Of a DNA stretch of 64,000 nt, positions 1-64,000 are shown in pieces (within the stretch, counting starts at the first letter, position 1; every line of letters begins with the position of its first letter). Under the pieces are notes generated by a model. That model was not told where the DNA came from, did no database searches, and worked only from the letters and a program-made list of their open reading frames with translations. The translations under genes were made by a program, and so were the position numbers. Source of the stretch: Longimicrobiales bacterium (GTDB lineage: Bacteria; Gemmatimonadota; Gemmatimonadetes; Longimicrobiales; Gaopeijiaceae); assembly GCA_965248195.1 (NCBI GenBank), contig CBDFIQ010000001.1, positions 32,001 through 96,000 of the forward strand, given 5' to 3'.

Positions 1-903
1 CATGATCGAGCCCAGGTGCTCCCCGCCCGCGTTGATGATCAACACTCCACCCCCTGGGCCGGTAAGGTATACGTTCCCCTGTTGATCGACGGCCATGCCG
101 TCGCCCCACGAATCGAAGAAGACGCGACCATTGCCGAGGTTGCCGTCGGGCTCCACGTCGTACGCCATGACGACGGGCTGATTCGCCCCATCCGAGTTGG
201 CCACGTAGAGGACGGATTGGTCGGGTGAGAACGCGATGCCGTTCGGCCGAGAGAGATCGTCGACCTGCAGGGTCAAAGATCCGTCAGCAGCCAACCGGTA
301 CACGCCCTGAAAGTCGAGCTCCTTCGGTTCGTTGCCCCCTTCCAGTCCGTACGGTGGGTCGGTGAAGTACAGATCTCCGTTATTGCGCGGCGCCACGTCG
401 TTGGGCGAATTGAAGCGTTGTCCCCCGTACTCCCCGGCGAGGGTCTCGAAGTTGGACTCGGGTGCGTCCCAGGGAGCGTTCATACGGGCGATGCGCCGAT
501 CACCGTGCTGGGCCAAGACGAGTCTTCCCTGCGCGTCCAGGGCCAGGCCGTTGGATCCGCTCTCCCCTTCCCTGGGCATCTCCCCCGTGTATCCCGCCGG
601 TTGCAGCCAGAGCGACGCCCCTTCGCCCTCGCTCCACCGGTAGACGGCGTTGTTGGGAATGTCCGAGTAGAGGATCGACTGGAGCTCCGGAACCCAAACG
701 GGTCCCTCGACCCATTCGTGGCCCTCGGAGAGAACCTCGATCACAGCGTCCAGGGGAACGATGGCGTCCAACCTCGGATCGAGACGCTCGATGCTACCGG
801 TGGTCGGTAACGGGCCCGAGGTCGCGCCCTCATCAGCCGGCTCGGCGCCCACGCAAGACAGCATCGTCGCCAGCCCGAAAAGGAACGCCAAATGTCTATT
901 CAT
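1..903 (-). CDS. SMP-30/gluconolactonase/LRE family protein (3' end runs off window)
   Basis: Manual translation from ATG at 903: MNRHLAFLFGLATMLSCVGAEP...EGHEWVEGPVW...LYSDIPNNAVYRW; later NSPND and PDGIA motifs. Absent from the ORF track because it lacks a stop in the window. Confidence 0.85.
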   Translation of the reverse strand, partial: MNRHLAFLFGLATMLSCVGAEPADEGATSGPLPTTGSIERLDPRLDAIVPLDAVIEVLSEGHEWVEGPVWVPELQSILYSDIPNNAVYRWSEGEGASLWLQPAGYTGEMPREGESGSNGLALDAQGRLVLAQHGDRRIARMNAPWDAPESNFETLAGEYGGQRFNSPNDVAPRNNGDLYFTDPPYGLEGGNEPKELDFQGVYRLAADGSLTLQVDDLSRPNGIAFSPDQSVLYVANSDGANQPVVMAYDVEPDGNLGNGRVFFDSWGDGMAVDQQGNVYLTGPGGGVLIINAGGEHLGSIM

Positions 904-975
904 CTCGCGAGCCTCCAAAGTCTACCGCGGCGCGAGGAGTCGCCGCTCGTTCTCCCGCACATCTGACAGGAGCCT

Positions 976-1767
976 CTAGCTGTTCGCCGCGCCTCCGCTG
1001 GAGTGCAGCGCAAACGCCGCCCCCTGTGTGTCTATGCACTGTACGACCCGATCCCCGCCCGGTACGTCCATGGGCCCGTTGAGCACCTGGCCACCCAGTG
1101 ACTTCACCGTTTCAGCGGCAGCGTCGACGTCGGGCACCGTGGCGTAGAGGAGCCAATGCGGGGGGGCAGGAATGTTGGGGCCCAGGTTGTACATGCCCCC
1201 CAACTCGTGCCCTCCGCTCCCGTACATCTGGTAGACTCCCATCCCTTCGCCCATGTCCATGGCGTTGGTCTTCTCCCAACCGAAAAGAGCCGAGTAGAAG
1301 TCGAAGCCGGCCTCGTAGTCGGAAGTCGCGAGCTCGTGCCACGAGAACTCGCCGACCTGGGGAGGCCCGTCCCGCCCGGGGGAATCACTAGCGGCCGTGA
1401 ACACAGCGAAGACCGCCCCCTGCGGATCGCTGAGCACGGCCATGCGTCCCACCTCGGGAATGCTCATGGGCTCCACGAGGACCTTGGCCCCCAGCTCCTT
1501 GGCCTGTTCGACGGTGGCGTCCGTGTCCGGGGTGGAGACGTACGCCAGCCAGTGGGGAGGTGCGCCACCGGCCCTGGCCTCTTCGGGAAGGTCCATGATT
1601 CCTCCCACCGGGGCTTCTCCGATGGTGAACATCGTGTAGGCCTGCTCCCCACCCTCCATCTCCTGCGTGTCCCACCCGACAACCCGTTTGTAGAAGTCGA
1701 TGGTGGGGCCTTTGTCCACAGTGAGCATCTCGTACCAGACGAAACGACCGTGAGGCGACTCGGCCAT
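976..1767 (-). CDS. VOC/glyoxalase family protein, two domains
   Basis: MAESPHGRFVWYEM...FYKRVVGW...DPQGAVF, repeated as FSWHELAT...FYSALFGW...DTQGAAF; GGAGGG RBS upstream. Confidence 0.9.
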   Translation of the reverse strand: MAESPHGRFVWYEMLTVDKGPTIDFYKRVVGWDTQEMEGGEQAYTMFTIGEAPVGGIMDLPEEARAGGAPPHWLAYVSTPDTDATVEQAKELGAKVLVEPMSIPEVGRMAVLSDPQGAVFAVFTAASDSPGRDGPPQVGEFSWHELATSDYEAGFDFYSALFGWEKTNAMDMGEGMGVYQMYGSGGHELGGMYNLGPNIPAPPHWLLYATVPDVDAAAETVKSLGGQVLNGPMDVPGGDRVVQCIDTQGAAFALHSSGGAANS

Positions 1768-1962
1768 TGCCACCCTCCCATCCGAAGTAGCAGCCACGGG
1801 TCGGGCCTCGCTGAACAGGCTGACCCGGAAAGGATCTGAAGGTACGGCGTTTGAAGTCAAGCGGAAACGACGCGGCCCATCGAGCGCCGGGTTAGGTACC
1901 ACCCCAGCAGCTAAGCGATGATGTTGTTGGTGCCGAAACAAGTGAGCTCCCACCGCGGATAC

Positions 1963-2277
1963 CTAGCCATCCAACCGACCCCAACGGTCGAAGTCTCGTC
2001 GCTGGTGGAGCACACCCAGAATCGAGACCTCTTCCTCATCGATATGGTACAGGAGCCGGTAGGGGCCGACGAGGAGTTCACGGACCGTTGGGTCGTCCAA
2101 CTCTGGCACGACTCGCCCCCGGTCGGCCATGGAATCAAGCGAGTCTGTCGAGTGGAGGATGTCTTCGAGCAAGCGGATCGCGCCCTCGAGCGATTCGTCC
2201 GCGACGAAGGCTATAGCGGCGTCAAGCTCGCGGCGTGCTCCCTCAGTCCAAACTATCCGGCGGCGCCGAGGACCCAT
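1963..2277 (-). CDS. Type II toxin, RelE/ParE family
   Basis: IVWTEGARREL...GRVVPEL...RELLVGPYRLLY...ILGVLHQRRD. Confidence 0.9.
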   Translation of the reverse strand: MGPRRRRIVWTEGARRELDAAIAFVADESLEGAIRLLEDILHSTDSLDSMADRGRVVPELDDPTVRELLVGPYRLLYHIDEEEVSILGVLHQRRDFDRWGRLDG

Positions 2278-2450
2278 TTACGCCGGAGTTCCTCGGCAAC
2301 CTGCTCATGAGGAATTGTCCTACCCGCCTCCGCGTCCGCCAAGCCGCGGTCCACGGCCTGCAGCACATAAAGGTGGTAGAGCACCTCATCGAGGGAGCAG
2401 TCGTCCGGTAGGCGGTCCAATACTTCCTGGACCCTCTCCTTTGTTGTCAC
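2253..2450 (-). CDS. Antitoxin of the RelE/ParE pair
   Basis: MTTKERVQEVLDRLPDDCSLDEVLYHLYV...RGLADAEAGRTIPHEQV; overlaps the toxin start. Confidence 0.85.
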   Translation of the reverse strand: MTTKERVQEVLDRLPDDCSLDEVLYHLYVLQAVDRGLADAEAGRTIPHEQVAEELRRKWVLGAAG

Positions 2451-2572
2451 ACTACCTCCTCAGCTCTTCCGACGGAAACGCATGGGCCATACACTAAAGA
2501 TAGGCTCGGGGTCGACTACCGCCATGTCCATCTGGGACTGAACTCAGCCCAAAGCGGGCACCCTGAAACGCA

Positions 2573-2666
2573 CCCTAACGTCTCTGCGATTTGCTGCGCG
2601 TCCAAGATGCTCTCCGCGAGCGTAGCGCACGACCCTAATGCCTACCGCGACTGCAACAATCGCTTG
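2573..2666 (-). repeat. attC site, truncated at its R'' box by an IS110 insertion
   Basis: ccctaacgtctctgcgatttgctgcgcgtccaagatg...gcctaccgcgactgcaacaatcgcttg aligns with the attCs at 15810-15911 and 13654/15213, but the expected ttag/ttgg is replaced by IS sequence. Confidence 0.75.
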
Positions 2667-2769
2667 ATTCTACCAAGAAGGACCTGCCGGCCGCACCATG
2701 CGGCAACCCCAACCGGGAGGTCCGATGCTCTACACGGGAATCGATCTACACAAGCGCACGGTCGTGATC

Positions 2770-4145
2770 GGTAGTGTCCCTAGATTTGTGTAAAAGCGGA
2801 TAAGCTGGACAGGAGGGAAAGAAAAACGGAAGCTCCTCTGTTGTTGTTCACTGTCACATGAACCCGGGAGTCCGGGTCTGCAGAGCAGGCTCGGAACCGG
2901 AGAGGAGCTTCCGATGCAAGAGATTGTGGAGATCGGTCGGGCCACGCAAGACGAGCTACGCGATGATTTGCGCGAGCTGTTTCAAGGCGCGATCCGGCTG
3001 ACGCTCGAGATGGTGCTGGAAGAGGAGCTGAAGGCCATGGTAGGTGCACGCCGCTTCGAGCGGGTGGGAAGCCGGAAGGACCATAGGAACGGCACATACC
3101 TGAGGCGGCTGCTGACGAGCCTGGGGCAGATCGAGGTCGCCATGCCCCGGAGCCGGGACAACGGTTCGCCGGCCGACGTGATCGGCCGCTACCAGCGCAG
3201 GAGCCCCGAGCTCGACGAGATGATGGTCGAGGCGTATGTGAGCGGCGTGTCACAGCGCAAGATGGGCGACGTCACCGAGGCGCTGATGGGCGAGCGTGTT
3301 GGGCGCTCGACGGTGAGTCGTGTGGCAAAACGGCTCGACGAGGCCGTGGAAGGGCTGCGCCGTGCGCCGATCGAGGGGCCTCACCCCTATCTGTACCTGG
3401 ACGCCACGTTCTTGGACGCCCGCTGGGCCCGCAAAGTCGAGAACGTGAGTGCGCTCGTGGCGTATGCAGTGGGCCCTGAGGGTCACCGACGGCTCCTGGC
3501 CGTCACGCTGGGCGCTGAGGAGTCGCAGCAGAGCTGGTCGGAGCTCCTCGAGCAACTCCAGGACCGCGGCCTCGGCGGTGTCGAGCTCGTGATCGCCGAT
3601 GAGCACGCAGGCCTGGCAGCTGCGGTCCGCCGCTTCCTGCCCGAGGCACGCCGTCAGAGGTGTACGGTCCATCTGCAGCGTAATGTGGGGGCGAGGGTCC
3701 CCCACCGCCTACGCAAGCGCGTGGCGCGTGAGGTCTCGGTGATCTTCCAGACATCCGGACTCGCCGAGGCGAAGAAGCTCCTGGGCGAGTTCGGCGCACG
3801 CTGGAAGAAGGAGCTGCCCGAGGCCGTGGAGGTCCTGGAGCGGGGCTTCGGGGCAGCGACGCAGTTCTACGCGTTCCCCGAGGCGCACTGGCCCCGGCTG
3901 CGTACCACCAACAGCCTCGAGCGGCTGCACGGCGAGATCAAACGCAGGATCAAGGCCGCCGGCGCCTTCCCGGACCGGGCCAGCGCCCTCAGGCTCATCA
4001 CGGCCGTCGCACTCAGGACCACACACGTCTGGGGCGACCGGCGTTACCTCGACCTCTCACTCCTCCAGAAACAGGAGGTCGCCCAAGCAGCCTAGCCGAA
4101 GGCGAGGAGCTTCCTCCGCTTTTACACACAAATCGGGACTTGACC
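2770..4145 (+). mobile_element. IS256-family element, copy 1 (1376 bp)
   Basis: Ends GGTAGTGTCCCTAGATTTGTGTAAAAGCGGA and TCCGCTTTTACACACAAATCGGGACTTGACC; flanks gtcgtgatc / ctcgtgatc. Confidence 0.95.
2914..4095 (+). CDS. IS256 family transposase
   Basis: RNGTYLRRL, YLYLDAT, VIADEHAGL, QRCTVH, RTTNSLERLHGEIKRR, FP motifs. Confidence 0.95.
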   Translation: MQEIVEIGRATQDELRDDLRELFQGAIRLTLEMVLEEELKAMVGARRFERVGSRKDHRNGTYLRRLLTSLGQIEVAMPRSRDNGSPADVIGRYQRRSPELDEMMVEAYVSGVSQRKMGDVTEALMGERVGRSTVSRVAKRLDEAVEGLRRAPIEGPHPYLYLDATFLDARWARKVENVSALVAYAVGPEGHRRLLAVTLGAEESQQSWSELLEQLQDRGLGGVELVIADEHAGLAAAVRRFLPEARRQRCTVHLQRNVGARVPHRLRKRVAREVSVIFQTSGLAEAKKLLGEFGARWKKELPEAVEVLERGFGAATQFYAFPEAHWPRLRTTNSLERLHGEIKRRIKAAGAFPDRASALRLITAVALRTTHVWGDRRYLDLSLLQKQEVAQAA

Positions 4146-4694
4146 CTCGTGATCGCCACTGTTGATGAGACGGGTAAGGTTCATTCGGAGGCCTCGCTTC
4201 CGACTTCTCGGTCGGCCGTGGCCCGCTACTTCCACTGGTTGCCGGAACCCACGGTGGCGACGGTGGAAGCGACGTCGTCCTGGTACTGGCTGCGCGACTT
4301 GTTCGAGCAGCAGGACGTGCCTCTGACGCTGGCGCATGCCAAGTTCGTGAAGGCCATCGCCTACGCCAAAGTGAAGACGGATGCGGTCGATGCGTTGACA
4401 CTGGCGCAGCTACACCGAGCCGACCTGATCCCACGGGCCCACATGGTCAGTCCCGAGCTCCGACCTCTCCGTGCCTTGCTGCGCACGAGACTGCACCTGG
4501 TGGAGAAGCGGACCAGTGCGAAGAACTCGGTCCAACGGCTGCTGGAGCAGTACAATGTGCCCGAACCCCATCGGCTACCGGACGAGGCCACGCTTCAGGC
4601 GTCGCTCTATGCGGAGCAGATCGAGTTGCTGGGTGATCAGATCCATCGTATCGAGCAGCAGCTCCAGCCCGAACTCATCCCCAACCCCAATACG

Positions 4695-4728
4695 TAGCCC
4701 GTGTTGCACTTCAAAGTTGATCCTGAGT
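4695..4728 (+). repeat. IS30-like right-end sequence, direct repeat of 7144-7177
   Basis: tagcccgtgttgcacttcaaagttgatcctgagt versus tagctcgtgttgcacttcaaagttgatgctgagt (32/34). Confidence 0.7.
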
Positions 4729-4813
4729 CCGCTCCTGAAGTCCTCGCTGGCGATCACGCGCCCCCGCTGAAGGAAATTTTTCTCTGACCCCGATTTCTCT
4801 AAGGCCTGTTCGT

Positions 4814-6466
4814 TCAGCTATCGAAGTGTGAGTGGAAATCGGCGATCGAATCGATCCCCCCGTGTCCCCCCGCGATCCACTCCACGTCCCAGTCAAACGT
4901 CGGGAGCGTTTCCCTCAAGCCCTGGCTCCACTCGCCGAAGGGCTCCGGTAGCGGCTGCCCCACCGGAAACACGGCGGGCATGTAGATGTCGCTCACGAAG
5001 AGCAGCCGAGTCTCCGGCACGTGAACGACCAGGAGGTCCTCATTGTGGATCGTCGGCACGTGCCGGGCCTTTACGGTCCGCCCGCCCCCTTCGAGGCTGA
5101 ACTCCTCGTCCGGCGCCACCGCTTCGATGTGCCACTCGGGGCTCTCCACTCCGGCGAGTTCGTCCGCCACCAAGGTGTGGGGAGAGGACAGCGCCGCCTC
5201 CACGTAGGCGCGGTTCAGGGCACTGGTCACGATCGTGGCACCCCGTGCCGCGTAGGTTCGAATGCCCCCCATATGGTCGTAATGGTGGTGTGTGAGGATC
5301 AGGTGAGTAACCGGAAGCCCCGGCCACAACTCTTCCACCTTGGCCAGCACCGCCTTTGAGCGGGCCTCATTGAGCGGCGGTTCGACCACGGCAACGCCAT
5401 CGCCGAGCCTGATCGCCAGTGAGTTGTGGGTTCCCCCAGTCAGATGGTAGATCTCGGAGTCGCCGGCCACCGCTGTGGCAGCGACGAACGTTTGATCGTC
5501 ATCGGCAGGCACCCCAATGGCGTGCCAGCGGGTGTGGTATTGGGCATTCAGCGCCCCGCGCTGGGCCGCCGCCGGGTCGACTTGGGTGCGCGGCTCCTCT
5601 GGGAGGGCAAAGGCGTCGTCTGCGAACTCCGGGTTGACGACGACGTCGGTCCGGCTTTCCGCGTGCAGGGTCTGGCCGGAGACCGCCAGCTCGACCCGGT
5701 GGGGAAACTGCAAGGGGCTGCCCTCGGGCGAGGACCAGTCTCCGTAGGAAACCTCGATCTCCACATCACCCCCGATGTGGTCGTTCTGGAGGGTCTTGAG
5801 CATCGCTACCCGCCCGCTTTCCGCGTCGACGATCAGCTCCACCGGATACGACGGGTCAGCCACCTCGATCACGTGGTGGGTCCGCCCGTCGTGCTCCACG
5901 TCGGCCTTGATCGTGGCCGCGCCCTCGGTCAAGGCCGCCGTGCGGAGGTAGAGCAGCGGATTCAGAAGGCGGAATTCTCGCCGAACCGCGGCGTTGCGCC
6001 CGGAAGTGAGCGCCCGGTCCGTGGACGCATCCGGCGGGTTGAGGACGTTGTCGTCTCCGGTCTGGTAGCCGAGATCTCCGTCGATAACGTCCTTGTAGGC
6101 GAGCGCACCACGGAGCGGGTCGAAGATCTGCCGCCGCCAATCGAAGCTCCACCGGTCGTTCTCGACGTCACACAGAAGCGAGAGATCGAACGAGCTGGCG
6201 CGGATGGGGTCGGTTTCGGGGTTGAGACCCTGAGCGGCCTCGAAGCGCTCGCCGGCCGACTCGTACCCGAAGCCCCGGAGCTCAAGGAGAACCTCTTGGC
6301 CGCCTACCGCGTCGAATGCCTTCTGTAGGGGGTCCGGACGCCCGGTACAGCCACCGATCGCCGTCAGGCAAAGCGTCAACATCAGAGCCGAAACGAAGAG
6401 CGGAGCACGAATCAGACCTTGCGCTCCTGTCCGGCGGAACACTTGGTGCAAGTTGCTCTCGTTCAT
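4814..6466 (-). CDS. Exported MBL-fold metallo-hydrolase (probable lipoprotein)
   Basis: THHHYDHMGG motif, H...D and GHG motifs; hydrophobic N-terminus ending IGGC. Confidence 0.85.
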   Translation of the reverse strand: MNESNLHQVFRRTGAQGLIRAPLFVSALMLTLCLTAIGGCTGRPDPLQKAFDAVGGQEVLLELRGFGYESAGERFEAAQGLNPETDPIRASSFDLSLLCDVENDRWSFDWRRQIFDPLRGALAYKDVIDGDLGYQTGDDNVLNPPDASTDRALTSGRNAAVRREFRLLNPLLYLRTAALTEGAATIKADVEHDGRTHHVIEVADPSYPVELIVDAESGRVAMLKTLQNDHIGGDVEIEVSYGDWSSPEGSPLQFPHRVELAVSGQTLHAESRTDVVVNPEFADDAFALPEEPRTQVDPAAAQRGALNAQYHTRWHAIGVPADDDQTFVAATAVAGDSEIYHLTGGTHNSLAIRLGDGVAVVEPPLNEARSKAVLAKVEELWPGLPVTHLILTHHHYDHMGGIRTYAARGATIVTSALNRAYVEAALSSPHTLVADELAGVESPEWHIEAVAPDEEFSLEGGGRTVKARHVPTIHNEDLLVVHVPETRLLFVSDIYMPAVFPVGQPLPEPFGEWSQGLRETLPTFDWDVEWIAGGHGGIDSIADFHSHFDS

Positions 6467-6947
6467 GACGTCCTCCTCGGTGCGGTTGTTGCCTGGTGTG
6501 TACAATCAGAAGGCTGCTGTTGGAAATTCACGTGGGATTCACGTGTGCACTCTCGACGGTCTTCTAGGAAAATGGGGACAGACTTATTTTCTTACTGCCT
6601 GCCATTGCGAGCATAACGCGTTGTCGGAGTGCACGCCATCGGTTTGCTGCCGTCAGGAACCTCGCGATGCCTACGTGTTGATCGAGGGCAAACTGGGGAA
6701 CTAACGGCTGGTGGGATGAAGCCAAGAGCTTTGCGGGTCATGTTACCGATGCGCTCGGTAGAACAACCGCTCGTTTCGATCCTGAAGCGCCCGCAGCGCG
6801 ATACCCGGCGGCGTTTGATTCTAGGTTTCGTTCTGTGCGGTGACAAACTTCGGGTTCATCGCGAACGACGTGGTCACCACCGAAGAGGCCGTGGAGGCGA
6901 TGGAACAGTCCGGAAGCGAGAACTGACCCCTATTTGGACAGGATTTG

Positions 6948-7077
6948 GGGTGACCTCGCGATCGAGGTGGGCTGGACCCACCTGGCTCAGGTACAGGAGG
7001 AGATCCTGCGCGTATGCGAAGCCGCCCATGTTCCGGTCGTGTGGGCCACCCAGGTATTGGAGGGACTCGCCAAGAAC
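6948..7077 (+). pseudogene. Pyruvate kinase internal fragment
   Basis: [42 protein letters not shown] matches the pyruvate kinase barrel motif; no N- or C-terminus. Confidence 0.7.
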
Positions 7078-7177
7078 CGACTCCTGACCCGACCCAGGAA
7101 GCGTTTAGGCTACCGCACCCCCGAGGAATGTTATGGACACATTTAGCTCGTGTTGCACTTCAAAGTTGATGCTGAGT
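7078..7177 (+). mobile_element. IS30-family 3' remnant (transposase C-terminus plus end)
   Basis: [13 protein letters not shown] followed by gtgttgcacttcaaagttga. Confidence 0.75.
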
Positions 7178-7197
7178 GGCGCCAGGCCACAAAGACA

Positions 7198-7230
7198 ACG
7201 GGCCGCCCCGACAAACTCGGGACGGCCCGC
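7198..7230. terminator. Hairpin downstream of the cold-shock gene
   Basis: cgggccgccccg-acaaact-cgggacggcccg stem, followed on the minus strand by TTGTCTTTGT. Confidence 0.6.
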
Positions 7231-7253
7231 AGGTTTCGATCAGTTAGTCTGAT

Positions 7254-7460
7254 CTAGAGCGCGACAACGTTCTCCGCCGCCGGCCCTTTTTCTCCCTGCA
7301 CCACGTCGAACTCCACTTGAGCTCCCTCAGCGAGGGTCTTGAAGCCCTCCGCCTGAATCGAGTTGTGGTGGACGAAACAATCGTTGCTTCCGTCGTCCGG
7401 CGTGATGAAGCCGAAACCCTTTTGGTCGTTAAACCACTTCACTGTTCCCTTGGTACGCAT
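7254..7460 (-). CDS. csp: Cold-shock protein
   Basis: [16 protein letters not shown]...CFVHHNSI...GFKTL...KGPAAENV. Confidence 0.97.
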
Positions 7461-7563
7461 CTATGCGCTCCTTGGTTGTGCGAGTCGGAGCTACGATGAC
7501 ACGTACATCCCGACTGCCTGACATGCGCGGAACGTCCGCGCGGTGTGTGACCGTCCTGGTCAC

Positions 7564-7609
7564 AAAAAAAAGAGGGGGTCGGTCTCCAAGAACGAAACCG
7601 CCGCCCCCA
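7564..7609 (-). terminator. Intrinsic terminator-like hairpin with a U8 tract, upstream of csp
   Basis: Minus strand GGGGGCGGCGGTTTC...GAGACCGACCCCCTC followed by TTTTTTTT. Confidence 0.55.
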
Positions 7610-7746
7610 TCAGAGTCTGTGCACCCCTTTCGGGGCTGACCCATGATGCTCGCGGAGTCTGATGACGCTGTCAACTGGCAACAGCCCAAGGATGAGGCGC
7701 CATCTTGTATGTCGACGAATCGACATGTTCGGAGACAGAATAAGGT

Positions 7747-7772
7747 GCGACAGTAGCAATCGCTTGTTAGAA
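7747..7772 (-). repeat. attC half site (R''-L'' arm only)
   Basis: gcgacagtagcaatcgcttgtt is identical to 15886-15907; the partner arm is missing. Confidence 0.7.
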
Positions 7773-8935
7773 CGCGCTGCGGTACGCTGACCCATGATAG
7801 GTAACACTTTGCTGAACCATGATGGGTGACAGTCTCAGATCCTAACATGGGCCTCCACAAGGAGGCGCCATGCCATGGTTGGAGACCGATCCCATGAACG
7901 AACGAAAGCGATTCATTCTCGAAGCTGCCGCCGGCCTGTTCTCGCACACGGAGCTCTGCCTGCGTCACGGCGTCAGCCGTAAGACCGGCTACAAGTGGCT
8001 CGAACGCTACGAGTCTGAGGGACCCGACGGCCTCGGAGATCGCCCTCATCGTGTCCGGGCGCATCCACACACCACCGAGCCACACGTAGTCGATGCCGCC
8101 TTGGAACTCCGCGGACAGCGGCGACGCTGGGGTGCCGACAAGATCCGCGCTCGGCTGCTGACTCTGCACCCTGACTGGAGTGTCCCCTCCGCCCGCATCC
8201 TCCACAAGTACTTCCTCCGCGGGGGACTCGTGAAGAAGCCGCGCAGGAGTCGTAGGCGTCCGCATCCAGGCAAGCCCACAGCTCCCTTCGACGCACCCAA
8301 CGCCATCTGGTCGGCTGACTTCAAGGGTCAGTTCAAGACCCTCGACGGTTGTTACTGCTACCCACTCACCGTCCAGGATGGCTTCAGTCGTTATCTGCTC
8401 GCCTGCCAGGGGCTCGAGGGCACCACCTACTCCGCCTCCCGTCGCGTCTTTACTCGCCTTTTCCGTGAGTTCGGCCTGCCCCAGCGCATCCGCACCGACA
8501 ACGGGACACCCTTCGCTTCCATTGCTCTCGGCCGCCTCTCCCGACTCTCCGTCTGGTGGATCAAGCTCGGTATCCTGCCCGACCTCATCGAGCCCGCCTC
8601 ACCCCAACAGAACGGCCGTCACGAACGCATGCACAAAGACCTCAAGGCCGAGGCCACCATCCCGCCTGCCGGAAACCGTTCCGCCCAGCAGAAGCGCTTC
8701 AACTTCTTCCGCACCGACTTCAACCAGATCCGTCCTCACGAAGCCCTAGGCCAGAAGCCGCCTGCTTCCGCATATCAACCCTCCACCCGCTCGTTCCCGA
8801 CGAAGCTGAGCACACCCGACTACCCTGCTCACTTCGAAGTCCGCAAAGTCTCAACAAACGGAGGTATCCGATGGCACTCCGTCTGGATCAACGTCTCTCA
8901 CCTGCTCGGTGGAGACTACATCGGTCTCGAAGAGA

Positions 8936-10310
8936 GGTCAAGTCCCGATTTGTGTGTAAAAGCGGAGGAAGCTCCTCGCCTTCGGCTAGGCTGCTTGGGC
9001 GACCTCCTGTTTCTGGAGGAGTGAGAGGTCGAGGTAACGCCGGTCGCCCCAGACGTGTGTGGTCCTGAGTGCGACGGCCGTGATGAGCCTGAGGGCGCTG
9101 GCCCGGTCCGGGAAGGCGCCGGCGGCCTTGATCCTGCGTTTGATCTCGCCGTGCAGCCGCTCGAGGCTGTTGGTGGTACGCAGCCGGGGCCAGTGCGCCT
9201 CGGGGAACGCGTAGAACTGCGTCGCTGCCCCGAAGCCCCGCTCCAGGACCTCCACGGCCTCGGGCAGCTCCTTCTTCCAGCGTGCGCCGAACTCGCCCAG
9301 GAGCTTCTTCGCCTCGGCGAGTCCGGATGTCTGGAAGATCACCGAGACCTCACGCGCCACGCGCTTGCGTAAGCGGTGGGGGACCCTCGCCCCCACATTA
9401 CGCTGCAGATGGACCGTACACCTCTGACGGCGTGCCTCGGGCAGGAAGCGGCGGACCGCAGCTGCCAGGCCTGCGTGCTCATCGGCGATCACGAGCTCGA
9501 CACCGCCGAGGCCGCGGTCCTGGAGTTGCTCGAGGAGCTCCGACCAGCTCTGCTGCGACTCCTCAGCGCCCAGCGTGACGGCCAGGAGCCGTCGGTGACC
9601 CTCAGGGCCCACTGCATACGCCACGAGCGCACTCACGTTCTCGACTTTGCGGGCCCAGCGGGCGTCCAAGAACGTGGCGTCCAGGTACAGATAGGGGTGA
9701 GGCCCCTCGATCGGCGCACGGCGCAGCCCTTCCACGGCCTCGTCGAGCCGTTTTGCCACACGACTCACCGTCGAGCGCCCAACACGCTCGCCCATCAGCG
9801 CCTCGGTGACGTCGCCCATCTTGCGCTGTGACACGCCGCTCACATACGCCTCGACCATCATCTCGTCGAGCTCGGGCTCCTGCGCTGGTAGCGGCCGATC
9901 ACGTCGGCCGGCGAACCGTTGTCCCGGCTCCGGGGCATGGCGACCTCGATCTGCCCCAGGCTCGTCAGCAGCCGCCTCAGGTATGTGCCGTTCCTATGGT
10001 CCTTCCGGCTTCCCACCCGCTCGAAGCGGCGTGCACCTACCATGGCCTTCAGCTCCTCTTCCAGCACCATCTCGAGCGTCAGCCGGATCGCGCCTTGAAA
10101 CAGCTCGCGCAAATCATCGCGTAGCTCGTCTTGCGTGGCCCGACCGATCTCCACAATCTCTTGCATCGGAAGCTCCTCTCCGGTTCCGAGCCTGCTCTGC
10201 AGACCCGGACTCCCGGGTTCATGTGACAGTGAACAACAACAGAGGAGCTTCCGTTTTTCTTTCCCTCCTGTCCAGCTTATCCGCTTTTACACAAATCTAG
10301 GGACACTACC
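8936..10310 (-). mobile_element. IS256 copy 2 (1375 bp; 1-nt deletion near 9874 frameshifts the transposase)
   Basis: Both ends present; ctcgggctcc instead of ctcggggctcc; ORF split into 9858-10166 and 8986-9861. Confidence 0.93.
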
Positions 10311-11258
10311 CTTGCGTAGGCGGTGGGGGACCCTCGCCCCCACATTACGCTGCAGATGGACCGTACACCTCTGACGGCGTGCCTCGGGCAGGAAGCGGCG
10401 GACCGCAGCTGCCAGGCCTGCGTGCTCATCGGCGATCACGAGCTCGACACCGCCGAGGCCGCGGTCCTGGAGTTGCTCGAGGAGCTCCGACCAGCTCTGC
10501 TGCGACTCCTCAGCGCCCAGCGTGACGGCCAGGAGCCGTCGGTGACCCTCAGGGCCCACTGCATACGCCACGAGCGCACTCACGTTCTCGACTTTGCGGG
10601 CCCAGCGGGCGTCCAAGAACGTGGCGTCCAGGTACAGATAGGGGTGAGGCCCCTCGATCGGCGCACGGCGCAGCCCTTCCACGGCCTCGTCGAGCCGTTT
10701 TGCCACACGACTCACCGTCGAGCGCCCAACACGCTCGCCCATCAGCGCCTCGGTGACGTCGCCCATCTTGCGCTGTGACACGCCGCTCACATACGCCTCG
10801 ACCATCATCTCGTCGAGCTCGGGGCTCCTGCGCTGGTAGCGGCCGATCACGTCGGCCGGCGAACCGTTGTCCCGGCTCCGGGGCATGGCGACCTCGATCT
10901 GCCCCAGGCTCGTCAGCAGCCGCCTCAGGTATGTGCCGTTCCTATGGTCCTTCCGGCTTCCCACCCGCTCGAAGCGGCGTGCACCTACCATGGCCTTCAG
11001 CTCCTCTTCCAGCACCATCTCGAGCGTCAGCCGGATCGCGCCTTGAAACAGCTCGCGCAAATCATCGCGTAGCTCGTCTTGCGTGGCCCGACCGATCTCC
11101 ACAATCTCTTGCATCGGAAGCTCCTCTCCGGTTCCGAGCCTGCTCTGCAGACCCGGACTCCCGGGTTCATGTGACAGTGAACAACAACAGAGGAGCTTCC
11201 GTTTTTCTTTCCCTCCTGTCCAGCTTATCCGCTTTTACACAAATCTAGGGACACTACC
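10311..11258 (-). mobile_element. IS256 copy 3, partial (left end plus 5' ~70%)
   Basis: Tandem duplicate of 9364-10310 abutting the left end of copy 2; followed by TCGAAGAGA at 11259-11267. Confidence 0.92.
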
Positions 11259-11442
11259 TCGAAGAGATCGACCACGACATCTGGGCCGTCTACTTTGGCC
11301 CCGTCTCGCTCGGCTGGCTGCACATAAGAAAAGGTGCCATCCTCGACCACAATGGCTCCTCTTCTCGTAACCCAAAACTGTAACCCATCAAGGTTCAGTT
11401 TTTGTTACCCATCAGGGTTCGGGCTCAGACGGTGACTTAGCA

Positions 11443-11847
11443 TCACCGAACCTCGCTGATCTCCAAGAGATGTCCGTCGGGATCTCGGAAGAAGCAGCGG
11501 ACCTCGCCACCGCGGTCGACGGGAGGTGTCAGGAATTCGGCGCCGCGAGACCGCAGCACGTCGTAGGCTGCCTGACAGTCGGGGACCCGCATCGTCAGCT
11601 GATGGCTGACGCGGTCGGGGTCCGCTGGCGGAGCGAAAGTCACGGTTGGCTTGCCCTCGGTTGGACCGCCGCCGGTAACGAGGAGGAGCCATTTGCCCTG
11701 GAACTCCAGTACGGCTGAGGTGCCCTCATATTCACGGAACAGTGTGGCGCCGAGCACGCCGGTGTAGAAGGCTCGTGAGCGCACGATGTCCTCAACCACG
11801 AGGAGGAGAGTCATCTCAACACCCTCAACGGGAAACTCAGACGACAT
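11443..11847 (-). CDS. VOC/glyoxalase family protein (gene cassette)
   Basis: LLVVEDIVRSRAFYTGVLG...FFRDPDGHLLEI; GGAGG RBS. Confidence 0.9.
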   Translation of the reverse strand: MSSEFPVEGVEMTLLLVVEDIVRSRAFYTGVLGATLFREYEGTSAVLEFQGKWLLLVTGGGPTEGKPTVTFAPPADPDRVSHQLTMRVPDCQAAYDVLRSRGAEFLTPPVDRGGEVRCFFRDPDGHLLEISEVR

Positions 11848-11875
11848 CGTACCTCCCACCGACGATGGACTCGCA

Positions 11876-11992
11876 CTCTAACGGATCTGGGTTTCTGCTG
11901 CAGGACCACAATGCCGACCCGGAGCGCGAGCCGCCAGGCGAGTGCTGCCGGACCTCGCAGCTTACCCTGTCAGCAGCAAACCCTTGTTGGGC
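11876..11992 (-). repeat. attC site, intact
   Basis: Minus strand GCCCAAC-AAGGGTTTGCTGCTGACAGG...CCTGCAGCAGAAACCCAGATCC-GTTAGAG: imperfect palindrome with single extrahelical bases. Confidence 0.85.
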
Positions 11993-12097
11993 TGCTCTCG
12001 CTTCGCCGTAGGCGCCCCTCCCAGGAGCCCTAGGCCCGGACCCGCTCGCCGTGTTCCGCCGTCAGAATCGGAGCCTCACATCCCCGGCCCGGTGTCA

Positions 12098-13198
12098 TCA
12101 CCCGTCGATCACGAGTGTCTCCGCGCCACGCCTGGGGCCGCGGCGACTCGGTCGCCACACGAGAAGCAACACGACGGCGAGAAGAAACGCATTCGCCATC
12201 CACATGGCGACAAACGGCGAGATCACCTGCCGGTCAGCGAGCGCCTCGCCCGCATGGAGCAAGGCATAATACCCGGTGAACACGAAGCCGCTCGTGCCGA
12301 GCACGAGCCCGACGCCGCCGTGCGGGAAGCGAAGCGCGGTCGCCGCGGCGGCCAACGCCAGGACCACGCACGCGGCGGCGAGAGCGAACTTCTTGTGGAT
12401 CTCGACCTCGTACGCGGCCACGCGCACGGCCGCGTCCGGCCCCGTCTCAGTTCGAGCCCGCCCTGCCGCCCCCCGCAGTTCGCCGATGGTCATCGTCCGG
12501 TCGGTCGGCTCCCGTGGAGCGCCCTTGATCACCTCCGCGAGCCGCGCGTTCGCGCGGGGAAGGACCTGAGTGTTCGAGACGAAGGTCAACGTAGCGATGA
12601 CAGCGGCAGCGCCCAGCACGGGAGCGACCAGGCGGCGGACCCCGTGGCGTTCTCGCCTCGCGGATGCGAGAACACCTTCCGCGCCCAGCCGCGTGAATAC
12701 CCACGAGACGGCAAGGAAGACGGCCATCGGGATCGTCAGTGCCAGCGTGAACGGCACCGCGAGCATCAGCACCTCGACGGTCACGCCGGCCGGGACTCCC
12801 CTCTCGCTCAGTTGCGGCAATTGCTGCACGGCGTAGTTGGCAAGCAGGATTACCGTCAGCGATCCGCACGAGAGGGCGAAAGGAGTGACGTGGCGGCGCA
12901 GCAGCTGCCGGTGCGTGAGCTTCGACATCGATGGACCTCCGGGGTTTGGGCCGTCCTCTGGCTCCCTGACGCCGACGGATCGACCCGGCGCACGGATAGT
13001 GGTTCGGATGTACCCGCTCAGCGCCAGGCGAGCGATGGCAGCGATTGCGCCCAGCGCGAAGCGCGTATGCTCGGTGGGATCAGCAATCGAGTCGAGTTCC
13101 GCCACCATCCCTCGTGCCAGCTCGCGGTGCCGCGGCGGGGAGAGTTTCACCATGCGCTCGACGATGCGCTCGAGCGCGAGGGGAGAGCGTCGCGGCAT
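12098..13198 (-). CDS. LptF/LptG-family membrane protein lacking the periplasmic domain, with an extra N-terminal domain
   Basis: PFTLALTIPMAVFLAV...F.RL..EG, VLPRAN, MTIGEL, YEVEIHKKFALAAAC, ISPFVAMWMAN; possible GTG start at 13204 overlapping the padR stop. Confidence 0.75.
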   Translation of the reverse strand: MPRRSPLALERIVERMVKLSPPRHRELARGMVAELDSIADPTEHTRFALGAIAAIARLALSGYIRTTIRAPGRSVGVREPEDGPNPGGPSMSKLTHRQLLRRHVTPFALSCGSLTVILLANYAVQQLPQLSERGVPAGVTVEVLMLAVPFTLALTIPMAVFLAVSWVFTRLGAEGVLASARRERHGVRRLVAPVLGAAAVIATLTFVSNTQVLPRANARLAEVIKGAPREPTDRTMTIGELRGAAGRARTETGPDAAVRVAAYEVEIHKKFALAAACVVLALAAAATALRFPHGGVGLVLGTSGFVFTGYYALLHAGEALADRQVISPFVAMWMANAFLLAVVLLLVWRPSRRGPRRGAETLVIDG

Positions 13199-13200
13199 GT

Positions 13201-13503
13201 TCACGCCTTGCGGGTGTGGGGAGGTCGGAGCCACGACGCCTGTGCGCGTTCCAGCGCATGGCGCGCCTGAATCCGACCAGTGGCGGTGAGGCGGTACAGC
13301 TGTCGCGGCGGCTTTCCAGGAAGCTCGGATGCTTCCCATCGCGACTCGAGCCAGCCGTCTTCGGTGAGTCGCGCGAGGAGCGGGTACAGTGTGCCTGACG
13401 AGATGTCGGCGACCTTCATCAGATCGTAGCCGTAGCGCCAGCTCCTCGGCGCCTCCAGAAAGGCGATGAGCGTGCGAGTCGTGGTGCGGGTGAGCCGTTG
13501 CAT
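13201..13503 (-). CDS. PadR family transcriptional regulator
   Basis: YGYDLMK...SGTLYPLLARLTEDGWLESRWE...PPRQLYRLTATG. Confidence 0.95.
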   Translation of the reverse strand: MQRLTRTTTRTLIAFLEAPRSWRYGYDLMKVADISSGTLYPLLARLTEDGWLESRWEASELPGKPPRQLYRLTATGRIQARHALERAQASWLRPPHTRKA

Positions 13504-13538
13504 GGCCTTAATCTACATATGTCGTATTAGACGCGCAA
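13504..13538 (-). promoter_or_regulatory. Sigma70 promoter for a leaderless padR transcript, with an overlapping operator-like palindrome
   Basis: TTGCGC-17 nt-TAGATT-6 nt-ATG; imperfect palindrome taatctACATATGTcgtatta; no RBS. Confidence 0.65.
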
Positions 13539-13653
13539 GGCCGGAGATGCTCACCCACCGCCGCCGCCACGGCGTCAGGCTCGCCACCTCCGCATTCGTG
13601 CCGGTGGGCCAGGAGCGTCGATCACTTCGAGAACGCAGCGCTCAGGCAGAGCA

Positions 13654-13675
13654 GCCTAACGGATCTGCGATTCTG
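13654..13675 (-). repeat. attC, R' arm (split by IS1111)
   Basis: gcctaacggatctgcgattctg joins 15135-15213 to rebuild a site homologous to 15810-15911. Confidence 0.85.
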
Positions 13676-13767
13676 ATCTTATAAGGCGAAAGGCTGACCT
13701 CACTCGAGCGTGGCGTTACGCTGATCTTGCTCAAAGGCCTGCGGCACCCAACCCAAGGAGGCCAGCC

Positions 13768-14805
13768 ATGTTTGTCGCAGGAATCGATGCTCACGCAACG
13801 TATTCGGTGATCGCCATCGTGAGCAACACAGGTCAGCTCGTTGCCGGACCCATCCGGATCAAGAATACGCAAGAGGATCGGCTCAATGATCTACTGGAGC
13901 AGTATCAGCCCCTGGAGGTGGTCGTCGAGACGAGTCCGGCCTGGCCGTGGCTCTTCGATCGACTCCAAGAGCGGGGGATCGACTTCGTGCTCGCTCACGC
14001 CAAGCGGCTCCGAGTCATCGCCGAGTCCAACTACAAGAGTGACGACATCGACGCCGAGTTGTTGACCCGTATGCGACTCGCGGGCCTCATCCCCGAGGTC
14101 CATCCGAAGTGCGTCGAGCAGCGGGAGCAGGCGGTACTGCTACGCAACCGGGCACGACTCGTACGCGAACGCACACGCATGGTGAACCGCATCCATGCCC
14201 AGATCCACAACGTCGGGCTTCATCTGGAGCGTGGGCGTCTGCTCACCCAGGATGGACGCCAGTGGGTGCATGACGTGGCGTGGCCGCTGCTCGGAGCCGA
14301 GCGGCGTCTGTTCATCGACATGCAGTGGGAACTCATCGACCAGATCGTGCCGATGATCAAAACGCTTGATCGCAGGGTTGAGCACGTAGGCCGCAAGGTC
14401 CCCGCTGTAGCTCTGCTCGAGACCATCCCGGGCGTCGGTTCCTATCGGGCATTGCTCATCGCCACCGAGACGTTGCCCATCAAACGATTTCGTACACCGG
14501 GGCACCTGGTCAGCTACGCCGGTCTAGCCCCTCGCTCCTCACAGTCAGGGCTCCGGCCCATCCGCCACGGATCGATCCCCGCCGGGGCCAACCGTTGGCT
14601 GAGGGGCACCTTCGTCCGGACCGTCGTGAGCCACGTCACTCACGCGCCCGACAGCTGGCTATCACAGTCGTACGAACTGATCAGGCAACGGCTCGGGTGG
14701 CAGGTCGCTCGGGTCGCTACCGCTCGGCGCCTCGCTCGTGCTGTGCACGCGATGCTCCGTACGGGTGAGGTCTGGCACGATGAACCCGTGGCTCGATCAA
14801 ACTGA
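13768..14805 (+). CDS. IS110 family recombinase/transposase
   Basis: GIDAH, VVET, KSDDIDA (DEDD); TIPGVG...SYAGLAP..SQSG (catalytic Ser)...GAN; ATARRL. Confidence 0.95.
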   Translation: MFVAGIDAHATYSVIAIVSNTGQLVAGPIRIKNTQEDRLNDLLEQYQPLEVVVETSPAWPWLFDRLQERGIDFVLAHAKRLRVIAESNYKSDDIDAELLTRMRLAGLIPEVHPKCVEQREQAVLLRNRARLVRERTRMVNRIHAQIHNVGLHLERGRLLTQDGRQWVHDVAWPLLGAERRLFIDMQWELIDQIVPMIKTLDRRVEHVGRKVPAVALLETIPGVGSYRALLIATETLPIKRFRTPGHLVSYAGLAPRSSQSGLRPIRHGSIPAGANRWLRGTFVRTVVSHVTHAPDSWLSQSYELIRQRLGWQVARVATARRLARAVHAMLRTGEVWHDEPVARSN

Positions 14806-14829
14806 GATGACACACGATGATGGACCGTA

Positions 14830-14995
14830 CCACGACAGGGGTGAGCTCCGCGCGCAGCATGTCGCACGACGACCCTCAGATTCTGATTGAGCCCCCCGCT
14901 CGCATAGCAGATCTTCGGACATCCCCGCGCTGGGATGAAACCTGAATAGATGCCTGAGTTCCTCGTGAGAGGAGACTCACCCAAGATCGGACGCG
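14830..14995 (+). ncRNA. Candidate bridge/seek RNA of the IS1111 element
   Basis: CGCGCAGCA (14851-14859) and GATTCTG (14879-14885) match the two halves of the attC target; ATAGATG (14946-14952) matches the donor junction; stems flank these segments. Boundaries are approximate. Confidence 0.75.
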
Positions 14996-15132
14996 ACGTT
15001 GGTACTGAAGGATGAAAAACGGAAGATGATCACGCAGGCCTTGAGCTACAGACCAGTGGACCGAGCCACCCCTCCGGGACCCCGGACGGGTAAGGGAGGG
15101 CTACGCCCTGTTGACTCCCTTCACCTTATAGA

Positions 15133-15213
15133 TGCTGCGCGTCCAAGATGCCGACCGTAAGCGTAGCGCGCGAGCCTGATGCCTACCGCAACTGCAGCAA
15201 TCACTTGTTAGGG
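15133..15213 (-). repeat. attC, main part with R'' (split by IS1111)
   Basis: tgctgcgcgtccaagatg...gcctaccgcaactgcagcaatcacttgttaggg; R'' overlaps the bioY TAA. Confidence 0.85.
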
Positions 15214-15729
15214 GGCTGACGACTTGGCTGATTCAGCTTCAGAGAATCCTGCGATGACCACCACCGTTACAGCTGCGACAAGGGACTTCAGCATCCCACC
15301 CATAACAAATGGGGCGACCCCCTGCCAGAATGCGGGGGTCGCCCCCAGCATCCAGGCGAGCCTCAACCACCCAAGAGCTAGAATCAGCGCATGACCGCAG
15401 ATCATGACGGCAATGGCAGGGCCGAACCGGCGGAGCAGGCCGCGGTCGGCTAATCGACCGGCCGCTGCAGCTGCCGCGACAAAGCCCAGTAGATACCCGG
15501 CGGTCGGCCCTACGAAGTGCGCCCACCCCGACCCACCTCCGGCAAAGACTGGGACGCCGATTCCGCCGACAATGAGGTAGGCGGTCAGTGTCAGGGCGCC
15601 GTCCCGAGCGCCAAGGAGGGAGCCGACGACCAGAACGGCCAGTGTTTGCGCACTCTGGGGGACGTCCGCGCCTGGGATCGTCGCAGTCACTCTCGCAGAG
15701 AGTGCAACCACCACAACACCAACGGTCAT
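15208..15729 (-). CDS. bioY: Biotin transporter BioY (gene cassette)
   Basis: VPQSAQTLAVLVVGSLLGARDG...YLIVGGIGVPVFAGG...GPTAGYLLGF...GVAPF. Confidence 0.9.
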   Translation of the reverse strand: MTVGVVVVALSARVTATIPGADVPQSAQTLAVLVVGSLLGARDGALTLTAYLIVGGIGVPVFAGGGSGWAHFVGPTAGYLLGFVAAAAAAGRLADRGLLRRFGPAIAVMICGHALILALGWLRLAWMLGATPAFWQGVAPFVMGGMLKSLVAAVTVVVIAGFSEAESAKSSAP

Positions 15730-15809
15730 CAGCGAGAGACGCCGGAGCCATCCGGTGTTCGGTGCGGTGGTGTGTGGTGGTGTTTCGATGCTCCCCCCTC
15801 AGCCCAGCC

Positions 15810-15911
15810 CCCTAACGTCTCTGCGATTCTGCTGCGTGGCTAATGTGGTGACCGCAAGCGAAGCGCGCGAGCCTCAAAGCCTACCGCGACAGTAGCAATC
15901 GCTTGTTGGAT
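15810..15911 (-). repeat. attC site, intact
   Basis: Minus strand ATCCAAC-AAGCGATTGCTACTG...GCAGCAGAATCGCAGAGAC-GTTAGGG. Confidence 0.85.
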
Positions 15912-15945
15912 GGCCCTTCGGGACGTCGTACTAAGCCGGACGCAC

Positions 15946-16341
15946 TCAGCCTGGTGCTGCCAGAACGTACGCGCGCGCGCTTCTTACGCGATCTCCAGAC
16001 CATTCGATGATCTCAGTGGCGAGCCCAGGACGGTCTTGGGTGCCGATGAGGAACTCGTACTCCACAACCGAAGTGGATTGGGTCTCAAGTACCCAGGTGA
16101 CCCTGTACCTCAGCGTGCCCTTGACCGGAGCGTAGGACGCAACGAATTCTCGGATGGCGGCGGCCCCTCGCACCGTAGCATCAGTGACGTCCGGTACACG
16201 TCCGATGACGCCAGGACCCCGATGTGTGCCGCCCTCGAGGTACTGCTGGCTTACCGATTCCGGATCAAGGCTTACCCATGCCCCTAGATAGGACTGCAGG
16301 CGCTCGCTCACCGCAACGCTTGTCTCGAGCTGTTCGCGCAC
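15946..16341 (-). CDS. NTF2/SnoaL-like protein (gene cassette; possibly 5'-truncated by an in-frame TAG)
   Basis: YLGAWVSLDPESVSQQY...VRGAAAIREF...SVVEY...ATEIIEW.GDRV..ARAY. Confidence 0.65.
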   Translation of the reverse strand: MREQLETSVAVSERLQSYLGAWVSLDPESVSQQYLEGGTHRGPGVIGRVPDVTDATVRGAAAIREFVASYAPVKGTLRYRVTWVLETQSTSVVEYEFLIGTQDRPGLATEIIEWSGDRVRSARAYVLAAPG

Positions 16342-16409
16342 CGGCTACGCCAGGGCCATGACCGGCGGGAGGACTACAAGAACCTTGTGAGTGCACCGCA
16401 CCTCAACCC

Positions 16410-16475
16410 CCCTAAGCAACGTGAACATGGGCCATCTAACTTTCAACTGTACTGCGAATCCTCTTGATCTTCTAA
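16410..16475 (-). promoter_or_regulatory. Candidate attI (first crossover point, GTTAGAT at 16440-16434)
   Basis: gggccatctaac (16429-16440) is complementary 11/12 to gttggatggccc (15905-15916); no attC palindrome upstream. Confidence 0.5.
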
Positions 16476-16772
16476 AGCGGATCCGTTGCGTGGATGGCAA
16501 CGTAGGAGAGACCAAGAGGGCCCGACAGACCCGGTGCAGTCCGCCGCTTGTGGCTTCTTTGCCCTCGGGTTTGGGTTGCCCCGGAGACGTGTTGGTTGCG
16601 TCGGGGAGGCTGTCGGTCGGTGGCAGCCTAGATACCAGAAAACAAACGGGCTCCCGCCTCCGGGCCGTGCACCAGCTCCGCGACTCGAGTAGACTGTCCG
16701 CGGGATTACGGTGACCATGACACCGAGCTGCCATCGTGGCAGCGTGCTGAAGTTTCATACCCGGGAGATTCC

Positions 16773-17474
16773 ATGGACCTCAGAGATACCGTTGCGCTGG
16801 TGACCGGTGGCAGCGAGGGGATCGGTCGCGCCATCGCTGAGGCGCTGATTGAACAGGGATGCAAAGTCACCGTTATGGGCCGTCGTGAGGATGCCGTTCG
16901 GAAGACCGCCGAGGAGTTGGGACTGGACTGGATCGTGGGCGACGTGGGAAACGAGACGGATGCGGCTCGCACCGTGACCTCCGTGATCGAAAAGCACGGG
17001 CGCCTCGACATTCTGGTCAACAACGCCGGATATGGAATCTTCAAACATCTGGTCGACACGACCCTCGAGGAATTGGAGGGCGTGTACCGCACGAACGTGT
17101 TCGGCCCATTCCTCATGTCGCGGGAAGCGGCTCGCCAGTTTATCAAACAAGGCAGCGGCGAACTGATCAATATTGCCTCTACCTCAGGCCTCAAGGGCAG
17201 TGCCGGGCGTACCGCGTACGGTTCCTCGAAGTTCGCGTTGCGCGGGATGACGGAGTGTTGGCGGGATGAGCTTCGACGGCACAACGTGCGCGTCACGTTG
17301 GTGAACCCGAGCGAAGTGATGACCAACTTCGCTGCGAAGGCTGGCGTCGAGCGGGAGCTTTCCGAGAAGAAGCTGCGGCCTGAGGAAATCGCCAACGCCA
17401 TCGTTGGAGCGCTCAACGTGGATAGCCGGGGCTTCATTCCCGAGTTCTCAGTGTTTGCGACGAATCCTTTTTGA
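16773..17474 (+). CDS. SDR family oxidoreductase
   Basis: VTGGSEGIG, NNAG, YGSSK. Confidence 0.95.
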   Translation: MDLRDTVALVTGGSEGIGRAIAEALIEQGCKVTVMGRREDAVRKTAEELGLDWIVGDVGNETDAARTVTSVIEKHGRLDILVNNAGYGIFKHLVDTTLEELEGVYRTNVFGPFLMSREAARQFIKQGSGELINIASTSGLKGSAGRTAYGSSKFALRGMTECWRDELRRHNVRVTLVNPSEVMTNFAAKAGVERELSEKKLRPEEIANAIVGALNVDSRGFIPEFSVFATNPF

Positions 17475-17505
17475 GGACCGGATGGCATCATCGAGAGAAG
17501 GTGAG

Positions 17506-17955
17506 ATGACCAAAGATGAGCACTTCGTGGCTCTCCAGAACATGTATCTCGCCGCGCCGATCAGTGAGCTTTACCACCCGAGTATCGAAATATCCGATTC
17601 CGAGGCGACGATCGAGATAGAGGTGTCGGAGCAGTTTTTTCATGCTGCCGGAGCGCTCCACGGCTCCGTCTATTTCAAAATGCTCGATGACGCGGCGTTT
17701 TTCGCCGCCAATTCGCTCGAAAGAGACGTGTTCGTCCTGACGACTTCCTTTACGACGTATCTCACCAGGCCGGTCTCGTCGGGCACGCTTCGTTCGGTGG
17801 GGCGTGTGGTCAATCGCAACAACTCCCAGTTCATCTCCGAAGCCGTTCTGCACGATTCAGAGGGAAACCAGATCGGACGGGGGAGCGGCGTCTTCGTGCG
17901 AAGCAAGCTTCCGCTGAGTGGAACTCGCGGGTATGCCACCGGGGACGCACCCTGA
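17506..17955 (+). CDS. PaaI family thioesterase
   Basis: FFHAAGALHGSVYFKMLDDAAFFA; hotdog-fold motif. Confidence 0.9.
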   Translation: MTKDEHFVALQNMYLAAPISELYHPSIEISDSEATIEIEVSEQFFHAAGALHGSVYFKMLDDAAFFAANSLERDVFVLTTSFTTYLTRPVSSGTLRSVGRVVNRNNSQFISEAVLHDSEGNQIGRGSGVFVRSKLPLSGTRGYATGDAP

Positions 17956-17957
17956 TC

Positions 17958-18533
17958 ATGGGTCGGACAATCACATCCCTGATCGATGCGGAGTACCGGC
18001 GGTACAAGGGCTTGGGAGAGGGCGCCCTGGAGCAGCTCGATGCCCAGGAGCTACTCGTGGATGCCGAAGGGGTTAACTCGGTCGCCACGATCGTCTGGCA
18101 CATCGCCGGAAACCTCGAGTCGAGGTTTACCGACTTCCTGGAGACGGACGGGGAGAAGCCTTGGCGTGATCGCGAGTCTGAATTCGAGCGGCGGCTTGCG
18201 ACGCCGGCCGAGGTCCGGGCCGAATGGGAGAAGGGGTGGGGGGTGGTTCTCAATGCCCTCGACCAGCTCGCGGACGAAGATCTCTCCGGTACCATCACCA
18301 TCCGCGGTGTTCCTCTCAGGGTGGACGAAGCGCTCTTTCGTTCCCTCGCCCACACCAGCTACCACGTCGGACAGATCGTGCACATCGCAAAGGGTCTTCG
18401 GGCGTCGTCGTGGAAGTACCTCAGTATTCCGCCGGGAGGATCAGCTGCATACAACGCCGACCCCGCGTTGGAGAAGGCCGCTGGCCATGCCCAAGCCCTC
18501 GAGCGACCTCAGTCTGGCTCGAGCGGTGGCTGA
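17958..18533 (+). CDS. DUF1572 / DinB-like protein
   Basis: NSVATIVWHIAGNLESRFTDFL..DGEKPWRDRESEF...H.SYHVGQIV. Confidence 0.88.
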   Translation: MGRTITSLIDAEYRRYKGLGEGALEQLDAQELLVDAEGVNSVATIVWHIAGNLESRFTDFLETDGEKPWRDRESEFERRLATPAEVRAEWEKGWGVVLNALDQLADEDLSGTITIRGVPLRVDEALFRSLAHTSYHVGQIVHIAKGLRASSWKYLSIPPGGSAAYNADPALEKAAGHAQALERPQSGSSGG

Positions 18534-18606
18534 GGTTTTCGTGGAGCACGCCGGAGCGTAACATTCGCTCCACATCGATTCTTCCCCGCCATATCCGGGA
18601 GGGCCC

Positions 18607-19930
18607 ATGCAGGGTCTCATGATGAACCGGCAGTTGCTCATTTCTTCCCTTGTCGAGCACGGGGCCACGGCACATCACGATCGCGAGATCGTGTCGCGGA
18701 CCGTGGAGGGTCCGATCCATCGGTACACCTACGCGGATCTTCGGCGCCGCAGCAAGCAGTTGGCCGGCGTCCTCACCACACTTGGGGTGAATGCGGGAGA
18801 TCGGATCGCGACGCTGGCATGGAATGGATACAGGCACGTGGAGCTTTATTTCGGCGTTTCCGGGATGGAAGCCATCTGCCACACGCTCAACCCGAGACTC
18901 CACCCCTCACAGTTGAGCTACATCCTCAATCACGCAGAGGACCAATATCTATTTGTCGATCTCACCTTCGTACCCCTAGTCGAGGCGATAGCCGAGCACT
19001 TGAAGACGGTGAAAGGCGTCGTGGTCATGACGGACGCCGCTCACATGCCGGAGTCGGGGTTGTCGAACCTGCTGTGTTATGAGGATCTCCTGAGTGCCGA
19101 GGGGGACGACTTCGTGTGGCCGGAGTTCGATGAAAACACCGCTTCTTCGCTTTGTTACACCTCCGGAACTACGGGACATCCCAAGGGCGTGCTGTACAGT
19201 CATCGGTCCAGCGTGCTCCACGCGTTCTGCATCTCGCTCCCCGCCGTTCTGGAGCTTTCGGAATCCGAAGCGTTCTTGCCGGTCGTGCCCATGTTTCACG
19301 TCAATGCCTGGGGAACTCCCTATGCCGCGCCCATGACCGGCACCAAGCTCGTAATGCCAGGTCCCGCCTTGGACGGCGCCAGCCTCACCGAGCTGATGCG
19401 TGAAGAAGGCGTCACCAGTACGGCCGGCGTACCTACGGTTTGGGCGGGACTGCTGGACTATTGGCGCGAGCATGATACCAGTGTTCCTACCCTCAAGCTC
19501 ATGATCGTTGGCGGGGCCGCGGTGCCGCGCTCGATGGTGGAGGCCTTCGACAAGGAGTTCGGCGTCGAGCTACGGCAGGGTTGGGGCATGACGGAAACGA
19601 GCCCCATCGGGTCGGTGAACGTGCTCAAGCCCGAGCAGCGCGCCGCCCCCGCGGCGGAGCGCTACGATCTCCAGATTCGTCAAGGACGGGCTGTCTACGG
19701 CGTGGAGATGAAGATCGTGGACGCCGAGGGCAACACGCTGCCCCGGGACGGAAAGGCCTTCGGAGAGCTCAAGGTACGTGGCCCGTGGGTGAGCCGTGGC
19801 TACTTCCGAGATGAGAAGAGTGGAGTTGTCGACAGTGAGGGGTGGTTCGCGACGGGGGACGTCGCGACCATCGACAGCGATGGGTTCATGCACATCACGG
19901 ACCGGATAAAGGATCTGATCAAGTCAGGAG
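18607..19930 (+). pseudogene. Long-chain acyl-CoA ligase (DmdB-like), C-terminus removed at IS256
   Basis: YTSGTTGHPKG, GWGMTE, TGD; ends at [11 protein letters not shown] where the IS begins, so the C-terminal subdomain is absent. Confidence 0.9.
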
Positions 19931-21306
19931 GGTAGTGTCCCTAGATTTGTGTAAAAGCGGATAAGCTGGACAGGAGGGAAAGAAAAACGGAAGCTCCTCT
20001 GTTGTTGTTCACTGTCACATGAACCCGGGAGTCCGGGTCTGCAGAGCAGGCTCGGAACCGGAGAGGAGCTTCCGATGCAAGAGATTGTGGAGATCGGTCG
20101 GGCCACGCAAGACGAGCTACGCGATGATTTGCGCGAGCTGTTTCAAGGCGCGATCCGGCTGACGCTCGAGATGGTGCTGGAAGAGGAGCTGAAGGCCATG
20201 GTAGGTGCACGCCGCTTCGAGCGGGTGGGAAGCCGGAAGGACCATAGGAACGGCACATACCTGAGGCGGCTGCTGACGAGCCTGGGGCAGATCGAGGTCG
20301 CCATGCCCCGGAGCCGGGACAACGGTTCGCCGGCCGACGTGATCGGCCGCTACCAGCGCAGGAGCCCCGAGCTCGACGAGATGATGGTCGAGGCGTATGT
20401 GAGCGGCGTGTCACAGCGCAAGATGGGCGACGTCACCGAGGCGCTGATGGGCGAGCGTGTTGGGCGCTCGACGGTGAGTCGTGTGGCAAAACGGCTCGAC
20501 GAGGCCGTGGAAGGGCTGCGCCGTGCGCCGATCGAGGGGCCTCACCCCTATCTGTACCTGGACGCCACGTTCTTGGACGCCCGCTGGGCCCGCAAAGTCG
20601 AGAACGTGAGTGCGCTCGTGGCGTATGCAGTGGGCCCTGAGGGTCACCGACGGCTCCTGGCCGTCACGCTGGGCGCTGAGGAGTCGCAGCAGAGCTGGTC
20701 GGAGCTCCTCGAGCAACTCCAGGACCGCGGCCTCGGCGGTGTCGAGCTCGTGATCGCCGATGAGCACGCAGGCCTGGCAGCTGCGGTCCGCCGCTTCCTG
20801 CCCGAGGCACGCCGTCAGAGGTGTACGGTCCATCTGCAGCGTAATGTGGGGGCGAGGGTCCCCCACCGCCTACGCAAGCGCGTGGCGCGTGAGGTCTCGG
20901 TGATCTTCCAGACATCCGGACTCGCCGAGGCGAAGAAGCTCCTGGGCGAGTTCGGCGCACGCTGGAAGAAGGAGCTGCCCGAGGCCGTGGAGGTCCTGGA
21001 GCGGGGCTTCGGGGCAGCGACGCAGTTCTACGCGTTCCCCGAGGCGCACTGGCCCCGGCTGCGTACCACCAACAGCCTCGAGCGGCTGCACGGCGAGATC
21101 AAACGCAGGATCAAGGCCGCCGGCGCCTTCCCGGACCGGGCCAGCGCCCTCAGGCTCATCACGGCCGTCGCACTCAGGACCACACACGTCTGGGGCGACC
21201 GGCGTTACCTCGACCTCTCACTCCTCCAGAAACAGGAGGTCGCCCAAGCAGCCTAGCCGAAGGCGAGGAGCTTCCTCCGCTTTTACACACAAATCGGGAC
21301 TTGACC
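19931..21306 (+). mobile_element. IS256 copy 4 (1376 bp), no target duplication
   Basis: Same ends and same translated transposase as copy 1; flanks agtcaggag / acgccaccc do not match. Confidence 0.95.
20075..21256 (+). CDS. IS256 family transposase
   Basis: Protein identical to 2914-4095. Confidence 0.95.
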   Translation: MQEIVEIGRATQDELRDDLRELFQGAIRLTLEMVLEEELKAMVGARRFERVGSRKDHRNGTYLRRLLTSLGQIEVAMPRSRDNGSPADVIGRYQRRSPELDEMMVEAYVSGVSQRKMGDVTEALMGERVGRSTVSRVAKRLDEAVEGLRRAPIEGPHPYLYLDATFLDARWARKVENVSALVAYAVGPEGHRRLLAVTLGAEESQQSWSELLEQLQDRGLGGVELVIADEHAGLAAAVRRFLPEARRQRCTVHLQRNVGARVPHRLRKRVAREVSVIFQTSGLAEAKKLLGEFGARWKKELPEAVEVLERGFGAATQFYAFPEAHWPRLRTTNSLERLHGEIKRRIKAAGAFPDRASALRLITAVALRTTHVWGDRRYLDLSLLQKQEVAQAA

Positions 21307-21563
21307 ACGCCACCCAAGTGATCAGCGTCATAGTGTGTCACCAAGAAGGCATCCAGTTGGGTAATGCCACGGCCCTGGAGGAAAGCGGCTACCTCGTCAC
21401 CTTGATCGTTGAGGCCAGCGTCAATTAGAAGCGTGCTACCGTTGGGCGTGACGACGAGTGTGGCGTCGCCCTGACCAACGTCGATGTGGTGAATTTCTAG
21501 CTGCTGTCCGGCGATGGGAGCGGCTACGAGGACGCTGAGAAGGAGAAGTCCTGTCCGGTGCAA
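21307..21563 (-). pseudogene. Secreted ComEC/Rec2-type MBL-fold protein, N-terminal fragment
   Basis: Signal peptide, then IHHIDVGQGDATL...LLIDAG...THYDADHLGG, cut by IS256. Confidence 0.85.
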
Positions 21564-21806
21564 TTCTACCTTCTATGTAGGAGCCAGGGGGGACAATGCC
21601 AGATTAGCCGCATGCTGTTCAATGGGCAATGAGTGCTGCTTAGCCCCTCTGTTGCCTTCAACCCCGATCGGGGACACCTTCGGGTCTAGCCCTCCTCCCA
21701 CGGCCGCTCGGTCGGTCGGGCTCCCCAAAGTGGAAAGCGATGAATCGAATCAAAGGAAAAACCGCCGCAGTCCTCCACCGAGAGGGCGCGTGAGGACCCC
21801 ACGCCC

Positions 21807-23030
21807 TTGATCCAAGCGAAAGCCTCCCCCGGCATCATCGTCTTCGCCCTCTGGCTTCTGGTCTTCGCCGCCAGCAGCCAGATCATGATCATCACGCCGA
21901 TCCTCCCACGGATCGGCGAGGAGCTCGGTATCGGCGAGTCCGCCCTGGGGACGCTAGTCTCGGCCTACTCGATCATGGTCGGGATCTTCGCGATCGTCGC
22001 GGGTCCCATCTCGGACAAGATCGGGCGCCGCCGGATCCTGCTCCTCGGCACGGGCGTCATGACCGGCGCCCTCCTGATGCACCATTTCGTGGTCGGTTAT
22101 TACTCTTTCCTGGCCGTTCGGGTGGGCGCCGGCTGCGCCGGGGGAATTCTCAGCGGCTCGGCCGTCTCCTATATCGGAGATTACTTCCCGTATAACCGGC
22201 GAGGGTGGGCCACCGGTTGGGTGATGAGCGGGATGGCCTTCGGCCAGATCGCCGGCATCCCGATCGGCATCGTCCTGGCCGGGGCGTACGGGTTCAAGGT
22301 GCCCTTCTATCTCTTCGCGGTCGCGATGGCTGCGACCTTCGCCTTGATCTGGTTCCGGGTCCCTCAGCCGGACGTCCAGCTTGCCGAGGGCCCCCTCACC
22401 GTTGCGAGCGCGGTGCGGAACTACCGGGCGATGCTCGCGCGAAGAGAGATCGCCGCTGCGGCCGTCGCCTACTTCACGATGTTTCTCGGCGTCTCATTCT
22501 TTGTGGTCTACCTGCCTTATTGGCTGGAGCAGTCCTTGGGCGCAACCCCCAATGCGATCGCCACCCTGTTCGTGGTCGGCGGGATCGCAAACGTCCTCAC
22601 CGGTCCGCAGGCCGGAAAGCTGTCGGATCGGATCGGCCGGAAACCCGTCATCCTTCTGTCCTGCGTCGGCCTCTCCATCGTGATGCTCCTGACGACCGTA
22701 CTCGTCCGTGAGTTCTGGGCCGCCTATTTCCTCTACTTCATTATCATGGTCCTGGTGGCAATGCGCCTCAGTCCTTTCTCGGCGTTGCTGACGGCGCTCG
22801 TGAGTGATGAACGCCGTGGCTCACTGATGAGCATGACCCTTGCTTTGGGTCAGATCGGCTTCGCGGTGGGTGCCGCCGCCGCGGGCCCGCTCTACAGCCG
22901 TTTCGGATACGGAAGCAACACGGTGCTCGCCGCCGCCGCCGTACTGATCATGGCCGGTATCGTCGCCTACCTCGTGCCGGAACCGGCACCCCAAGACGAT
23001 ACATCCCCGGTTCGTGTAACGGTGTCGTGA
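21807..23030 (+). CDS. MFS transporter
   Basis: About 12 hydrophobic segments; GPISDKIGRR and GKLSDRIGRK. Confidence 0.93.
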   Translation: MIQAKASPGIIVFALWLLVFAASSQIMIITPILPRIGEELGIGESALGTLVSAYSIMVGIFAIVAGPISDKIGRRRILLLGTGVMTGALLMHHFVVGYYSFLAVRVGAGCAGGILSGSAVSYIGDYFPYNRRGWATGWVMSGMAFGQIAGIPIGIVLAGAYGFKVPFYLFAVAMAATFALIWFRVPQPDVQLAEGPLTVASAVRNYRAMLARREIAAAAVAYFTMFLGVSFFVVYLPYWLEQSLGATPNAIATLFVVGGIANVLTGPQAGKLSDRIGRKPVILLSCVGLSIVMLLTTVLVREFWAAYFLYFIIMVLVAMRLSPFSALLTALVSDERRGSLMSMTLALGQIGFAVGAAAAGPLYSRFGYGSNTVLAAAAVLIMAGIVAYLVPEPAPQDDTSPVRVTVS

Positions 23031-23100
23031 CCGAGTGTAGCCGCGCCAGCGCCCTAGTCATTACCATTAGAGAATCGCAAATACCGACTGGAGGGCGACG

Positions 23101-24087
23101 TTGGCCGGATCGCCAAGGCTTGACTTCGAGCGTGACATCATGGAAGTCCAAGGACAGATCGATGGGCTCGTGGCTTCGGCCGAGCGCAGCGGCTTCGAGG
23201 TTTCCGACGAACTCAAGGAGCTCCGGACGAAATTGGATGCCCTCAAGGAATCCACGTACCAGAACCTCACCCCCATGGAGCGGGTGCAGGTTGCGCGCCA
23301 CCCGGAGCGCCCCTACACGCTCGATTACATCGAGCGGATTTTCACGGACTGGGTAGAGTTGCACGGAGACAGGGCCTTCCGGGACGACGAGGCGATCGTC
23401 GGAGGCTGGGCGGCACTCGGAGGCACTCCCGTCATGGTGATCGGCCACCAGAAAGGGCGCGACATGAAGGAGAACCTCCGCCGGAACTTCGGTATGGCGC
23501 ACCCGGAGGGCTACCGGAAGGCCTTGAGGCTCATGCGACAGGCAGAAAAATTCGGGAGGGCGGTGGTCACCTTCATCGACACCCCCGGTGCCTACCCCGG
23601 GCTCGGCTCGGAGGAGCGTGGGGTGGCGGAAGCCATTGCGATGAACCTACGGGAGATGGCGCGCCTCAGAATCCCGCTCGTGTCGGTGGTCGTCGGGGAA
23701 GGTGGCTCGGGAGGGGCGCTCGGTCTCGGTGTGACCGACCGCATCTTGATGCTCGAGCACGCCGTGTACTCTGTGATTTCGCCCGAGGGCTGTGCCGCCA
23801 TCCTGTGGCATTCTCGAGACTTCAAGGCCGAGGCGGCGGCAGCGCTCAAGATGACGTCCAAGGATCTGGTCGCGTTGGGCGTGGCCGACGAGGTCATTCC
23901 CGAACCGTCGGGAGGGGCGCATTCGGACTGGGACGCCACGGCCGCGTCCGTGAAGGAAGCCCTTGAGCGCACCCTCGAGGAACTGGGCCGGGTCAAGACA
24001 GACCGGCTGCTGAAGGCACGCTGGGCGAAGTACGAAGGGATGGGGGCGTGGGGCGAGGCGGTGGCTGATACGCCCGCCGGCGCCTGA
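23101..24087 (+). CDS. accA: Acetyl-CoA carboxylase carboxyltransferase alpha
   Basis: ARHPERP, LHGDR, NFGMAHPEGYRKALR, DTPGAYPG, GEGGSGGA. Confidence 0.97.
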   Translation: MAGSPRLDFERDIMEVQGQIDGLVASAERSGFEVSDELKELRTKLDALKESTYQNLTPMERVQVARHPERPYTLDYIERIFTDWVELHGDRAFRDDEAIVGGWAALGGTPVMVIGHQKGRDMKENLRRNFGMAHPEGYRKALRLMRQAEKFGRAVVTFIDTPGAYPGLGSEERGVAEAIAMNLREMARLRIPLVSVVVGEGGSGGALGLGVTDRILMLEHAVYSVISPEGCAAILWHSRDFKAEAAAALKMTSKDLVALGVADEVIPEPSGGAHSDWDATAASVKEALERTLEELGRVKTDRLLKARWAKYEGMGAWGEAVADTPAGA

Positions 24088-24102
24088 GCAGCGTCCAGAT
24101 CC

Positions 24103-24936
24103 ATGGCCGGATTCGCCGAGGTTCGCTTCAAGGGTACCCGTAAGGGCTACTTCGCATACGAGACTCTCGACCTCGCTCCTGGAGCCAAGGTCATCGTTGA
24201 AGCGGATCGCGGCGAGGATCTCGGTGAGATCACCGCGCTCGGTTCGATCGCGGAGCGTAAGTGCTCGTCTTCGGGGGGGTGCTCCACACCCCTTCCCCAA
24301 ATGCGCGTTCTCCGGGTGGCCCGCGAGGCCGAAGGTGTCCGGATCGAAGAACTTCGGGCCGATGAGAGCCGCGTCCGTACAGAGACCCGTGAGCTCGTCG
24401 TGCGGCACAAGCTGAACATGAAGGTTACCGAAGCCGAGTGGCAGTTCGACAAGAACAAGTTGATCATCTACTTCACGGCGGAACGACGGGTCGACTTCCG
24501 GGCGCTGGTTCGGGATCTCGCGCGCACGTTCCGGACCCGAATCGAGCTCAAGCAGATTGGGGTCCGTGATGAAGCAGCGCTTCTGGGCGGGGTCGGGCGC
24601 TGCGGACGTGAGCTCTGTTGCTCGACCTGGTTGCCCGAGTTGAAGCCCGTGAGCCTGCAACTGGCCAAGGACCAGCTCCTGTCGCTGAACCCGGCTCAGA
24701 TCTCGGGCTGCTGCGGGCGCCTCATGTGCTGTCTCATGTACGAACACAAGACCTACGTGGAGGCCCGCCGCCGCTTCCCCAGGGAGGGCAAGACCGTTCG
24801 CACCTCCTTGGGCGAAGAGAAAGTGGTCGGAGTCGACATCCTGCGGGAGACCGTCACGCTCCGATCCGACGATGGGGAGCGCCGCACGGTATCCCTTGGA
24901 GACCTCAAGCACGAGGTCTCCGCCAAGCCCGAATGA
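24103..24936 (+). CDS. ricT: RicT/YaaT (PSP1 domain) Fe-S protein
   Basis: RVDFRALV, IELKQIGVRDEA, GRCGRELCCSTW, ISGCCGRLMCCL. Confidence 0.93.
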   Translation: MAGFAEVRFKGTRKGYFAYETLDLAPGAKVIVEADRGEDLGEITALGSIAERKCSSSGGCSTPLPQMRVLRVAREAEGVRIEELRADESRVRTETRELVVRHKLNMKVTEAEWQFDKNKLIIYFTAERRVDFRALVRDLARTFRTRIELKQIGVRDEAALLGGVGRCGRELCCSTWLPELKPVSLQLAKDQLLSLNPAQISGCCGRLMCCLMYEHKTYVEARRRFPREGKTVRTSLGEEKVVGVDILRETVTLRSDDGERRTVSLGDLKHEVSAKPE

Positions 24937-26465
24937 ATCGCCGATACCTCACGACTCCCATCTACTACGCCACGGGCGATCCCCACTTGGGGCACGCGTA
25001 TACGACCGTGCTCACGGACGCGCTGGCCCGGTACTATCGGCAGACGGGAGCGGATGTGCTTTTCCTGACCGGCACCGACGAGCACGGCCAAAAAATGCAG
25101 GAGACCGCGGCCAAGAAGGACATGACTCCCATCGAGCTCGCCGATCAGATGGCGGAGTCTTTCGACGCGGCGTGGAAGGATCTGAACATTTCGTTCGATC
25201 GTTTCATCCGGACCACCGAAGGCGAGCACGTCGGGGTCGTCACGACCTTCCTCGAGCGCCTCTGGGCCAAGGGACAGATCTACGACGACCTGTACACCGG
25301 CTGGTACTGCATCCACGAAGAACGGTACTGGACGGAGAAGGAGGTCGGAGAAGAGCACCTCTGCCCGGACTGTAAGCGCCCGGTCGAATTCGTAGAAGAG
25401 AAAAACTACTTCTTCCGCATGAGCGACTACCAGGAACGCCTGATCCGGCATATCGAAGAGCACCCTGATTGGATCGTTCCCGCGACACGCCGCAACGAAG
25501 TTCTCGGGTTCCTCAAGCAGCCCTTGCAGGATCTCTCGATCTCTCGACCCAAGTCGCGCCTTTCGTGGGGCATCACGCTCCCGTTCGATCCCGATCACGT
25601 CTGCTACGTGTGGGTGGACGCGCTCATCAACTATGTCACAGCCTCCGGTGTGTTGGACCCCGATGGCGGTCCCGATCAACCGGGCTTCACGGATCCCGGG
25701 GATTCCTGGTGGCCTGCGAGCCTGCACGTCATGGGCAAGGACATCATCACGACACACGCGGTTTACTGGCCGACGCTTCTCATGGCCGCGGGCCTTCCGC
25801 TGCCGGAGCGAATTCTCGCGCACGGCTGGTGGGTGATGGACGAGGCGAAGATGTCCAAGTCGATGGGCAACGTCGTCGACCCTCTGGCGCTCCGTGAGGA
25901 CTACGGTACCGACGGCGTCCGCTGGTACCTGCTCCGCGACATGCCCACCGGGTCGGACGCGTCGTATACGCCCGAGCGCTTTCAGGCGCGCTACGACGAA
26001 ATCGCCAACGTTTTCGGCAACCTGGCCAACCGCGCCATTTCCATGATCGACAAGTACCGGGACGGGATCATCCCGGAGTCGGCGGGGGGCGGCTTGGACG
26101 GAGAGATCGCATCGACCTTGAGTGCGGTGACCGAGCACATGAATGCACTGCAGGTCCATGACGCCATGGCCGCGGGCATGGAGCTAGCCAGGACGGCCAA
26201 CGGCTACGTGGACAGCCGCAAGCCGTGGGCGCAAGCCAAGGACGCCTCCCGTGCGGACGATCTCGACGAAACCCTCGCAACGCTCGCCCGGGTGCTGACC
26301 GTTCTGAGCGCTCTTTTTCTTCCCGTGACACCGCAAAAAATGGCGGTCCTCGCCCGCCATTTGGGTTTGGAGTCCGTGCCGACCTTCGAGCAAGCTCGCT
26401 CCATACCGCTCGGAGGTCTGAGGGTCGAAAAGGGCGCCCCCCTCTTCCCTCGGCCGGAACGGTAG
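24933..26465 (+). CDS. metG: Methionine--tRNA ligase (no C-terminal OB domain)
   Basis: TTPIYY, HLGH, GTDEHG, YVWVDALINY, KMSKS; ATGA overlap with ricT. Confidence 0.96.
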   Translation: MNRRYLTTPIYYATGDPHLGHAYTTVLTDALARYYRQTGADVLFLTGTDEHGQKMQETAAKKDMTPIELADQMAESFDAAWKDLNISFDRFIRTTEGEHVGVVTTFLERLWAKGQIYDDLYTGWYCIHEERYWTEKEVGEEHLCPDCKRPVEFVEEKNYFFRMSDYQERLIRHIEEHPDWIVPATRRNEVLGFLKQPLQDLSISRPKSRLSWGITLPFDPDHVCYVWVDALINYVTASGVLDPDGGPDQPGFTDPGDSWWPASLHVMGKDIITTHAVYWPTLLMAAGLPLPERILAHGWWVMDEAKMSKSMGNVVDPLALREDYGTDGVRWYLLRDMPTGSDASYTPERFQARYDEIANVFGNLANRAISMIDKYRDGIIPESAGGGLDGEIASTLSAVTEHMNALQVHDAMAAGMELARTANGYVDSRKPWAQAKDASRADDLDETLATLARVLTVLSALFLPVTPQKMAVLARHLGLESVPTFEQARSIPLGGLRVEKGAPLFPRPER

Positions 26466-26475
26466 CGGGGCCCGC

Positions 26476-26505
26476 TTGACACTCTCCAACGGCCCCGAAT
26501 ATCTT
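26476..26505 (+). promoter_or_regulatory. Sigma70 promoter
   Basis: TTGACA-18 nt-TATCTT upstream of the M23 gene. Confidence 0.55.
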
Positions 26506-26599
26506 TCCCGCCCTTCACCGACGGAGCACCTATTGGTGGGGGAGCGCTTCGCCCTCGATGGACCGAGAGACTCGGCCCGCGATCAGGACAGACCCGACT

Positions 26600-27541
26600 A
26601 TGACGAATCCACGGTGGACCTTTCTCTGCGTCACAGAGAAAGACCCTCACGTGCGGCAGTTCAGCTTGTCTGCCGGTGCGGTACGCTATTTTCCATCTCT
26701 GGCGGCCGCCGCCGTCACGGTCCTGACCGCACTGGGCATGATCGTCGCTATCGACGGGGCGGCCCGCCTCGAAGTCGGAAAGCTTCGCGGCGAAAAGGCC
26801 GCGATCTCGCGAGAAGTCGAGTCGATACGGACACGGGTCAGCGCGATGGAAGGGTCCATCGATGGATTCGTCGAGACCAACGAGCAGTTTCGGGTTCTCG
26901 CAGGTCTAAGTCCGATCGACGCCGAAATTTTCGAAGTGGGCGTCGGTGGACCGGGCATGACGACGCCCGTGTCCCATCCGATGTGGGAGACGGATCCGTT
27001 GACCGCCGAGGCCGTCTTCACCACGGCTTACGACCTCGGGGCCTTGGAGCGGCGAGCTACTCTCCTCTCGCAGAGCATGGCGCAGGCCATGGAAAGCCTC
27101 GTGACGAACTACGCTCTTCTCGAGGCGACTCCCTCCATCGTGCCGACCGCGGGTCAGGGAATCGAAAGGGTCAGCAGCGGCTTCAGCCGAGCCCGATTAC
27201 ATCCCCTCTACCACGAGGCGTTGCCGCACGTCGGTATCGATCTGAGCGCGGTGGAGGGCACGCCGATTCTTTCGGCCGCGAAAGGAGTCGTCTCATATGC
27301 GGGCTGGAAGTCGGGGTACGGATATACCGTCGAGGTCGATCACGGCTTCGGATACATGACTCGTTATGCGCATGCCTCCAATCTTCTCGTAGCGCGGGGG
27401 CAAGCGGTGGCACGGAACGAGGTTGTCGCTCAGGTCGGCAGGAGCGGCACGGTTACGGCAAGCCATCTCCACTACGAAGTCTGGGTGGATGGCGTGGCCG
27501 AGGACCCCTTCGATTACATTCTGCAGGGAGTGATCCCCTAG
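26600..27541 (+). CDS. M23 family metallopeptidase
   Basis: HVGID, YAH, HLHYEV; N-terminal TM segment and coiled coil. Confidence 0.93.
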   Translation: MTNPRWTFLCVTEKDPHVRQFSLSAGAVRYFPSLAAAAVTVLTALGMIVAIDGAARLEVGKLRGEKAAISREVESIRTRVSAMEGSIDGFVETNEQFRVLAGLSPIDAEIFEVGVGGPGMTTPVSHPMWETDPLTAEAVFTTAYDLGALERRATLLSQSMAQAMESLVTNYALLEATPSIVPTAGQGIERVSSGFSRARLHPLYHEALPHVGIDLSAVEGTPILSAAKGVVSYAGWKSGYGYTVEVDHGFGYMTRYAHASNLLVARGQAVARNEVVAQVGRSGTVTASHLHYEVWVDGVAEDPFDYILQGVIP

Positions 27542-27564
27542 CGTGAATCTTACCGGAGTTGGAC

Positions 27565-28341
27565 ATGACGCATAGCAAGTTTCTGCTGGCCCTTCTGGGG
27601 ACGGCGCTTCTCTCCGCTTGCGGCCCTACGCAGGTTGTGGTTACCGCGGAGATCGGCGCGGAGGACCCGAGCCAGGGTGCCGAGCCCAGGGCGTTGGGCG
27701 ACCTCGAAATTCGCATGTTCCCGTATGATCGGGACGCCATTTTCGATTCGTTGACGGCCGCGGCCACGACTCCCGAGCCAGCGATACCGGACTCGGTAGT
27801 CGATGCGCAGAATCAGGTGGCCGCAGCTCAGCAGGCCTGGCGCGACATGGAGGCCCGGTGGAACGTCCTTCGAGACACCCTTCAGACCCTGACCGAGGAG
27901 CTCGACCAGTTGAGCCGTGGTCAGGCGCAGTACCGAGTTCTCTTCCTGGATTTTCAGGAGTTGGACGAGGAGTACGCAAGAGTGGAACGGCAGCGCGACG
28001 CGACATTTGAAAACTTCACGTCCCTCCAATCCGCCTCCGTAGCGGCCGCTGAAGAGAGCCGTTTGCTCCGTGAGCAGTGGGCGGACGAGGCGTTCGCCGA
28101 CGTCGGCGCGGCGATGGTCCTGCACGAACGGGCCAGCGGACTCCTGACGCTTTACGATACGACGGATGCCAGTGGCATCGCCGACGGGTTTGAGGCCGGG
28201 GCCGGAGATTATTGGATAACGGCCCGGTACGAGCTCCCCTACACGGAGCTGTACTGGAACGTCGCCGTAACGGTGGTCCGCGGCGAGCCCGCACAGTTCC
28301 GCCTCACGCGAGAGAACGCCTCGGTCCGACCGAACTTGTAA
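27565..28341 (+). CDS. Hypothetical lipoprotein
   Basis: Lipobox LSAC; helical middle region; followed by a terminator. Confidence 0.8.
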   Translation: MTHSKFLLALLGTALLSACGPTQVVVTAEIGAEDPSQGAEPRALGDLEIRMFPYDRDAIFDSLTAAATTPEPAIPDSVVDAQNQVAAAQQAWRDMEARWNVLRDTLQTLTEELDQLSRGQAQYRVLFLDFQELDEEYARVERQRDATFENFTSLQSASVAAAEESRLLREQWADEAFADVGAAMVLHERASGLLTLYDTTDASGIADGFEAGAGDYWITARYELPYTELYWNVAVTVVRGEPAQFRLTRENASVRPNL

Positions 28342-28364
28342 ACATTCGGGAGACTCGACCGCGA

Positions 28365-28401
28365 GAAGCCCCGCGGGCCCTGAGCGGCCTCCGGGGTTTT
28401 T
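28365..28401 (+). terminator. Intrinsic terminator
   Basis: aagccccg...cggggttttt. Confidence 0.6.
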
Positions 28402-28415
28402 CAATAGCTTAGGCC

Positions 28416-30590
28416 ATGAGCACGCACCCTTTGCCCGACACCAATCCGACGCTTCACGTCGACGAGAAGGGGGTCGCCTGGATCACGTTCGACGACCCTG
28501 AGCGGAAGGTGAACGTGCTCACGGAGCAAATACTTACACGTCTGGATGAGCAGCTCGGTGAGCTTCGGAATCTGGCGCTTCACAGCAGGGTGCACGTGGT
28601 CGTGCTTTTGAGCGGGAAGAGCGGGTTCTTCGCGGGAGCGGACCTCGCAGTAATTGAAGCCCTCGAGGACCCGGCGGAGGGCGCGGAGGGCTCCCGGTTC
28701 GGACAGCGAATCTTCCGTTCCCTGAGAGAAGTGGGCGTCCCGACCGTCGCGGCGATACACGGGATCTGCCTGGGTGGCGGGCTGGAGATGGCGCTCGCCT
28801 GCAGTCATCGCGTGGCTTCTGACGCACCCTCCACGAAGATGGGTCTGCCCGAGGTACTCCTCGGAATTCTTCCGGCGTGGGGAGGCACCACCCGGCTCCC
28901 CCGCCTGATCGGGGTCCAGGCGTCCTTGGATCTGATGCTGAGCGGGCGTCAGGTGTCGTCTTCGGCGGCGCGGCGCATGGGGCTCGTGGACGAGGTCGTA
29001 CCGGCGGATCTCTTCCGAGACAAGGTCACCGCGTTCGCAGCAGCGGCGGCCGCGAGCCCAACCAAGAGATCATCTGTGCAACGCCCTCTCCGGAAGCGCC
29101 TGATGGACGATACTGGCCTGGGCCGCCTGGCGGTCCTGGCTATCGCGAAGAAGCGGGTCATGGCGCAGACGGGTGGCCACTACCCGGCGCCCTTGAAGAT
29201 CCTCGAGGTCGTGGGCCGGAGCGCGAACAAGCGAATTGGGAAGGCCCTCGAGATCGAAGCGAGAGCCGCCGGAGAGCTCGTCGCAACCCCCGTCAGCAAG
29301 AATCTGATCCACGTCTTCCACCTCCGAGAGGAGGCACGCAAGAGGACCGGCGTCGACGACGAGACCGTCGAGCCCGGGCGGGTAGAGTACCTTGCGGTGC
29401 TCGGGGCCGGCGTCATGGGCGGCGGAATCGCGCAACTCGCCGCCTACCGGGGCGTTCACGTGCGCATGAAGGACATTCGCCACGAGGCGGTCGCGAGCGG
29501 CCTTCTGCACGCCCGGAAGCTTTTCACCGGACTGGTGAAGCGCAGAAAGCTTCGGCGCCGCGAGGCCGATCAGCGAATGACGCTCATCTCCGGTGGTCTC
29601 GGATACGACGGATTTGAGCGGCAGGACCTGGTCGTCGAGGCGGTCGTGGAAAAGATGGACATCAAGCGGATCGTCCTGAGAGAGATAGAGGATGCGGTTC
29701 GGAGAGGGTGCATCTTGGCCACGAACACATCTTCACTGTCCGTGGACGAAATGGCGTCTTCCTTGGCCCGGCCGGAAAACTTCGTGGGCATGCACTTCTT
29801 CAACCCTGTCCACCGAATGCCCCTGGTCGAAGTCGTACGCGGGGCGCGGAGCAGTGACCTCGCGGTAGCAACCACGTATGCGCTCGCACTCACACTCGGC
29901 AAAGTACCGGTGGTGACCAACGACGGACCCGGCTTCTTGGTGAATCGCATTCTGGGCCCGTACATGAACGAGGCGGGCTTTCTACTCGCGAACGGAGCCA
30001 GTATCGAAGCCGTGGACCGCGCCGCCAGGAAATTCGGAATGCCCATGGGCCCGCTGCGACTGGTGGACGAGATCGGCATCGACATCAGCCGGCACGCCGG
30101 GCAGTCGCTGTATGAAGCGCTCGGCGACCGGTTGACTCCCTCCGCGCCGCTCGTGGCGCTAGCCGACAGTGGGCGTTTGGGGAAGAAGGGGGGCCTCGGC
30201 TTCTACCGTTACGAGAACGGCAAGGAGAAGGGGTCCGATCCAGAGATTTACGCCGTCCTCTCCAGAGCCGTGCCGAAAGTTCGTGCGACTCTAGGGGAGC
30301 GCGAGATCCGTGGCCGTCTTGGCCTCGCGATGGTGAACGAGGCCGCTCGGGTTCTGGAGGAGGGCATCGTCCAACGAGCGAGTGACGTGGATCTCGGGAT
30401 GATCATGGGGACGGGATTTCCGCCTTTCCGTGGCGGCCTTCTCCGGTTCGCGGACACGATTCACACCCGGACCATCTTGAGCCGCTTGGAGGAGCTCGAG
30501 GAGCGGCACGGCGCCCGTTTCGCTCCCGCCGAACTCATTCGCCGTCTCGCCCGGGAGAACCGTGGGTTCTATGAGTCGTTCCCAAGCTGA
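28416..30590 (+). CDS. fadJ: Fatty acid oxidation complex alpha subunit (enoyl-CoA hydratase/3-hydroxyacyl-CoA dehydrogenase, FadJ-like)
   Basis: CLGGGLE, GLPEV, GAGVMGGGIA, NTSSL, GMHFFNPV, GFPPFRGG. Confidence 0.92.
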   Translation: MSTHPLPDTNPTLHVDEKGVAWITFDDPERKVNVLTEQILTRLDEQLGELRNLALHSRVHVVVLLSGKSGFFAGADLAVIEALEDPAEGAEGSRFGQRIFRSLREVGVPTVAAIHGICLGGGLEMALACSHRVASDAPSTKMGLPEVLLGILPAWGGTTRLPRLIGVQASLDLMLSGRQVSSSAARRMGLVDEVVPADLFRDKVTAFAAAAAASPTKRSSVQRPLRKRLMDDTGLGRLAVLAIAKKRVMAQTGGHYPAPLKILEVVGRSANKRIGKALEIEARAAGELVATPVSKNLIHVFHLREEARKRTGVDDETVEPGRVEYLAVLGAGVMGGGIAQLAAYRGVHVRMKDIRHEAVASGLLHARKLFTGLVKRRKLRRREADQRMTLISGGLGYDGFERQDLVVEAVVEKMDIKRIVLREIEDAVRRGCILATNTSSLSVDEMASSLARPENFVGMHFFNPVHRMPLVEVVRGARSSDLAVATTYALALTLGKVPVVTNDGPGFLVNRILGPYMNEAGFLLANGASIEAVDRAARKFGMPMGPLRLVDEIGIDISRHAGQSLYEALGDRLTPSAPLVALADSGRLGKKGGLGFYRYENGKEKGSDPEIYAVLSRAVPKVRATLGEREIRGRLGLAMVNEAARVLEEGIVQRASDVDLGMIMGTGFPPFRGGLLRFADTIHTRTILSRLEELEERHGARFAPAELIRRLARENRGFYESFPS

Positions 30591-31197
30591 AATCTGGGGG
30601 GTGATTCCCTGCTCCGGCAGTTCGACCCGGATGGGCACGCCCAAGGCGATGCTCGACGCCGGAGGACAAACGTTCATCGAACGTGTGATTCACGTACATC
30701 GAGCCGGGGGCTGCAGTCGGGTGCTCGTCGCACTCCCGACGCTGGATGGGCCGGTAGCCGCCAAGGCCGTCGAGGCGGGCGCTCAAGTTGTGGAGAACCC
30801 ATCCCCGGAGGACGGCCCAATCGGGTCACTGCGGGCGTCACTCCGGGTCCTCGATGAAACAATCGAGGGCATTTCATTTTGCCCGGTAGATCATCCCTTG
30901 ATCCACGAAGACACCGTAAAAAAACTCATCGACGTGTTTCGGCAGACCCAGGCGCCGCTGGTCGTGCCTGCCTTCAACGGCAAGCGCGGTCATCCCGTGC
31001 TCTTCAGAAGGATGCTCTTCGAGGAGCTCCTGAATGACGCCCTACCGGAGGGAGCCCGCACCGTGGTGCACAGGCATCTCGACGACACCGCGTCGGTCCC
31101 GGTCGACGATGAAGGCACCGTCATCGATATCGACGATATGACCGCGTACCGCCGTCACTGCCCCGACCCGTATCGCCTTCACGTCCAAGGCCGATGA
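30571..31197 (+). CDS. MocA/MobA-like nucleotidyltransferase
   Basis: G.STRMGTPKA, PVDHP, GKRGHPVLF, DID. Confidence 0.88.
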   Translation: MSRSQAEIWGVIPCSGSSTRMGTPKAMLDAGGQTFIERVIHVHRAGGCSRVLVALPTLDGPVAAKAVEAGAQVVENPSPEDGPIGSLRASLRVLDETIEGISFCPVDHPLIHEDTVKKLIDVFRQTQAPLVVPAFNGKRGHPVLFRRMLFEELLNDALPEGARTVVHRHLDDTASVPVDDEGTVIDIDDMTAYRRHCPDPYRLHVQGR

Positions 31198-32045
31198 CCG
31201 ATCCTGGTGACGCCCCACTCACGCCCGTGGAGGCGACGGCAGAAGTGCTCGATGCCCAGAAGGCTCGCCATCCGATTGCGCTCATGGTTGCCGTGTCCGG
31301 CGCTTCGCAGCTCGTAGGCAAGCGGGTGGTCGTCCGTCAGGCGAAGGGCGGGGCCAAACGCCTCGTGGGTTCGTTCGGCGACGCCGATCTCGACGACGGG
31401 GCGTTGGCGCTGGGCACGCAGAGGCTCGAGGACCGGAGAGTCTCCACGCAAGGTGTGCACGAGCTGAAAACGGCTTCCGGCCCGGCGATCCAGGTGTATG
31501 TCGAGGCGCATTACCCCCACCCGGAGCTGGTGATCGTCGGCGCCGGCCATATCGCACAGCCTCTGTGCTCCATGGGTGCGTTGATGGGCTTTCGCGTCAT
31601 CGTCGTGGACGATCGGCCCGACTTCGCCACCCGGGAGCGCTTCCCCGAAGCCGACCGCGTGGTCGGGGTCGATTTCAGGGATCCATTCGCGGACGTCCCC
31701 ATCCACTCGACGAGTTACGTCGTGCTGGTGACCCGGGGCCACAAGTACGACTTCGAGTGCCTGCGCCACTTGCTGAAAACCGAGGTGGAGCCACCTTACG
31801 TGGGCATGATCGGAAGCCGGCGGCGCATACGAGCGGCCTACTCACAGCTCCAAGGCGAAGGAATGCCTAAGGATCGGCTGTCCCGGGTACGTGCCCCGGT
31901 TGGTCTGGACATCGGGGCCGAGACCCCCGTTGAAATCGCCGTCGCAGTCGCGGCGGAGATCGTCCTGCAGTGGAGAGGCGGCACCGGCGCCCCTATGGCG
32001 GAACAGGAGCGTATTTTGGAACGATTCTTCAAAGGAAGCGAATGA
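31194..32045 (+). CDS. XdhC family protein (Rossmann domain)
   Basis: IVGAGHIA, VDDRPDFA, TRGH..D, YVGMIGSRR, APVGLDIGAETPVEIA. Confidence 0.92.
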   Translation: MTDPGDAPLTPVEATAEVLDAQKARHPIALMVAVSGASQLVGKRVVVRQAKGGAKRLVGSFGDADLDDGALALGTQRLEDRRVSTQGVHELKTASGPAIQVYVEAHYPHPELVIVGAGHIAQPLCSMGALMGFRVIVVDDRPDFATRERFPEADRVVGVDFRDPFADVPIHSTSYVVLVTRGHKYDFECLRHLLKTEVEPPYVGMIGSRRRIRAAYSQLQGEGMPKDRLSRVRAPVGLDIGAETPVEIAVAVAAEIVLQWRGGTGAPMAEQERILERFFKGSE

Positions 32046-32371
32046 GTAGCCATAACGATTACGACCTCTATCAATCGATCGCCGAAAAGGTCCGCGACGG
32101 CCGCACCATAGCCCTGGCGACCATCGTATCGGTGAAAGGCTCCGTCCCGAGGGGGGTGGGCGCCAAGATGCTCGTCGACCCCGGAGAGGAGCTGGTGGGC
32201 ACCGTGGGAGGCGGGTGCGGTGAGGGTGAGGTGATCGAGGCCGCGCAGGAGGTAATCCGAACCGGAGAGCCCCAGATAGTCCGGGTCGACCTGACTGAGG
32301 ATTTGCTCTCCCTGAGCCCGGCGGTGTGCGGGGGCACGATGGAGGTTTTCGTGGAAGCCATCGGCGAGTGA
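32042..32371 (+). CDS. XdhC/CoxI domain protein
   Basis: GSVPRGVGAKM, GTVGGGCGE, CGGTMEVFVE. Confidence 0.92.
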   Translation: MSSHNDYDLYQSIAEKVRDGRTIALATIVSVKGSVPRGVGAKMLVDPGEELVGTVGGGCGEGEVIEAAQEVIRTGEPQIVRVDLTEDLLSLSPAVCGGTMEVFVEAIGE

Positions 32372-32378
32372 CGGGCGA

Positions 32379-32918
32379 GTGAGAAAAGAGCGCCCACTGC
32401 TCGTCCACATTCACTACCTCCGGCCACCCGCTCGGGAGCAAATCTACACGCAGTATCTGATCTCCGAAGAAGGGGGCGTGAAGGTCACGTACGCCCACGA
32501 CTTGAAGTTCAAATCACCGATCCGGATCGCAGGGGCCGTCGTACTGGAGACCGGCTCGGAGGTGATCTGGTTCACCTTCCCCGGGGCCTGGCACGATATA
32601 GGAATCTTCCATCGTGCCGACGGCTCGGTGACAGGCACATACGCGAACATCCTGACTCCGTGCGTCTTCGAAGACGGAGGGATCTGGCGGACCACCGATC
32701 TGTTCCTGGACCTCTGGATCGATCCCAGCGGGCACCTCCTGAAGCTCGACGAGGACGAGCTGGAGGAGGCGGAGGGGAAGGGTTGGGTCGATCCGGACAC
32801 CGCCCGGCGCGCCCGGGAAGAGGTCAGGAGGTTATCCGCCCAGGCAGCAGCCGGGCTTTGGCCCCCGGAAATCGTCGGAGAATGGACCCTCGCTCGGGCC
32901 CGGGGGTTGACCGCCTAG
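32379..32918 (+). CDS. DUF402 domain protein
   Basis: YANILTP, TDLFLDLW, LDEDELEEA. Confidence 0.85.
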   Translation: MRKERPLLVHIHYLRPPAREQIYTQYLISEEGGVKVTYAHDLKFKSPIRIAGAVVLETGSEVIWFTFPGAWHDIGIFHRADGSVTGTYANILTPCVFEDGGIWRTTDLFLDLWIDPSGHLLKLDEDELEEAEGKGWVDPDTARRAREEVRRLSAQAAAGLWPPEIVGEWTLARARGLTA

Positions 32919-33109
32919 CCGGCCAACTCGGCCGTGCAGACCCGCGAGACGTCTACGTGAAGGCGCTTGAGCACTGCGGGGTCTTCCATGAGGCAGTCGA
33001 TCAACCGGTCATAGTCCGCCATCACCTCGGCCGGTATTTGGACCTCCTCGTGGTGAAACGATCCCTCATCTACCAAAAGCAGCCGGACCGTGGCCAGCTT
33101 TCCGCTCAA
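32915..33109 (-). CDS. Small hypothetical protein
   Basis: 64-aa ORF overlapping the dsbA stop; YDRLIDCLMEDP..LK. Confidence 0.7.
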   Translation of the reverse strand: MSGKLATVRLLLVDEGSFHHEEVQIPAEVMADYDRLIDCLMEDPAVLKRLHVDVSRVCTAELAG

Positions 33110-33858
33110 ATCCCGTCTCCGGAGTCCTCCTCCAGCAGGCGCTCGATAACCGTCTGGAACCCCTCGAATTCACTCCACCGAGTCACGCGAATACCCATGC
33201 CCCCGCCCCTGCTCACGAAGACCGTCGGGGTACCGCTCACGCCCAACTCAATGCCCAAGCGCATGTTGGCGCTGACGACGTCGGCGAATCGGTCACTGTC
33301 GAGACAGTTGGCGAAGTCACTCATGTCGAGACCGATCGTAGCCGCATAGTCCTCGAAGGCGTTCGTCGGCGGGCCCTGGCTGAACGACCACGTCGACTGG
33401 TGCGAGAAGAGCTGATCGTGGAAGGGCCAGAAATACTGCTCGCCCTGATCGAGCGCGCAACGCGCTCCCCGAGCCGCGAGGAAGGCATGTGGGTGTCCCG
33501 ACACGAGGGGGTAGTCGTGGAAGACGAATCGGGCGATTCCAGCGTCGACGTACGCCAAGTCGAGCTGGGGCTTTACGAACGTGGCGAACTGTTGGCAGGC
33601 CGGACACTGAAAATCGCCGAACTCCAGAATCGTGATCGGCGCGTTGGGATCCCCCCGCTCGACGCCGGTGGCCATCCCGACCAGCGTCTCGAGATCCTCC
33701 AGCTCCCCCTCCACGATGCTCACGATCGGCTGCGTCGCGGCAGATCTCAGTCCGCCCCCCAGAGCCGACCATCCGAGGGCTACGACCGCGATCACAGCCG
33801 TCGCACCCAAGACCACATAAAAAGCCTTGAGATCTCCGCTTTTCGAATCAGCCACCAT
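33106..33858 (-). CDS. DsbA family thioredoxin-fold protein
   Basis: EFGDFQCPAC, GVSGTPT, N-terminal TM segment. Confidence 0.93.
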   Translation of the reverse strand: MVADSKSGDLKAFYVVLGATAVIAVVALGWSALGGGLRSAATQPIVSIVEGELEDLETLVGMATGVERGDPNAPITILEFGDFQCPACQQFATFVKPQLDLAYVDAGIARFVFHDYPLVSGHPHAFLAARGARCALDQGEQYFWPFHDQLFSHQSTWSFSQGPPTNAFEDYAATIGLDMSDFANCLDSDRFADVVSANMRLGIELGVSGTPTVFVSRGGGMGIRVTRWSEFEGFQTVIERLLEEDSGDGI

Positions 33859-34002
33859 TCACTCCATTGCTCGATGTACGGCCCAGGGCTCGATGTACGG
33901 CCCATTGCCCAATGTAGGGCCAAATTACGGCCCTCGTACCCTTGATGTAACCCGCTACGCAGACTCTGGTAAGATGTTCCCCAAAAGTGGCTCGGTGAAG
34001 AA

Positions 34003-34686
34003 TCAGGGCAGGAGAGCCTGGATCACCGAGGCGACGTCAGAAAAATCGTCGAAAATCGCGTCGGCTCCCGTCGTCTCGAGCCGCTCTCGCGGAATCCGAC
34101 CGGTCGCCACAGCGACCGTCCTCGTACCCTCGTGCTTTCCGCATTCTACGTCTCGGGGTGTGTCACCCACGATGACGGTCGACGCCGCGGGAAAGCGTAC
34201 GCCCCAAGTCTCGAACGCCCGCTCCAGCGCGATGGCCGGCAGATGTTTACGGATCTCGTGGTCGGAGCCGTACCCGCCTATCGCAAAGAATCCGGCGAGT
34301 CCGACGGATCCGAGCTTCACCCGGGCCCCTCGGATGATGTTGCCCGTGACGAGCCCCAACGCCACGTCGGGTTCGGCGTCGAGAGCCTCGATGAGGTCCG
34401 CCACGCCTGGGAGCAGCCTCATGGGATTGTCTCTGATGCGAGCCTCGAGCTCGCCGATGTAGCGGTCCCAAAGCCCGGCCAGCCCGGCATCGACGGCAGC
34501 GTCCTCCAGCCCAGCGTCCGTCAGAAGCTCCCGGACGATCTGCGGATCAGTCTTTCCCGAGAAGTCGTGAGATTCGATCGCACCCGCGGTACCGAATGTC
34601 TCCAACATCGCCGTGTGGAAAGCGACTTTGGCCGGCCCTCCCCTAGTGAGGGTGCCGTCGATGTCGAAGAGAATGAGCGTGTGCAT
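34003..34686 (-). CDS. HAD family hydrolase
   Basis: FDIDGTL, TGN, VGDTPRD. Confidence 0.93.
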   Translation of the reverse strand: MHTLILFDIDGTLTRGGPAKVAFHTAMLETFGTAGAIESHDFSGKTDPQIVRELLTDAGLEDAAVDAGLAGLWDRYIGELEARIRDNPMRLLPGVADLIEALDAEPDVALGLVTGNIIRGARVKLGSVGLAGFFAIGGYGSDHEIRKHLPAIALERAFETWGVRFPAASTVIVGDTPRDVECGKHEGTRTVAVATGRIPRERLETTGADAIFDDFSDVASVIQALLP

Positions 34687-34689
34687 CGA

Positions 34690-35646
34690 TCAAAGATCCA
34701 CGAGGGAGGCCGGGTCCACGTTCCCGCCGCTTATGACCGCTACCACACCTCGTCCCTCCGTCTGGACAGCGCCGGTCATGAGCGCGGCCACGGTGGTGGC
34801 TCCGGAAAACTCCACCACCAATCTCTGCTGTCTGAACAGCAGCGAGGCGGCGCCGCGAATCGCGTCGTCATCCACGAGCACGACGTCATCCACGAACTCA
34901 CGGACGTGCTCGAACGTCAAGGTCCCGGCCCGCAGGGGCAGAAGGCCGTCCGCGATGGATTCACTCTGATCGAGCGTAACCGGCTCGCCGGCCTCGAGCG
35001 CCGCCTTCATGGCCGCACCGCCCGTCGGCTCCACCCCGAAGATCCGCACATCGGGCCGTAGCCGGCGCAGGGCCGCTGCGGTTCCGCTGCACAGCCCCCC
35101 ACCGCCGATGGGCACCAATACCGAATCGAACGCATCCCAATCCTCGGCGATCTCGAGCCCCACCGTTCCCTGACCCGCGATGATCCTCGGATCATCAAAG
35201 GGCGGGACCATCACGAGTTCCCGATCCTCGGCGATCGACTCTGCTTTAGCCTTTCGTTCAAGAGAGGTCGTCCCTTCCAGCACGACTTCGGCCTCCAACC
35301 GCTCCGCCCCATCCCGCTTTACCTGTGGTGACGAGCTCGGCATCACCACGACTGCCCGGGTGTCGTGCAGTCGAGCCGCCAACGCCACGGCCTGGGCATG
35401 ATTTCCGGACGAGTAGGTGATGACGCCCCTCGAGCGGACGTCGTCGGGGAGCTGCGCAACGAAGTTGTAAGCCCCGCGAAACTTGAAGGACCCCGTGCGC
35501 TGAAGAGATTCGAGCTTGAGTCGGACGTCGCCACCCAGCTCTCGGCTCAAAACGTCTGACGGATAGAGCGGCGTCCGTACAGCGACCGGACGCAGCCTCC
35601 CGTGGGCTCCCCGGATCGCCTCGAGTTCGACTAGCCCGTCACTCAC
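34690..35646 (-). CDS. Threonine/serine dehydratase (PLP)
   Basis: [30 protein letters not shown]. Confidence 0.93.
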
Positions 35647-38209
35647 CTTCGGTGTCTGGGTCCATCCCGACCGCATCGCCGCTACCCGAATCGACCGAGG
35701 CCCTGGCATCCTCCGCGCCGTCCGCTCCTTCACCATCGGGAGCTCCGTTGGCGTTAGCATCCGCCGGATCCTCCGGAATCACGCGAGCCACGTCCATGAC
35801 GCTATCGTTCTCGTCGAGGTTCACGAGGCGAACGCCCTGTGTCGCTCGCCCGATCACGCGGGTCTCGTCAATGCGTTGACGATTGATGATGCCGTTGCGG
35901 GTGATCACCATGAGTTGGTCCCCAGGCACCACCGACTTGATAGCGACGACCTTCCCCGTCCGCTCGGTGGTTTTCAGGTTGATCACGCCCTTCCCGCCAC
36001 GCGCCTGGAGCCGGTATGCGTCGATCTCGGAGCGCTTCCCCATCCCCGATTCGGACACCACGAGTAACGTAGCCTCGTCGCGCGCGACCACCACCATGCC
36101 GACCACACGGTCGCCCTCTGCGAGACGGATACCCCGCACCCCCTCCGCGACCCGACCCATCACACGAGCGTCCGACTCTCGAAAGCGGATCGCAAGGCCG
36201 TTCCGTGTCGCGAGGATCACCTCGTCGTCACCGCCGGTGACCTGAACATCGATGAGTTCGTCCCCCTCACGCACGTTGATCCCGATCAAGCCCACCGAGC
36301 GCACGTTTCCGTAAGCGGACAGCGCCGTTTTCTTGATCTTTCCGCCCCGGGTGCAAAAGAGGAGGTAGCGGTCGTCCGAGAACTCGCGAACCGGAACCAC
36401 CGAAGCGATCTCGTCGGAGGGATCGATGTTCAGGAGGTTCACGATCGGTTTTCCACGGGAATGCCGCCCGGACGGCGGGACCTGCCATACCTTCAACCAA
36501 TGGCACTGACCCGACCGGGTGAAGATCATCAGGTATTCGTGGGCGGACGCCACGAAGAGGTGCTCCACCCAGTCCTCGTCCTTGGTGCCCATCCCCTGGA
36601 GTCCGCGTCCTCCACGCCTCTGGGCGCGGTAGGTGTCGACCTCGGTGCGTTTCACGTACCCCTCGCGTGAGACCGTGATGACCATCTCTTCGTCCGCGAT
36701 CAGATCCTCGACCTCCAGCGAAGAGGCGTCCCCGACGATCTCGCTTCGCCGATCGTCCCCGTACTTCTTGTCGATCGCCTCGAACTCCTCGGTGATGATC
36801 TCCATCCTGCGATCTCGGCTCTCCAGGATCCCCCTGAGCTCCTCGATGGTGGCACGCAAAGCGGTGAGCTCTTCGTCGAGCTTCTCCATTTCGAGCCCGG
36901 TAAGCCGGGCCAGGCGCATGTCCAGGATCGCCTTGGCTTGTCGCTCCGACAGCTCGAAGGAATCCTGCAGACGCTCCGACGCGATCTCGGCGTCCCGCGA
37001 GCCCCGGATGAGCTTGATCACCTCGTCGATATTGTCGACGGCGATCTTGAGACCCTCGAGGATGTGTGCCCGCTCGTCGGCCTTCTTGAGATCGAAGGTC
37101 GTCCGGCGCACGACCACCACATGACGATGTTCGATGAAGTGCTCGAGCATCTGCCGGAGCGTAAGTACGCGAGGCACGCCGTCGACGAGCGCCAGCAGAA
37201 TCGTGCCGAAGGTCGACTGCATCTGCGTGTGCTTGTACAGCCGGTTCAAGACGATTTGCGGAATGGCGTCCCTCTTGAGCTCGATGACGACGCGGAGCCC
37301 GTCCCGGTCGGATTCGTCTCGCATGTCACGGATTTCAGTCAGCTTCTTGTCCCGCACGAGCTGCGCGATCTGCTCGATCATGCGGGACTTGTTGACCATG
37401 AACGGGATCTCCGTCACGACGATGCGCTCGGAGTACTCATCCAGCTCCTCGATCGTCGCACGCGCGCGCATGACGATCCGGCCTCGGCCGGTTCGGTAGG
37501 CATCCTCGATGCCCGACCGGCCACAGACGAACCCACCCGTCGGGAAGTCGGGACCCGTCACCAACTGTTCCAGCCGCTCCTGCGGAAGCTCAGGATCGGA
37601 GATCAGCGCCGTCGCGGCCGCCAGAACCTCCCGAAGGTTGTGGGGCGGAATGTTGGTGGCCATTCCCACGGCGATCCCCGAACTGCCGTTGACCAGCAGG
37701 TTCGGTACCTTCCCCGGCAGGACCGTCGGCTCCTCCAGGCGCCCATCGAAGTTGGGCGTGAAAGCAACCGTCTCCTTGTCGATGTCCTCGAGAAGCTCCA
37801 TCGCCAGGGCGGTCAGGCGGGCCTCGGTGTATCGGTATGCCGCCGCCGAATCACCGTCGATGGACCCGAAATTCCCCTGGCCGTCGACGAGGGGATAGCG
37901 CAGCGAGAACTCCTGGACCATCCGCACCATGGAATCGTACACGGCGGAGTCGCCATGGGGGTGGTACTTACCCAGTACGTCGCCGACCACCGTGGCGGAC
38001 TTCTTGTACCCCCGGCCCGAGCTCAGCCCAAGCTCGCTCATTGCGTACAGGATGCGCCGGTGAACCGGCTTCAGGCCATCGCGTACGTCGGGGAGTGCTC
38101 TTTGCACGATAACGCTCATCGAGTAGTCGATGAACGACTCGCGCATCTCGTCCTCGAGAAGGCGTTCGAGAACCTTCTCTCCGCCTAATATGAGTTCGTC
38201 GTCTGCCAT
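35639..38209 (-). CDS. gyrA: DNA gyrase subunit A
   Basis: [30 protein letters not shown], GyrA-box QRRGGRG. Confidence 0.98.
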
Positions 38210-38363
38210 CAATCAGCCTTGAAAGGAAGCCGCTGCGTCAGGTGGGTGACGGTGACGCGGAAGGTGCCGGCAGTGGGAGCGTTCCCGGACGTGACGAAAC
38301 CGGTGTTCCAGAGCTCGGGGGAGCGCCTCAAAGAGACTCCGCAAAGGGGTGTCGTAACGGGGC

Positions 38364-38403
38364 TAAGTCGTTGAAAACTAACGAAAAAGAAGCCCTCGTA
38401 CAA
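38364..38403 (-). promoter_or_regulatory. gyrA promoter with adjacent IHF-like site
   Basis: TTGTAC-17 nt-TAGTTT; TTTCAACGACTTA resembles WATCAA-N4-TTR. Confidence 0.45.
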
Positions 38404-38424
38404 TCGCCGGAGAGACCGCTCGTT

Positions 38425-40404
38425 CTAGCGACGCATCCGCCTGCGGGGGGGCGCATTCGTGATTCCTCTCACGAGGGAAGCAAAGCGCGGATCGGGCCTG
38501 ATGACATCCCAAACTGCGTCCGTTCTCAAGGACACTAAACGTCGGTCGCGGTCGCGAACCGCATCCTCCAGAGACGCCAGTGCCTGGTCGGTGTCTCCTA
38601 CCGCGGCCTGCGCCGCCGCTAAATACACCGGAGAGACAAACTCTCCCTCAGACGCCCGCTCCTGCAGAACGGCCAACCGCCACTCCCAGTATCCCTCGGC
38701 GCCGTTTCGGCGTAACCGCTCGTCGAGCTGGTCCACGGATTCGGCGTCACCCCCGCCGTGGTCCACCCACATCCTTCGCATGTCGAGAAGCTCCTCGTAC
38801 TCGCCTCGGGACGAGTAAAGTAGCTCGAGGGCCTCCCACGCCTCCTCGTGCTCCGGCGACCGCACGCAGACCGCGTTGAGGACCTCCAGCGCCTCTTCGG
38901 TCCGCCCGGCGGCGTTGAGCCGCTGGGCCGCCGAGACCAGGCGGGCCGACTCCACCGAGGCCATCCGCTCGCTCCGGGTCGCCCAACCGGCCCACGCGGC
39001 CCGGAGTTGCCGGCCCACCTGCGTATAGCTCTCGAAGATCCGGGTGGAGTCGCGCCTAAATTCGCCGGATCTCGATACGAGGTTCGGATCCACCGAGATG
39101 ATGGTGAGGGTGTCTCCGGCAGCCGCTCCGACGCCCACACCGGCGCTCTCGGTCGGCGACCTATGGATGATGCGAACCTCGCTCATGGGCTCAGCCGTAT
39201 CGATTCCGGTGCGTTGACCGAACAGCTCCTCGTTGAGTTGCTCATCGATGAGCGCCAGAATGTCGTGGACTTCGGGAAGCTCCTGATCCATTTCGAACGC
39301 CTTCAGCGCCATCACCCGCGCCCGCACCAGGGACTCGGTCGGATCCGAAGGCTGAGCAAGGCCCAGCATCAACTCGGTACTGGCCAGGCCGACATATGCG
39401 CCCGCGAAGGTCGGGTCCACCTCCAGCGCCCGCCCGTAGTGATCCAGGGCGGCCCGGAGTCCCTCCGGCGTCTCCTGGAATTGCTCGAAACGGGCCCTCA
39501 TGAACGCATCGTTGGCCTCGGGCACCTCACTCACCGGGGCAAAGGAGAGCATGGGCGTATCCCCATCCGTGGACAGCTCTCTCTTGAGCTCCTCGGCGAT
39601 GGCGCCGGCCACCTCACTCTGGAGGGCCAGGACATCCGAGAAGCTGCGTTCGTAGCTCCGTGCCCAGACCTGGGTGTCGCTCGCTCCATGGATCAACTGC
39701 ACCGTGATCCGGACCTCGTCGCCCGCACGAAATACCGAGCCCTCCACGACTCCCTCGACGCCCAACTCTCGGGCGATTTCGGGGACGGTGTTGTTAGTGG
39801 CCGCGTACCGTCTCACGGACGTCCGGGAGACAACCCGAATCTCTGGAAGCTGGCTCAGGCGCTCGATCAGCGCCTCGTGCATGCCTGCAGCGAAGTAGTC
39901 TTGTTCCGAGTTCTCCGAAAAGTTCTGGAGCGGGAGGACGGCGAGGGAACGGATCGTTTCGGCCGGGTCGTAGGCCACGGGAATGACCGATGGCCCCAGA
40001 GCGGTGGTGACCCCATCGGTGCCCGGGACGGTGTTCAGGACCCACCACGAGCCGACCCCGACCACCGCGAGCAACGTCACGGTCAGTATTGCCAGACGAG
40101 GAAGAACGCCGGTCGAGGGCGCATCGATCAACGCATCGCCATCGTACTCCAGGGCGGCTGTCACCCTGATACCGTCGGATGTGATATCGAAAACCCAAGC
40201 GAGCACCATGACGGCGGGGAACCCCAGAACCACGAACACCACCACGAGCTGAAGAGCCCACTCGGCGGAGAAGGCGGGGAGGACGATCTCACTGAGCTGT
40301 AACACCACGAAGGCGACGGCCGCGTAGCCCACCGCCACCCGGAAGACCCGGCGACGCCGCAGCTCCGCCATGAAGTACGTCAGCTTGGAAGGCTGTTCAC
40401 TCAT
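38425..40404 (-). CDS. Membrane protein with TolB-like N-terminal (TolB_N/FlgO-like) and TPR domains
   Basis: ELRRRRVFRV plus 3 TMs, SLAVLPLQNFS...YFAAGMHE, VRITVQLI, DPRF C-terminus. Confidence 0.85.
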   Translation of the reverse strand: MSEQPSKLTYFMAELRRRRVFRVAVGYAAVAFVVLQLSEIVLPAFSAEWALQLVVVFVVLGFPAVMVLAWVFDITSDGIRVTAALEYDGDALIDAPSTGVLPRLAILTVTLLAVVGVGSWWVLNTVPGTDGVTTALGPSVIPVAYDPAETIRSLAVLPLQNFSENSEQDYFAAGMHEALIERLSQLPEIRVVSRTSVRRYAATNNTVPEIARELGVEGVVEGSVFRAGDEVRITVQLIHGASDTQVWARSYERSFSDVLALQSEVAGAIAEELKRELSTDGDTPMLSFAPVSEVPEANDAFMRARFEQFQETPEGLRAALDHYGRALEVDPTFAGAYVGLASTELMLGLAQPSDPTESLVRARVMALKAFEMDQELPEVHDILALIDEQLNEELFGQRTGIDTAEPMSEVRIIHRSPTESAGVGVGAAAGDTLTIISVDPNLVSRSGEFRRDSTRIFESYTQVGRQLRAAWAGWATRSERMASVESARLVSAAQRLNAAGRTEEALEVLNAVCVRSPEHEEAWEALELLYSSRGEYEELLDMRRMWVDHGGGDAESVDQLDERLRRNGAEGYWEWRLAVLQERASEGEFVSPVYLAAAQAAVGDTDQALASLEDAVRDRDRRLVSLRTDAVWDVIRPDPRFASLVRGITNAPPRRRMRR

Positions 40405-40614
40405 GGTCTTCAGCCGTTTAATCCAATGTATCGAGGAGACCCAACCCATCTTGAACATCGCTCTGCCCTCACGCTCCTTCAAGACCACCGAATGGGTCCC
40501 CCGAACGCCGGGATCCACCTAACACGTAAGAGGCTGATCTGGATCCATTCGTTAAAGAGGGGCGGGCGTCTGAAAAGCCTTCAAGCCACGGCAGGGGGAG
40601 GCGTCCGTAAGCCT

Positions 40615-41622
40615 TCAAGCCACGGCAATGAAGTCGGTCCCCTCTTTCCAACTCGCCGACTCGAGTTCAGCCCGAATCCGGCTCCGAGCGCCCTCCTGGC
40701 CGACCGCCGCCACGGCGAAGCTGGCCCGGTATCGATCGACTCCGGAAGGTGATATGACCGGGGCCCCGTGAACGCACTGACCGATCTTCCGCGGATCGAG
40801 ATCGACGAAAGCCCGTACGGTCCCGCCTTGCTGCTGAACTTCCCGTGCAAACGCTTTCCCGATCGGCCCGGCCCCCCAAACCACCAATCCATCACGATCC
40901 CGGGCCAGCGTGTCGAGCAGGTAGTGGACTTTGCAGCGCCGAAAGGCCTCGGGTGTGTACGACTCGTGCCGAATCGAAGTCCGGTCGCCCCGAATCCGCC
41001 ACTGCAGCAGCATCTGATCGACCGCCGCCAGCCGACCGCCAGACCGCCAGACTCGGAGCAGCAGATCGTAATCCTCCGGCCACCCCCGCTCCACGTACCC
41101 GCCCACCCCCGCCACCACGTCCGCCCTCAAGAAGAAGGTGGGGTGCGCCAGCGGGCATTCGATGAACAGGTTTCGTTCCACGTCATCCGGGGTGCGAATG
41201 GCGTTGATCCAATCCTCGTAACGTCGCCCCCCGCCCCGCACCCCGGTCCTGGGGAAGTACCGGACACCCGCCCCGCACCCGGCCAGGTCGGGCCGCCCCT
41301 CCAGCAGCGCGAGTTGCCCGGTGAAACGCATGGGCTCAGCGATGTCATCCGCATCCATGCGCGCCAGATAACGGCCCCGGGCGCTGTTCCGACCCACCTC
41401 GAGCGCACGTACGATACCCCTGGGCGCCTGGCGAACCAGGGTGACCCGGGAGTCTTCAGCGGCCCACGCTGAAAGGAGTTGCGGGCTTTCGTCCGTCGAG
41501 CCGTCGTCCACGGCGAGCACCTCGAAGTCCTCGAACGTCTGGGCACGAAGCGATGCGATGCACTCGGGCAGATACGGCGCGGCGTCGCGCACCGGGAGAA
41601 GGACCGAGATCGTTACCGACAC
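40615..41622 (-). CDS. Glycosyltransferase family 2
   Basis: ISVLLPV, VDDGSTD, RMDADD, EDYDL. Confidence 0.92.
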   Translation of the reverse strand: MSVTISVLLPVRDAAPYLPECIASLRAQTFEDFEVLAVDDGSTDESPQLLSAWAAEDSRVTLVRQAPRGIVRALEVGRNSARGRYLARMDADDIAEPMRFTGQLALLEGRPDLAGCGAGVRYFPRTGVRGGGRRYEDWINAIRTPDDVERNLFIECPLAHPTFFLRADVVAGVGGYVERGWPEDYDLLLRVWRSGGRLAAVDQMLLQWRIRGDRTSIRHESYTPEAFRRCKVHYLLDTLARDRDGLVVWGAGPIGKAFAREVQQQGGTVRAFVDLDPRKIGQCVHGAPVISPSGVDRYRASFAVAAVGQEGARSRIRAELESASWKEGTDFIAVA

Positions 41623-41623
41623 T

Positions 41624-44587
41624 TCAGCCCGCTGCCCCGTCCGTGGCCCGGACCGCGGCAAAGCCCGGCACCGCGCCCGCCACCCCACCCGCCGCCTCGT
41701 CCAGCACCTCGGCGAGATACCGTCCGGTCGCACTTTCGGGAACGGAGACCACAGCCTCGGGACGCCCCATTGCCACCACCTGTCCCCCCTGGGCGCCCGC
41801 CCCCGGCCCCAGGTCGATGACCCAATCGGCGGCCTTGACCACTTCCAGGTTGTGCTCGATCACCAGCACTGAGTTTCCGGCATCCACCAAGCGGTTCAAG
41901 ACCTGGAGGAGCTTCCTCACATCGTCCCCCGAGAGGCCGGTCGTGGGTTCGTCCAGGATATAGAGCTTACGCCCCTTCTTTCCGGAGGCCCGCACCAACT
42001 CCCGAGCAATCTTGAGGCGCTGAGCCTCACCACCGGACAGGGTCGGGGCCGGCTGTCCGAGCTTGAGGTATCCGAGACCGACCTGCTGGAGCTGCCAGAG
42101 GATCCGCCCCAGCCGGTCCTGGCGTATGAAAAAGCGGATCGCCTCGTCGACCGTGATGTCCAGAACCTGCGCCACATTCCGCCCCTTGAAACGCACGTCC
42201 AGCATTTCTGACCGATAGCGCGTGCCCCTGCAGGCGTCGCACTCGACGTAGACGTCCGCCATGAAGATCATCTCGATCTCGAGGGACCCAGCCCCCTTAC
42301 ACGCCTCGCACCGGCCACCCTTTACGTTGAATGAGAACGCGCCGGCGCTATACCGCCGTTCCCGGGCGAGCGGCTGGGATGCAAACAACTTCCGGACCTC
42401 ATCCCACGCCTTGATGTAGGTCACCGGGTTGGATCGCGGTGTTCGCCCGATCGGGGACTGGTCCACCAGAACAACCTCGTCGAGCATGCCGGCCCCTTCC
42501 AGGGATCCGACGTCGCCAATCACCTCCCCGAGGTGCTCCCTGGCACTCGTTTCGCCGCCCTTCAGCTCCCGCTCCAAGGCACGGTAAAGGATGTCGTGAA
42601 CCAGCGTCGACTTACCGGACCCCGACACCCCGGTCACGACCGTCATCGCTACGAGCGGAATTTCGACATCGACACCCTCGAGGTTGTGGAGGCGCCCACC
42701 GGTGAGGCTCAGCTTGTCTCCATCCACCCGCCTCCGCTTCTCGGGAACCGGAATCTCGGACCGCCCCGAGATGTAGCGCCCCGTGGCGCTGTCGGCTCGG
42801 GCAAGTTCGTCGGGTGCCCCCTGAAAGACGATACTCCCACCCTTGTCCCCCGAGGCGGGGCCCAGCTCGAGAACGTAGTCGGCTTCGCGGATGGCGAGGG
42901 GATCATGCTCGACCACCACCACGGAGTTCCCCGCATCGCGCAACTGTCCCAAAAGCGTCAGGAGGGCCGACGTGTCTTTGGGGTGCAAACCCACGGTCGG
43001 CTCATCGAGGACGTACAGCGTATCCACCAGCCGAGCGCCCAGCGAGTTGGCGAGATTGATACGCTGGGCCTCGCCCCCTGAAAGGGTTCGCATCTGGCGG
43101 TCCAGAGAGACGTATCCGAGGCCAACGTCGACAAGGAAGGCCAGGCGGGCGTGTAGCTCCCGGAGAATCGTCTCTGCGATCTGCCCCTCCATCTCACTCA
43201 ACCCTAGGCCGGCGACCCATACCTGGACGTCCTCGATCGGGAGCCCGCTTACCTCGGCGATCGAGCGTTGGCCGATCTTGATGTTGAGCGCCCCCGGCCG
43301 GATCCGTGCTCCACCGCAGTCGCGGCATTTCTGGGGACTCTGGTACTGGCGGAGAAACACACGGATGTATTGTTTGTAGCGCTTCCGCTCCCGCCCAACC
43401 AGGAAGGGGATCACCCCCTTGAAGCCCTCCGCTCCAAAGAGGATCCCCTCCCGGAAATCCTCGGGAAGCTCAGACCATGGGCTATAGAGCGATGCGCCCT
43501 GGTCCACCGTGAAGGTGCGCAGCTTGGCCCGCTCGCGGCGATAGCGGGGCTTGGACCAAGGATCGACGGCACCCTCGTCGATGGAGCGGGCGGGGTTCGG
43601 AATGATGAGATCGACGTCGTAGTCCAACGTGGCGCCGAAACCCGTACACAACGGGCACGATCCGTACGGATTGTTGAAGGAAAACAGCTGGGGCGTCGGC
43701 TCGAAAAACTCGATCTCCGGGTGACTCGGGCAACGGAAGTGCTCGGTGAACACCAAACGTTTCGTGTCCTCGGAGCGGGGGGTGGACTCCGAGCGGGCGG
43801 TGTCCCCCGAGCGGGGGGTGGCCTCCCGAGAACGGGAGGCGCCACCCGATCCGTGGATCAGGACGATAGCCTCGCCCTCCCCCTCTACGAAGCAGGTGCT
43901 CAGCGAGTCGGCCAGGCGATCGCGGTCCTCAGTAGAAACCGTCAGACGATCCACGACGACGAGCGCCTCCGCCACGTCTGTGAGGTCGAAGCCGACATGC
44001 TCCACCCTCTCCGCTCCGTCCTCGCCCAGATCGACCAGCACCCCGCCCGCGAGGATCCGGACGAACCCCATCGCCCGAAGATTCTCGACCACGAGCGCGT
44101 GCTTCACCCGGCCCGAAAGCTTCAAAGGGAAGGTCACCTGGATCGGCGTGCCCTCGGGCAAGGTGAGCACGCGGCCGACGGCGCTCGTCACGGAGTCGGG
44201 ACGCACCTCGTCCCCGCCCTCCGGGCAGTACGTACGGCCCACCCGCGCCCAAAGCAGCCGGAGGTAGTCGTAGACCTCGGTCGCGGTTCCTACCGTGGAC
44301 CGACTGGACTTGGTGGGATTCTTCTGCTCGATGGCCACGGCGGGGGAGATCCCCTCGACCGAGTCGACGTCGGGCTTCTCGATGCGCTCGAGAAACTGCT
44401 TCGCGTAGGTCGAGAGCGACTCGACGTACCGGCGCTGCCCCTCCGCGAACAGGGTGTCCAGGGCCAGTGAAGACTTACCGGAGCCCGAGGGCCCGGTGAT
44501 CACCGTGAGGGCTCGCCTGGGCAGGTCGATGTCCAGATTCTTGAGGTTGTGCTGGCGCGCGCCTCGAACGCGAATCCAATCGTCCAT
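41624..44587 (-). CDS. uvrA: Excinuclease ABC subunit A
   Basis: GARQHNLK, GPSGSGKS, FSFN Zn fingers, two LSGGEAQR motifs. Confidence 0.96.
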   Translation of the reverse strand: MDDWIRVRGARQHNLKNLDIDLPRRALTVITGPSGSGKSSLALDTLFAEGQRRYVESLSTYAKQFLERIEKPDVDSVEGISPAVAIEQKNPTKSSRSTVGTATEVYDYLRLLWARVGRTYCPEGGDEVRPDSVTSAVGRVLTLPEGTPIQVTFPLKLSGRVKHALVVENLRAMGFVRILAGGVLVDLGEDGAERVEHVGFDLTDVAEALVVVDRLTVSTEDRDRLADSLSTCFVEGEGEAIVLIHGSGGASRSREATPRSGDTARSESTPRSEDTKRLVFTEHFRCPSHPEIEFFEPTPQLFSFNNPYGSCPLCTGFGATLDYDVDLIIPNPARSIDEGAVDPWSKPRYRRERAKLRTFTVDQGASLYSPWSELPEDFREGILFGAEGFKGVIPFLVGRERKRYKQYIRVFLRQYQSPQKCRDCGGARIRPGALNIKIGQRSIAEVSGLPIEDVQVWVAGLGLSEMEGQIAETILRELHARLAFLVDVGLGYVSLDRQMRTLSGGEAQRINLANSLGARLVDTLYVLDEPTVGLHPKDTSALLTLLGQLRDAGNSVVVVEHDPLAIREADYVLELGPASGDKGGSIVFQGAPDELARADSATGRYISGRSEIPVPEKRRRVDGDKLSLTGGRLHNLEGVDVEIPLVAMTVVTGVSGSGKSTLVHDILYRALERELKGGETSAREHLGEVIGDVGSLEGAGMLDEVVLVDQSPIGRTPRSNPVTYIKAWDEVRKLFASQPLARERRYSAGAFSFNVKGGRCEACKGAGSLEIEMIFMADVYVECDACRGTRYRSEMLDVRFKGRNVAQVLDITVDEAIRFFIRQDRLGRILWQLQQVGLGYLKLGQPAPTLSGGEAQRLKIARELVRASGKKGRKLYILDEPTTGLSGDDVRKLLQVLNRLVDAGNSVLVIEHNLEVVKAADWVIDLGPGAGAQGGQVVAMGRPEAVVSVPESATGRYLAEVLDEAAGGVAGAVPGFAAVRATDGAAG

Positions 44588-44754
44588 GTTCGGAATAGCA
44601 CAACAAGTCGGGGACGGCGCAACGGGGGTCCCGGCCCGGAACACGTCCCCAGGCAACGGGTAGCCCGACGCCCACGCCGACGCGCACGCCAACGTCGTAA
44701 GACGCCGTCGTCGGTCGCCGCCGTCAGCCGCCGCAGTCATCCACCCACTGAGGA

Positions 44755-46695
44755 GTGCGCGAAGTGCCTCCACCGCAGGGCGACTTCCACGAAGAAGAGG
44801 CGCTCGGCAAGGGGTACGATGCCCGCCTGATGAAGCGGCTGCTCCAGTATCTGCAGCCCTATAAACGGCACGTCGCTGTTGCGATCGTGATCCTCGTGGC
44901 CGCCTCGCTTCTCCAGGTCGTCGGGCCCTGGTTGACCCAGATCGCCATCGACGACGTGATCCCGAACCGCAACCCACCCTTGCTCGCAACACTCGCCGCC
45001 GCATACCTCGCGTCGGTCGTGGCTGGTTTCGTCCTGCTGTATGCCCAGACCGTCCTCACCACCTGGCTGGGCCAGCGGGTCATGTACGACCTACGCACGG
45101 AAATCTTTCGCAAACTCCAGCGCCTCGACCTGGGCTTCTACGACAGGAATCCCGTGGGTCGCCTCATGACCCGCATCACGAGCGACGTCGAGACGCTCAA
45201 CGAGCTCTTCAGTTCAGGCGTCGTCGCGATTTTCGGCGACCTGTTCACACTCGCCTTCATCCTGAGCGCCATGCTCTACATGGACTGGAGGCTCGCGCTG
45301 ATCACCTTCAGCGTTCTGCCGTTCGTCGTGCTCACGGCCTTCCTCTTTCGGGCGAAGCTCCGCACCGCCTACCGCGACATCCGCGTACGGCTGGCGCGCA
45401 TCAACGCATACCTCCACGAACGCATCACCGGAATCGTGGTGGTCAAACTCTTCAACCAGGAGAAGTACGACGAGCGGCGTCACGCAGAAATCAACCAGGA
45501 CTACCTGGAGGCCCACCTCCGGTCGATCACCTATTACGCGCTCTTTTTCCCGGTCATCGAGCTCTTCACCGCCATCGCGCTGGCGTTGATCATCTGGAGG
45601 GGGGGCGCCACCCTGCTCGAGGGCGCGGTAACCGTGGGTGTCCTGGCAGCCTTCATCCAGTACGCGCGCCGCTTTTTTCGCCCCATCCAGGATCTCTCGG
45701 AGAAGTACAACCTACTTCAGTCGGCCATGGCTTCGTCCGAGAGGATCTTCCAGCTGATCGACCGCGAGAGTGAGATCGTGGACCCACAGGATCCGATGTC
45801 TCTGGAGCGGCCGGTACGCGGCGAGATCGAGTTCCAGGGCGTCTGGTTCGCGTACGGCAAACGTGTTGAGGACGGCACGGTGGACGATGGCACCGACGAC
45901 CACGGCACGGACGACCAGGGCGCCGCCGACCAGGGCGCCGCCGACCACGGCACGGACGACCACGGCGCGGGCGACCATAGCGCGGACAACCACGGCGATT
46001 GGGACTGGGTTCTCAAGGATGTCAGCTTCCGCGCCGCGCCGGGCGAGCGACTGGCGATCGTGGGGCACACCGGAGCTGGAAAGACCACGATCATCCACTT
46101 GCTCATGCGCTTTTATCAGCCACAGCGCGGCCGCATCCTGCTGGACGGCCAGCCGATCGATCGGCTACGACTGGACGAGCTCCGCGAGCACATCGGCCTC
46201 GTGCTCCAAGACGTCTTCCTCTTCAGTCAGGACGTCGCCCACAACATCCGGCTGGGGGCGCAGGACATCGCGCAGGATCGGGTGCGCGAGGCCGCCGAGC
46301 GGATCGGAGCGGCCCCCTTCATCGAGCGCCTGCCGGGCGGGTACAACCAGGAACTCGGCGAACGCGGCGCAACCCTGTCGGTCGGGGAACGCCAGCTCGT
46401 GTCCTTCGCGCGGGCGCTTGCGTTCGACCCCCAGGTCCTCGTGCTCGACGAAGCCACGAGCTCGGTCGATTCGGAGATCGAGGCCAAGATCGAGGAGGCC
46501 ACCAACGAGCTCATGGCCGGCAGGACCTCAATGGTGATCGCCCACCGGCTGTCGACGATCCTAGGAGCTGACCACATCGTCGTTCTGCACCACGGGGCGC
46601 TGTGCGAGGAGGGTACACACGAGGAACTGCTGGAGCTCGGTGGGCTTTACGCCCAGTTGCACGAGCTACAGTTCGCGAGGACGCCGGTGGGGTGA
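44755..46695 (+). CDS. ABC transporter, fused permease/ATPase
   Basis: TM domain; GHTGAGKT, LSVGERQ, LDEATSS. Confidence 0.95.
   Translation: MREVPPPQGDFHEEEALGKGYDARLMKRLLQYLQPYKRHVAVAIVILVAASLLQVVGPWLTQIAIDDVIPNRNPPLLATLAAAYLASVVAGFVLLYAQTVLTTWLGQRVMYDLRTEIFRKLQRLDLGFYDRNPVGRLMTRITSDVETLNELFSSGVVAIFGDLFTLAFILSAMLYMDWRLALITFSVLPFVVLTAFLFRAKLRTAYRDIRVRLARINAYLHERITGIVVVKLFNQEKYDERRHAEINQDYLEAHLRSITYYALFFPVIELFTAIALALIIWRGGATLLEGAVTVGVLAAFIQYARRFFRPIQDLSEKYNLLQSAMASSERIFQLIDRESEIVDPQDPMSLERPVRGEIEFQGVWFAYGKRVEDGTVDDGTDDHGTDDQGAADQGAADHGTDDHGAGDHSADNHGDWDWVLKDVSFRAAPGERLAIVGHTGAGKTTIIHLLMRFYQPQRGRILLDGQPIDRLRLDELREHIGLVLQDVFLFSQDVAHNIRLGAQDIAQDRVREAAERIGAAPFIERLPGGYNQELGERGATLSVGERQLVSFARALAFDPQVLVLDEATSSVDSEIEAKIEEATNELMAGRTSMVIAHRLSTILGADHIVVLHHGALCEEGTHEELLELGGLYAQLHELQFARTPVG
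45871..45999 (+). repeat. In-frame 15-bp tandem repeat (~8.6 units)
   Basis: (cacggcacggacgac)-like units encoding HGTDD/QGAAD. Confidence 0.9.
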
Positions 46696-46730
46696 GGGCG
46701 GGCTTCAGCCCAGCTGCCGGTGCCGCTTGA

Positions 46731-48621
46731 TCAGCGCCGGACTCCGGCCACAACCTCCGGACCATCCGCAGCGACGCCCATGTTATCCGCAACCGGAGCA
46801 CTGCCCTCAATAGTGCCCCCGGCGGCCGCCAAGCTGTCGGCCACCGCGGCCGCAGCGATGCTATCCGCGACCATCCGAGCCAACGCCCGTTCCTCGGCTT
46901 CCAGCTCCATGGCCACGTACCGTTCGGACACGGGCACGATCCTGCCTCCGACGCGCATCTCGGGTTCCACACCCGGTGGATAGCCGTCCACAGGCTCCAA
47001 AGCACTCTCCGTATAGCGGCTCGACGCATTCCAGAGCAACCATTCGTCGATGCCCGCATCGTACGTCGCCTGAATCTGCGCCCGGACCTCCGGCGCTTCG
47101 TATCGGGGCGCTCCCAAGGTGAAGTCCTGAAGCCACGGCCGCGTAACTCCCGCCCCCTCTACCGCCTCAGAGCGCTGCACTGCAGATAGGAGCGCCGCCC
47201 GCACGATCTCATAGGGGTGGCCGTTCGGGTCCTGGAAGCCAAAGCTCCCAACCCAATAGTGGGACGGATAGACCATGGGGAGCGCCACGTCGACGGAACC
47301 GATGAAGCGTTCCCAGTACTGGCCGATCCCGACGTCGCTCTGGGCGGACGTGGTGGCCCCGAAGACATCCATCGTCATGGCGACCCCGGAATCCTCCAGC
47401 TCGGCCCGGGCGTACTCCAGAAAGGCCTCGACCGCGTCTCTGCGACGGCGCCCCTCGGCACCGGGGAAGACTGCCCTGGCGAGATCCTCCTGCGGGGCGT
47501 CCGGCGAAACGCACGTAGTCCCACTGGATCTCAGGGAAGCCGACCGCGGCGGCCTCCTTCGCCAAATCGACGTGGTAATCCCACACGCGCTGATCGTGGA
47601 GGTTGGCCCAGATAAGACCATTGCTGTCCACCCAGACACCGCCCGCCGTGTCCTGCACTGCCCACTCCGGCCGTACACGAATCAGAAGCGGATCCTTGAC
47701 TATCACTATGCGAGCGATCGGATAGATGCCGGCCTCCTGGAGCCGCTCGAGGAGCCCCATCAGGTCCCGAATGCGGATCTCCTGATCCGCGCCCGCCTCA
47801 CGGGCCGTCATCACTTCGGTCGCATAGCTCACGTAGCCCGAGGCGTCCTTGAGGTCGATCACGAATGTGTTTACTTCGGTCCGTGTCGCTAGATCGATGA
47901 GGGCTTGGGACCGCGCAGTGGACCCCGCCGCCCATGCGTTCACATAAATGCCCTTCACCGCATCGGGTCTGATGAACTCGAGGGGCTCCTCCGGCAGGAC
48001 AATCCGAGCCACCGAGCCGCCCCCACTGGCGCGGGCGGTCGGGGCCGGAAGGTTTTCACCGACCAATTCCTCGGCGAGCCAAGCCAACGTCTTCTCTCGT
48101 GCGCTCACTTGCGGCTCGTCATCCTCCACGACGTCGCTGTCGTCGTCATCCTCGGTATGGGCGTCGCTGTCGTCGTCAATCCTCGTGTCGTCGTCAGTCC
48201 TCGTGTCGTCGTCAGTCCCGGTGTCGGTGTGGGCGCCGCCCTGCGTATCGTCGGTGTCCGCAGCGGCGGTAGCGGCCGATCCCCGTTGAGATTCGGTTGA
48301 GCTCGCGTCCGGGTCGGCATCGGTGCCTCGCTGAGACGGCGAATCCCCTACGACCTGGGGCGAGGAGGTCGTCCGCCTCTCGAGCGTGGGCCTCCCGCTC
48401 GAGGCATTGGAAGTGGGGGCCTGAGTCGTCATGCCTGCACCCTGATTCGCAGCGACCGCGCCCGAATTCGTGCCGGCATCCGACGCAAGCACCGCCGATG
48501 TCACGGCCTCCGCACCCTCCGACGCCTGGGCGCGCCGGGCCGTTTCCCCGCCGCACGCGGCCAGCAGGACGAGACAAGTCACCGTCGAAAGCGGCGAATA
48601 TCGGGAAAGCTGCGATCGCAA
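46731..48621 (-). pseudogene. Putative glycoside hydrolase (DUF4015-like) lipoprotein, +1 frameshift at 47505
   Basis: VKGIYV, VIDLKD, EIQWDYVRF in one frame; PDAP, DVFG, PMVYPSHY, RPWLQDF, LLWN in the other; removing base 47505 restores YVRFPD. Confidence 0.8.
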
Positions 48622-48623
48622 AG

Positions 48624-50078
48624 TCAGGTCTCCCCTTCGGAGAGGGTCCCCGGTCCAGCCTGTGAGGGGAAAAACTGGGTGATCAAATCGGCGGTCCACC
48701 CGGCCGATCCTCGATGATCCTCAATATACTCCATGGCACGCTGAGCGTGTTCCTGATTTTTTTGCGGAGCCTCGAGCCATTCCCGTAGAGCGTGGGCGAG
48801 GGCCTCCACATCCGCAACCGCACGGGCACCCCCAGCCTCCAAAAGCCGAGTCGCGTGAACCGAGCTCTGGTACCGCGGGCCGATGAGCACCGGCACCCCG
48901 GCCGCGGCCGGTTCGAGCACAGAGTGCAGGCCGCCCCTGTGGAATCCGCCCGCGTGGAATCCCCCGCCGACGTAGGCGACCGACGCCAGGGTGTATAGCT
49001 CGGCAAGCACGCCGACGCGGTCCACGAGAATCGCGTCCGCGCCATCGACCGTCCCGACCTCGGGGGCCTCCCAGGTGCCTTCGGCCTCCCCGAGGAGTGC
49101 GGGCGTCCATCCGTCCGCCGCCAACCTCCGGCCGAGCCCGGCGAAGTCGTAGCCGTCAGGCTCGTGAGGCGCCAAGACGATCCGCAGGCCGGGGACCGAT
49201 TCGCGCACCCGGGCCACTGCCGGGAGGAGCACTTCCTCATCCGCCGGCCAGGTCGAGCCGGCCACCAGGATCGGCCCAGGCCCGTCGACCGGCCCACGCC
49301 CGTCGACTGGCCCTCGCCCGTAACTGAAGATGTGCATATGGGGCGCTTCACGGTCGATCCCCGCCACACGCGCCCGGGCCGCGTCGATCCCCGGGTCACC
49401 GGTCACCGTCACGCGATCGCCCCTCACACCGAGGAGAGCGAATCGCTCGCCGTCCTCTTTGGAGACGGCGGCGACCGCCCGAAGGCTCCGAAACGCGGGG
49501 CCCAGCAGGATCCTGCCTGGCCCACTGGTCCTCCCGGCCCGCTCCGACATCGTACCTGCGATGAGGACGGTCGGCACGCCTCGAGTCGCGGCCTCGTCGG
49601 CCAGGGTGGGCCAGACCTCGCGCTGCGTGAAAACGATCATGGACGGTTGAACAGCGTCCAGAACCGGTCCCATCACCTCGGGAAGGTCCCACGGCAGGTA
49701 GGTACATACGTCAGCGGGAAAGTCCCCGCACATCCCCTCGGCGGAGGGCGAGAAGAACGTAAAGACGACCTGGAGCCCGTTCATTCGCTCGCGAAGCACA
49801 TCGATGACGGCTCGAGCCTGGATGGATTCGCCCACCGACGACGCGTGCACCCAGACAACAGGCCGATCGGCAAGAGCCGCGGCGGCGGCCCCGCCATTGC
49901 CCTCTGGGCAGCCGTCTCCATCTCCATGAGTCCTACGGCCCCATGCAGCCAACCGCTCGTGGGCATCACGCCTGCCGCGAAGCCCGCGTGCAAGCTTGGA
50001 CCCCCCTGTCATCATCGCCGGAGATAGCGTGCGAAGGGCGCGCAACCCGGTTCGGTACAACGCCTGGGGAAGTGCCAT
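48624..50078 (-). CDS. waaA: 3-deoxy-D-manno-octulosonic acid (Kdo) transferase
   Basis: WVHASSVGE, YLPWD, VAGSTW, APHEP, YVGGGF, HSVLEPA. Confidence 0.9.
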   Translation of the reverse strand: MALPQALYRTGLRALRTLSPAMMTGGSKLARGLRGRRDAHERLAAWGRRTHGDGDGCPEGNGGAAAAALADRPVVWVHASSVGESIQARAVIDVLRERMNGLQVVFTFFSPSAEGMCGDFPADVCTYLPWDLPEVMGPVLDAVQPSMIVFTQREVWPTLADEAATRGVPTVLIAGTMSERAGRTSGPGRILLGPAFRSLRAVAAVSKEDGERFALLGVRGDRVTVTGDPGIDAARARVAGIDREAPHMHIFSYGRGPVDGRGPVDGPGPILVAGSTWPADEEVLLPAVARVRESVPGLRIVLAPHEPDGYDFAGLGRRLAADGWTPALLGEAEGTWEAPEVGTVDGADAILVDRVGVLAELYTLASVAYVGGGFHAGGFHRGGLHSVLEPAAAGVPVLIGPRYQSSVHATRLLEAGGARAVADVEALAHALREWLEAPQKNQEHAQRAMEYIEDHRGSAGWTADLITQFFPSQAGPGTLSEGET

Positions 50079-50296
50079 GGCGGACGATGTCCCTCCGACG
50101 GGCCATTCCACAAGGCTGCCCACGGCCGACCCTGTGGGTAGATTACAGGCGGACCCGGATCGATCTGAGTAAAGAAGCGTCGTTCGACGTCCGTATTCCG
50201 TAGTGGAGTTGGAGAGCAGAGTATCTTACTTCGTGGGGAACCGAAGCTCCCGGTCAGGGAGTCGAGGCTCCTCACCATCAAAATAAGGAGGTCGTC

Positions 50297-51193
50297 ATGG
50301 GATCCATGTTGCTGGCCATGTTGGTCATCGTTGCTGGCTCGGCCGTCTGGGTGATCGGTCCAGCCGTTGCAGGCGCAGCAAACCGAGGGCGGGCCAAACT
50401 CCTCGGTTTCGGCCTGATGCTCGGAGGTGTCGGGGTCGCCGGCATCAACACGGTGGTCATCGTCGACGTGGGTGAGGTGGGCGTGAAGCACTTTCTGGGC
50501 CGCGTCGACCCCGTGCCATTGGGCCAGGGCATACACGTCATCAACCCGCTCGCCTCGGTCGAGATCATGTCGATCCGCGAGCAGAGCTTTCCGCCGAGTG
50601 GCAGCATCGAGCAGATCGAGGCACAGACCAGTGAGCAGATGAACGTCGCGCTGGAGGTGTCCCTGCTCTACCGGATCGATCCGGCACGGGCGCCCGACCT
50701 CTTCGACCGCATCGGCTCCGAAGACCTGATCGAGCAGAGTATCGTCTTGAACGCCGTCCGAAACGGCGTCCGGGACGCTGTCGCCACAAAGTCGATCAAC
50801 GACATCTTTTCGCCCGACCGGGCCCGGGTCGCCGCCGATATGAGGGAGGCGATTCAGGTGAAGGCCGGGGACCGCATCGACGTCGTGGAGGTTTTCCTTC
50901 GCGACGTCCAGGCGCCCGCCACCGTCCGCGAGGCGATCGACGAGAAACTCCAGCGGGAGCAACAGGTGGCGGCCGAGAAATTCCAGACCGAGATCATCGA
51001 GGAGCAGGCGCTCCAGGAGATCGCGGCGGCCAGGGGAATCGCCGAAGCCCAGCGTATCATCTCGGTGGGCCTCACGCCCGAGTACCTGATGTTCCACTAC
51101 ATCGAGCAACTCGGCGACCTCCCAGGCGGATCGGTGGTCTACGTGCCGACCGAAGGCAGCATCCCGCTCATGCGCAACGTCGGAACCAACTGA
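50297..51193 (+). CDS. SPFH/prohibitin family protein
   Basis: N-terminal TMs; GEVGV..F, G.H.INP, AID.K, A.ARG.AEA. Confidence 0.9.
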   Translation: MGSMLLAMLVIVAGSAVWVIGPAVAGAANRGRAKLLGFGLMLGGVGVAGINTVVIVDVGEVGVKHFLGRVDPVPLGQGIHVINPLASVEIMSIREQSFPPSGSIEQIEAQTSEQMNVALEVSLLYRIDPARAPDLFDRIGSEDLIEQSIVLNAVRNGVRDAVATKSINDIFSPDRARVAADMREAIQVKAGDRIDVVEVFLRDVQAPATVREAIDEKLQREQQVAAEKFQTEIIEEQALQEIAAARGIAEAQRIISVGLTPEYLMFHYIEQLGDLPGGSVVYVPTEGSIPLMRNVGTN

Positions 51194-51236
51194 CCCATGC
51201 GACCACGGCATCGAGCGTGTGAGGGTCACTGACTCG

Positions 51237-52304
51237 ATGAGCCGACGGGTCTGGATGCGCCTCTCGCTGGCGGCGGGCGCCGTTGTCCTGGTCACCTCCC
51301 TCGCTTCGGCGTGCTCGCCCATGTATGTGATCCGGGCGGGCATCGCCGAGGCGAAGATCCTCCGTGCCCGTCGCCCCATCCCCGAGGTGATTCTCGATCC
51401 CACGACGGATGATCGCACGAAGACCAAGCTCACCTTCGTGATAGAGGCGCGGAATTACGCGAAGGACGTGTTCGAGCTCGACGTGGGGCGTTCCTACACG
51501 TCCTTTTCACAACTGGAGTCCGACACGCTCGCCCTGGTGCTTTCCGCCGCGCACCGGGACCAACTCACGCCGAAGACGTGGTGGTTTCCCATCGTCGGGA
51601 CCGTCCCTTACAAGGGGTACTTCGACGAAGACAACGCGATCGAGGAGCAGGACAAGCTCGAAGAAGACGGCTTCGACACTTTTCTGCGGCCCACCGCGGC
51701 GTTCAGTACGCTTGGGTGGTTCGCGGATCCCCTCCTCTCCACCCTCTTACGGCTCGATGAGGTCGATCTGGTCGAAACCGTGCTTCACGAGCTGTCCCAC
51801 AACCACCTCTTCGTGAAGGGACAGGTCCGCTTCAACGAGAGCTTCGCCACGTTCGTGGGGAGAGCGGGCGCCATCGAGTTCTTCTGCAACCGTCAGGGGG
51901 GCGGCGCCGATACGGTGAAGTGCCTCCGGGCCCAAGCCCGCTGGCGCGACCACCAACGGTTCGAAGGGTTCATCGAGGGTCTCGTCGAGGAGCTGCAGTC
52001 GGTATACCAGGACACCACGCTCGCATTCGACACCAAGCTGGCCGAGCGGGAGCGGATTTTTGGCGCGAGCATTGCGACCTTCGCCAGCGAGGTGCAGCCC
52101 ACCTTCGAAGCGAGCACGTATCAGAGCTTTCTGGTCATTCCCCTCAACAACGCCACATTGTTGGCGCGCATCCGTTACCACCATCGCCTGCGGGACTTCC
52201 AGGCCCTCATGGAGCGGGAGGGCGACCTGCGCCGGGCCGTCCAGTACCTCAAGGACGGCGTGGACGGTGTGGACGATCCTTTCGACCTGCTCCCCGTCGG
52301 TTGA
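51237..52304 (+). CDS. Putative aminopeptidase (DUF2265-like) lipoprotein
   Basis: WWFPIVG.VPYKGYF, AFSTLGWF.DP, HELSH, FNESFA. Confidence 0.88.
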   Translation: MSRRVWMRLSLAAGAVVLVTSLASACSPMYVIRAGIAEAKILRARRPIPEVILDPTTDDRTKTKLTFVIEARNYAKDVFELDVGRSYTSFSQLESDTLALVLSAAHRDQLTPKTWWFPIVGTVPYKGYFDEDNAIEEQDKLEEDGFDTFLRPTAAFSTLGWFADPLLSTLLRLDEVDLVETVLHELSHNHLFVKGQVRFNESFATFVGRAGAIEFFCNRQGGGADTVKCLRAQARWRDHQRFEGFIEGLVEELQSVYQDTTLAFDTKLAERERIFGASIATFASEVQPTFEASTYQSFLVIPLNNATLLARIRYHHRLRDFQALMEREGDLRRAVQYLKDGVDGVDDPFDLLPVG

Positions 52305-54259
52305 CCGACGCTGACACCAACCCCCTGACTGACCCCCTCGAGGCTTACGCGCACCGCGAGGCGGAGGCGTCGAGGTCGGCCGACCTCTGGCAGGCCCGCT
52401 TCAACAGCCTGGCCAACCAAAGGATGGGCGTGACCCTGGCCTTGGCCGCGGTGGTCGTCGGGTACCTAACGGTCCCGGGCGCTCGGACGCCCCTCATCGC
52501 GGCCACCCTGATTCTCTCCGTGATCTTCATGGTGTTGGTCGTCAAGCACGCCCGCGTCCGGCACCAGGAGATCTGGCACCGCGAGTTGGCCCAGGTGGCG
52601 CTGGAGGCGGGTCACCGGCGGCTGCGCCGATGGGAGGAGTTTTCGGAGCCTACCCCCGAGCCACCGCCGAACCATCCCTACGCGGACGACCTCGACGTTT
52701 TCGGTCACGCGTCCCTGCACGTACTCCTGGGCACGACGTGCACGCGCCCCGGAGCCGACCTGCTCACCGAGTGGCTCCTGGCCCCCGCTCCTCTCCAGAC
52801 TGTACGGCAGCGCCAGAACGCCGTTCGGGAGTTGGCGCCGGCCATCGAGTTCCGAGATGAGCTTCAGGCTATGGGCCGCCTCGCGGGACCCGTCGAGCCC
52901 AATCAGCTTCGACTTCTTCTGGAATGGGCCGAGAGCCCCGCGTGGCTGTTGCCCAAGCGGGGCCTCAAATGGCTGGCCATCGCGCTGCCCATTCTCGTGA
53001 TCGTGACGGCGGGCCTCCACAGCTTCGCCGTCGTACCGTATCTGTGGATCCTCCCGGTCGCCGTGGCCATAGTCGTGACCAGGCGCTACACCCCACGCAT
53101 CCACGACGACTTCACCCGAACCTCCAGCGGGGAGTCGGGCCTCCGGCGGTATCACACCCTCGTGGCACGCATCGCGGACGCACGGTTTGAAGATCCCCTC
53201 CTGGCCGAGCTTCGTATTAGTCTCATGGGGAGTGGTGAAACCCCGACTGAGTCCGAAGCCCCATCCGACTCTGAGACCCCGGCCGAGTTAGAGGCCCCGG
53301 CTGAGTCTGAGGCCCCGGCCAAATCTGAAGCCCCGGCTAGGGCTCTGGAGCGTCTCTTTCGGCTCGTGGAGTTGTCGGACGTGCGATACAGCCACCTGAT
53401 CCACCCCTCCTGGAACCTTCTGACGCTATGGGATATCCACGTGCTGGTGCGGCTGGAGCGTTGGAAGGAAAAGCACGGCGCGGCGCTTCGCGGGTGGATG
53501 ATGGCCCTGGGCCGGACCGATGCGCTCTCGGCCCTCGCCGGACTGGCGCACGCCCACCCCGACTGGGCCTTTCCTGAGATCGCGGATGGGCAATCCGGCA
53601 GACCACCTCGTCTGGAAGCCACGGGGCTCGGGCATCCCCTTCTGGCGCCGGAGAGCACCGTACAGAATGACGTCAGCCTCGGACCGCCGGGCAGCCTACT
53701 GCTCGTCACCGGCTCGAATATGTCTGGCAAAAGCACGCTGCTTCGGGCCATCGGCGCGAACGTCATCCTGGCCGGCGCGGGTGGGCCCGTCTGCGCCGAA
53801 GCGATGGCCCTCCCGGTCGCGGATCTCCGTACGAGCATGCGTATCCGGGATTCGCTCGAGGAGGGGATCTCGTATTTCATGGCCGAGCTCCGGCGCCTCA
53901 AGGCGGTGTGCGATGCGGCGAGTGCGGCCAGCGACAGGCCCGTCCTCTACCTCCTCGACGAGATTCTGCAGGGCACGAACACCGCCGAGCGGCAGATCGC
54001 GGCCCGCCGCATCCTACATCACCTCCTGGATCAACACGCCATTGGGGCGGTGACGACGCATGACCTCACCCTGGCGGACGCGGAGGATCTCAAAGACCGC
54101 GCCGTGCTGGTCCACTTCCGTGAGTCGCTCGAGGCGAGCGAAGGTGGCCCGCCCATCGCGTTCGACTATCAACTCCGCCCTGGACTCGCGACCTCGACGA
54201 ACGCACTTCGGCTCATGGAGATCATGGGACTCGCGCTGCCGGGGGGTGGGGCGAGCTAG
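52301..54259 (+). CDS. MutS-family ATPase with TM segments (domain V only)
   Basis: YADDLDVFG, GHPLL, TGSNMSGKST, S.FMAEL, LLDEILQGTN, TTHD. Confidence 0.9.
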   Translation: MTDADTNPLTDPLEAYAHREAEASRSADLWQARFNSLANQRMGVTLALAAVVVGYLTVPGARTPLIAATLILSVIFMVLVVKHARVRHQEIWHRELAQVALEAGHRRLRRWEEFSEPTPEPPPNHPYADDLDVFGHASLHVLLGTTCTRPGADLLTEWLLAPAPLQTVRQRQNAVRELAPAIEFRDELQAMGRLAGPVEPNQLRLLLEWAESPAWLLPKRGLKWLAIALPILVIVTAGLHSFAVVPYLWILPVAVAIVVTRRYTPRIHDDFTRTSSGESGLRRYHTLVARIADARFEDPLLAELRISLMGSGETPTESEAPSDSETPAELEAPAESEAPAKSEAPARALERLFRLVELSDVRYSHLIHPSWNLLTLWDIHVLVRLERWKEKHGAALRGWMMALGRTDALSALAGLAHAHPDWAFPEIADGQSGRPPRLEATGLGHPLLAPESTVQNDVSLGPPGSLLLVTGSNMSGKSTLLRAIGANVILAGAGGPVCAEAMALPVADLRTSMRIRDSLEEGISYFMAELRRLKAVCDAASAASDRPVLYLLDEILQGTNTAERQIAARRILHHLLDQHAIGAVTTHDLTLADAEDLKDRAVLVHFRESLEASEGGPPIAFDYQLRPGLATSTNALRLMEIMGLALPGGGAS

Positions 54260-54457
54260 TCGCTTTGTCGCTTCGCCCGTAACTTTGTCGCTTCGCCCGT
54301 AAGTAGTGGCGTGACAAAGCGCGTCCCCGGCCATACTTTCTGACCCTGCGCGGGTTCGGTTGGTCGGTTGAACCGCCTTCCCCTGTTCCCGGGTAGGCAC
54401 CGCGTTGACGGGGAACGCAGCAGCCATTGGATTCACGTGATTTCACCGGAGCAGGCT

Positions 54458-55609
54458 ATGGAACGCATTACAAGACTAACTTTGGCTCTCTCGATGGTTG
54501 CGGCTCTCGCGAGCCCCGCCCTTGTCCAGGCCCAGGCGATGTCCTCAGCCGAGCCATTTAAGGTCGGGACTTTCGAAATCGACGGCGCGGCGACGGTAGG
54601 GGTCGTCCTCAGGGACGCTCTGGTCATTGACCTTGCCGCGGCGAACACTGCTCTCGAGATCGATCCGATGTACGCGCACGTCAACGCGCCCGCCGATATG
54701 CTCGAGTTGATCGGGCAGTATGAGTACGGTCTGAAGTACCGGATCTACGACGTCGTCAACAACGTGGTGGGCAACAACCTGACTGGAGCGGACTACGTTC
54801 ACCGTGTCGACGACGTGGGCATCCTTCCTCCGATCATGTATCCCAGCAAGATCATGAACGCCGCAGTCAACTTCTACACGCACGCGTGTGAAGGCTGCAC
54901 CCCGGAGGAGCTGCAGGCGAACACCCGGGAGCGGCAGGAGAATCGGGGAGTGCCTTACCTGTTCCTCAAGCCGACACGCGGCGCGGTTATCGGCAGCGGC
55001 GAGGACATCATAATGCCTTGGGGCCGTGACCGGATCGAGTGGGAAGTCGAGTTGGCTATCGTAATAGGCCGCGCGGGCAAGTACATCTCTTCGGGCCGTG
55101 CGTACAACCACGTGTTCGGCTACACGGTCGCCATGGACGTATCCGACCGTGGCGGGCGTCCGCCGGGTGGGTACGGCTCCGGTTCTGACTGGTTCGTCGG
55201 TAAGGGTCATGACACCTTCGCGCCCCAAGGGCCGTGGATTGTTCCAAAAGAATTCTACGGGGATCCCATGGAGCGTCTGCACCAGAGTCTGGTCATCGAC
55301 GGCGTGACCGTTCAAGAGGCCAGAGCGGGGGACATGATCCACAATATTCCTGAGCTGATCGAGTACGCATCGTCGTTAATCACCCTGTTCCCCGGTGACA
55401 TTCTGCAAAGCGGGACGTCGGGCGGAACGGGCGCCGGTCGCGTCGAGCGCGCGACAGGCTCCGGGTACCTGCAGGATGGTGAGACCATCCAAGCCACCAT
55501 CGAGGGTATCGGGACGCTAAGGCACACCGTCGTCGCTGAGGACGGCATTCCGGACGATCTGTCCGGCGCACAGCTGCCTCCAACTAGGGACTACCGTCCG
55601 GGCAGATGA
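54458..55609 (+). CDS. Fumarylacetoacetate hydrolase family protein with signal peptide
   Basis: EWEVEL, DVSDR, GKGHDTFAP.GP, PGD...GT; N-terminus ...PALVQAQA. Confidence 0.88.
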   Translation: MERITRLTLALSMVAALASPALVQAQAMSSAEPFKVGTFEIDGAATVGVVLRDALVIDLAAANTALEIDPMYAHVNAPADMLELIGQYEYGLKYRIYDVVNNVVGNNLTGADYVHRVDDVGILPPIMYPSKIMNAAVNFYTHACEGCTPEELQANTRERQENRGVPYLFLKPTRGAVIGSGEDIIMPWGRDRIEWEVELAIVIGRAGKYISSGRAYNHVFGYTVAMDVSDRGGRPPGGYGSGSDWFVGKGHDTFAPQGPWIVPKEFYGDPMERLHQSLVIDGVTVQEARAGDMIHNIPELIEYASSLITLFPGDILQSGTSGGTGAGRVERATGSGYLQDGETIQATIEGIGTLRHTVVAEDGIPDDLSGAQLPPTRDYRPGR

Positions 55610-55641
55610 GGGCATAGGCCCAGCGAAGGCCATCAGGACAA

Positions 55642-55679
55642 AGCGCCGGCCGGGGTATCCCCGGCCGGCGCTCTTCATT
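55642..55679. terminator. Long GC hairpin, probable terminator
   Basis: agcgccggccgggg-tat-ccccggccggcgct followed by cttcatt. Confidence 0.7.
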
Positions 55680-55837
55680 GTCGAATGGCGCTCGAGGGGT
55701 TGTGGGAGCCGCGTAGAGCTGACGCGGGCTCCCGGCCTTCTTGTTGCTCTGGCGTCATCCCGCCATACGCCCGATGATATCCCGCCTTCCGGGACGAGCC
55801 CGGGAGACATCAGCACGCGAAGCTCGAGGAAACGCGC

Positions 55838-56809
55838 ATGGAGCAGGCCACGGTGACCGCAGGATCCACACTGCTGGAGAAGGTCAACGACGCGGTGCAC
55901 GACCGGGTCGTGGGCCAGAACGAGGCGGTGGAGGGGCTGCTCGTCGCGCTCCTGACCGGAGGGCACATCCTCCTCGAGGGTCTGCCGGGGCTCGCCAAGA
56001 CACTGATGGTTCGCACGCTCGCGCAGTCGATTCACACGGGCTTCCGCAGGATCCAGTTCACGCCTGACTTGCTCCCCACCGACATCATCGGGACGCCGGT
56101 CTTCGACCAGTCGAGCGGTCAGTTCCGGGTCCAGAAGGGGCCCATCTTCTCGAACATCATCCTCGCCGACGAGATCAACCGCGCGCCGCCCAAGGTGCAG
56201 GCAGCACTCCTCGAGGCGATGGAGGAGAGCCAGGTCACGATCGCCGGGGACACGTATCCGCTCGACGCGCCCTTCATGGTGCTGGCCACGCAGAACCCGG
56301 TCGAGCTGCACGGGACGTATCCGCTCGCCGAGGCGCAGCTCGATCGCTTCGCGCTGAAGCTCGAGATCGGGTATCCGACGAAGGACGAAGAGAAGACGAT
56401 CGTGCGCCGCGTCGCAGCCGCGGGCCAGGAGCCGATCGAGGCGGTCGCCACGGTGGAGGAGCTGGCCAGCGCGCGTGAGGCCGTGGCGAGCGTCCATCTG
56501 GAGGAGAAGGTGCTCGACTACATCGTCGAGCTGACCTTCGCGACGCGTGAGCCCGGCGGGGTCGGCCTGGCAGACCTCGAGGACCTGATCGAGTTCGGTA
56601 CGTCGCCGCGCGCGACGATCTTCCTGACCCGCGTCTCCCGTGCGAGGGCGTACCTGCAGGGCCGCGACTACGTCATGCCCGACGACGCGAAGGCGATGGC
56701 GCCGGCGGTATTCCGCCACCGGCTGCGCACGACGTACGAGGCCGACGCCCGCGGGATCGACTCGGACGAGATCGTGCGGCGGATCCTGGACGCGGTGCCG
56801 GCCCCGTAG
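55838..56809 (+). CDS. moxR: MoxR family AAA+ ATPase
   Basis: GLPGLAKT, RIQFTPDLLP, DEINRAPPKVQ, ATQNP, QLDRF. Confidence 0.96.
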   Translation: MEQATVTAGSTLLEKVNDAVHDRVVGQNEAVEGLLVALLTGGHILLEGLPGLAKTLMVRTLAQSIHTGFRRIQFTPDLLPTDIIGTPVFDQSSGQFRVQKGPIFSNIILADEINRAPPKVQAALLEAMEESQVTIAGDTYPLDAPFMVLATQNPVELHGTYPLAEAQLDRFALKLEIGYPTKDEEKTIVRRVAAAGQEPIEAVATVEELASAREAVASVHLEEKVLDYIVELTFATREPGGVGLADLEDLIEFGTSPRATIFLTRVSRARAYLQGRDYVMPDDAKAMAPAVFRHRLRTTYEADARGIDSDEIVRRILDAVPAP

Positions 56810-56818
56810 GTCTGACCG

Positions 56819-57760
56819 ATGAAGCAGAAGCTGCCGATCGGCGGACAGGGCCGCGAGGCGACACACGTCTTCTCGAAGGAGATCGCCGCCCAGGTGCGCC
56901 GCATCGAGCTGCGTACGAAGGGCCTGGTGGAGTCGCTCTTCAGCGGCGAGTACCACTCGGTCTTCAAGGGCCGCGGCCTCGAGTTCTCGGACGTACGGGA
57001 GTACCAACCGGGCGACGACGTGCGCGCGATCGACTGGAACGTGACGGCACGCCGCGGTCACCTCTTCCTGAAGGAGTACGTCGAGGAGCGCGAGCTCACC
57101 GCTCTGCTGATCGTCGACCTCTCCGCATCCAAGGAGTTCGGCACCGGAGAGAAGTCGAACGCAACAATCGCGGCGGAGATCGCGGCGATCCTCGCCTTCG
57201 CAGCGGCGGGGAACAACGACCGCGTTGGTCTCCTGTTGGTCACCGACCACGTGGAGCTGTTCGTGCCGCCCGACTCGGGTCGTCGCCACGTGATGCGACT
57301 CGTCCTGGAGCTGCTCTCCTTCCGCCCGAGCGGTCGCGGCACCCGCCTATCGACCGCGCTGGAGTACGCTTCCCGAGTGCTGCACCGGCGCTCGGCGATC
57401 TTCCTCGTGAGCGACTTTCTGCTCGATGACGACACCGACCCCGAGTTCGCGCGCGCGGCCGGTCTCGTGAAGCGCGATCACGACCTGGTGCCCATCCGAC
57501 TCACCGACCCGGGGGGCGCGGTGCTTCCGAACGTGGGGCTCCTGGCGCTCGTCGATCCGGAGACGGGCGAGCGGCTCATCGTCGATACCGGATCGGCCGC
57601 CAAGCGGCGGGGTTACGCCGAGGGAAAGGCGGCACAGCGGGACCGGATGACCGCGCTCTTCCGCGAGCTCCGGACGAATACCGTCGAAGTGAACACCACC
57701 GAGGACTACGTGCCCGCCCTCATCCACTTTTTCCGTCAGCGGGAGCGGGTGTCGCGGTGA
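56819..57760 (+). CDS. DUF58 domain protein
   Basis: GLEFSDVREYQPGDDVRAIDWNVTAR, EERE. Confidence 0.95.
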   Translation: MKQKLPIGGQGREATHVFSKEIAAQVRRIELRTKGLVESLFSGEYHSVFKGRGLEFSDVREYQPGDDVRAIDWNVTARRGHLFLKEYVEERELTALLIVDLSASKEFGTGEKSNATIAAEIAAILAFAAAGNNDRVGLLLVTDHVELFVPPDSGRRHVMRLVLELLSFRPSGRGTRLSTALEYASRVLHRRSAIFLVSDFLLDDDTDPEFARAAGLVKRDHDLVPIRLTDPGGAVLPNVGLLALVDPETGERLIVDTGSAAKRRGYAEGKAAQRDRMTALFRELRTNTVEVNTTEDYVPALIHFFRQRERVSR

Positions 57761-58764
57761 AGCCCCTGGTGAGGCCCATCGGGTGCGTCGCGCTGGTGTG
57801 GGCGCTCCAACCGCTCTCGACAGCGGCGCAGAGCCCAGAACCGGTCGCAGTTCTCTCCGCCGACTCGGTGGAGATGGCCGAGGTCTTCGAGTTGCGCGTG
57901 GAGGTACCGGTCCCAGGTGGAAGCATGGTCTATTTCCCAGCCACGGTGCCCTCCACGGGTGACGTCGAGAGCTTTACCCCGGTCGCCTGGCGAGCCCGTC
58001 GCGGACCGAACGGCGGCGCGACGCTCGAGCTCAGGTACGCGCTGATTCCGTTCGGCATGGGGAACACCGCCCTTCCCCCGGTCGACGTGATCACGATGCC
58101 GCTGGAGGACGAAGCCGAAGGGCAGGACATCCCGGGAGGGTCGATCGTAGGCGTGTGGGAAGAGCGCCAGCAGACCGTCCGGTATACGCGCAGCATCACG
58201 TCTCCGACGATCTGGGTGGAGCCGGTCTACTCGACGGACGACGTCGTTGCGGGTATGTCGCCGAGGGGGCCCGAGGACGTGGTCGGCTTCAGTTGGAGCT
58301 GGCCCTCCATGGCGCTCGTTCTCCTCTTCTCGACGGTCGTCGGCGGAGGCGTCGTCACCACGACGCGGGAGTGGCTCGCCGACCGCGCCGGGCCGGGACC
58401 GGTACCGCCGCCCGGCCCCACCTCCCTGGACGAGACCCGGAAGCAGGCGCTCACCGAGCTCGATCGGCTGTTGGCGGCCGGCCCGTACCCGGCCGAGCGC
58501 GCCCACGAGCTGTACGAGGAGAGCAGCGGCATCGCTCGTGGATACGTCGAGCGGCTCGATCCCGAGTGGGGCCCCGAGCTCACCAGCACAGAGCTGATGG
58601 ACAGGCTGAAGGGCCGCTCGCCCGAGGGCGCAGTGCTCGCAAACGAGATGCGGACCGCCGAAGCCGTGAAGTTCGGGCGGCTACGGCCCCACGCCGAGCC
58701 CACGGCCGAACACCTTAGGGTGCTCCGGGCTTGGCTGGCCGGCAGACCGGAGGTCCGTTCGTGA
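57757..58764 (+). CDS. Exported membrane protein of the moxR/bat operon
   Basis: Signal peptide, one TM, C-terminal T..EL...VKF; overlaps both neighbours. Confidence 0.75.
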   Translation: MKPLVRPIGCVALVWALQPLSTAAQSPEPVAVLSADSVEMAEVFELRVEVPVPGGSMVYFPATVPSTGDVESFTPVAWRARRGPNGGATLELRYALIPFGMGNTALPPVDVITMPLEDEAEGQDIPGGSIVGVWEERQQTVRYTRSITSPTIWVEPVYSTDDVVAGMSPRGPEDVVGFSWSWPSMALVLLFSTVVGGGVVTTTREWLADRAGPGPVPPPGPTSLDETRKQALTELDRLLAAGPYPAERAHELYEESSGIARGYVERLDPEWGPELTSTELMDRLKGRSPEGAVLANEMRTAEAVKFGRLRPHAEPTAEHLRVLRAWLAGRPEVRS

Positions 58765-59711
58765 GCTTCGCGTTCGCCCAGCTCGGTTGGCTGATCCTCC
58801 TTGCGGCCGTCCCGGTCTGGGTGTGGTGGGTCACCCCGAAAGGGAGTGGGGCCATGCTCGTCGCGCGCGGGACCGAGGCGAGACGTGTCTCGCTGCGGGC
58901 GTGGATCGGGCGAGGCCTCGAGCTCGCGCCGCGTTTCCTGCGAGGGCTCGGCGTCACGGCCGTCATTCTCGGGCTCGCGCAGCCACGGCTCATCGAGACG
59001 TTCGAAGAACCGGTGGCCGAGGGCGTAGCCATCGCCATCGCGATCGACCTGTCCACCTCGATGGGCGCGCGTGACATGTCTCGGCGCGGATCGAGGATGC
59101 AGGCCGCCAAGCAGACCATCCTCGAGTTCCTCGAGGGCCGCACCGACGACATCGGCGTCGTCTCCTTCGGCGGCGAGGCGCTGACCCGCGTGCCCCTGAC
59201 GCACGACCACTACGTCGTGCGCGCCGCGATCGAAGACCTGGATTCCCGGCTCCTTCTCGACGGAACCGATATCGCGGGTGCCATCGCGGCCGGGGCGGGG
59301 CTCCTCCGCGACGCGCCCCACAGCTCGAAGATACTGATCCTCCTGACCGACGGCGCCCACAACGGCGAGGGTCTCGAGCCGTCGCGTGCTGCGCGGGCCG
59401 CGGCGGCGTTCGGCGTCCGTATTTACGCGATCGCGATGGGCACCGATTACATGCTGAGGGACCGGCTCGCCGAGATGGAGACGGTCCTCACACAGGCCGC
59501 TTCCATTACAGACGGCCGCTACTTCCGCGCGACCGACCTCGAAGCCCTGGAGGAGGTCTACGAGGAGATCGACCGCCTGGCCGCCCCCTCGGAGGAGATC
59601 GTCGAGCGGACGGAGGCCACCCCGATCGGGCTCTGGTTCCTGCTGGCGTCGATGCCCATACTCCTGCTTGGGGCGGCGGTGCGCGGCTCGCGCTGGGGGG
59701 TGCTCCCATGA
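58761..59711 (+). CDS. VWA domain protein (BatA-like)
   Basis: DLSTSM, PLT.D, LLTDG, GRYFRA. Confidence 0.9.
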   Translation: MSFAFAQLGWLILLAAVPVWVWWVTPKGSGAMLVARGTEARRVSLRAWIGRGLELAPRFLRGLGVTAVILGLAQPRLIETFEEPVAEGVAIAIAIDLSTSMGARDMSRRGSRMQAAKQTILEFLEGRTDDIGVVSFGGEALTRVPLTHDHYVVRAAIEDLDSRLLLDGTDIAGAIAAGAGLLRDAPHSSKILILLTDGAHNGEGLEPSRAARAAAAFGVRIYAIAMGTDYMLRDRLAEMETVLTQAASITDGRYFRATDLEALEEVYEEIDRLAAPSEEIVERTEATPIGLWFLLASMPILLLGAAVRGSRWGVLP

Positions 59712-60793
59712 TCTTCGAGCGCCCCGAGCTCCTCGCGCTGGCTCCCCTGGCGGCGATCCTCTTCGCGTTCACGGTCGGGGCATACTGGCGTCGCCTCAGG
59801 AGGTTGGCGACGGCCTACGAGCTGACCGCCCTTCGCCGCTTGTTGCCGACCAGCCCCGGACGCTTCCCCACACGGCGGTTCCTATGTCTCGTCGGCGCGG
59901 GGGCCCTCCTCGGCCTCGCCGCCGCCGGCCCGGTACTTTGGGACCCGGAGCCCCCTGAGGCGGTGCCTCCGCTGGACGTCGCCATCGCGGTCGACCTGTC
60001 GCTGTCGATGAACGCCGCGGCTGAAACGGGAAACGCGGGTCAAACGCGAAGTCGGATCGAGCGTGCGCGGGAGGCGATAGACCGCCTCGCGGAGGAGCTG
60101 CCCTCCGTCCGCTTCACCCTCGTCGTCTTCGCCGGGTGGCCGTACATGCTCGTGCCTCCCACCGACGATCCGGACGTGATTCGCTACTTCGTCGACTCTC
60201 TCCAGCCCGAGGTGGTCCAGGAGGGGGACCGGGGCAACTCGCTTGGGAGCACCCTGGAGCTCGCGGGCCGCGCCCTGGAGACCCGGCCGTCCGAGGATGG
60301 GCGTCAAGCCATCCTGGTCATCTCCGATGGCGACGTGTACGAAGACGAAGACGTGCTCGTGCGTGCGGCCGCAGACGCAGCCGCGCGTGGCGTCGAGGTC
60401 TGGATCGCCGGGCTGGGCTCCGAGGCGGGATCACCGATCTCGATCGCAGGGGAGCCCGTTCTCGACCCAGTCGGCAGGCCCGTGAGCACGAGCCAGAACG
60501 CGGACCTCCTGAGCGCGATGGCCGAGGCCGGGCAGGGTCGCTACCAGGACATCACGGAGGACGAGGGACTCGACTCCCTGGTCGACGACCTGCGCGACCT
60601 GAGTGGCGACTCACGGGAGGGTCCGGCCGAGCCGTTCGACACGACCGCGCTCTTCGCGCTCTTGGCGATCCCGCTCCTGCTGTGGGAGGGCGTCGTCGAC
60701 GCCCGTCGGGCAGTCATCGGAGGCGGCGCCAGCCAAAGGCCCGAGGGGCCGGAAGCCATCCGCGACCACGACGAAAAGGCCCGGGCCGCATGA
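59708..60793 (+). CDS. VWA domain protein (BatB-like)
   Basis: DLSLSM, FAG, PPTDD, ISDG. Confidence 0.88.
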   Translation: MIFERPELLALAPLAAILFAFTVGAYWRRLRRLATAYELTALRRLLPTSPGRFPTRRFLCLVGAGALLGLAAAGPVLWDPEPPEAVPPLDVAIAVDLSLSMNAAAETGNAGQTRSRIERAREAIDRLAEELPSVRFTLVVFAGWPYMLVPPTDDPDVIRYFVDSLQPEVVQEGDRGNSLGSTLELAGRALETRPSEDGRQAILVISDGDVYEDEDVLVRAAADAAARGVEVWIAGLGSEAGSPISIAGEPVLDPVGRPVSTSQNADLLSAMAEAGQGRYQDITEDEGLDSLVDDLRDLSGDSREGPAEPFDTTALFALLAIPLLLWEGVVDARRAVIGGGASQRPEGPEAIRDHDEKARAA

Positions 60794-61569
60794 CCGACTC
60801 GATCTTCGGAGGCGGGTGGCGTGCGTTGCTCCTGGTCGGCCTCTCCGTCGTCGGCATCGCGCTCACGGTCAGGGCGGAGCGTGAGAGCGAGTCACGCGCC
60901 AATCGACTCCACCGTGCCGACCGGCTCGAGGAGGCCGCCGAGATCTACGTCGATAGGGCCGCGGAGGAGTCGACCGCCGAGCGGCTCCACTACAACCTCG
61001 GGACCACGCTGCTGCGACTGGGGAGTGCCGAGGCGGCCCTGGAGCTTACCACCGCAGTGGAGTCGGACGACGAGCGGGTGCGCGTCGGCGCCCACTACAA
61101 CCTAGGGCTGTGGCGCCTCATCCAGGCGCTCTTGTCACAGAGCAGCGACTCGATCGTCTACCACGCGACCCAAGCGGTCGAAGAGAACAAGGCCGCGCTG
61201 CGCCTGGATCCGAGTCACCCCGATGCGGGCTGGAATCTCGCGTTCGCCCGGATTCTCATCGTGGAGGCTTCGCCCGATTTCGACCTCGGCAACATAGACC
61301 AGCCGAACGGCGCACCCGACCTCGGCGAGATCCAGATCATCGAGGGCCCCTCACCCTTCGGGCAGGACGAGGGGTTCGGCGATCAGCCTTCCGAAGCCGA
61401 GGACGAGTCGATCGCGACCGAGGACCTCCTGCCGCTCACGCTGGCCGAAGCGAGCGACATCCTCGGGACGGGGCACCGCAACCCGTCCACCATGACGGGC
61501 AAGCTGCTACTGAGGGAGGGGCGCGCTCGACGCCGTCGGCAGATCTTCGTCGCGGGTCCGCCCTGGTAG
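60790..61569 (+). CDS. TPR protein (BatC-like)
   Basis: Two HYNLG motifs, ALRLDP..DA.WNL, terminal W. Confidence 0.82.
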   Translation: MTDSIFGGGWRALLLVGLSVVGIALTVRAERESESRANRLHRADRLEEAAEIYVDRAAEESTAERLHYNLGTTLLRLGSAEAALELTTAVESDDERVRVGAHYNLGLWRLIQALLSQSSDSIVYHATQAVEENKAALRLDPSHPDAGWNLAFARILIVEASPDFDLGNIDQPNGAPDLGEIQIIEGPSPFGQDEGFGDQPSEAEDESIATEDLLPLTLAEASDILGTGHRNPSTMTGKLLLREGRARRRRQIFVAGPPW

Positions 61570-61624
61570 CGGTCAGGGGCAGGCGACGCGGCTGAGGGCC
61601 AGGCTGCATGCGCGGTCGCGGATC

Positions 61625-61849
61625 CTAGTGGTGGGCCAAGTTTCGGACGTGAAGAATCTCACTGGGCTGGATGGCACGGATATCGGCGTCAGACAAGGTG
61701 AGCACCGCGACGGTGCCGCCCTCTCCGGAAATGAACTCCACTTCATAGGAGGCGTCGCTGTGGCAATGGACTATCGCCCCCACGTCGCCCGCCTCGAGGC
61801 CCGCGTCAGGGAGCGCCCGGCGGAGAACCACGGTATCTAATTCCTTCAT
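61625..61849 (-). CDS. DUF4926 domain protein
   Basis: ELDTVVL...GL.AGDVGAIVH...YEVEF. Confidence 0.88.
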   Translation of the reverse strand: MKELDTVVLRRALPDAGLEAGDVGAIVHCHSDASYEVEFISGEGGTVAVLTLSDADIRAIQPSEILHVRNLAHH

Positions 61850-61956
61850 CTTCCCCCCCGCGCCGGGTAAGCCGTCACGAATGTCGGAACGTCATCATCC
61901 TCACCGACGATCCATACGGTGTCGAGTGTCATCGGGCTCCCATCAGGAGCGTCGAT
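61846..61956 (-). pseudogene. DUF6883-like C-terminal remnant
   Basis: IDAPDGSPMTLDTVWIVGEDDDVPTFVTAYPARGGR*, with the stop in ATGA overlap with DUF4926. Confidence 0.6.
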
Positions 61957-61962
61957 CGCCTG

Positions 61963-62913
61963 TTAGATGGACCCGTCCACATTGGTACTCCGGGACGCCT
62001 CCTCCCTCCAAGCCGCCCACCGCCTTTCGTTCCTTCGCCTGACGAGCACAGCCCCGACGGTCACCAGACCCACGCCGAGCAGGATCGCCCACCACCAGTG
62101 CTGGAGAGACTCGACCACGCAACCGGGGACCCTCACCCCTTTGTCCCTGAGCCCCCTCACTTCCGAGCAAACGTTCGAGCCATAGACGATGACGACATCG
62201 CCCCTTCCAAGCCCAGTGTTCTCCACCAAGGGCTGAATGGTCGCCAGGTCGGGCAAGTCGTGGACATAGAGCTCAGTCAACTCCGTCATGCCACGCATGG
62301 CGCCGATATCCGTGAGCGGGTTGAAGTAGACGCGGAGGGTCGTGAGTCGCGTCAGCCCACTCAATGCGCTGATGTCGCTGATGTCGTTGTAGCTGATGTC
62401 GAGATTGGTCAGCTGCGTGAGGCCGCTCAGAGCGCCGATGTCACCGATCTCGTTCTCGCGGATCTGCAGAAAGGTGAGATTCGTGAGTCCGGCCAGCGCA
62501 CTGACGTCCGCCACCGAGTTCGCCCCGAGGACGAGCCTGTTCAGGCTCGACAGTCCAGCCAGCTGGCTGATGTCGGTAATCGCGTTGTCCCAGAGATTGA
62601 GCTCTTCGAGGCCCGTGAGATTCTGGATCCCGTCCAGGTTCTCGATTTCGGCTTCCGCGGCGACCAGGTTGGTCAGCTCCGATACGAGGCCGCAGGTGAG
62701 ATCATCGCTCTCGCCAACCGAGAGGGTAGATCGTACAGCCGACTCCAGGTGCTCATCCTCGAACACTGCAATCGCTGAGCTGCTTTGGTCGCTGCAGGGC
62801 TCACTGGACTGGGCATCCGGTGCTCCGGTCCGATCAATCGCGTCGACTTGCGGGGCAGAGCTAGACCAGAAGAGGAGCGTACTCAGGACGATGGGCATGG
62901 ACATGAGATTCAC
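61963..62913 (-). CDS. Internalin-like leucine-rich repeat surface protein
   Basis: Signal peptide, FED..LE.AVR cap, 22-aa LTxLxLxxNxIxDIxxLxx repeats, C-terminal TM followed by RRR. Confidence 0.9.
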   Translation of the reverse strand: MNLMSMPIVLSTLLFWSSSAPQVDAIDRTGAPDAQSSEPCSDQSSSAIAVFEDEHLESAVRSTLSVGESDDLTCGLVSELTNLVAAEAEIENLDGIQNLTGLEELNLWDNAITDISQLAGLSSLNRLVLGANSVADVSALAGLTNLTFLQIRENEIGDIGALSGLTQLTNLDISYNDISDISALSGLTRLTTLRVYFNPLTDIGAMRGMTELTELYVHDLPDLATIQPLVENTGLGRGDVVIVYGSNVCSEVRGLRDKGVRVPGCVVESLQHWWWAILLGVGLVTVGAVLVRRRNERRWAAWREEASRSTNVDGSI

Positions 62914-63042
62914 CCGGATACCACCATCTTACCGATGGACTCGACTGTGGTCCTCATACAATCTCCGTACCAGCGCCTGAGGCGCACCCCAGGCCACCCA
63001 ACTTTGGTCTCTACCGACTCTACAGCCTTCTCTCGCGCTGGC

Positions 63043-63188
63043 GCATAACGGTCCAGGCGCTCCCGACGCGGAGGTGAGCGTAGCTCACCGGAGTGTCCCG
63101 AAGGGCCGGGCCCGCGTCCATGGATAAGCCACACGCGTACGGCGCGAAAGCGCTCCATGAGGGCCCGAGCGGGAGCGCAGCGTTATGT
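63043..63188 (-). repeat. attC-like site (different sequence family)
   Basis: Minus strand ACATAAC-GCTGCGCTCCCG...CGGGAGCGCCTGGACC-GTTATGC, 146 bp, 30 bp after a stop codon. Confidence 0.7.
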
Positions 63189-63218
63189 GACGTGTAGCTG
63201 GCGGTCGAGCCGCACCGT

Positions 63219-64000
63219 TCAACCCATGCCGCTTGTGAAGCCGCCCATCAGGTCCACAGCTCCGTGCGTCACTCGGCCTCGGTTGAACACCCAGTCGATG
63301 AGAAGGAGGAAGATGCCGCTGACCCATGCGGCGTAACCGTAGCCGATGTAGCTGCCGGTCAGAAATGAGTAGAACCAGTCCTGAACGAAGAGGTAGCCGA
63401 TAATCGAGACGCCGGTGGCCGCGAGGAGAAGCCAGAGTGCCAGTCGAGCGGCTTCCGGCGCGGCACGCCCGGCGAACGAGGCGACGAAGACCATCAAGAA
63501 GAGGGCCGCGTTGATCCCGCTGAAGATCCGAAGATCGCGGACGAGGTCGGTGACGGCCTCGGAGTACCGACCCCGCGCCCAGGACAGGGCGGTTTCGGAA
63601 CCTCGCTCCAACAACGAGACCTGAAACGCTCCCAACTCGTTGATCATCGCCGCCAACGTGTCTGTTGACATGCAGTTGTAGTGACAGAGGCTCGCCAAGG
63701 CGTCTGCGAGTCGCGTGCTGAGTCCCGCGCTCAGAGCACTTCGCAATGTGTCCGCGCGATCGGAGAAGACCTCGGCCAAGGCACCGAGTCGACCCGAACT
63801 CATTACTGAATCCAGTTGGCTGAACCTCACATCTACTTCGGCCGTGACGCGTTCCACGACATAGTCATGAGCGCGCGTCTCGAGGCTCCCCGGGAAGAGC
63901 CATGCTAGCGCGAAGCAGGCGGAGAACAGGAGCGAGCCAGCCCCGGCTATTGCACGAAGGCCCGGGTCGGCGGCAGCAAGGCCCCGACCGCGCGAGCCCT
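63219..64000 (-). CDS. Hypothetical membrane protein (5' end beyond window)
   Basis: Frame stays open to 64000; DLRIFSGINA, YLFVQDWF, YIGYGY, DWVFNRGRVT. Confidence 0.75.
   Translation of the reverse strand, partial: GSRGRGLAAADPGLRAIAGAGSLLFSACFALAWLFPGSLETRAHDYVVERVTAEVDVRFSQLDSVMSSGRLGALAEVFSDRADTLRSALSAGLSTRLADALASLCHYNCMSTDTLAAMINELGAFQVSLLERGSETALSWARGRYSEAVTDLVRDLRIFSGINAALFLMVFVASFAGRAAPEAARLALWLLLAATGVSIIGYLFVQDWFYSFLTGSYIGYGYAAWVSGIFLLLIDWVFNRGRVTHGAVDLMGGFTSGMG

Follow-up and report, generated by a model that had tools for sequence, protein, structure and literature searches.

An IS1111-type insertion sequence with its own putative guide RNA in an attC-like site of a Longimicrobiales bacterium

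Introduction

Within the window analysed here, a stretch of 64,000 nucleotides from the genome of a Longimicrobiales bacterium (Gemmatimonadota), an attC-like site is split by 1,459 bp of DNA, which raises the question of what this DNA is and what directed it to that point. A first-pass annotation, made from the letters alone, had read it as an intact RNA-guided IS1111-type recombinase programmed against the attC family of this lineage. On the evidence set out below, positions 13676-15134 very probably represent an insertion sequence of the IS1111 type (IS110 family) that is intact, was active recently and has its own guide RNA, which steers it into one arm of the attC-like site.

An IS1111-attC group (ISKpn4, ISPst6, ISPa21, ISPa25) was reportedly delineated by Tetu and Holmes in 2008 and by Post and Hall in 2009. 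RNA-guided attC-targeting IS1111 elements (ISKpn4, ISPst6 and ISPa25) were published in 2024, with seekRNAs shown (Siddiquee et al., PMC11187229), and the bridge RNA system of IS621 was described in the same year (Durrant et al., 2024, PMC11208160; Hiraizumi et al., 2024, PMC11208158).

Results and Discussion

The insertion, its ends and its recombinase

The interrupted site and the main parts of the element are the following:

13654..13675, + strand: left part of the interrupted attC-like site, with R box GCCTAAC (13654-13660), a spacer, and GATTC plus core TG (13669-13675)
13676..15134, + strand: IS1111-type insertion sequence, 1,459 bp, splitting the attC-like site; begins ATCTTATAAGG and finishes CCTTATAGATG
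13680..13693, + strand: left sub-terminal inverted repeat TATAAGGCGAAAGG, set 4 nt in from the end, with the -10-like TATAAG
13768..14805, + strand: recombinase gene, 345 aa, preceded by the ribosome-binding site AAGGAGG (13755-13761)
15117..15130, + strand: right sub-terminal inverted repeat CCCTTCACCTTATA, kept in relatives
15135..15217, + strand: right part of the interrupted attC-like site, with CTGCGCG (15135-15141), a variable centre, the opposite arm and R box GTTAGGG

The left flank ends in GCGATTCTG, its last base being 13675, and CTGCGCG follows the element on the right. When the junctions were compared with empty paralogous sites, which carry uninterrupted GATTCTGCTGCGCG, target duplication was absent and a TG was found to close the left flank as well as the element. 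With the core TG belonging to left flank and right element end alike, 13674-15132 is an equally valid way of giving the boundaries. Every string named in the first-pass annotation was found in its place when the sequence was re-read, and taking the element out rebuilds the attC-like target GATTC-TG-CTGCGCG, as had been proposed there.

The two inverted repeats (13680-13693 and 15117-15130) are complementary at 12 of 14 positions, each lies 4 nt inside its end, and they fall in the 7-17 bp range of IS1111 sub-terminal inverted repeats; TATAA(G/A) in the left one is conserved in relatives. There are 329 non-coding nucleotides 3' of the stop codon versus 92 before the start codon, and the protein has 345 aa and the motif GLAPRSSQSG. 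IS1111 elements are recognised by a long non-coding region downstream of the gene and by recombinases of 330-350 aa with the motif GL-P----S(t)G (PMC11187229), and the element agrees with them on each count.

The catalytic residues D7, E54, D92, D95 and S260 are present and, like G261, invariant in 12 relatives. Pfam models matched the N-terminal RuvC-like DEDD domain (PF01548, E 3.8e-15) and the C-terminal Tnp domain (PF02371, E 2.5e-15), and NCBIfam NF033542 was matched with 191.1 bits (cut-off 140). A PDB search with the single recombinase sequence gave no match, and only a profile reached IS621 and ISCro4; in that search the SG motif aligned to the same stretch of the IS621 transposase 8wt6, in which the catalytic serine is S241 (PMC11208158), and also to ISCro4. 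In a plasmid collection, the best recombinase identity among the matches listed was 33-36%, and the nearest named ones among them were of the ISHvo10 family (30%) and the IS884 family (31% over a third of the protein). No enterobacterial or pseudomonad organism was among the matches listed in that collection, even at E 0.01.

A structured non-coding region with probable target guides

Two domains are predicted in the RNA of the region that follows the gene:

14839..14896, + strand: target-binding loop, in which helix P1 (14839-14848/14889-14896) encloses the 5' guide, an inner hairpin (~14861-14873) and the 3' guide
14851..14859, + strand: 5' target guide CGCGCAG plus core CA, CGCGCAGCA, 9/9 match; pairs with the + strand of TG-CTGCGCG (15133-15141)
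14879..14887, + strand: 3' target guide GAUUC plus core UG (14879-14885), 7/7 match, then AU (14886-14887); pairs with the - strand of the left half-target
14910..14988, + strand: second domain, a multiloop closed by helix P2 and holding hairpin H1, single-stranded GAAACCUGAAUAGAUGCC and hairpin H2
14946..14954, + strand: right-end donor guide AUAGA plus core UG (14946-14952), then C (14953); tracks right-end variants

By chance, CGCGCAGCA would be expected 1.29 times and GATTCTGAT 0.49 times on both strands of the 64-kb window, and about 0.003 and 0.001 times, respectively, on one strand of a 329-nt stretch. Relatives were found in Gemmatimonadota genomes and sediment metagenomes, and in them the RNA scaffold, GAGCTCC-[guide]CA-TGTCGC..GACGACC-[guide]TG-A(T/C)-TGAGCCCCC, is kept around some 25 different guide pairs.

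The structure was compared over 44 relatives by RNAalifold and pair counts. P1 was 99.4% paired, 5 sequences sharing one double change from G-C to A-U, and the inner hairpin was 88% paired; P2 (14910-14913 with 14985-14988, 14917-14918 with 14980-14981) was 97.7% paired, with a single double change, GAUAC/GUAUC. Double-sided changes were present at 5/5 pairs of H1 (14920-14924/14933-14937) and at 4/7 pairs of H2 (14955-14960/14974-14979). Overall, 92.6% of the cells were paired versus 35-49% with the partner slid, and 12 pairs changed on both sides, which supports the enclosing stem and the CATCCC/GGGATG hairpin drawn in the first-pass annotation. A single-sequence fold of 14835-15007 was no better than those of shuffles (z = -0.52) and unlike the comparative structure, and a scan of 13000-16500 against Rfam with E up to 1 returned no family. 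As for the RNA strand, G-U versus A-C cells barely favoured the + strand (92.6% versus 91.3% paired) and were indecisive. Read on the + strand, and on that strand alone, each of the two guides has the core 3' of it, an arrangement shared with the published systems (PMC11208158, PMC11187229).

Whether the guides covary with the target sites across homologues, the check suggested in the first-pass annotation, could be examined directly, and both were found to track their flanks. The 5' guide matched its own flank at 143 of 192 positions over 24 guide classes (shuffles 69.1 +/- 7.0) and the 3' guide at 111 of 150 over 25 classes (shuffles 60.0 +/- 5.3), values reached by 0 of 10,000 shuffles in either case, while Fisher tests overstate independence because the sequences are related. 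Position by position, the guide-flank signal extends over 5 nt of the left flank and 7 nt of the right one and falls to background at position 8, a 5+2+7 code. In three relatives (L038, L097, L105) the insertion lies after GATTCTGCTG in the same attC arm, with guides shifted to match, and in another (L106) it lies before CGATTCTG, again in that arm and with the guide register shifted accordingly. The target of L034/L035 is a palindrome that is not an attC, CGTTTC-TG-AAACG. Poor matches between guide and cognate flank include L160 (3/8) and L047 and L142 (4/8 each), and a one-base offset of the insertion was seen in L026/L111 and in L143.

Probable donor guide, left end and candidate handshake bases

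Where guide and right end could both be read, the A or G of the donor guide agrees with the end, ATAGATG or ATAGGTG, in all relatives but L160, and in L034 the guide AGCUG goes with the right end GCAGCTG. This part of the donor loop put forward in the first-pass annotation was upheld; its other two segments, AGATC and AAGATCG, do not follow the left-end variants ATCTT, ACCTT and ATCCT. AAGATCG (14983-14989) found no support as an alternative donor guide, being predicted to pair with AGATC (14909-14913) and indifferent to left-end variants, and GAAGATGATCA (near 15022-15032), a match to the predicted junction, was set aside since it occurs only in the closest relatives. No segment tracking the variants of the left end was found when one was sought.

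AGAUC (14909-14913) might nevertheless read the left end, in an IS621-like donor loop with AUAGAUG and with the copy at 14983-14989 as a spare or regulatory partner. It is located 5' of the right-end guide, in the place of the second donor guide of IS621, it is complementary to the junction G-ATCT, and the relatives of the ATAGGTG group mostly have AGAUCA, which would pair with the whole of TG-ATCT. However, AGAU is unchanged in combination with the left end ACCTT (8 distinct guide/left-end combinations) and with ATCCT, and any of A, U, G and C can stand 3' of AGAUC. In two relatives, L123 and L156, GAUC has become GAUAC and the downstream GAUC has become GUAUC with a left end that is still ATCTT, and these paired changes alongside a constant left end point to pairing of RNA with RNA. 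We consider this role of AGAUC possible, if somewhat doubtful, and prefer to see 14910-14913 as one side of P2, with AUAGA-UG as the guide for the right end.

The bases that directly follow two of the guides also have counterparts in the DNA. AU (14886-14887) equals the first two bases of the element and is a candidate handshake dinucleotide; in relatives, the counts for AU/AC against left ends starting with AT/AC were 11, 4, 0 and 8. C (14953) equals the first base of the right target and is a candidate handshake base; for the base after the donor guide and the predicted first base of the right target, C/C was found 28 times, T/T 5, T/C 2 and C/T 0, the T type comprising 4 guide classes and 2 exceptions. 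In both cases the bases 3' of a guide (AU after the 3' target guide, C after the donor guide) match the other DNA partner, as the handshake guides of IS621 do, which suggests that the same logic of strand exchange may apply.

Taken as a mechanism, a DEDD/serine recombinase would be steered by a non-coding RNA (seekRNA/bridge RNA) from the 329-nt region after the gene, produced from the + strand presumably together with the recombinase message. In the first domain, CGCGCAG-CA would pair with one strand of the right half-target and GAUUC-UG, in the left half-target, with the opposite one, so that the two guides together would read the 14 bp GATTC-TG-CTGCGCG, with TG as the crossover core; in the multiloop of the second domain, AUAGA-UG would read the right end of the element. 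A circular intermediate would presumably form. Since the 14-bp target lies in one arm of a conserved attC-like hairpin found in the cassette arrays of the host, the element would land in one orientation and without target duplication.

Possible junction promoter, transcription and excision

The first-pass annotation had also pointed to a hexamer near the right end as a possible source of a junction promoter:

15111..15116, + strand: TTGACT, -35-like hexamer, ending 18 nt from the element end

Of the distinct end pairs, 31 of 31 carry an unchanged TTGAC at this distance; the sole -10-like hexamer across the junction is 22 nt off, an awkward spacing. A putative junction promoter formed by TTGACT and the left end is plausible. 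In ISEc11, of the IS1111 family, such a promoter is said to form on circularisation, as Prosseda and co-workers described in 2006. In the printed non-coding region of ISEc11 (PMC11187229), 18 nt separate TTGCAA from the end, just as with TTGACT here, whereas the -10-like hexamer of the present element starts 4 nt inside the left end, which gives the 22-nt spacer. A scan of the linear sequence 13500-15300 for sigma-70 promoters and terminators found none. In two metatranscriptome libraries, contigs cover the gene and the non-coding region of relatives, a coverage to which DNA carry-over may contribute and which leaves transcription unproven. Joints that skip from 13674/13675 to 15135-15191 were rejected as signs of excision: their shorter side measures 20-26 letters only, and they come from empty paralogous attC sites.

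Copies in the host genome

The host genome holds 7 full copies at 99-100% identity and 10 partial matches. The outcome that the first-pass annotation had named as contrary to its reading, copies in unrelated sites, is not what we found: all 13 left junctions end in GATTCTG, 11 of these 13 in the context ...TAAC-N8-GCGATTCTG, and the 11 right junctions begin with CTGCGCG (9), TTGCGCG (1) or CTGCGCA (1), i.e. left and right junctions all lie on one target. Insertion is orientation-specific, the interrupted attC-family sites being all in one relative orientation. The central proposal of that annotation thus gains from three sides, namely one target at all junctions, intact catalytic residues and reading frames, and covariation of guides and flanks.

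The copies could also be inactive relics of a past spread, with a vestigial RNA. The 10 partial matches have suffered truncation or interruption, in two cases by an IS3-like element, and no circle junction or back-joint was seen in contigs of public runs, where regions without cover are uninformative. Against this stand the 7 full copies, which sit at different sites, differ from each other by 0-12 bases (at most 12 differing positions) and all have open 345-aa frames with every catalytic residue, as well as the perfect match of guides and targets and the perfect or near-perfect empty targets that remain in the genome. We regard a relic as quite improbable, and recent activity as the better account. 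With up to 4 candidates scored per genome, the non-coding region is present in at least 5 of 151 sampled genomes of the same order, the host included; in the one sampled genome of the same genus it was unmatched.

The attC-like sites

A second site of the same family lies a short distance downstream in the window:

15811..15915, + strand: unoccupied attC-like site, same family, nhmmer 103.6 bits; predicted target GATTCTGCTGCGTG at 15825-15838

It had been singled out in the first-pass annotation as a predicted target, and the sequence at 15825-15838 does match at 13 of 14 positions, and opposite the guide the lone difference would form a G-T wobble. Folding of the site gives an imperfect hairpin, one arm of which contains the target. 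In the interrupted site, the nhmmer hit of the attC family at the right part (C1:47133-47217) begins at model position 22, and in the host genome 10 of 37 hits of the family are interrupted at one shared model position. We call these sites attC-like because of their R boxes (TAAC/GTTAG), the imperfect hairpin, their arrangement in arrays and a broken intI-like gene, with no curated attC model behind the call; the spacing in the arrays is 0.4-0.8 kb and the intI-like gene lies 5 kb from one of them. The attC folds were no better than those of shuffles. The cassette genes with Pfam matches are on the strand opposite to the recombinase gene.

That the protein itself recognises the attC site, by its folded hairpin or by its sequence, and that the guide matches are by-products, would suit a target within a structured, repeated site and an RNA that was not observed directly, but it is given almost no weight here, with some 25 guide classes on one scaffold, each tracking its own flanks in a sharply bounded 5+2+7 footprint, non-attC targets included, and with published relatives that require the RNA (PMC11187229).

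Comparison with known systems

The element described here, read as guided by its RNA, resembles the IS1111-attC group in being of the IS1111 type and in its orientation-specific insertion into attC sites of gene cassettes. The hosts of that group are Proteobacteria, whereas the present one is a member of the Gemmatimonadota from sediments. Going by the class 1 attC sequence, ISKpn4 presumably reads the arm that starts right at the R box; the present element, in contrast, inserts 15 nt from the R box, in an arm probably opposite to that of ISKpn4. The printed non-coding region of ISKpn4 shows, by reading, the same guide layout as here (PMC11187229), but the guides that can be read in the printed regions of ISKpn4 and ISPst6 are unrelated to CGCGCAGCA and GAUUCUG, and the attC family differs too (PMC11187229). 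Recombinase identity is given as 76-89% for ISPst6/ISKpn4 among themselves and as 46% for ISPa25 (PMC11187229).

With IS621 the element shares a recombinase of the DEDD plus serine type, a 14-bp target read as 7+2+5, two guides on opposite strands and a 2-nt core, and probably also a second RNA domain that serves the donor, as well as candidate handshake bases, which immediately follow a guide and would pair with the other DNA partner (PMC11208158). It differs in that the RNA lies downstream of the gene, and upstream in IS621; the 7-nt guide reads the right flank, which makes the layout, viewed in the element's own orientation, a mirror image of that of IS621; TG takes the place of CT as the core; and the sub-terminal inverted repeats are long. 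In addition, the donor guide is in a multiloop, as in many IS1111 members (PMC11208160), and sequence similarity to IS621 is detectable by profile only.

The mechanism is already known from other bacteria, and what is new is the distant lineage, the different attC family and the different insertion point. A wider interpretation has about an even chance of being right: that this is a separate lineage of IS1111 elements in Gemmatimonadota, which would have gained attC targeting independently of ISKpn4, ISPst6 and ISPa25, that its approximately 25 guide sets are comparative evidence for an IS621-like 7+2+5 code and handshake in mirrored form, and that sister elements appear to walk one attC arm from TG to TG. 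The relatives form a natural data set, with one scaffold and about 25 guide pairs beside their own targets, from which the footprint, the tolerated mismatches and the likely handshake positions can be read for the IS1111 type, such guide rules having so far been worked out mainly for IS621. The recombinases, compact proteins of 345 aa from an under-sampled phylum, are also candidates for programmable recombinases. For the host, whose chromosomal array is sedentary, the element splits about a quarter of the hits of one attC family (the 10 of 37 mentioned above), and cassette excision there should be blocked.

The element and its use of targets in the host genome

The occupied site reads ...GCCTAACGGATCTGCGATTCTG / ATCTTATAAGGCG ... 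CACCTTATAGATG / CTGCGCGTCCAAG...GTTAGGG (slashes after 13675 and after 15134), without target duplication and with the core TG common to the end of the left flank and the end of the element. Because TG ends both, the 1,459-bp element can be written as 13676-15134 or as 13674-15132. Its main features are:

13680-13693 and 15117-15130: sub-terminal inverted repeats, 12 of 14 positions, starting 4 nt inside each end
13768-14805 (+): recombinase gene, 345 aa, the single long gene of the element, with AAGGAGG ahead of the start
14851-14859: 5' target guide, CGCGCAGCA, reverse complement of TG-CTGCGCG
14879-14885: 3' target guide, GATTCTG, left half-target plus core

Non-coding sequence amounts to 92 nt 5' of the gene and 329 nt 3' of it. 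The recombinase contains PF01548 and PF02371, both domains of IS110-family recombinases, and scores 191 bits against NF033542 (cut-off 140). Aligned with 11 relatives, the protein shows no variation at D7, E54, D92, D95, S260 and G261. The profile of this alignment matches the solved IS621 and ISCro4 transposases and places YAGLAPRSSQSG against the corresponding stretch of IS621; S241 is given as the catalytic serine of IS621 in a passage of PMC11208158. All four IS1111-type features listed in a section of PMC11187229 (downstream non-coding region, repeats, protein length and a GL-P----SG motif) are present.

Seven full copies (99-100% identity) occur in the host genome (2 contigs, 4.86 Mb, 63% G+C), along with 10 partial matches. 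GATTCTG ends the left flank at 13 of 13 junctions, and the 11 right junctions start with CTGCGCG (9), TTGCGCG (1) or CTGCGCA (1). With a profile built from 8 empty sites, 37 members of the site family were found in this genome, 10 of which start at model position 22, the exact insertion point, with an element copy adjoining always in the same relative orientation. Two perfect empty targets and 10 with one mismatch are left, most of them in the same site family, 15825-15838 in the window being one. These results confirm the first-pass annotation in its observation of an element placed in an attC-like target with matching guides. Between the window copy and the full copies there are 0-12 differences, and the frame is open in all seven; in one of them (G000:C1:497276-498734) the base at the outer end of the 5' target guide, element position 1176, has changed from C to T, and the right flank still reads CTGCGCG.

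Covariation of guides and flanks

The chance expectation of the 5' and 3' guide strings in a stretch this size is ~0.003 and ~0.001, respectively. We regard the covariation between predicted guides and flanks in related sequences as the decisive evidence for the guides. Relatives were collected at 76 loci from species-representative genomes, where those with recombinases above 48% identity were all Gemmatimonadota, many labelled Longimicrobiales, and at 80 loci from metagenome contigs. Most keep the scaffold GAGCTCC-(variable)CA-TGTCGC..GACGACC..-(variable)TG-A(T/C)-TGAGCCCCC, whose two variable (guide) stretches differ widely. Guides were compared with readable flanks (46 left, 52 right), keeping one example per guide class and shuffling flanks among classes. 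The 3' guide matched the 6 bases ahead of the core at 111 of 150 positions (60.0 +/- 5.3 when shuffled) and the 5' guide matched the 8 bases past the core at 143 of 192 (69.1 +/- 7.0), values reached in both cases by 0 of 10,000 shuffles. The per-position signal covers 5 bases on the left (1.00, 0.92, 0.92, 0.80, 0.56) and exactly 7 on the right (0.75-0.96; position 8 at 0.12, background), in agreement with the 7+2+5 parse proposed from the single sequence.

Some sister elements occupy the same attC arm in another register, with guides shifted to match: related loci L038, L097 and L105 are inserted after GATTCTGCTG and have guides ..CGCG-CA and TTCTGC-TG, and L106 is inserted before CGATTCTG. 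Other relatives have unrelated targets, such as the palindrome CGTTTC-TG-AAACG in L034/L035. Fits were poor in L160 (3/8) and in L047 and L142 (4/8), and two insertions (L026/L111 and L143) showed a one-base offset. The uniform host junctions and the covariation of guides with flanks support the earlier interpretation of an RNA-guided recombinase programmed against the attC family of this lineage.

In a Longimicrobiales genome record (L031:1409-3114), a full copy is directly followed by a partial one, which begins right behind the GATTCTG that encodes the guide (element position 1209); GGTTCTG and CTGCACG flank the pair on the outside. A new copy may have entered the DNA that encodes the guide in a resident copy, with a later deletion, or another rearrangement may have occurred.

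Structure of the predicted RNA

A consensus was obtained from an alignment of 44 distinct relatives, extended by hand, and its pairs were counted. The 30 pairs are formed in 92.6% of cells, versus 35-49% with partners slid, and 12 of them change on both sides (51 cells). The observed pairing was reached by at most 1 of 500 shuffles on any of five measures, and by none of 500 on four. The helices are:

14839-14848 with 14889-14896: P1, closing the loop that holds both target guides and an inner hairpin
14910-14913 with 14985-14988, plus 14917-14918 with 14980-14981: short closing helix of the second domain
CATCCC/GGGATG: hairpin H1 of the second domain, 5 of 5 pairs covarying
14955-14960 with 14974-14979: hairpin H2 of the second domain

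Covariation in the 44 relatives bears out the CATCCC/GGGATG hairpin first proposed. The single-sequence fold of 14835-15007 is not significant. The second domain also holds a single-stranded stretch beside H1 and H2, and fits the donor-binding bases in a multiloop noted for many IS1111 members (PMC11208160). Pair counts on the two strands (92.6% vs 91.3%) gave no decision. We infer that the RNA comes from the + strand, because this reading puts the core at the 3' end of each guide, the arrangement of IS621 and of the ISKpn4 non-coding region as printed, and because in this family the RNA is made downstream of, and together with, the recombinase message, according to a section of PMC11187229.

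Donor recognition

AUAGAUG (14946-14952) equals the right end, ...ATAGA-TG, and its assignment as donor guide holds in relatives, where it follows right-end variants: those ending in ATAGGTG carry AUAGGUG, including L026, with repeats otherwise of the window type; L034 ends in GCAGCTG and carries AGCUG; and in L160 the guide is one mismatch off the right end. The left end had been assigned to AGAUC (14909-14913) or, alternatively, to AAGATCG. These assignments are not supported: AGAUC is unchanged in elements with left ends starting ACCTT or ATCCT, and it is predicted to pair with GAUC at 14985-14988, inside the alternative guide. In L123 and L156 both partners changed together (GAUAC and GUAUC) and the left end is still ATCTT. 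Reading of the left end by AGAUC is possible, although we consider it rather doubtful.

In IS621, the two bases 3' of a guide form pairs with the other DNA partner once strands have been exchanged, as described in part of PMC11208158. Similar behaviour is seen here at two positions, one following the donor guide and one the 3' target guide. Next to AUAG(A/G)UG stands the first right-target base predicted from the 5' guide (Fisher p = 6e-5), and the dinucleotide that follows the 3' target guide varies with the first two bases of the element (Fisher p = 0.0013). The sequences compared are relatives of one another and the T cases represent 4 guide classes, so that this behaviour is a consistent hint, not proof.

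Bases following the guides in relatives (number of cases)
Predicted first right-target base C, base after donor guide C: 28
Predicted first right-target base T, base after donor guide T: 5
Predicted first right-target base T, base after donor guide C: 2
Predicted first right-target base C, base after donor guide T: 0
Left end starting AT, bases after 3' target guide AU: 11
Left end starting AT, bases after 3' target guide AC: 4
Left end starting AC, bases after 3' target guide AC: 8
Left end starting AC, bases after 3' target guide AU: 0

Identity of the target sites

The sites have R boxes, (C)TAAC ... GTTAG, a length of ~105 nt, and an imperfect hairpin fold with two bulged bases (not better than shuffles), and stand in arrays with 0.4-0.8 kb spacing. 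One cassette array, at C1:1081-1107 kb, has a gene resembling an integron integrase 5 kb away (G000:C1:1112697-1113260). Its match to TIGR02249 reaches 238.7 bits, below the cut-off of 265, and is limited to model positions 120-307. The gene contains two TAG stops and is probably a dead intI. Given the R boxes, length, hairpin, spacing and broken gene nearby, we infer that the sites are attC, an identification we consider well supported. Cassette genes with Pfam matches (LptF/LptG-like permease, PadR, BioY) and, in 9 of the 11 cassettes, the longest frame are encoded on the opposite strand from the recombinase gene; longest frames are a weak indicator when G+C is high. If that is the cassette strand, the element would lie in the arm adjoining the R' box, 15 nt away, and point against the cassettes. 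Two extra unoccupied attC-family sites make 2.5-16 kb of the window a small cassette array:

2574-2668: nhmmer 81.8 bits; target degraded, GATT-TGCTGCGCG, one base missing
11877-11996: nhmmer 35.7 bits; target degraded, GTTTCTGCTGCAGG, 3 mismatches

In public runs, the summed contig depth of the attC arm right of the element (15142-15208) was far above that of the element itself: 1,520 vs ~20-190 in one RNA library and 8,798 vs ~80-1,100 in a metagenome from sediment. Although summed contig depth is a poor measure, marine sediments appear to contain this attC family in great abundance.

Expression

No sigma-70-like promoter or terminator was found in the linear element. TTGAC is unchanged in all 31 distinct end pairs, ending at a constant 18 nt from the terminus, and TTGCAA in the printed ISEc11 non-coding region can be read at the same distance. 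For the junction promoter initially suggested around TTGACT, the only -10-like hexamer after circularisation, TATAAG in the left repeat, would be 22 nt away. Since this spacing is longer than usual, a promoter at the predicted junction is no more than possible, with read-through from outside as the other option. Public runs with near-identical sequence were mostly sediment and marine-sediment metagenomes. In two metatranscriptome libraries there are contigs from relatives of the gene and non-coding region (e.g. 14747-14915, 6 differences), for which DNA carry-over is possible, and no circle junction was seen in contigs of public runs.

Relation to known elements and distribution

For 93% of IS1111 elements, a bridge RNA has been predicted within the right end (PMC11208160). 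As reported in parts of PMC11187229, seekRNAs of attC-targeting IS1111 elements co-purify with the transposase and match both target strands, and ISPa25, with a 46% identical transposase, has the same matches. RNA-guided attC-targeting IS1111 elements having been published, this kind is therefore already known. The present one differs in host lineage, in attC family and insertion point, and, judged by plasmid search, in its very distant recombinase: among the tblastn matches listed from 72,556 plasmids, the best identity was 33-36%, the nearest named ones were of the ISHvo10 and IS884 families, and none was from enterobacterial or pseudomonad organisms even at E 0.01. Targeting of attC may well have arisen here independently. 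The element is useful for comparison, adding detail on its guide code, on the multiloop of the donor domain and on likely handshake positions. Distribution is patchy: sampling of 151 genomes from the order of the host showed the non-coding region in at least 5, host counted, a lower bound with at most 4 candidates scored per genome, and gave no match in the sole same-genus genome included.

An IS3-like element of 1,565 bp, with two frames that overlap, interrupts two copies of the IS1111-type element (G000:C1:501105-502669 and C1:1102423-1103324), one of these insertions being internally deleted; the genome has about 50 near-identical full-length copies of this IS3-like element (at least 48 full length among the matches listed). 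The window also holds a Mutator-family transposase gene at 10287-11114 (-) (PF00872, E 1.5e-72), in a region rich in mobile elements, and at ~8682 a further repeat that occurs 5 times genome-wide.
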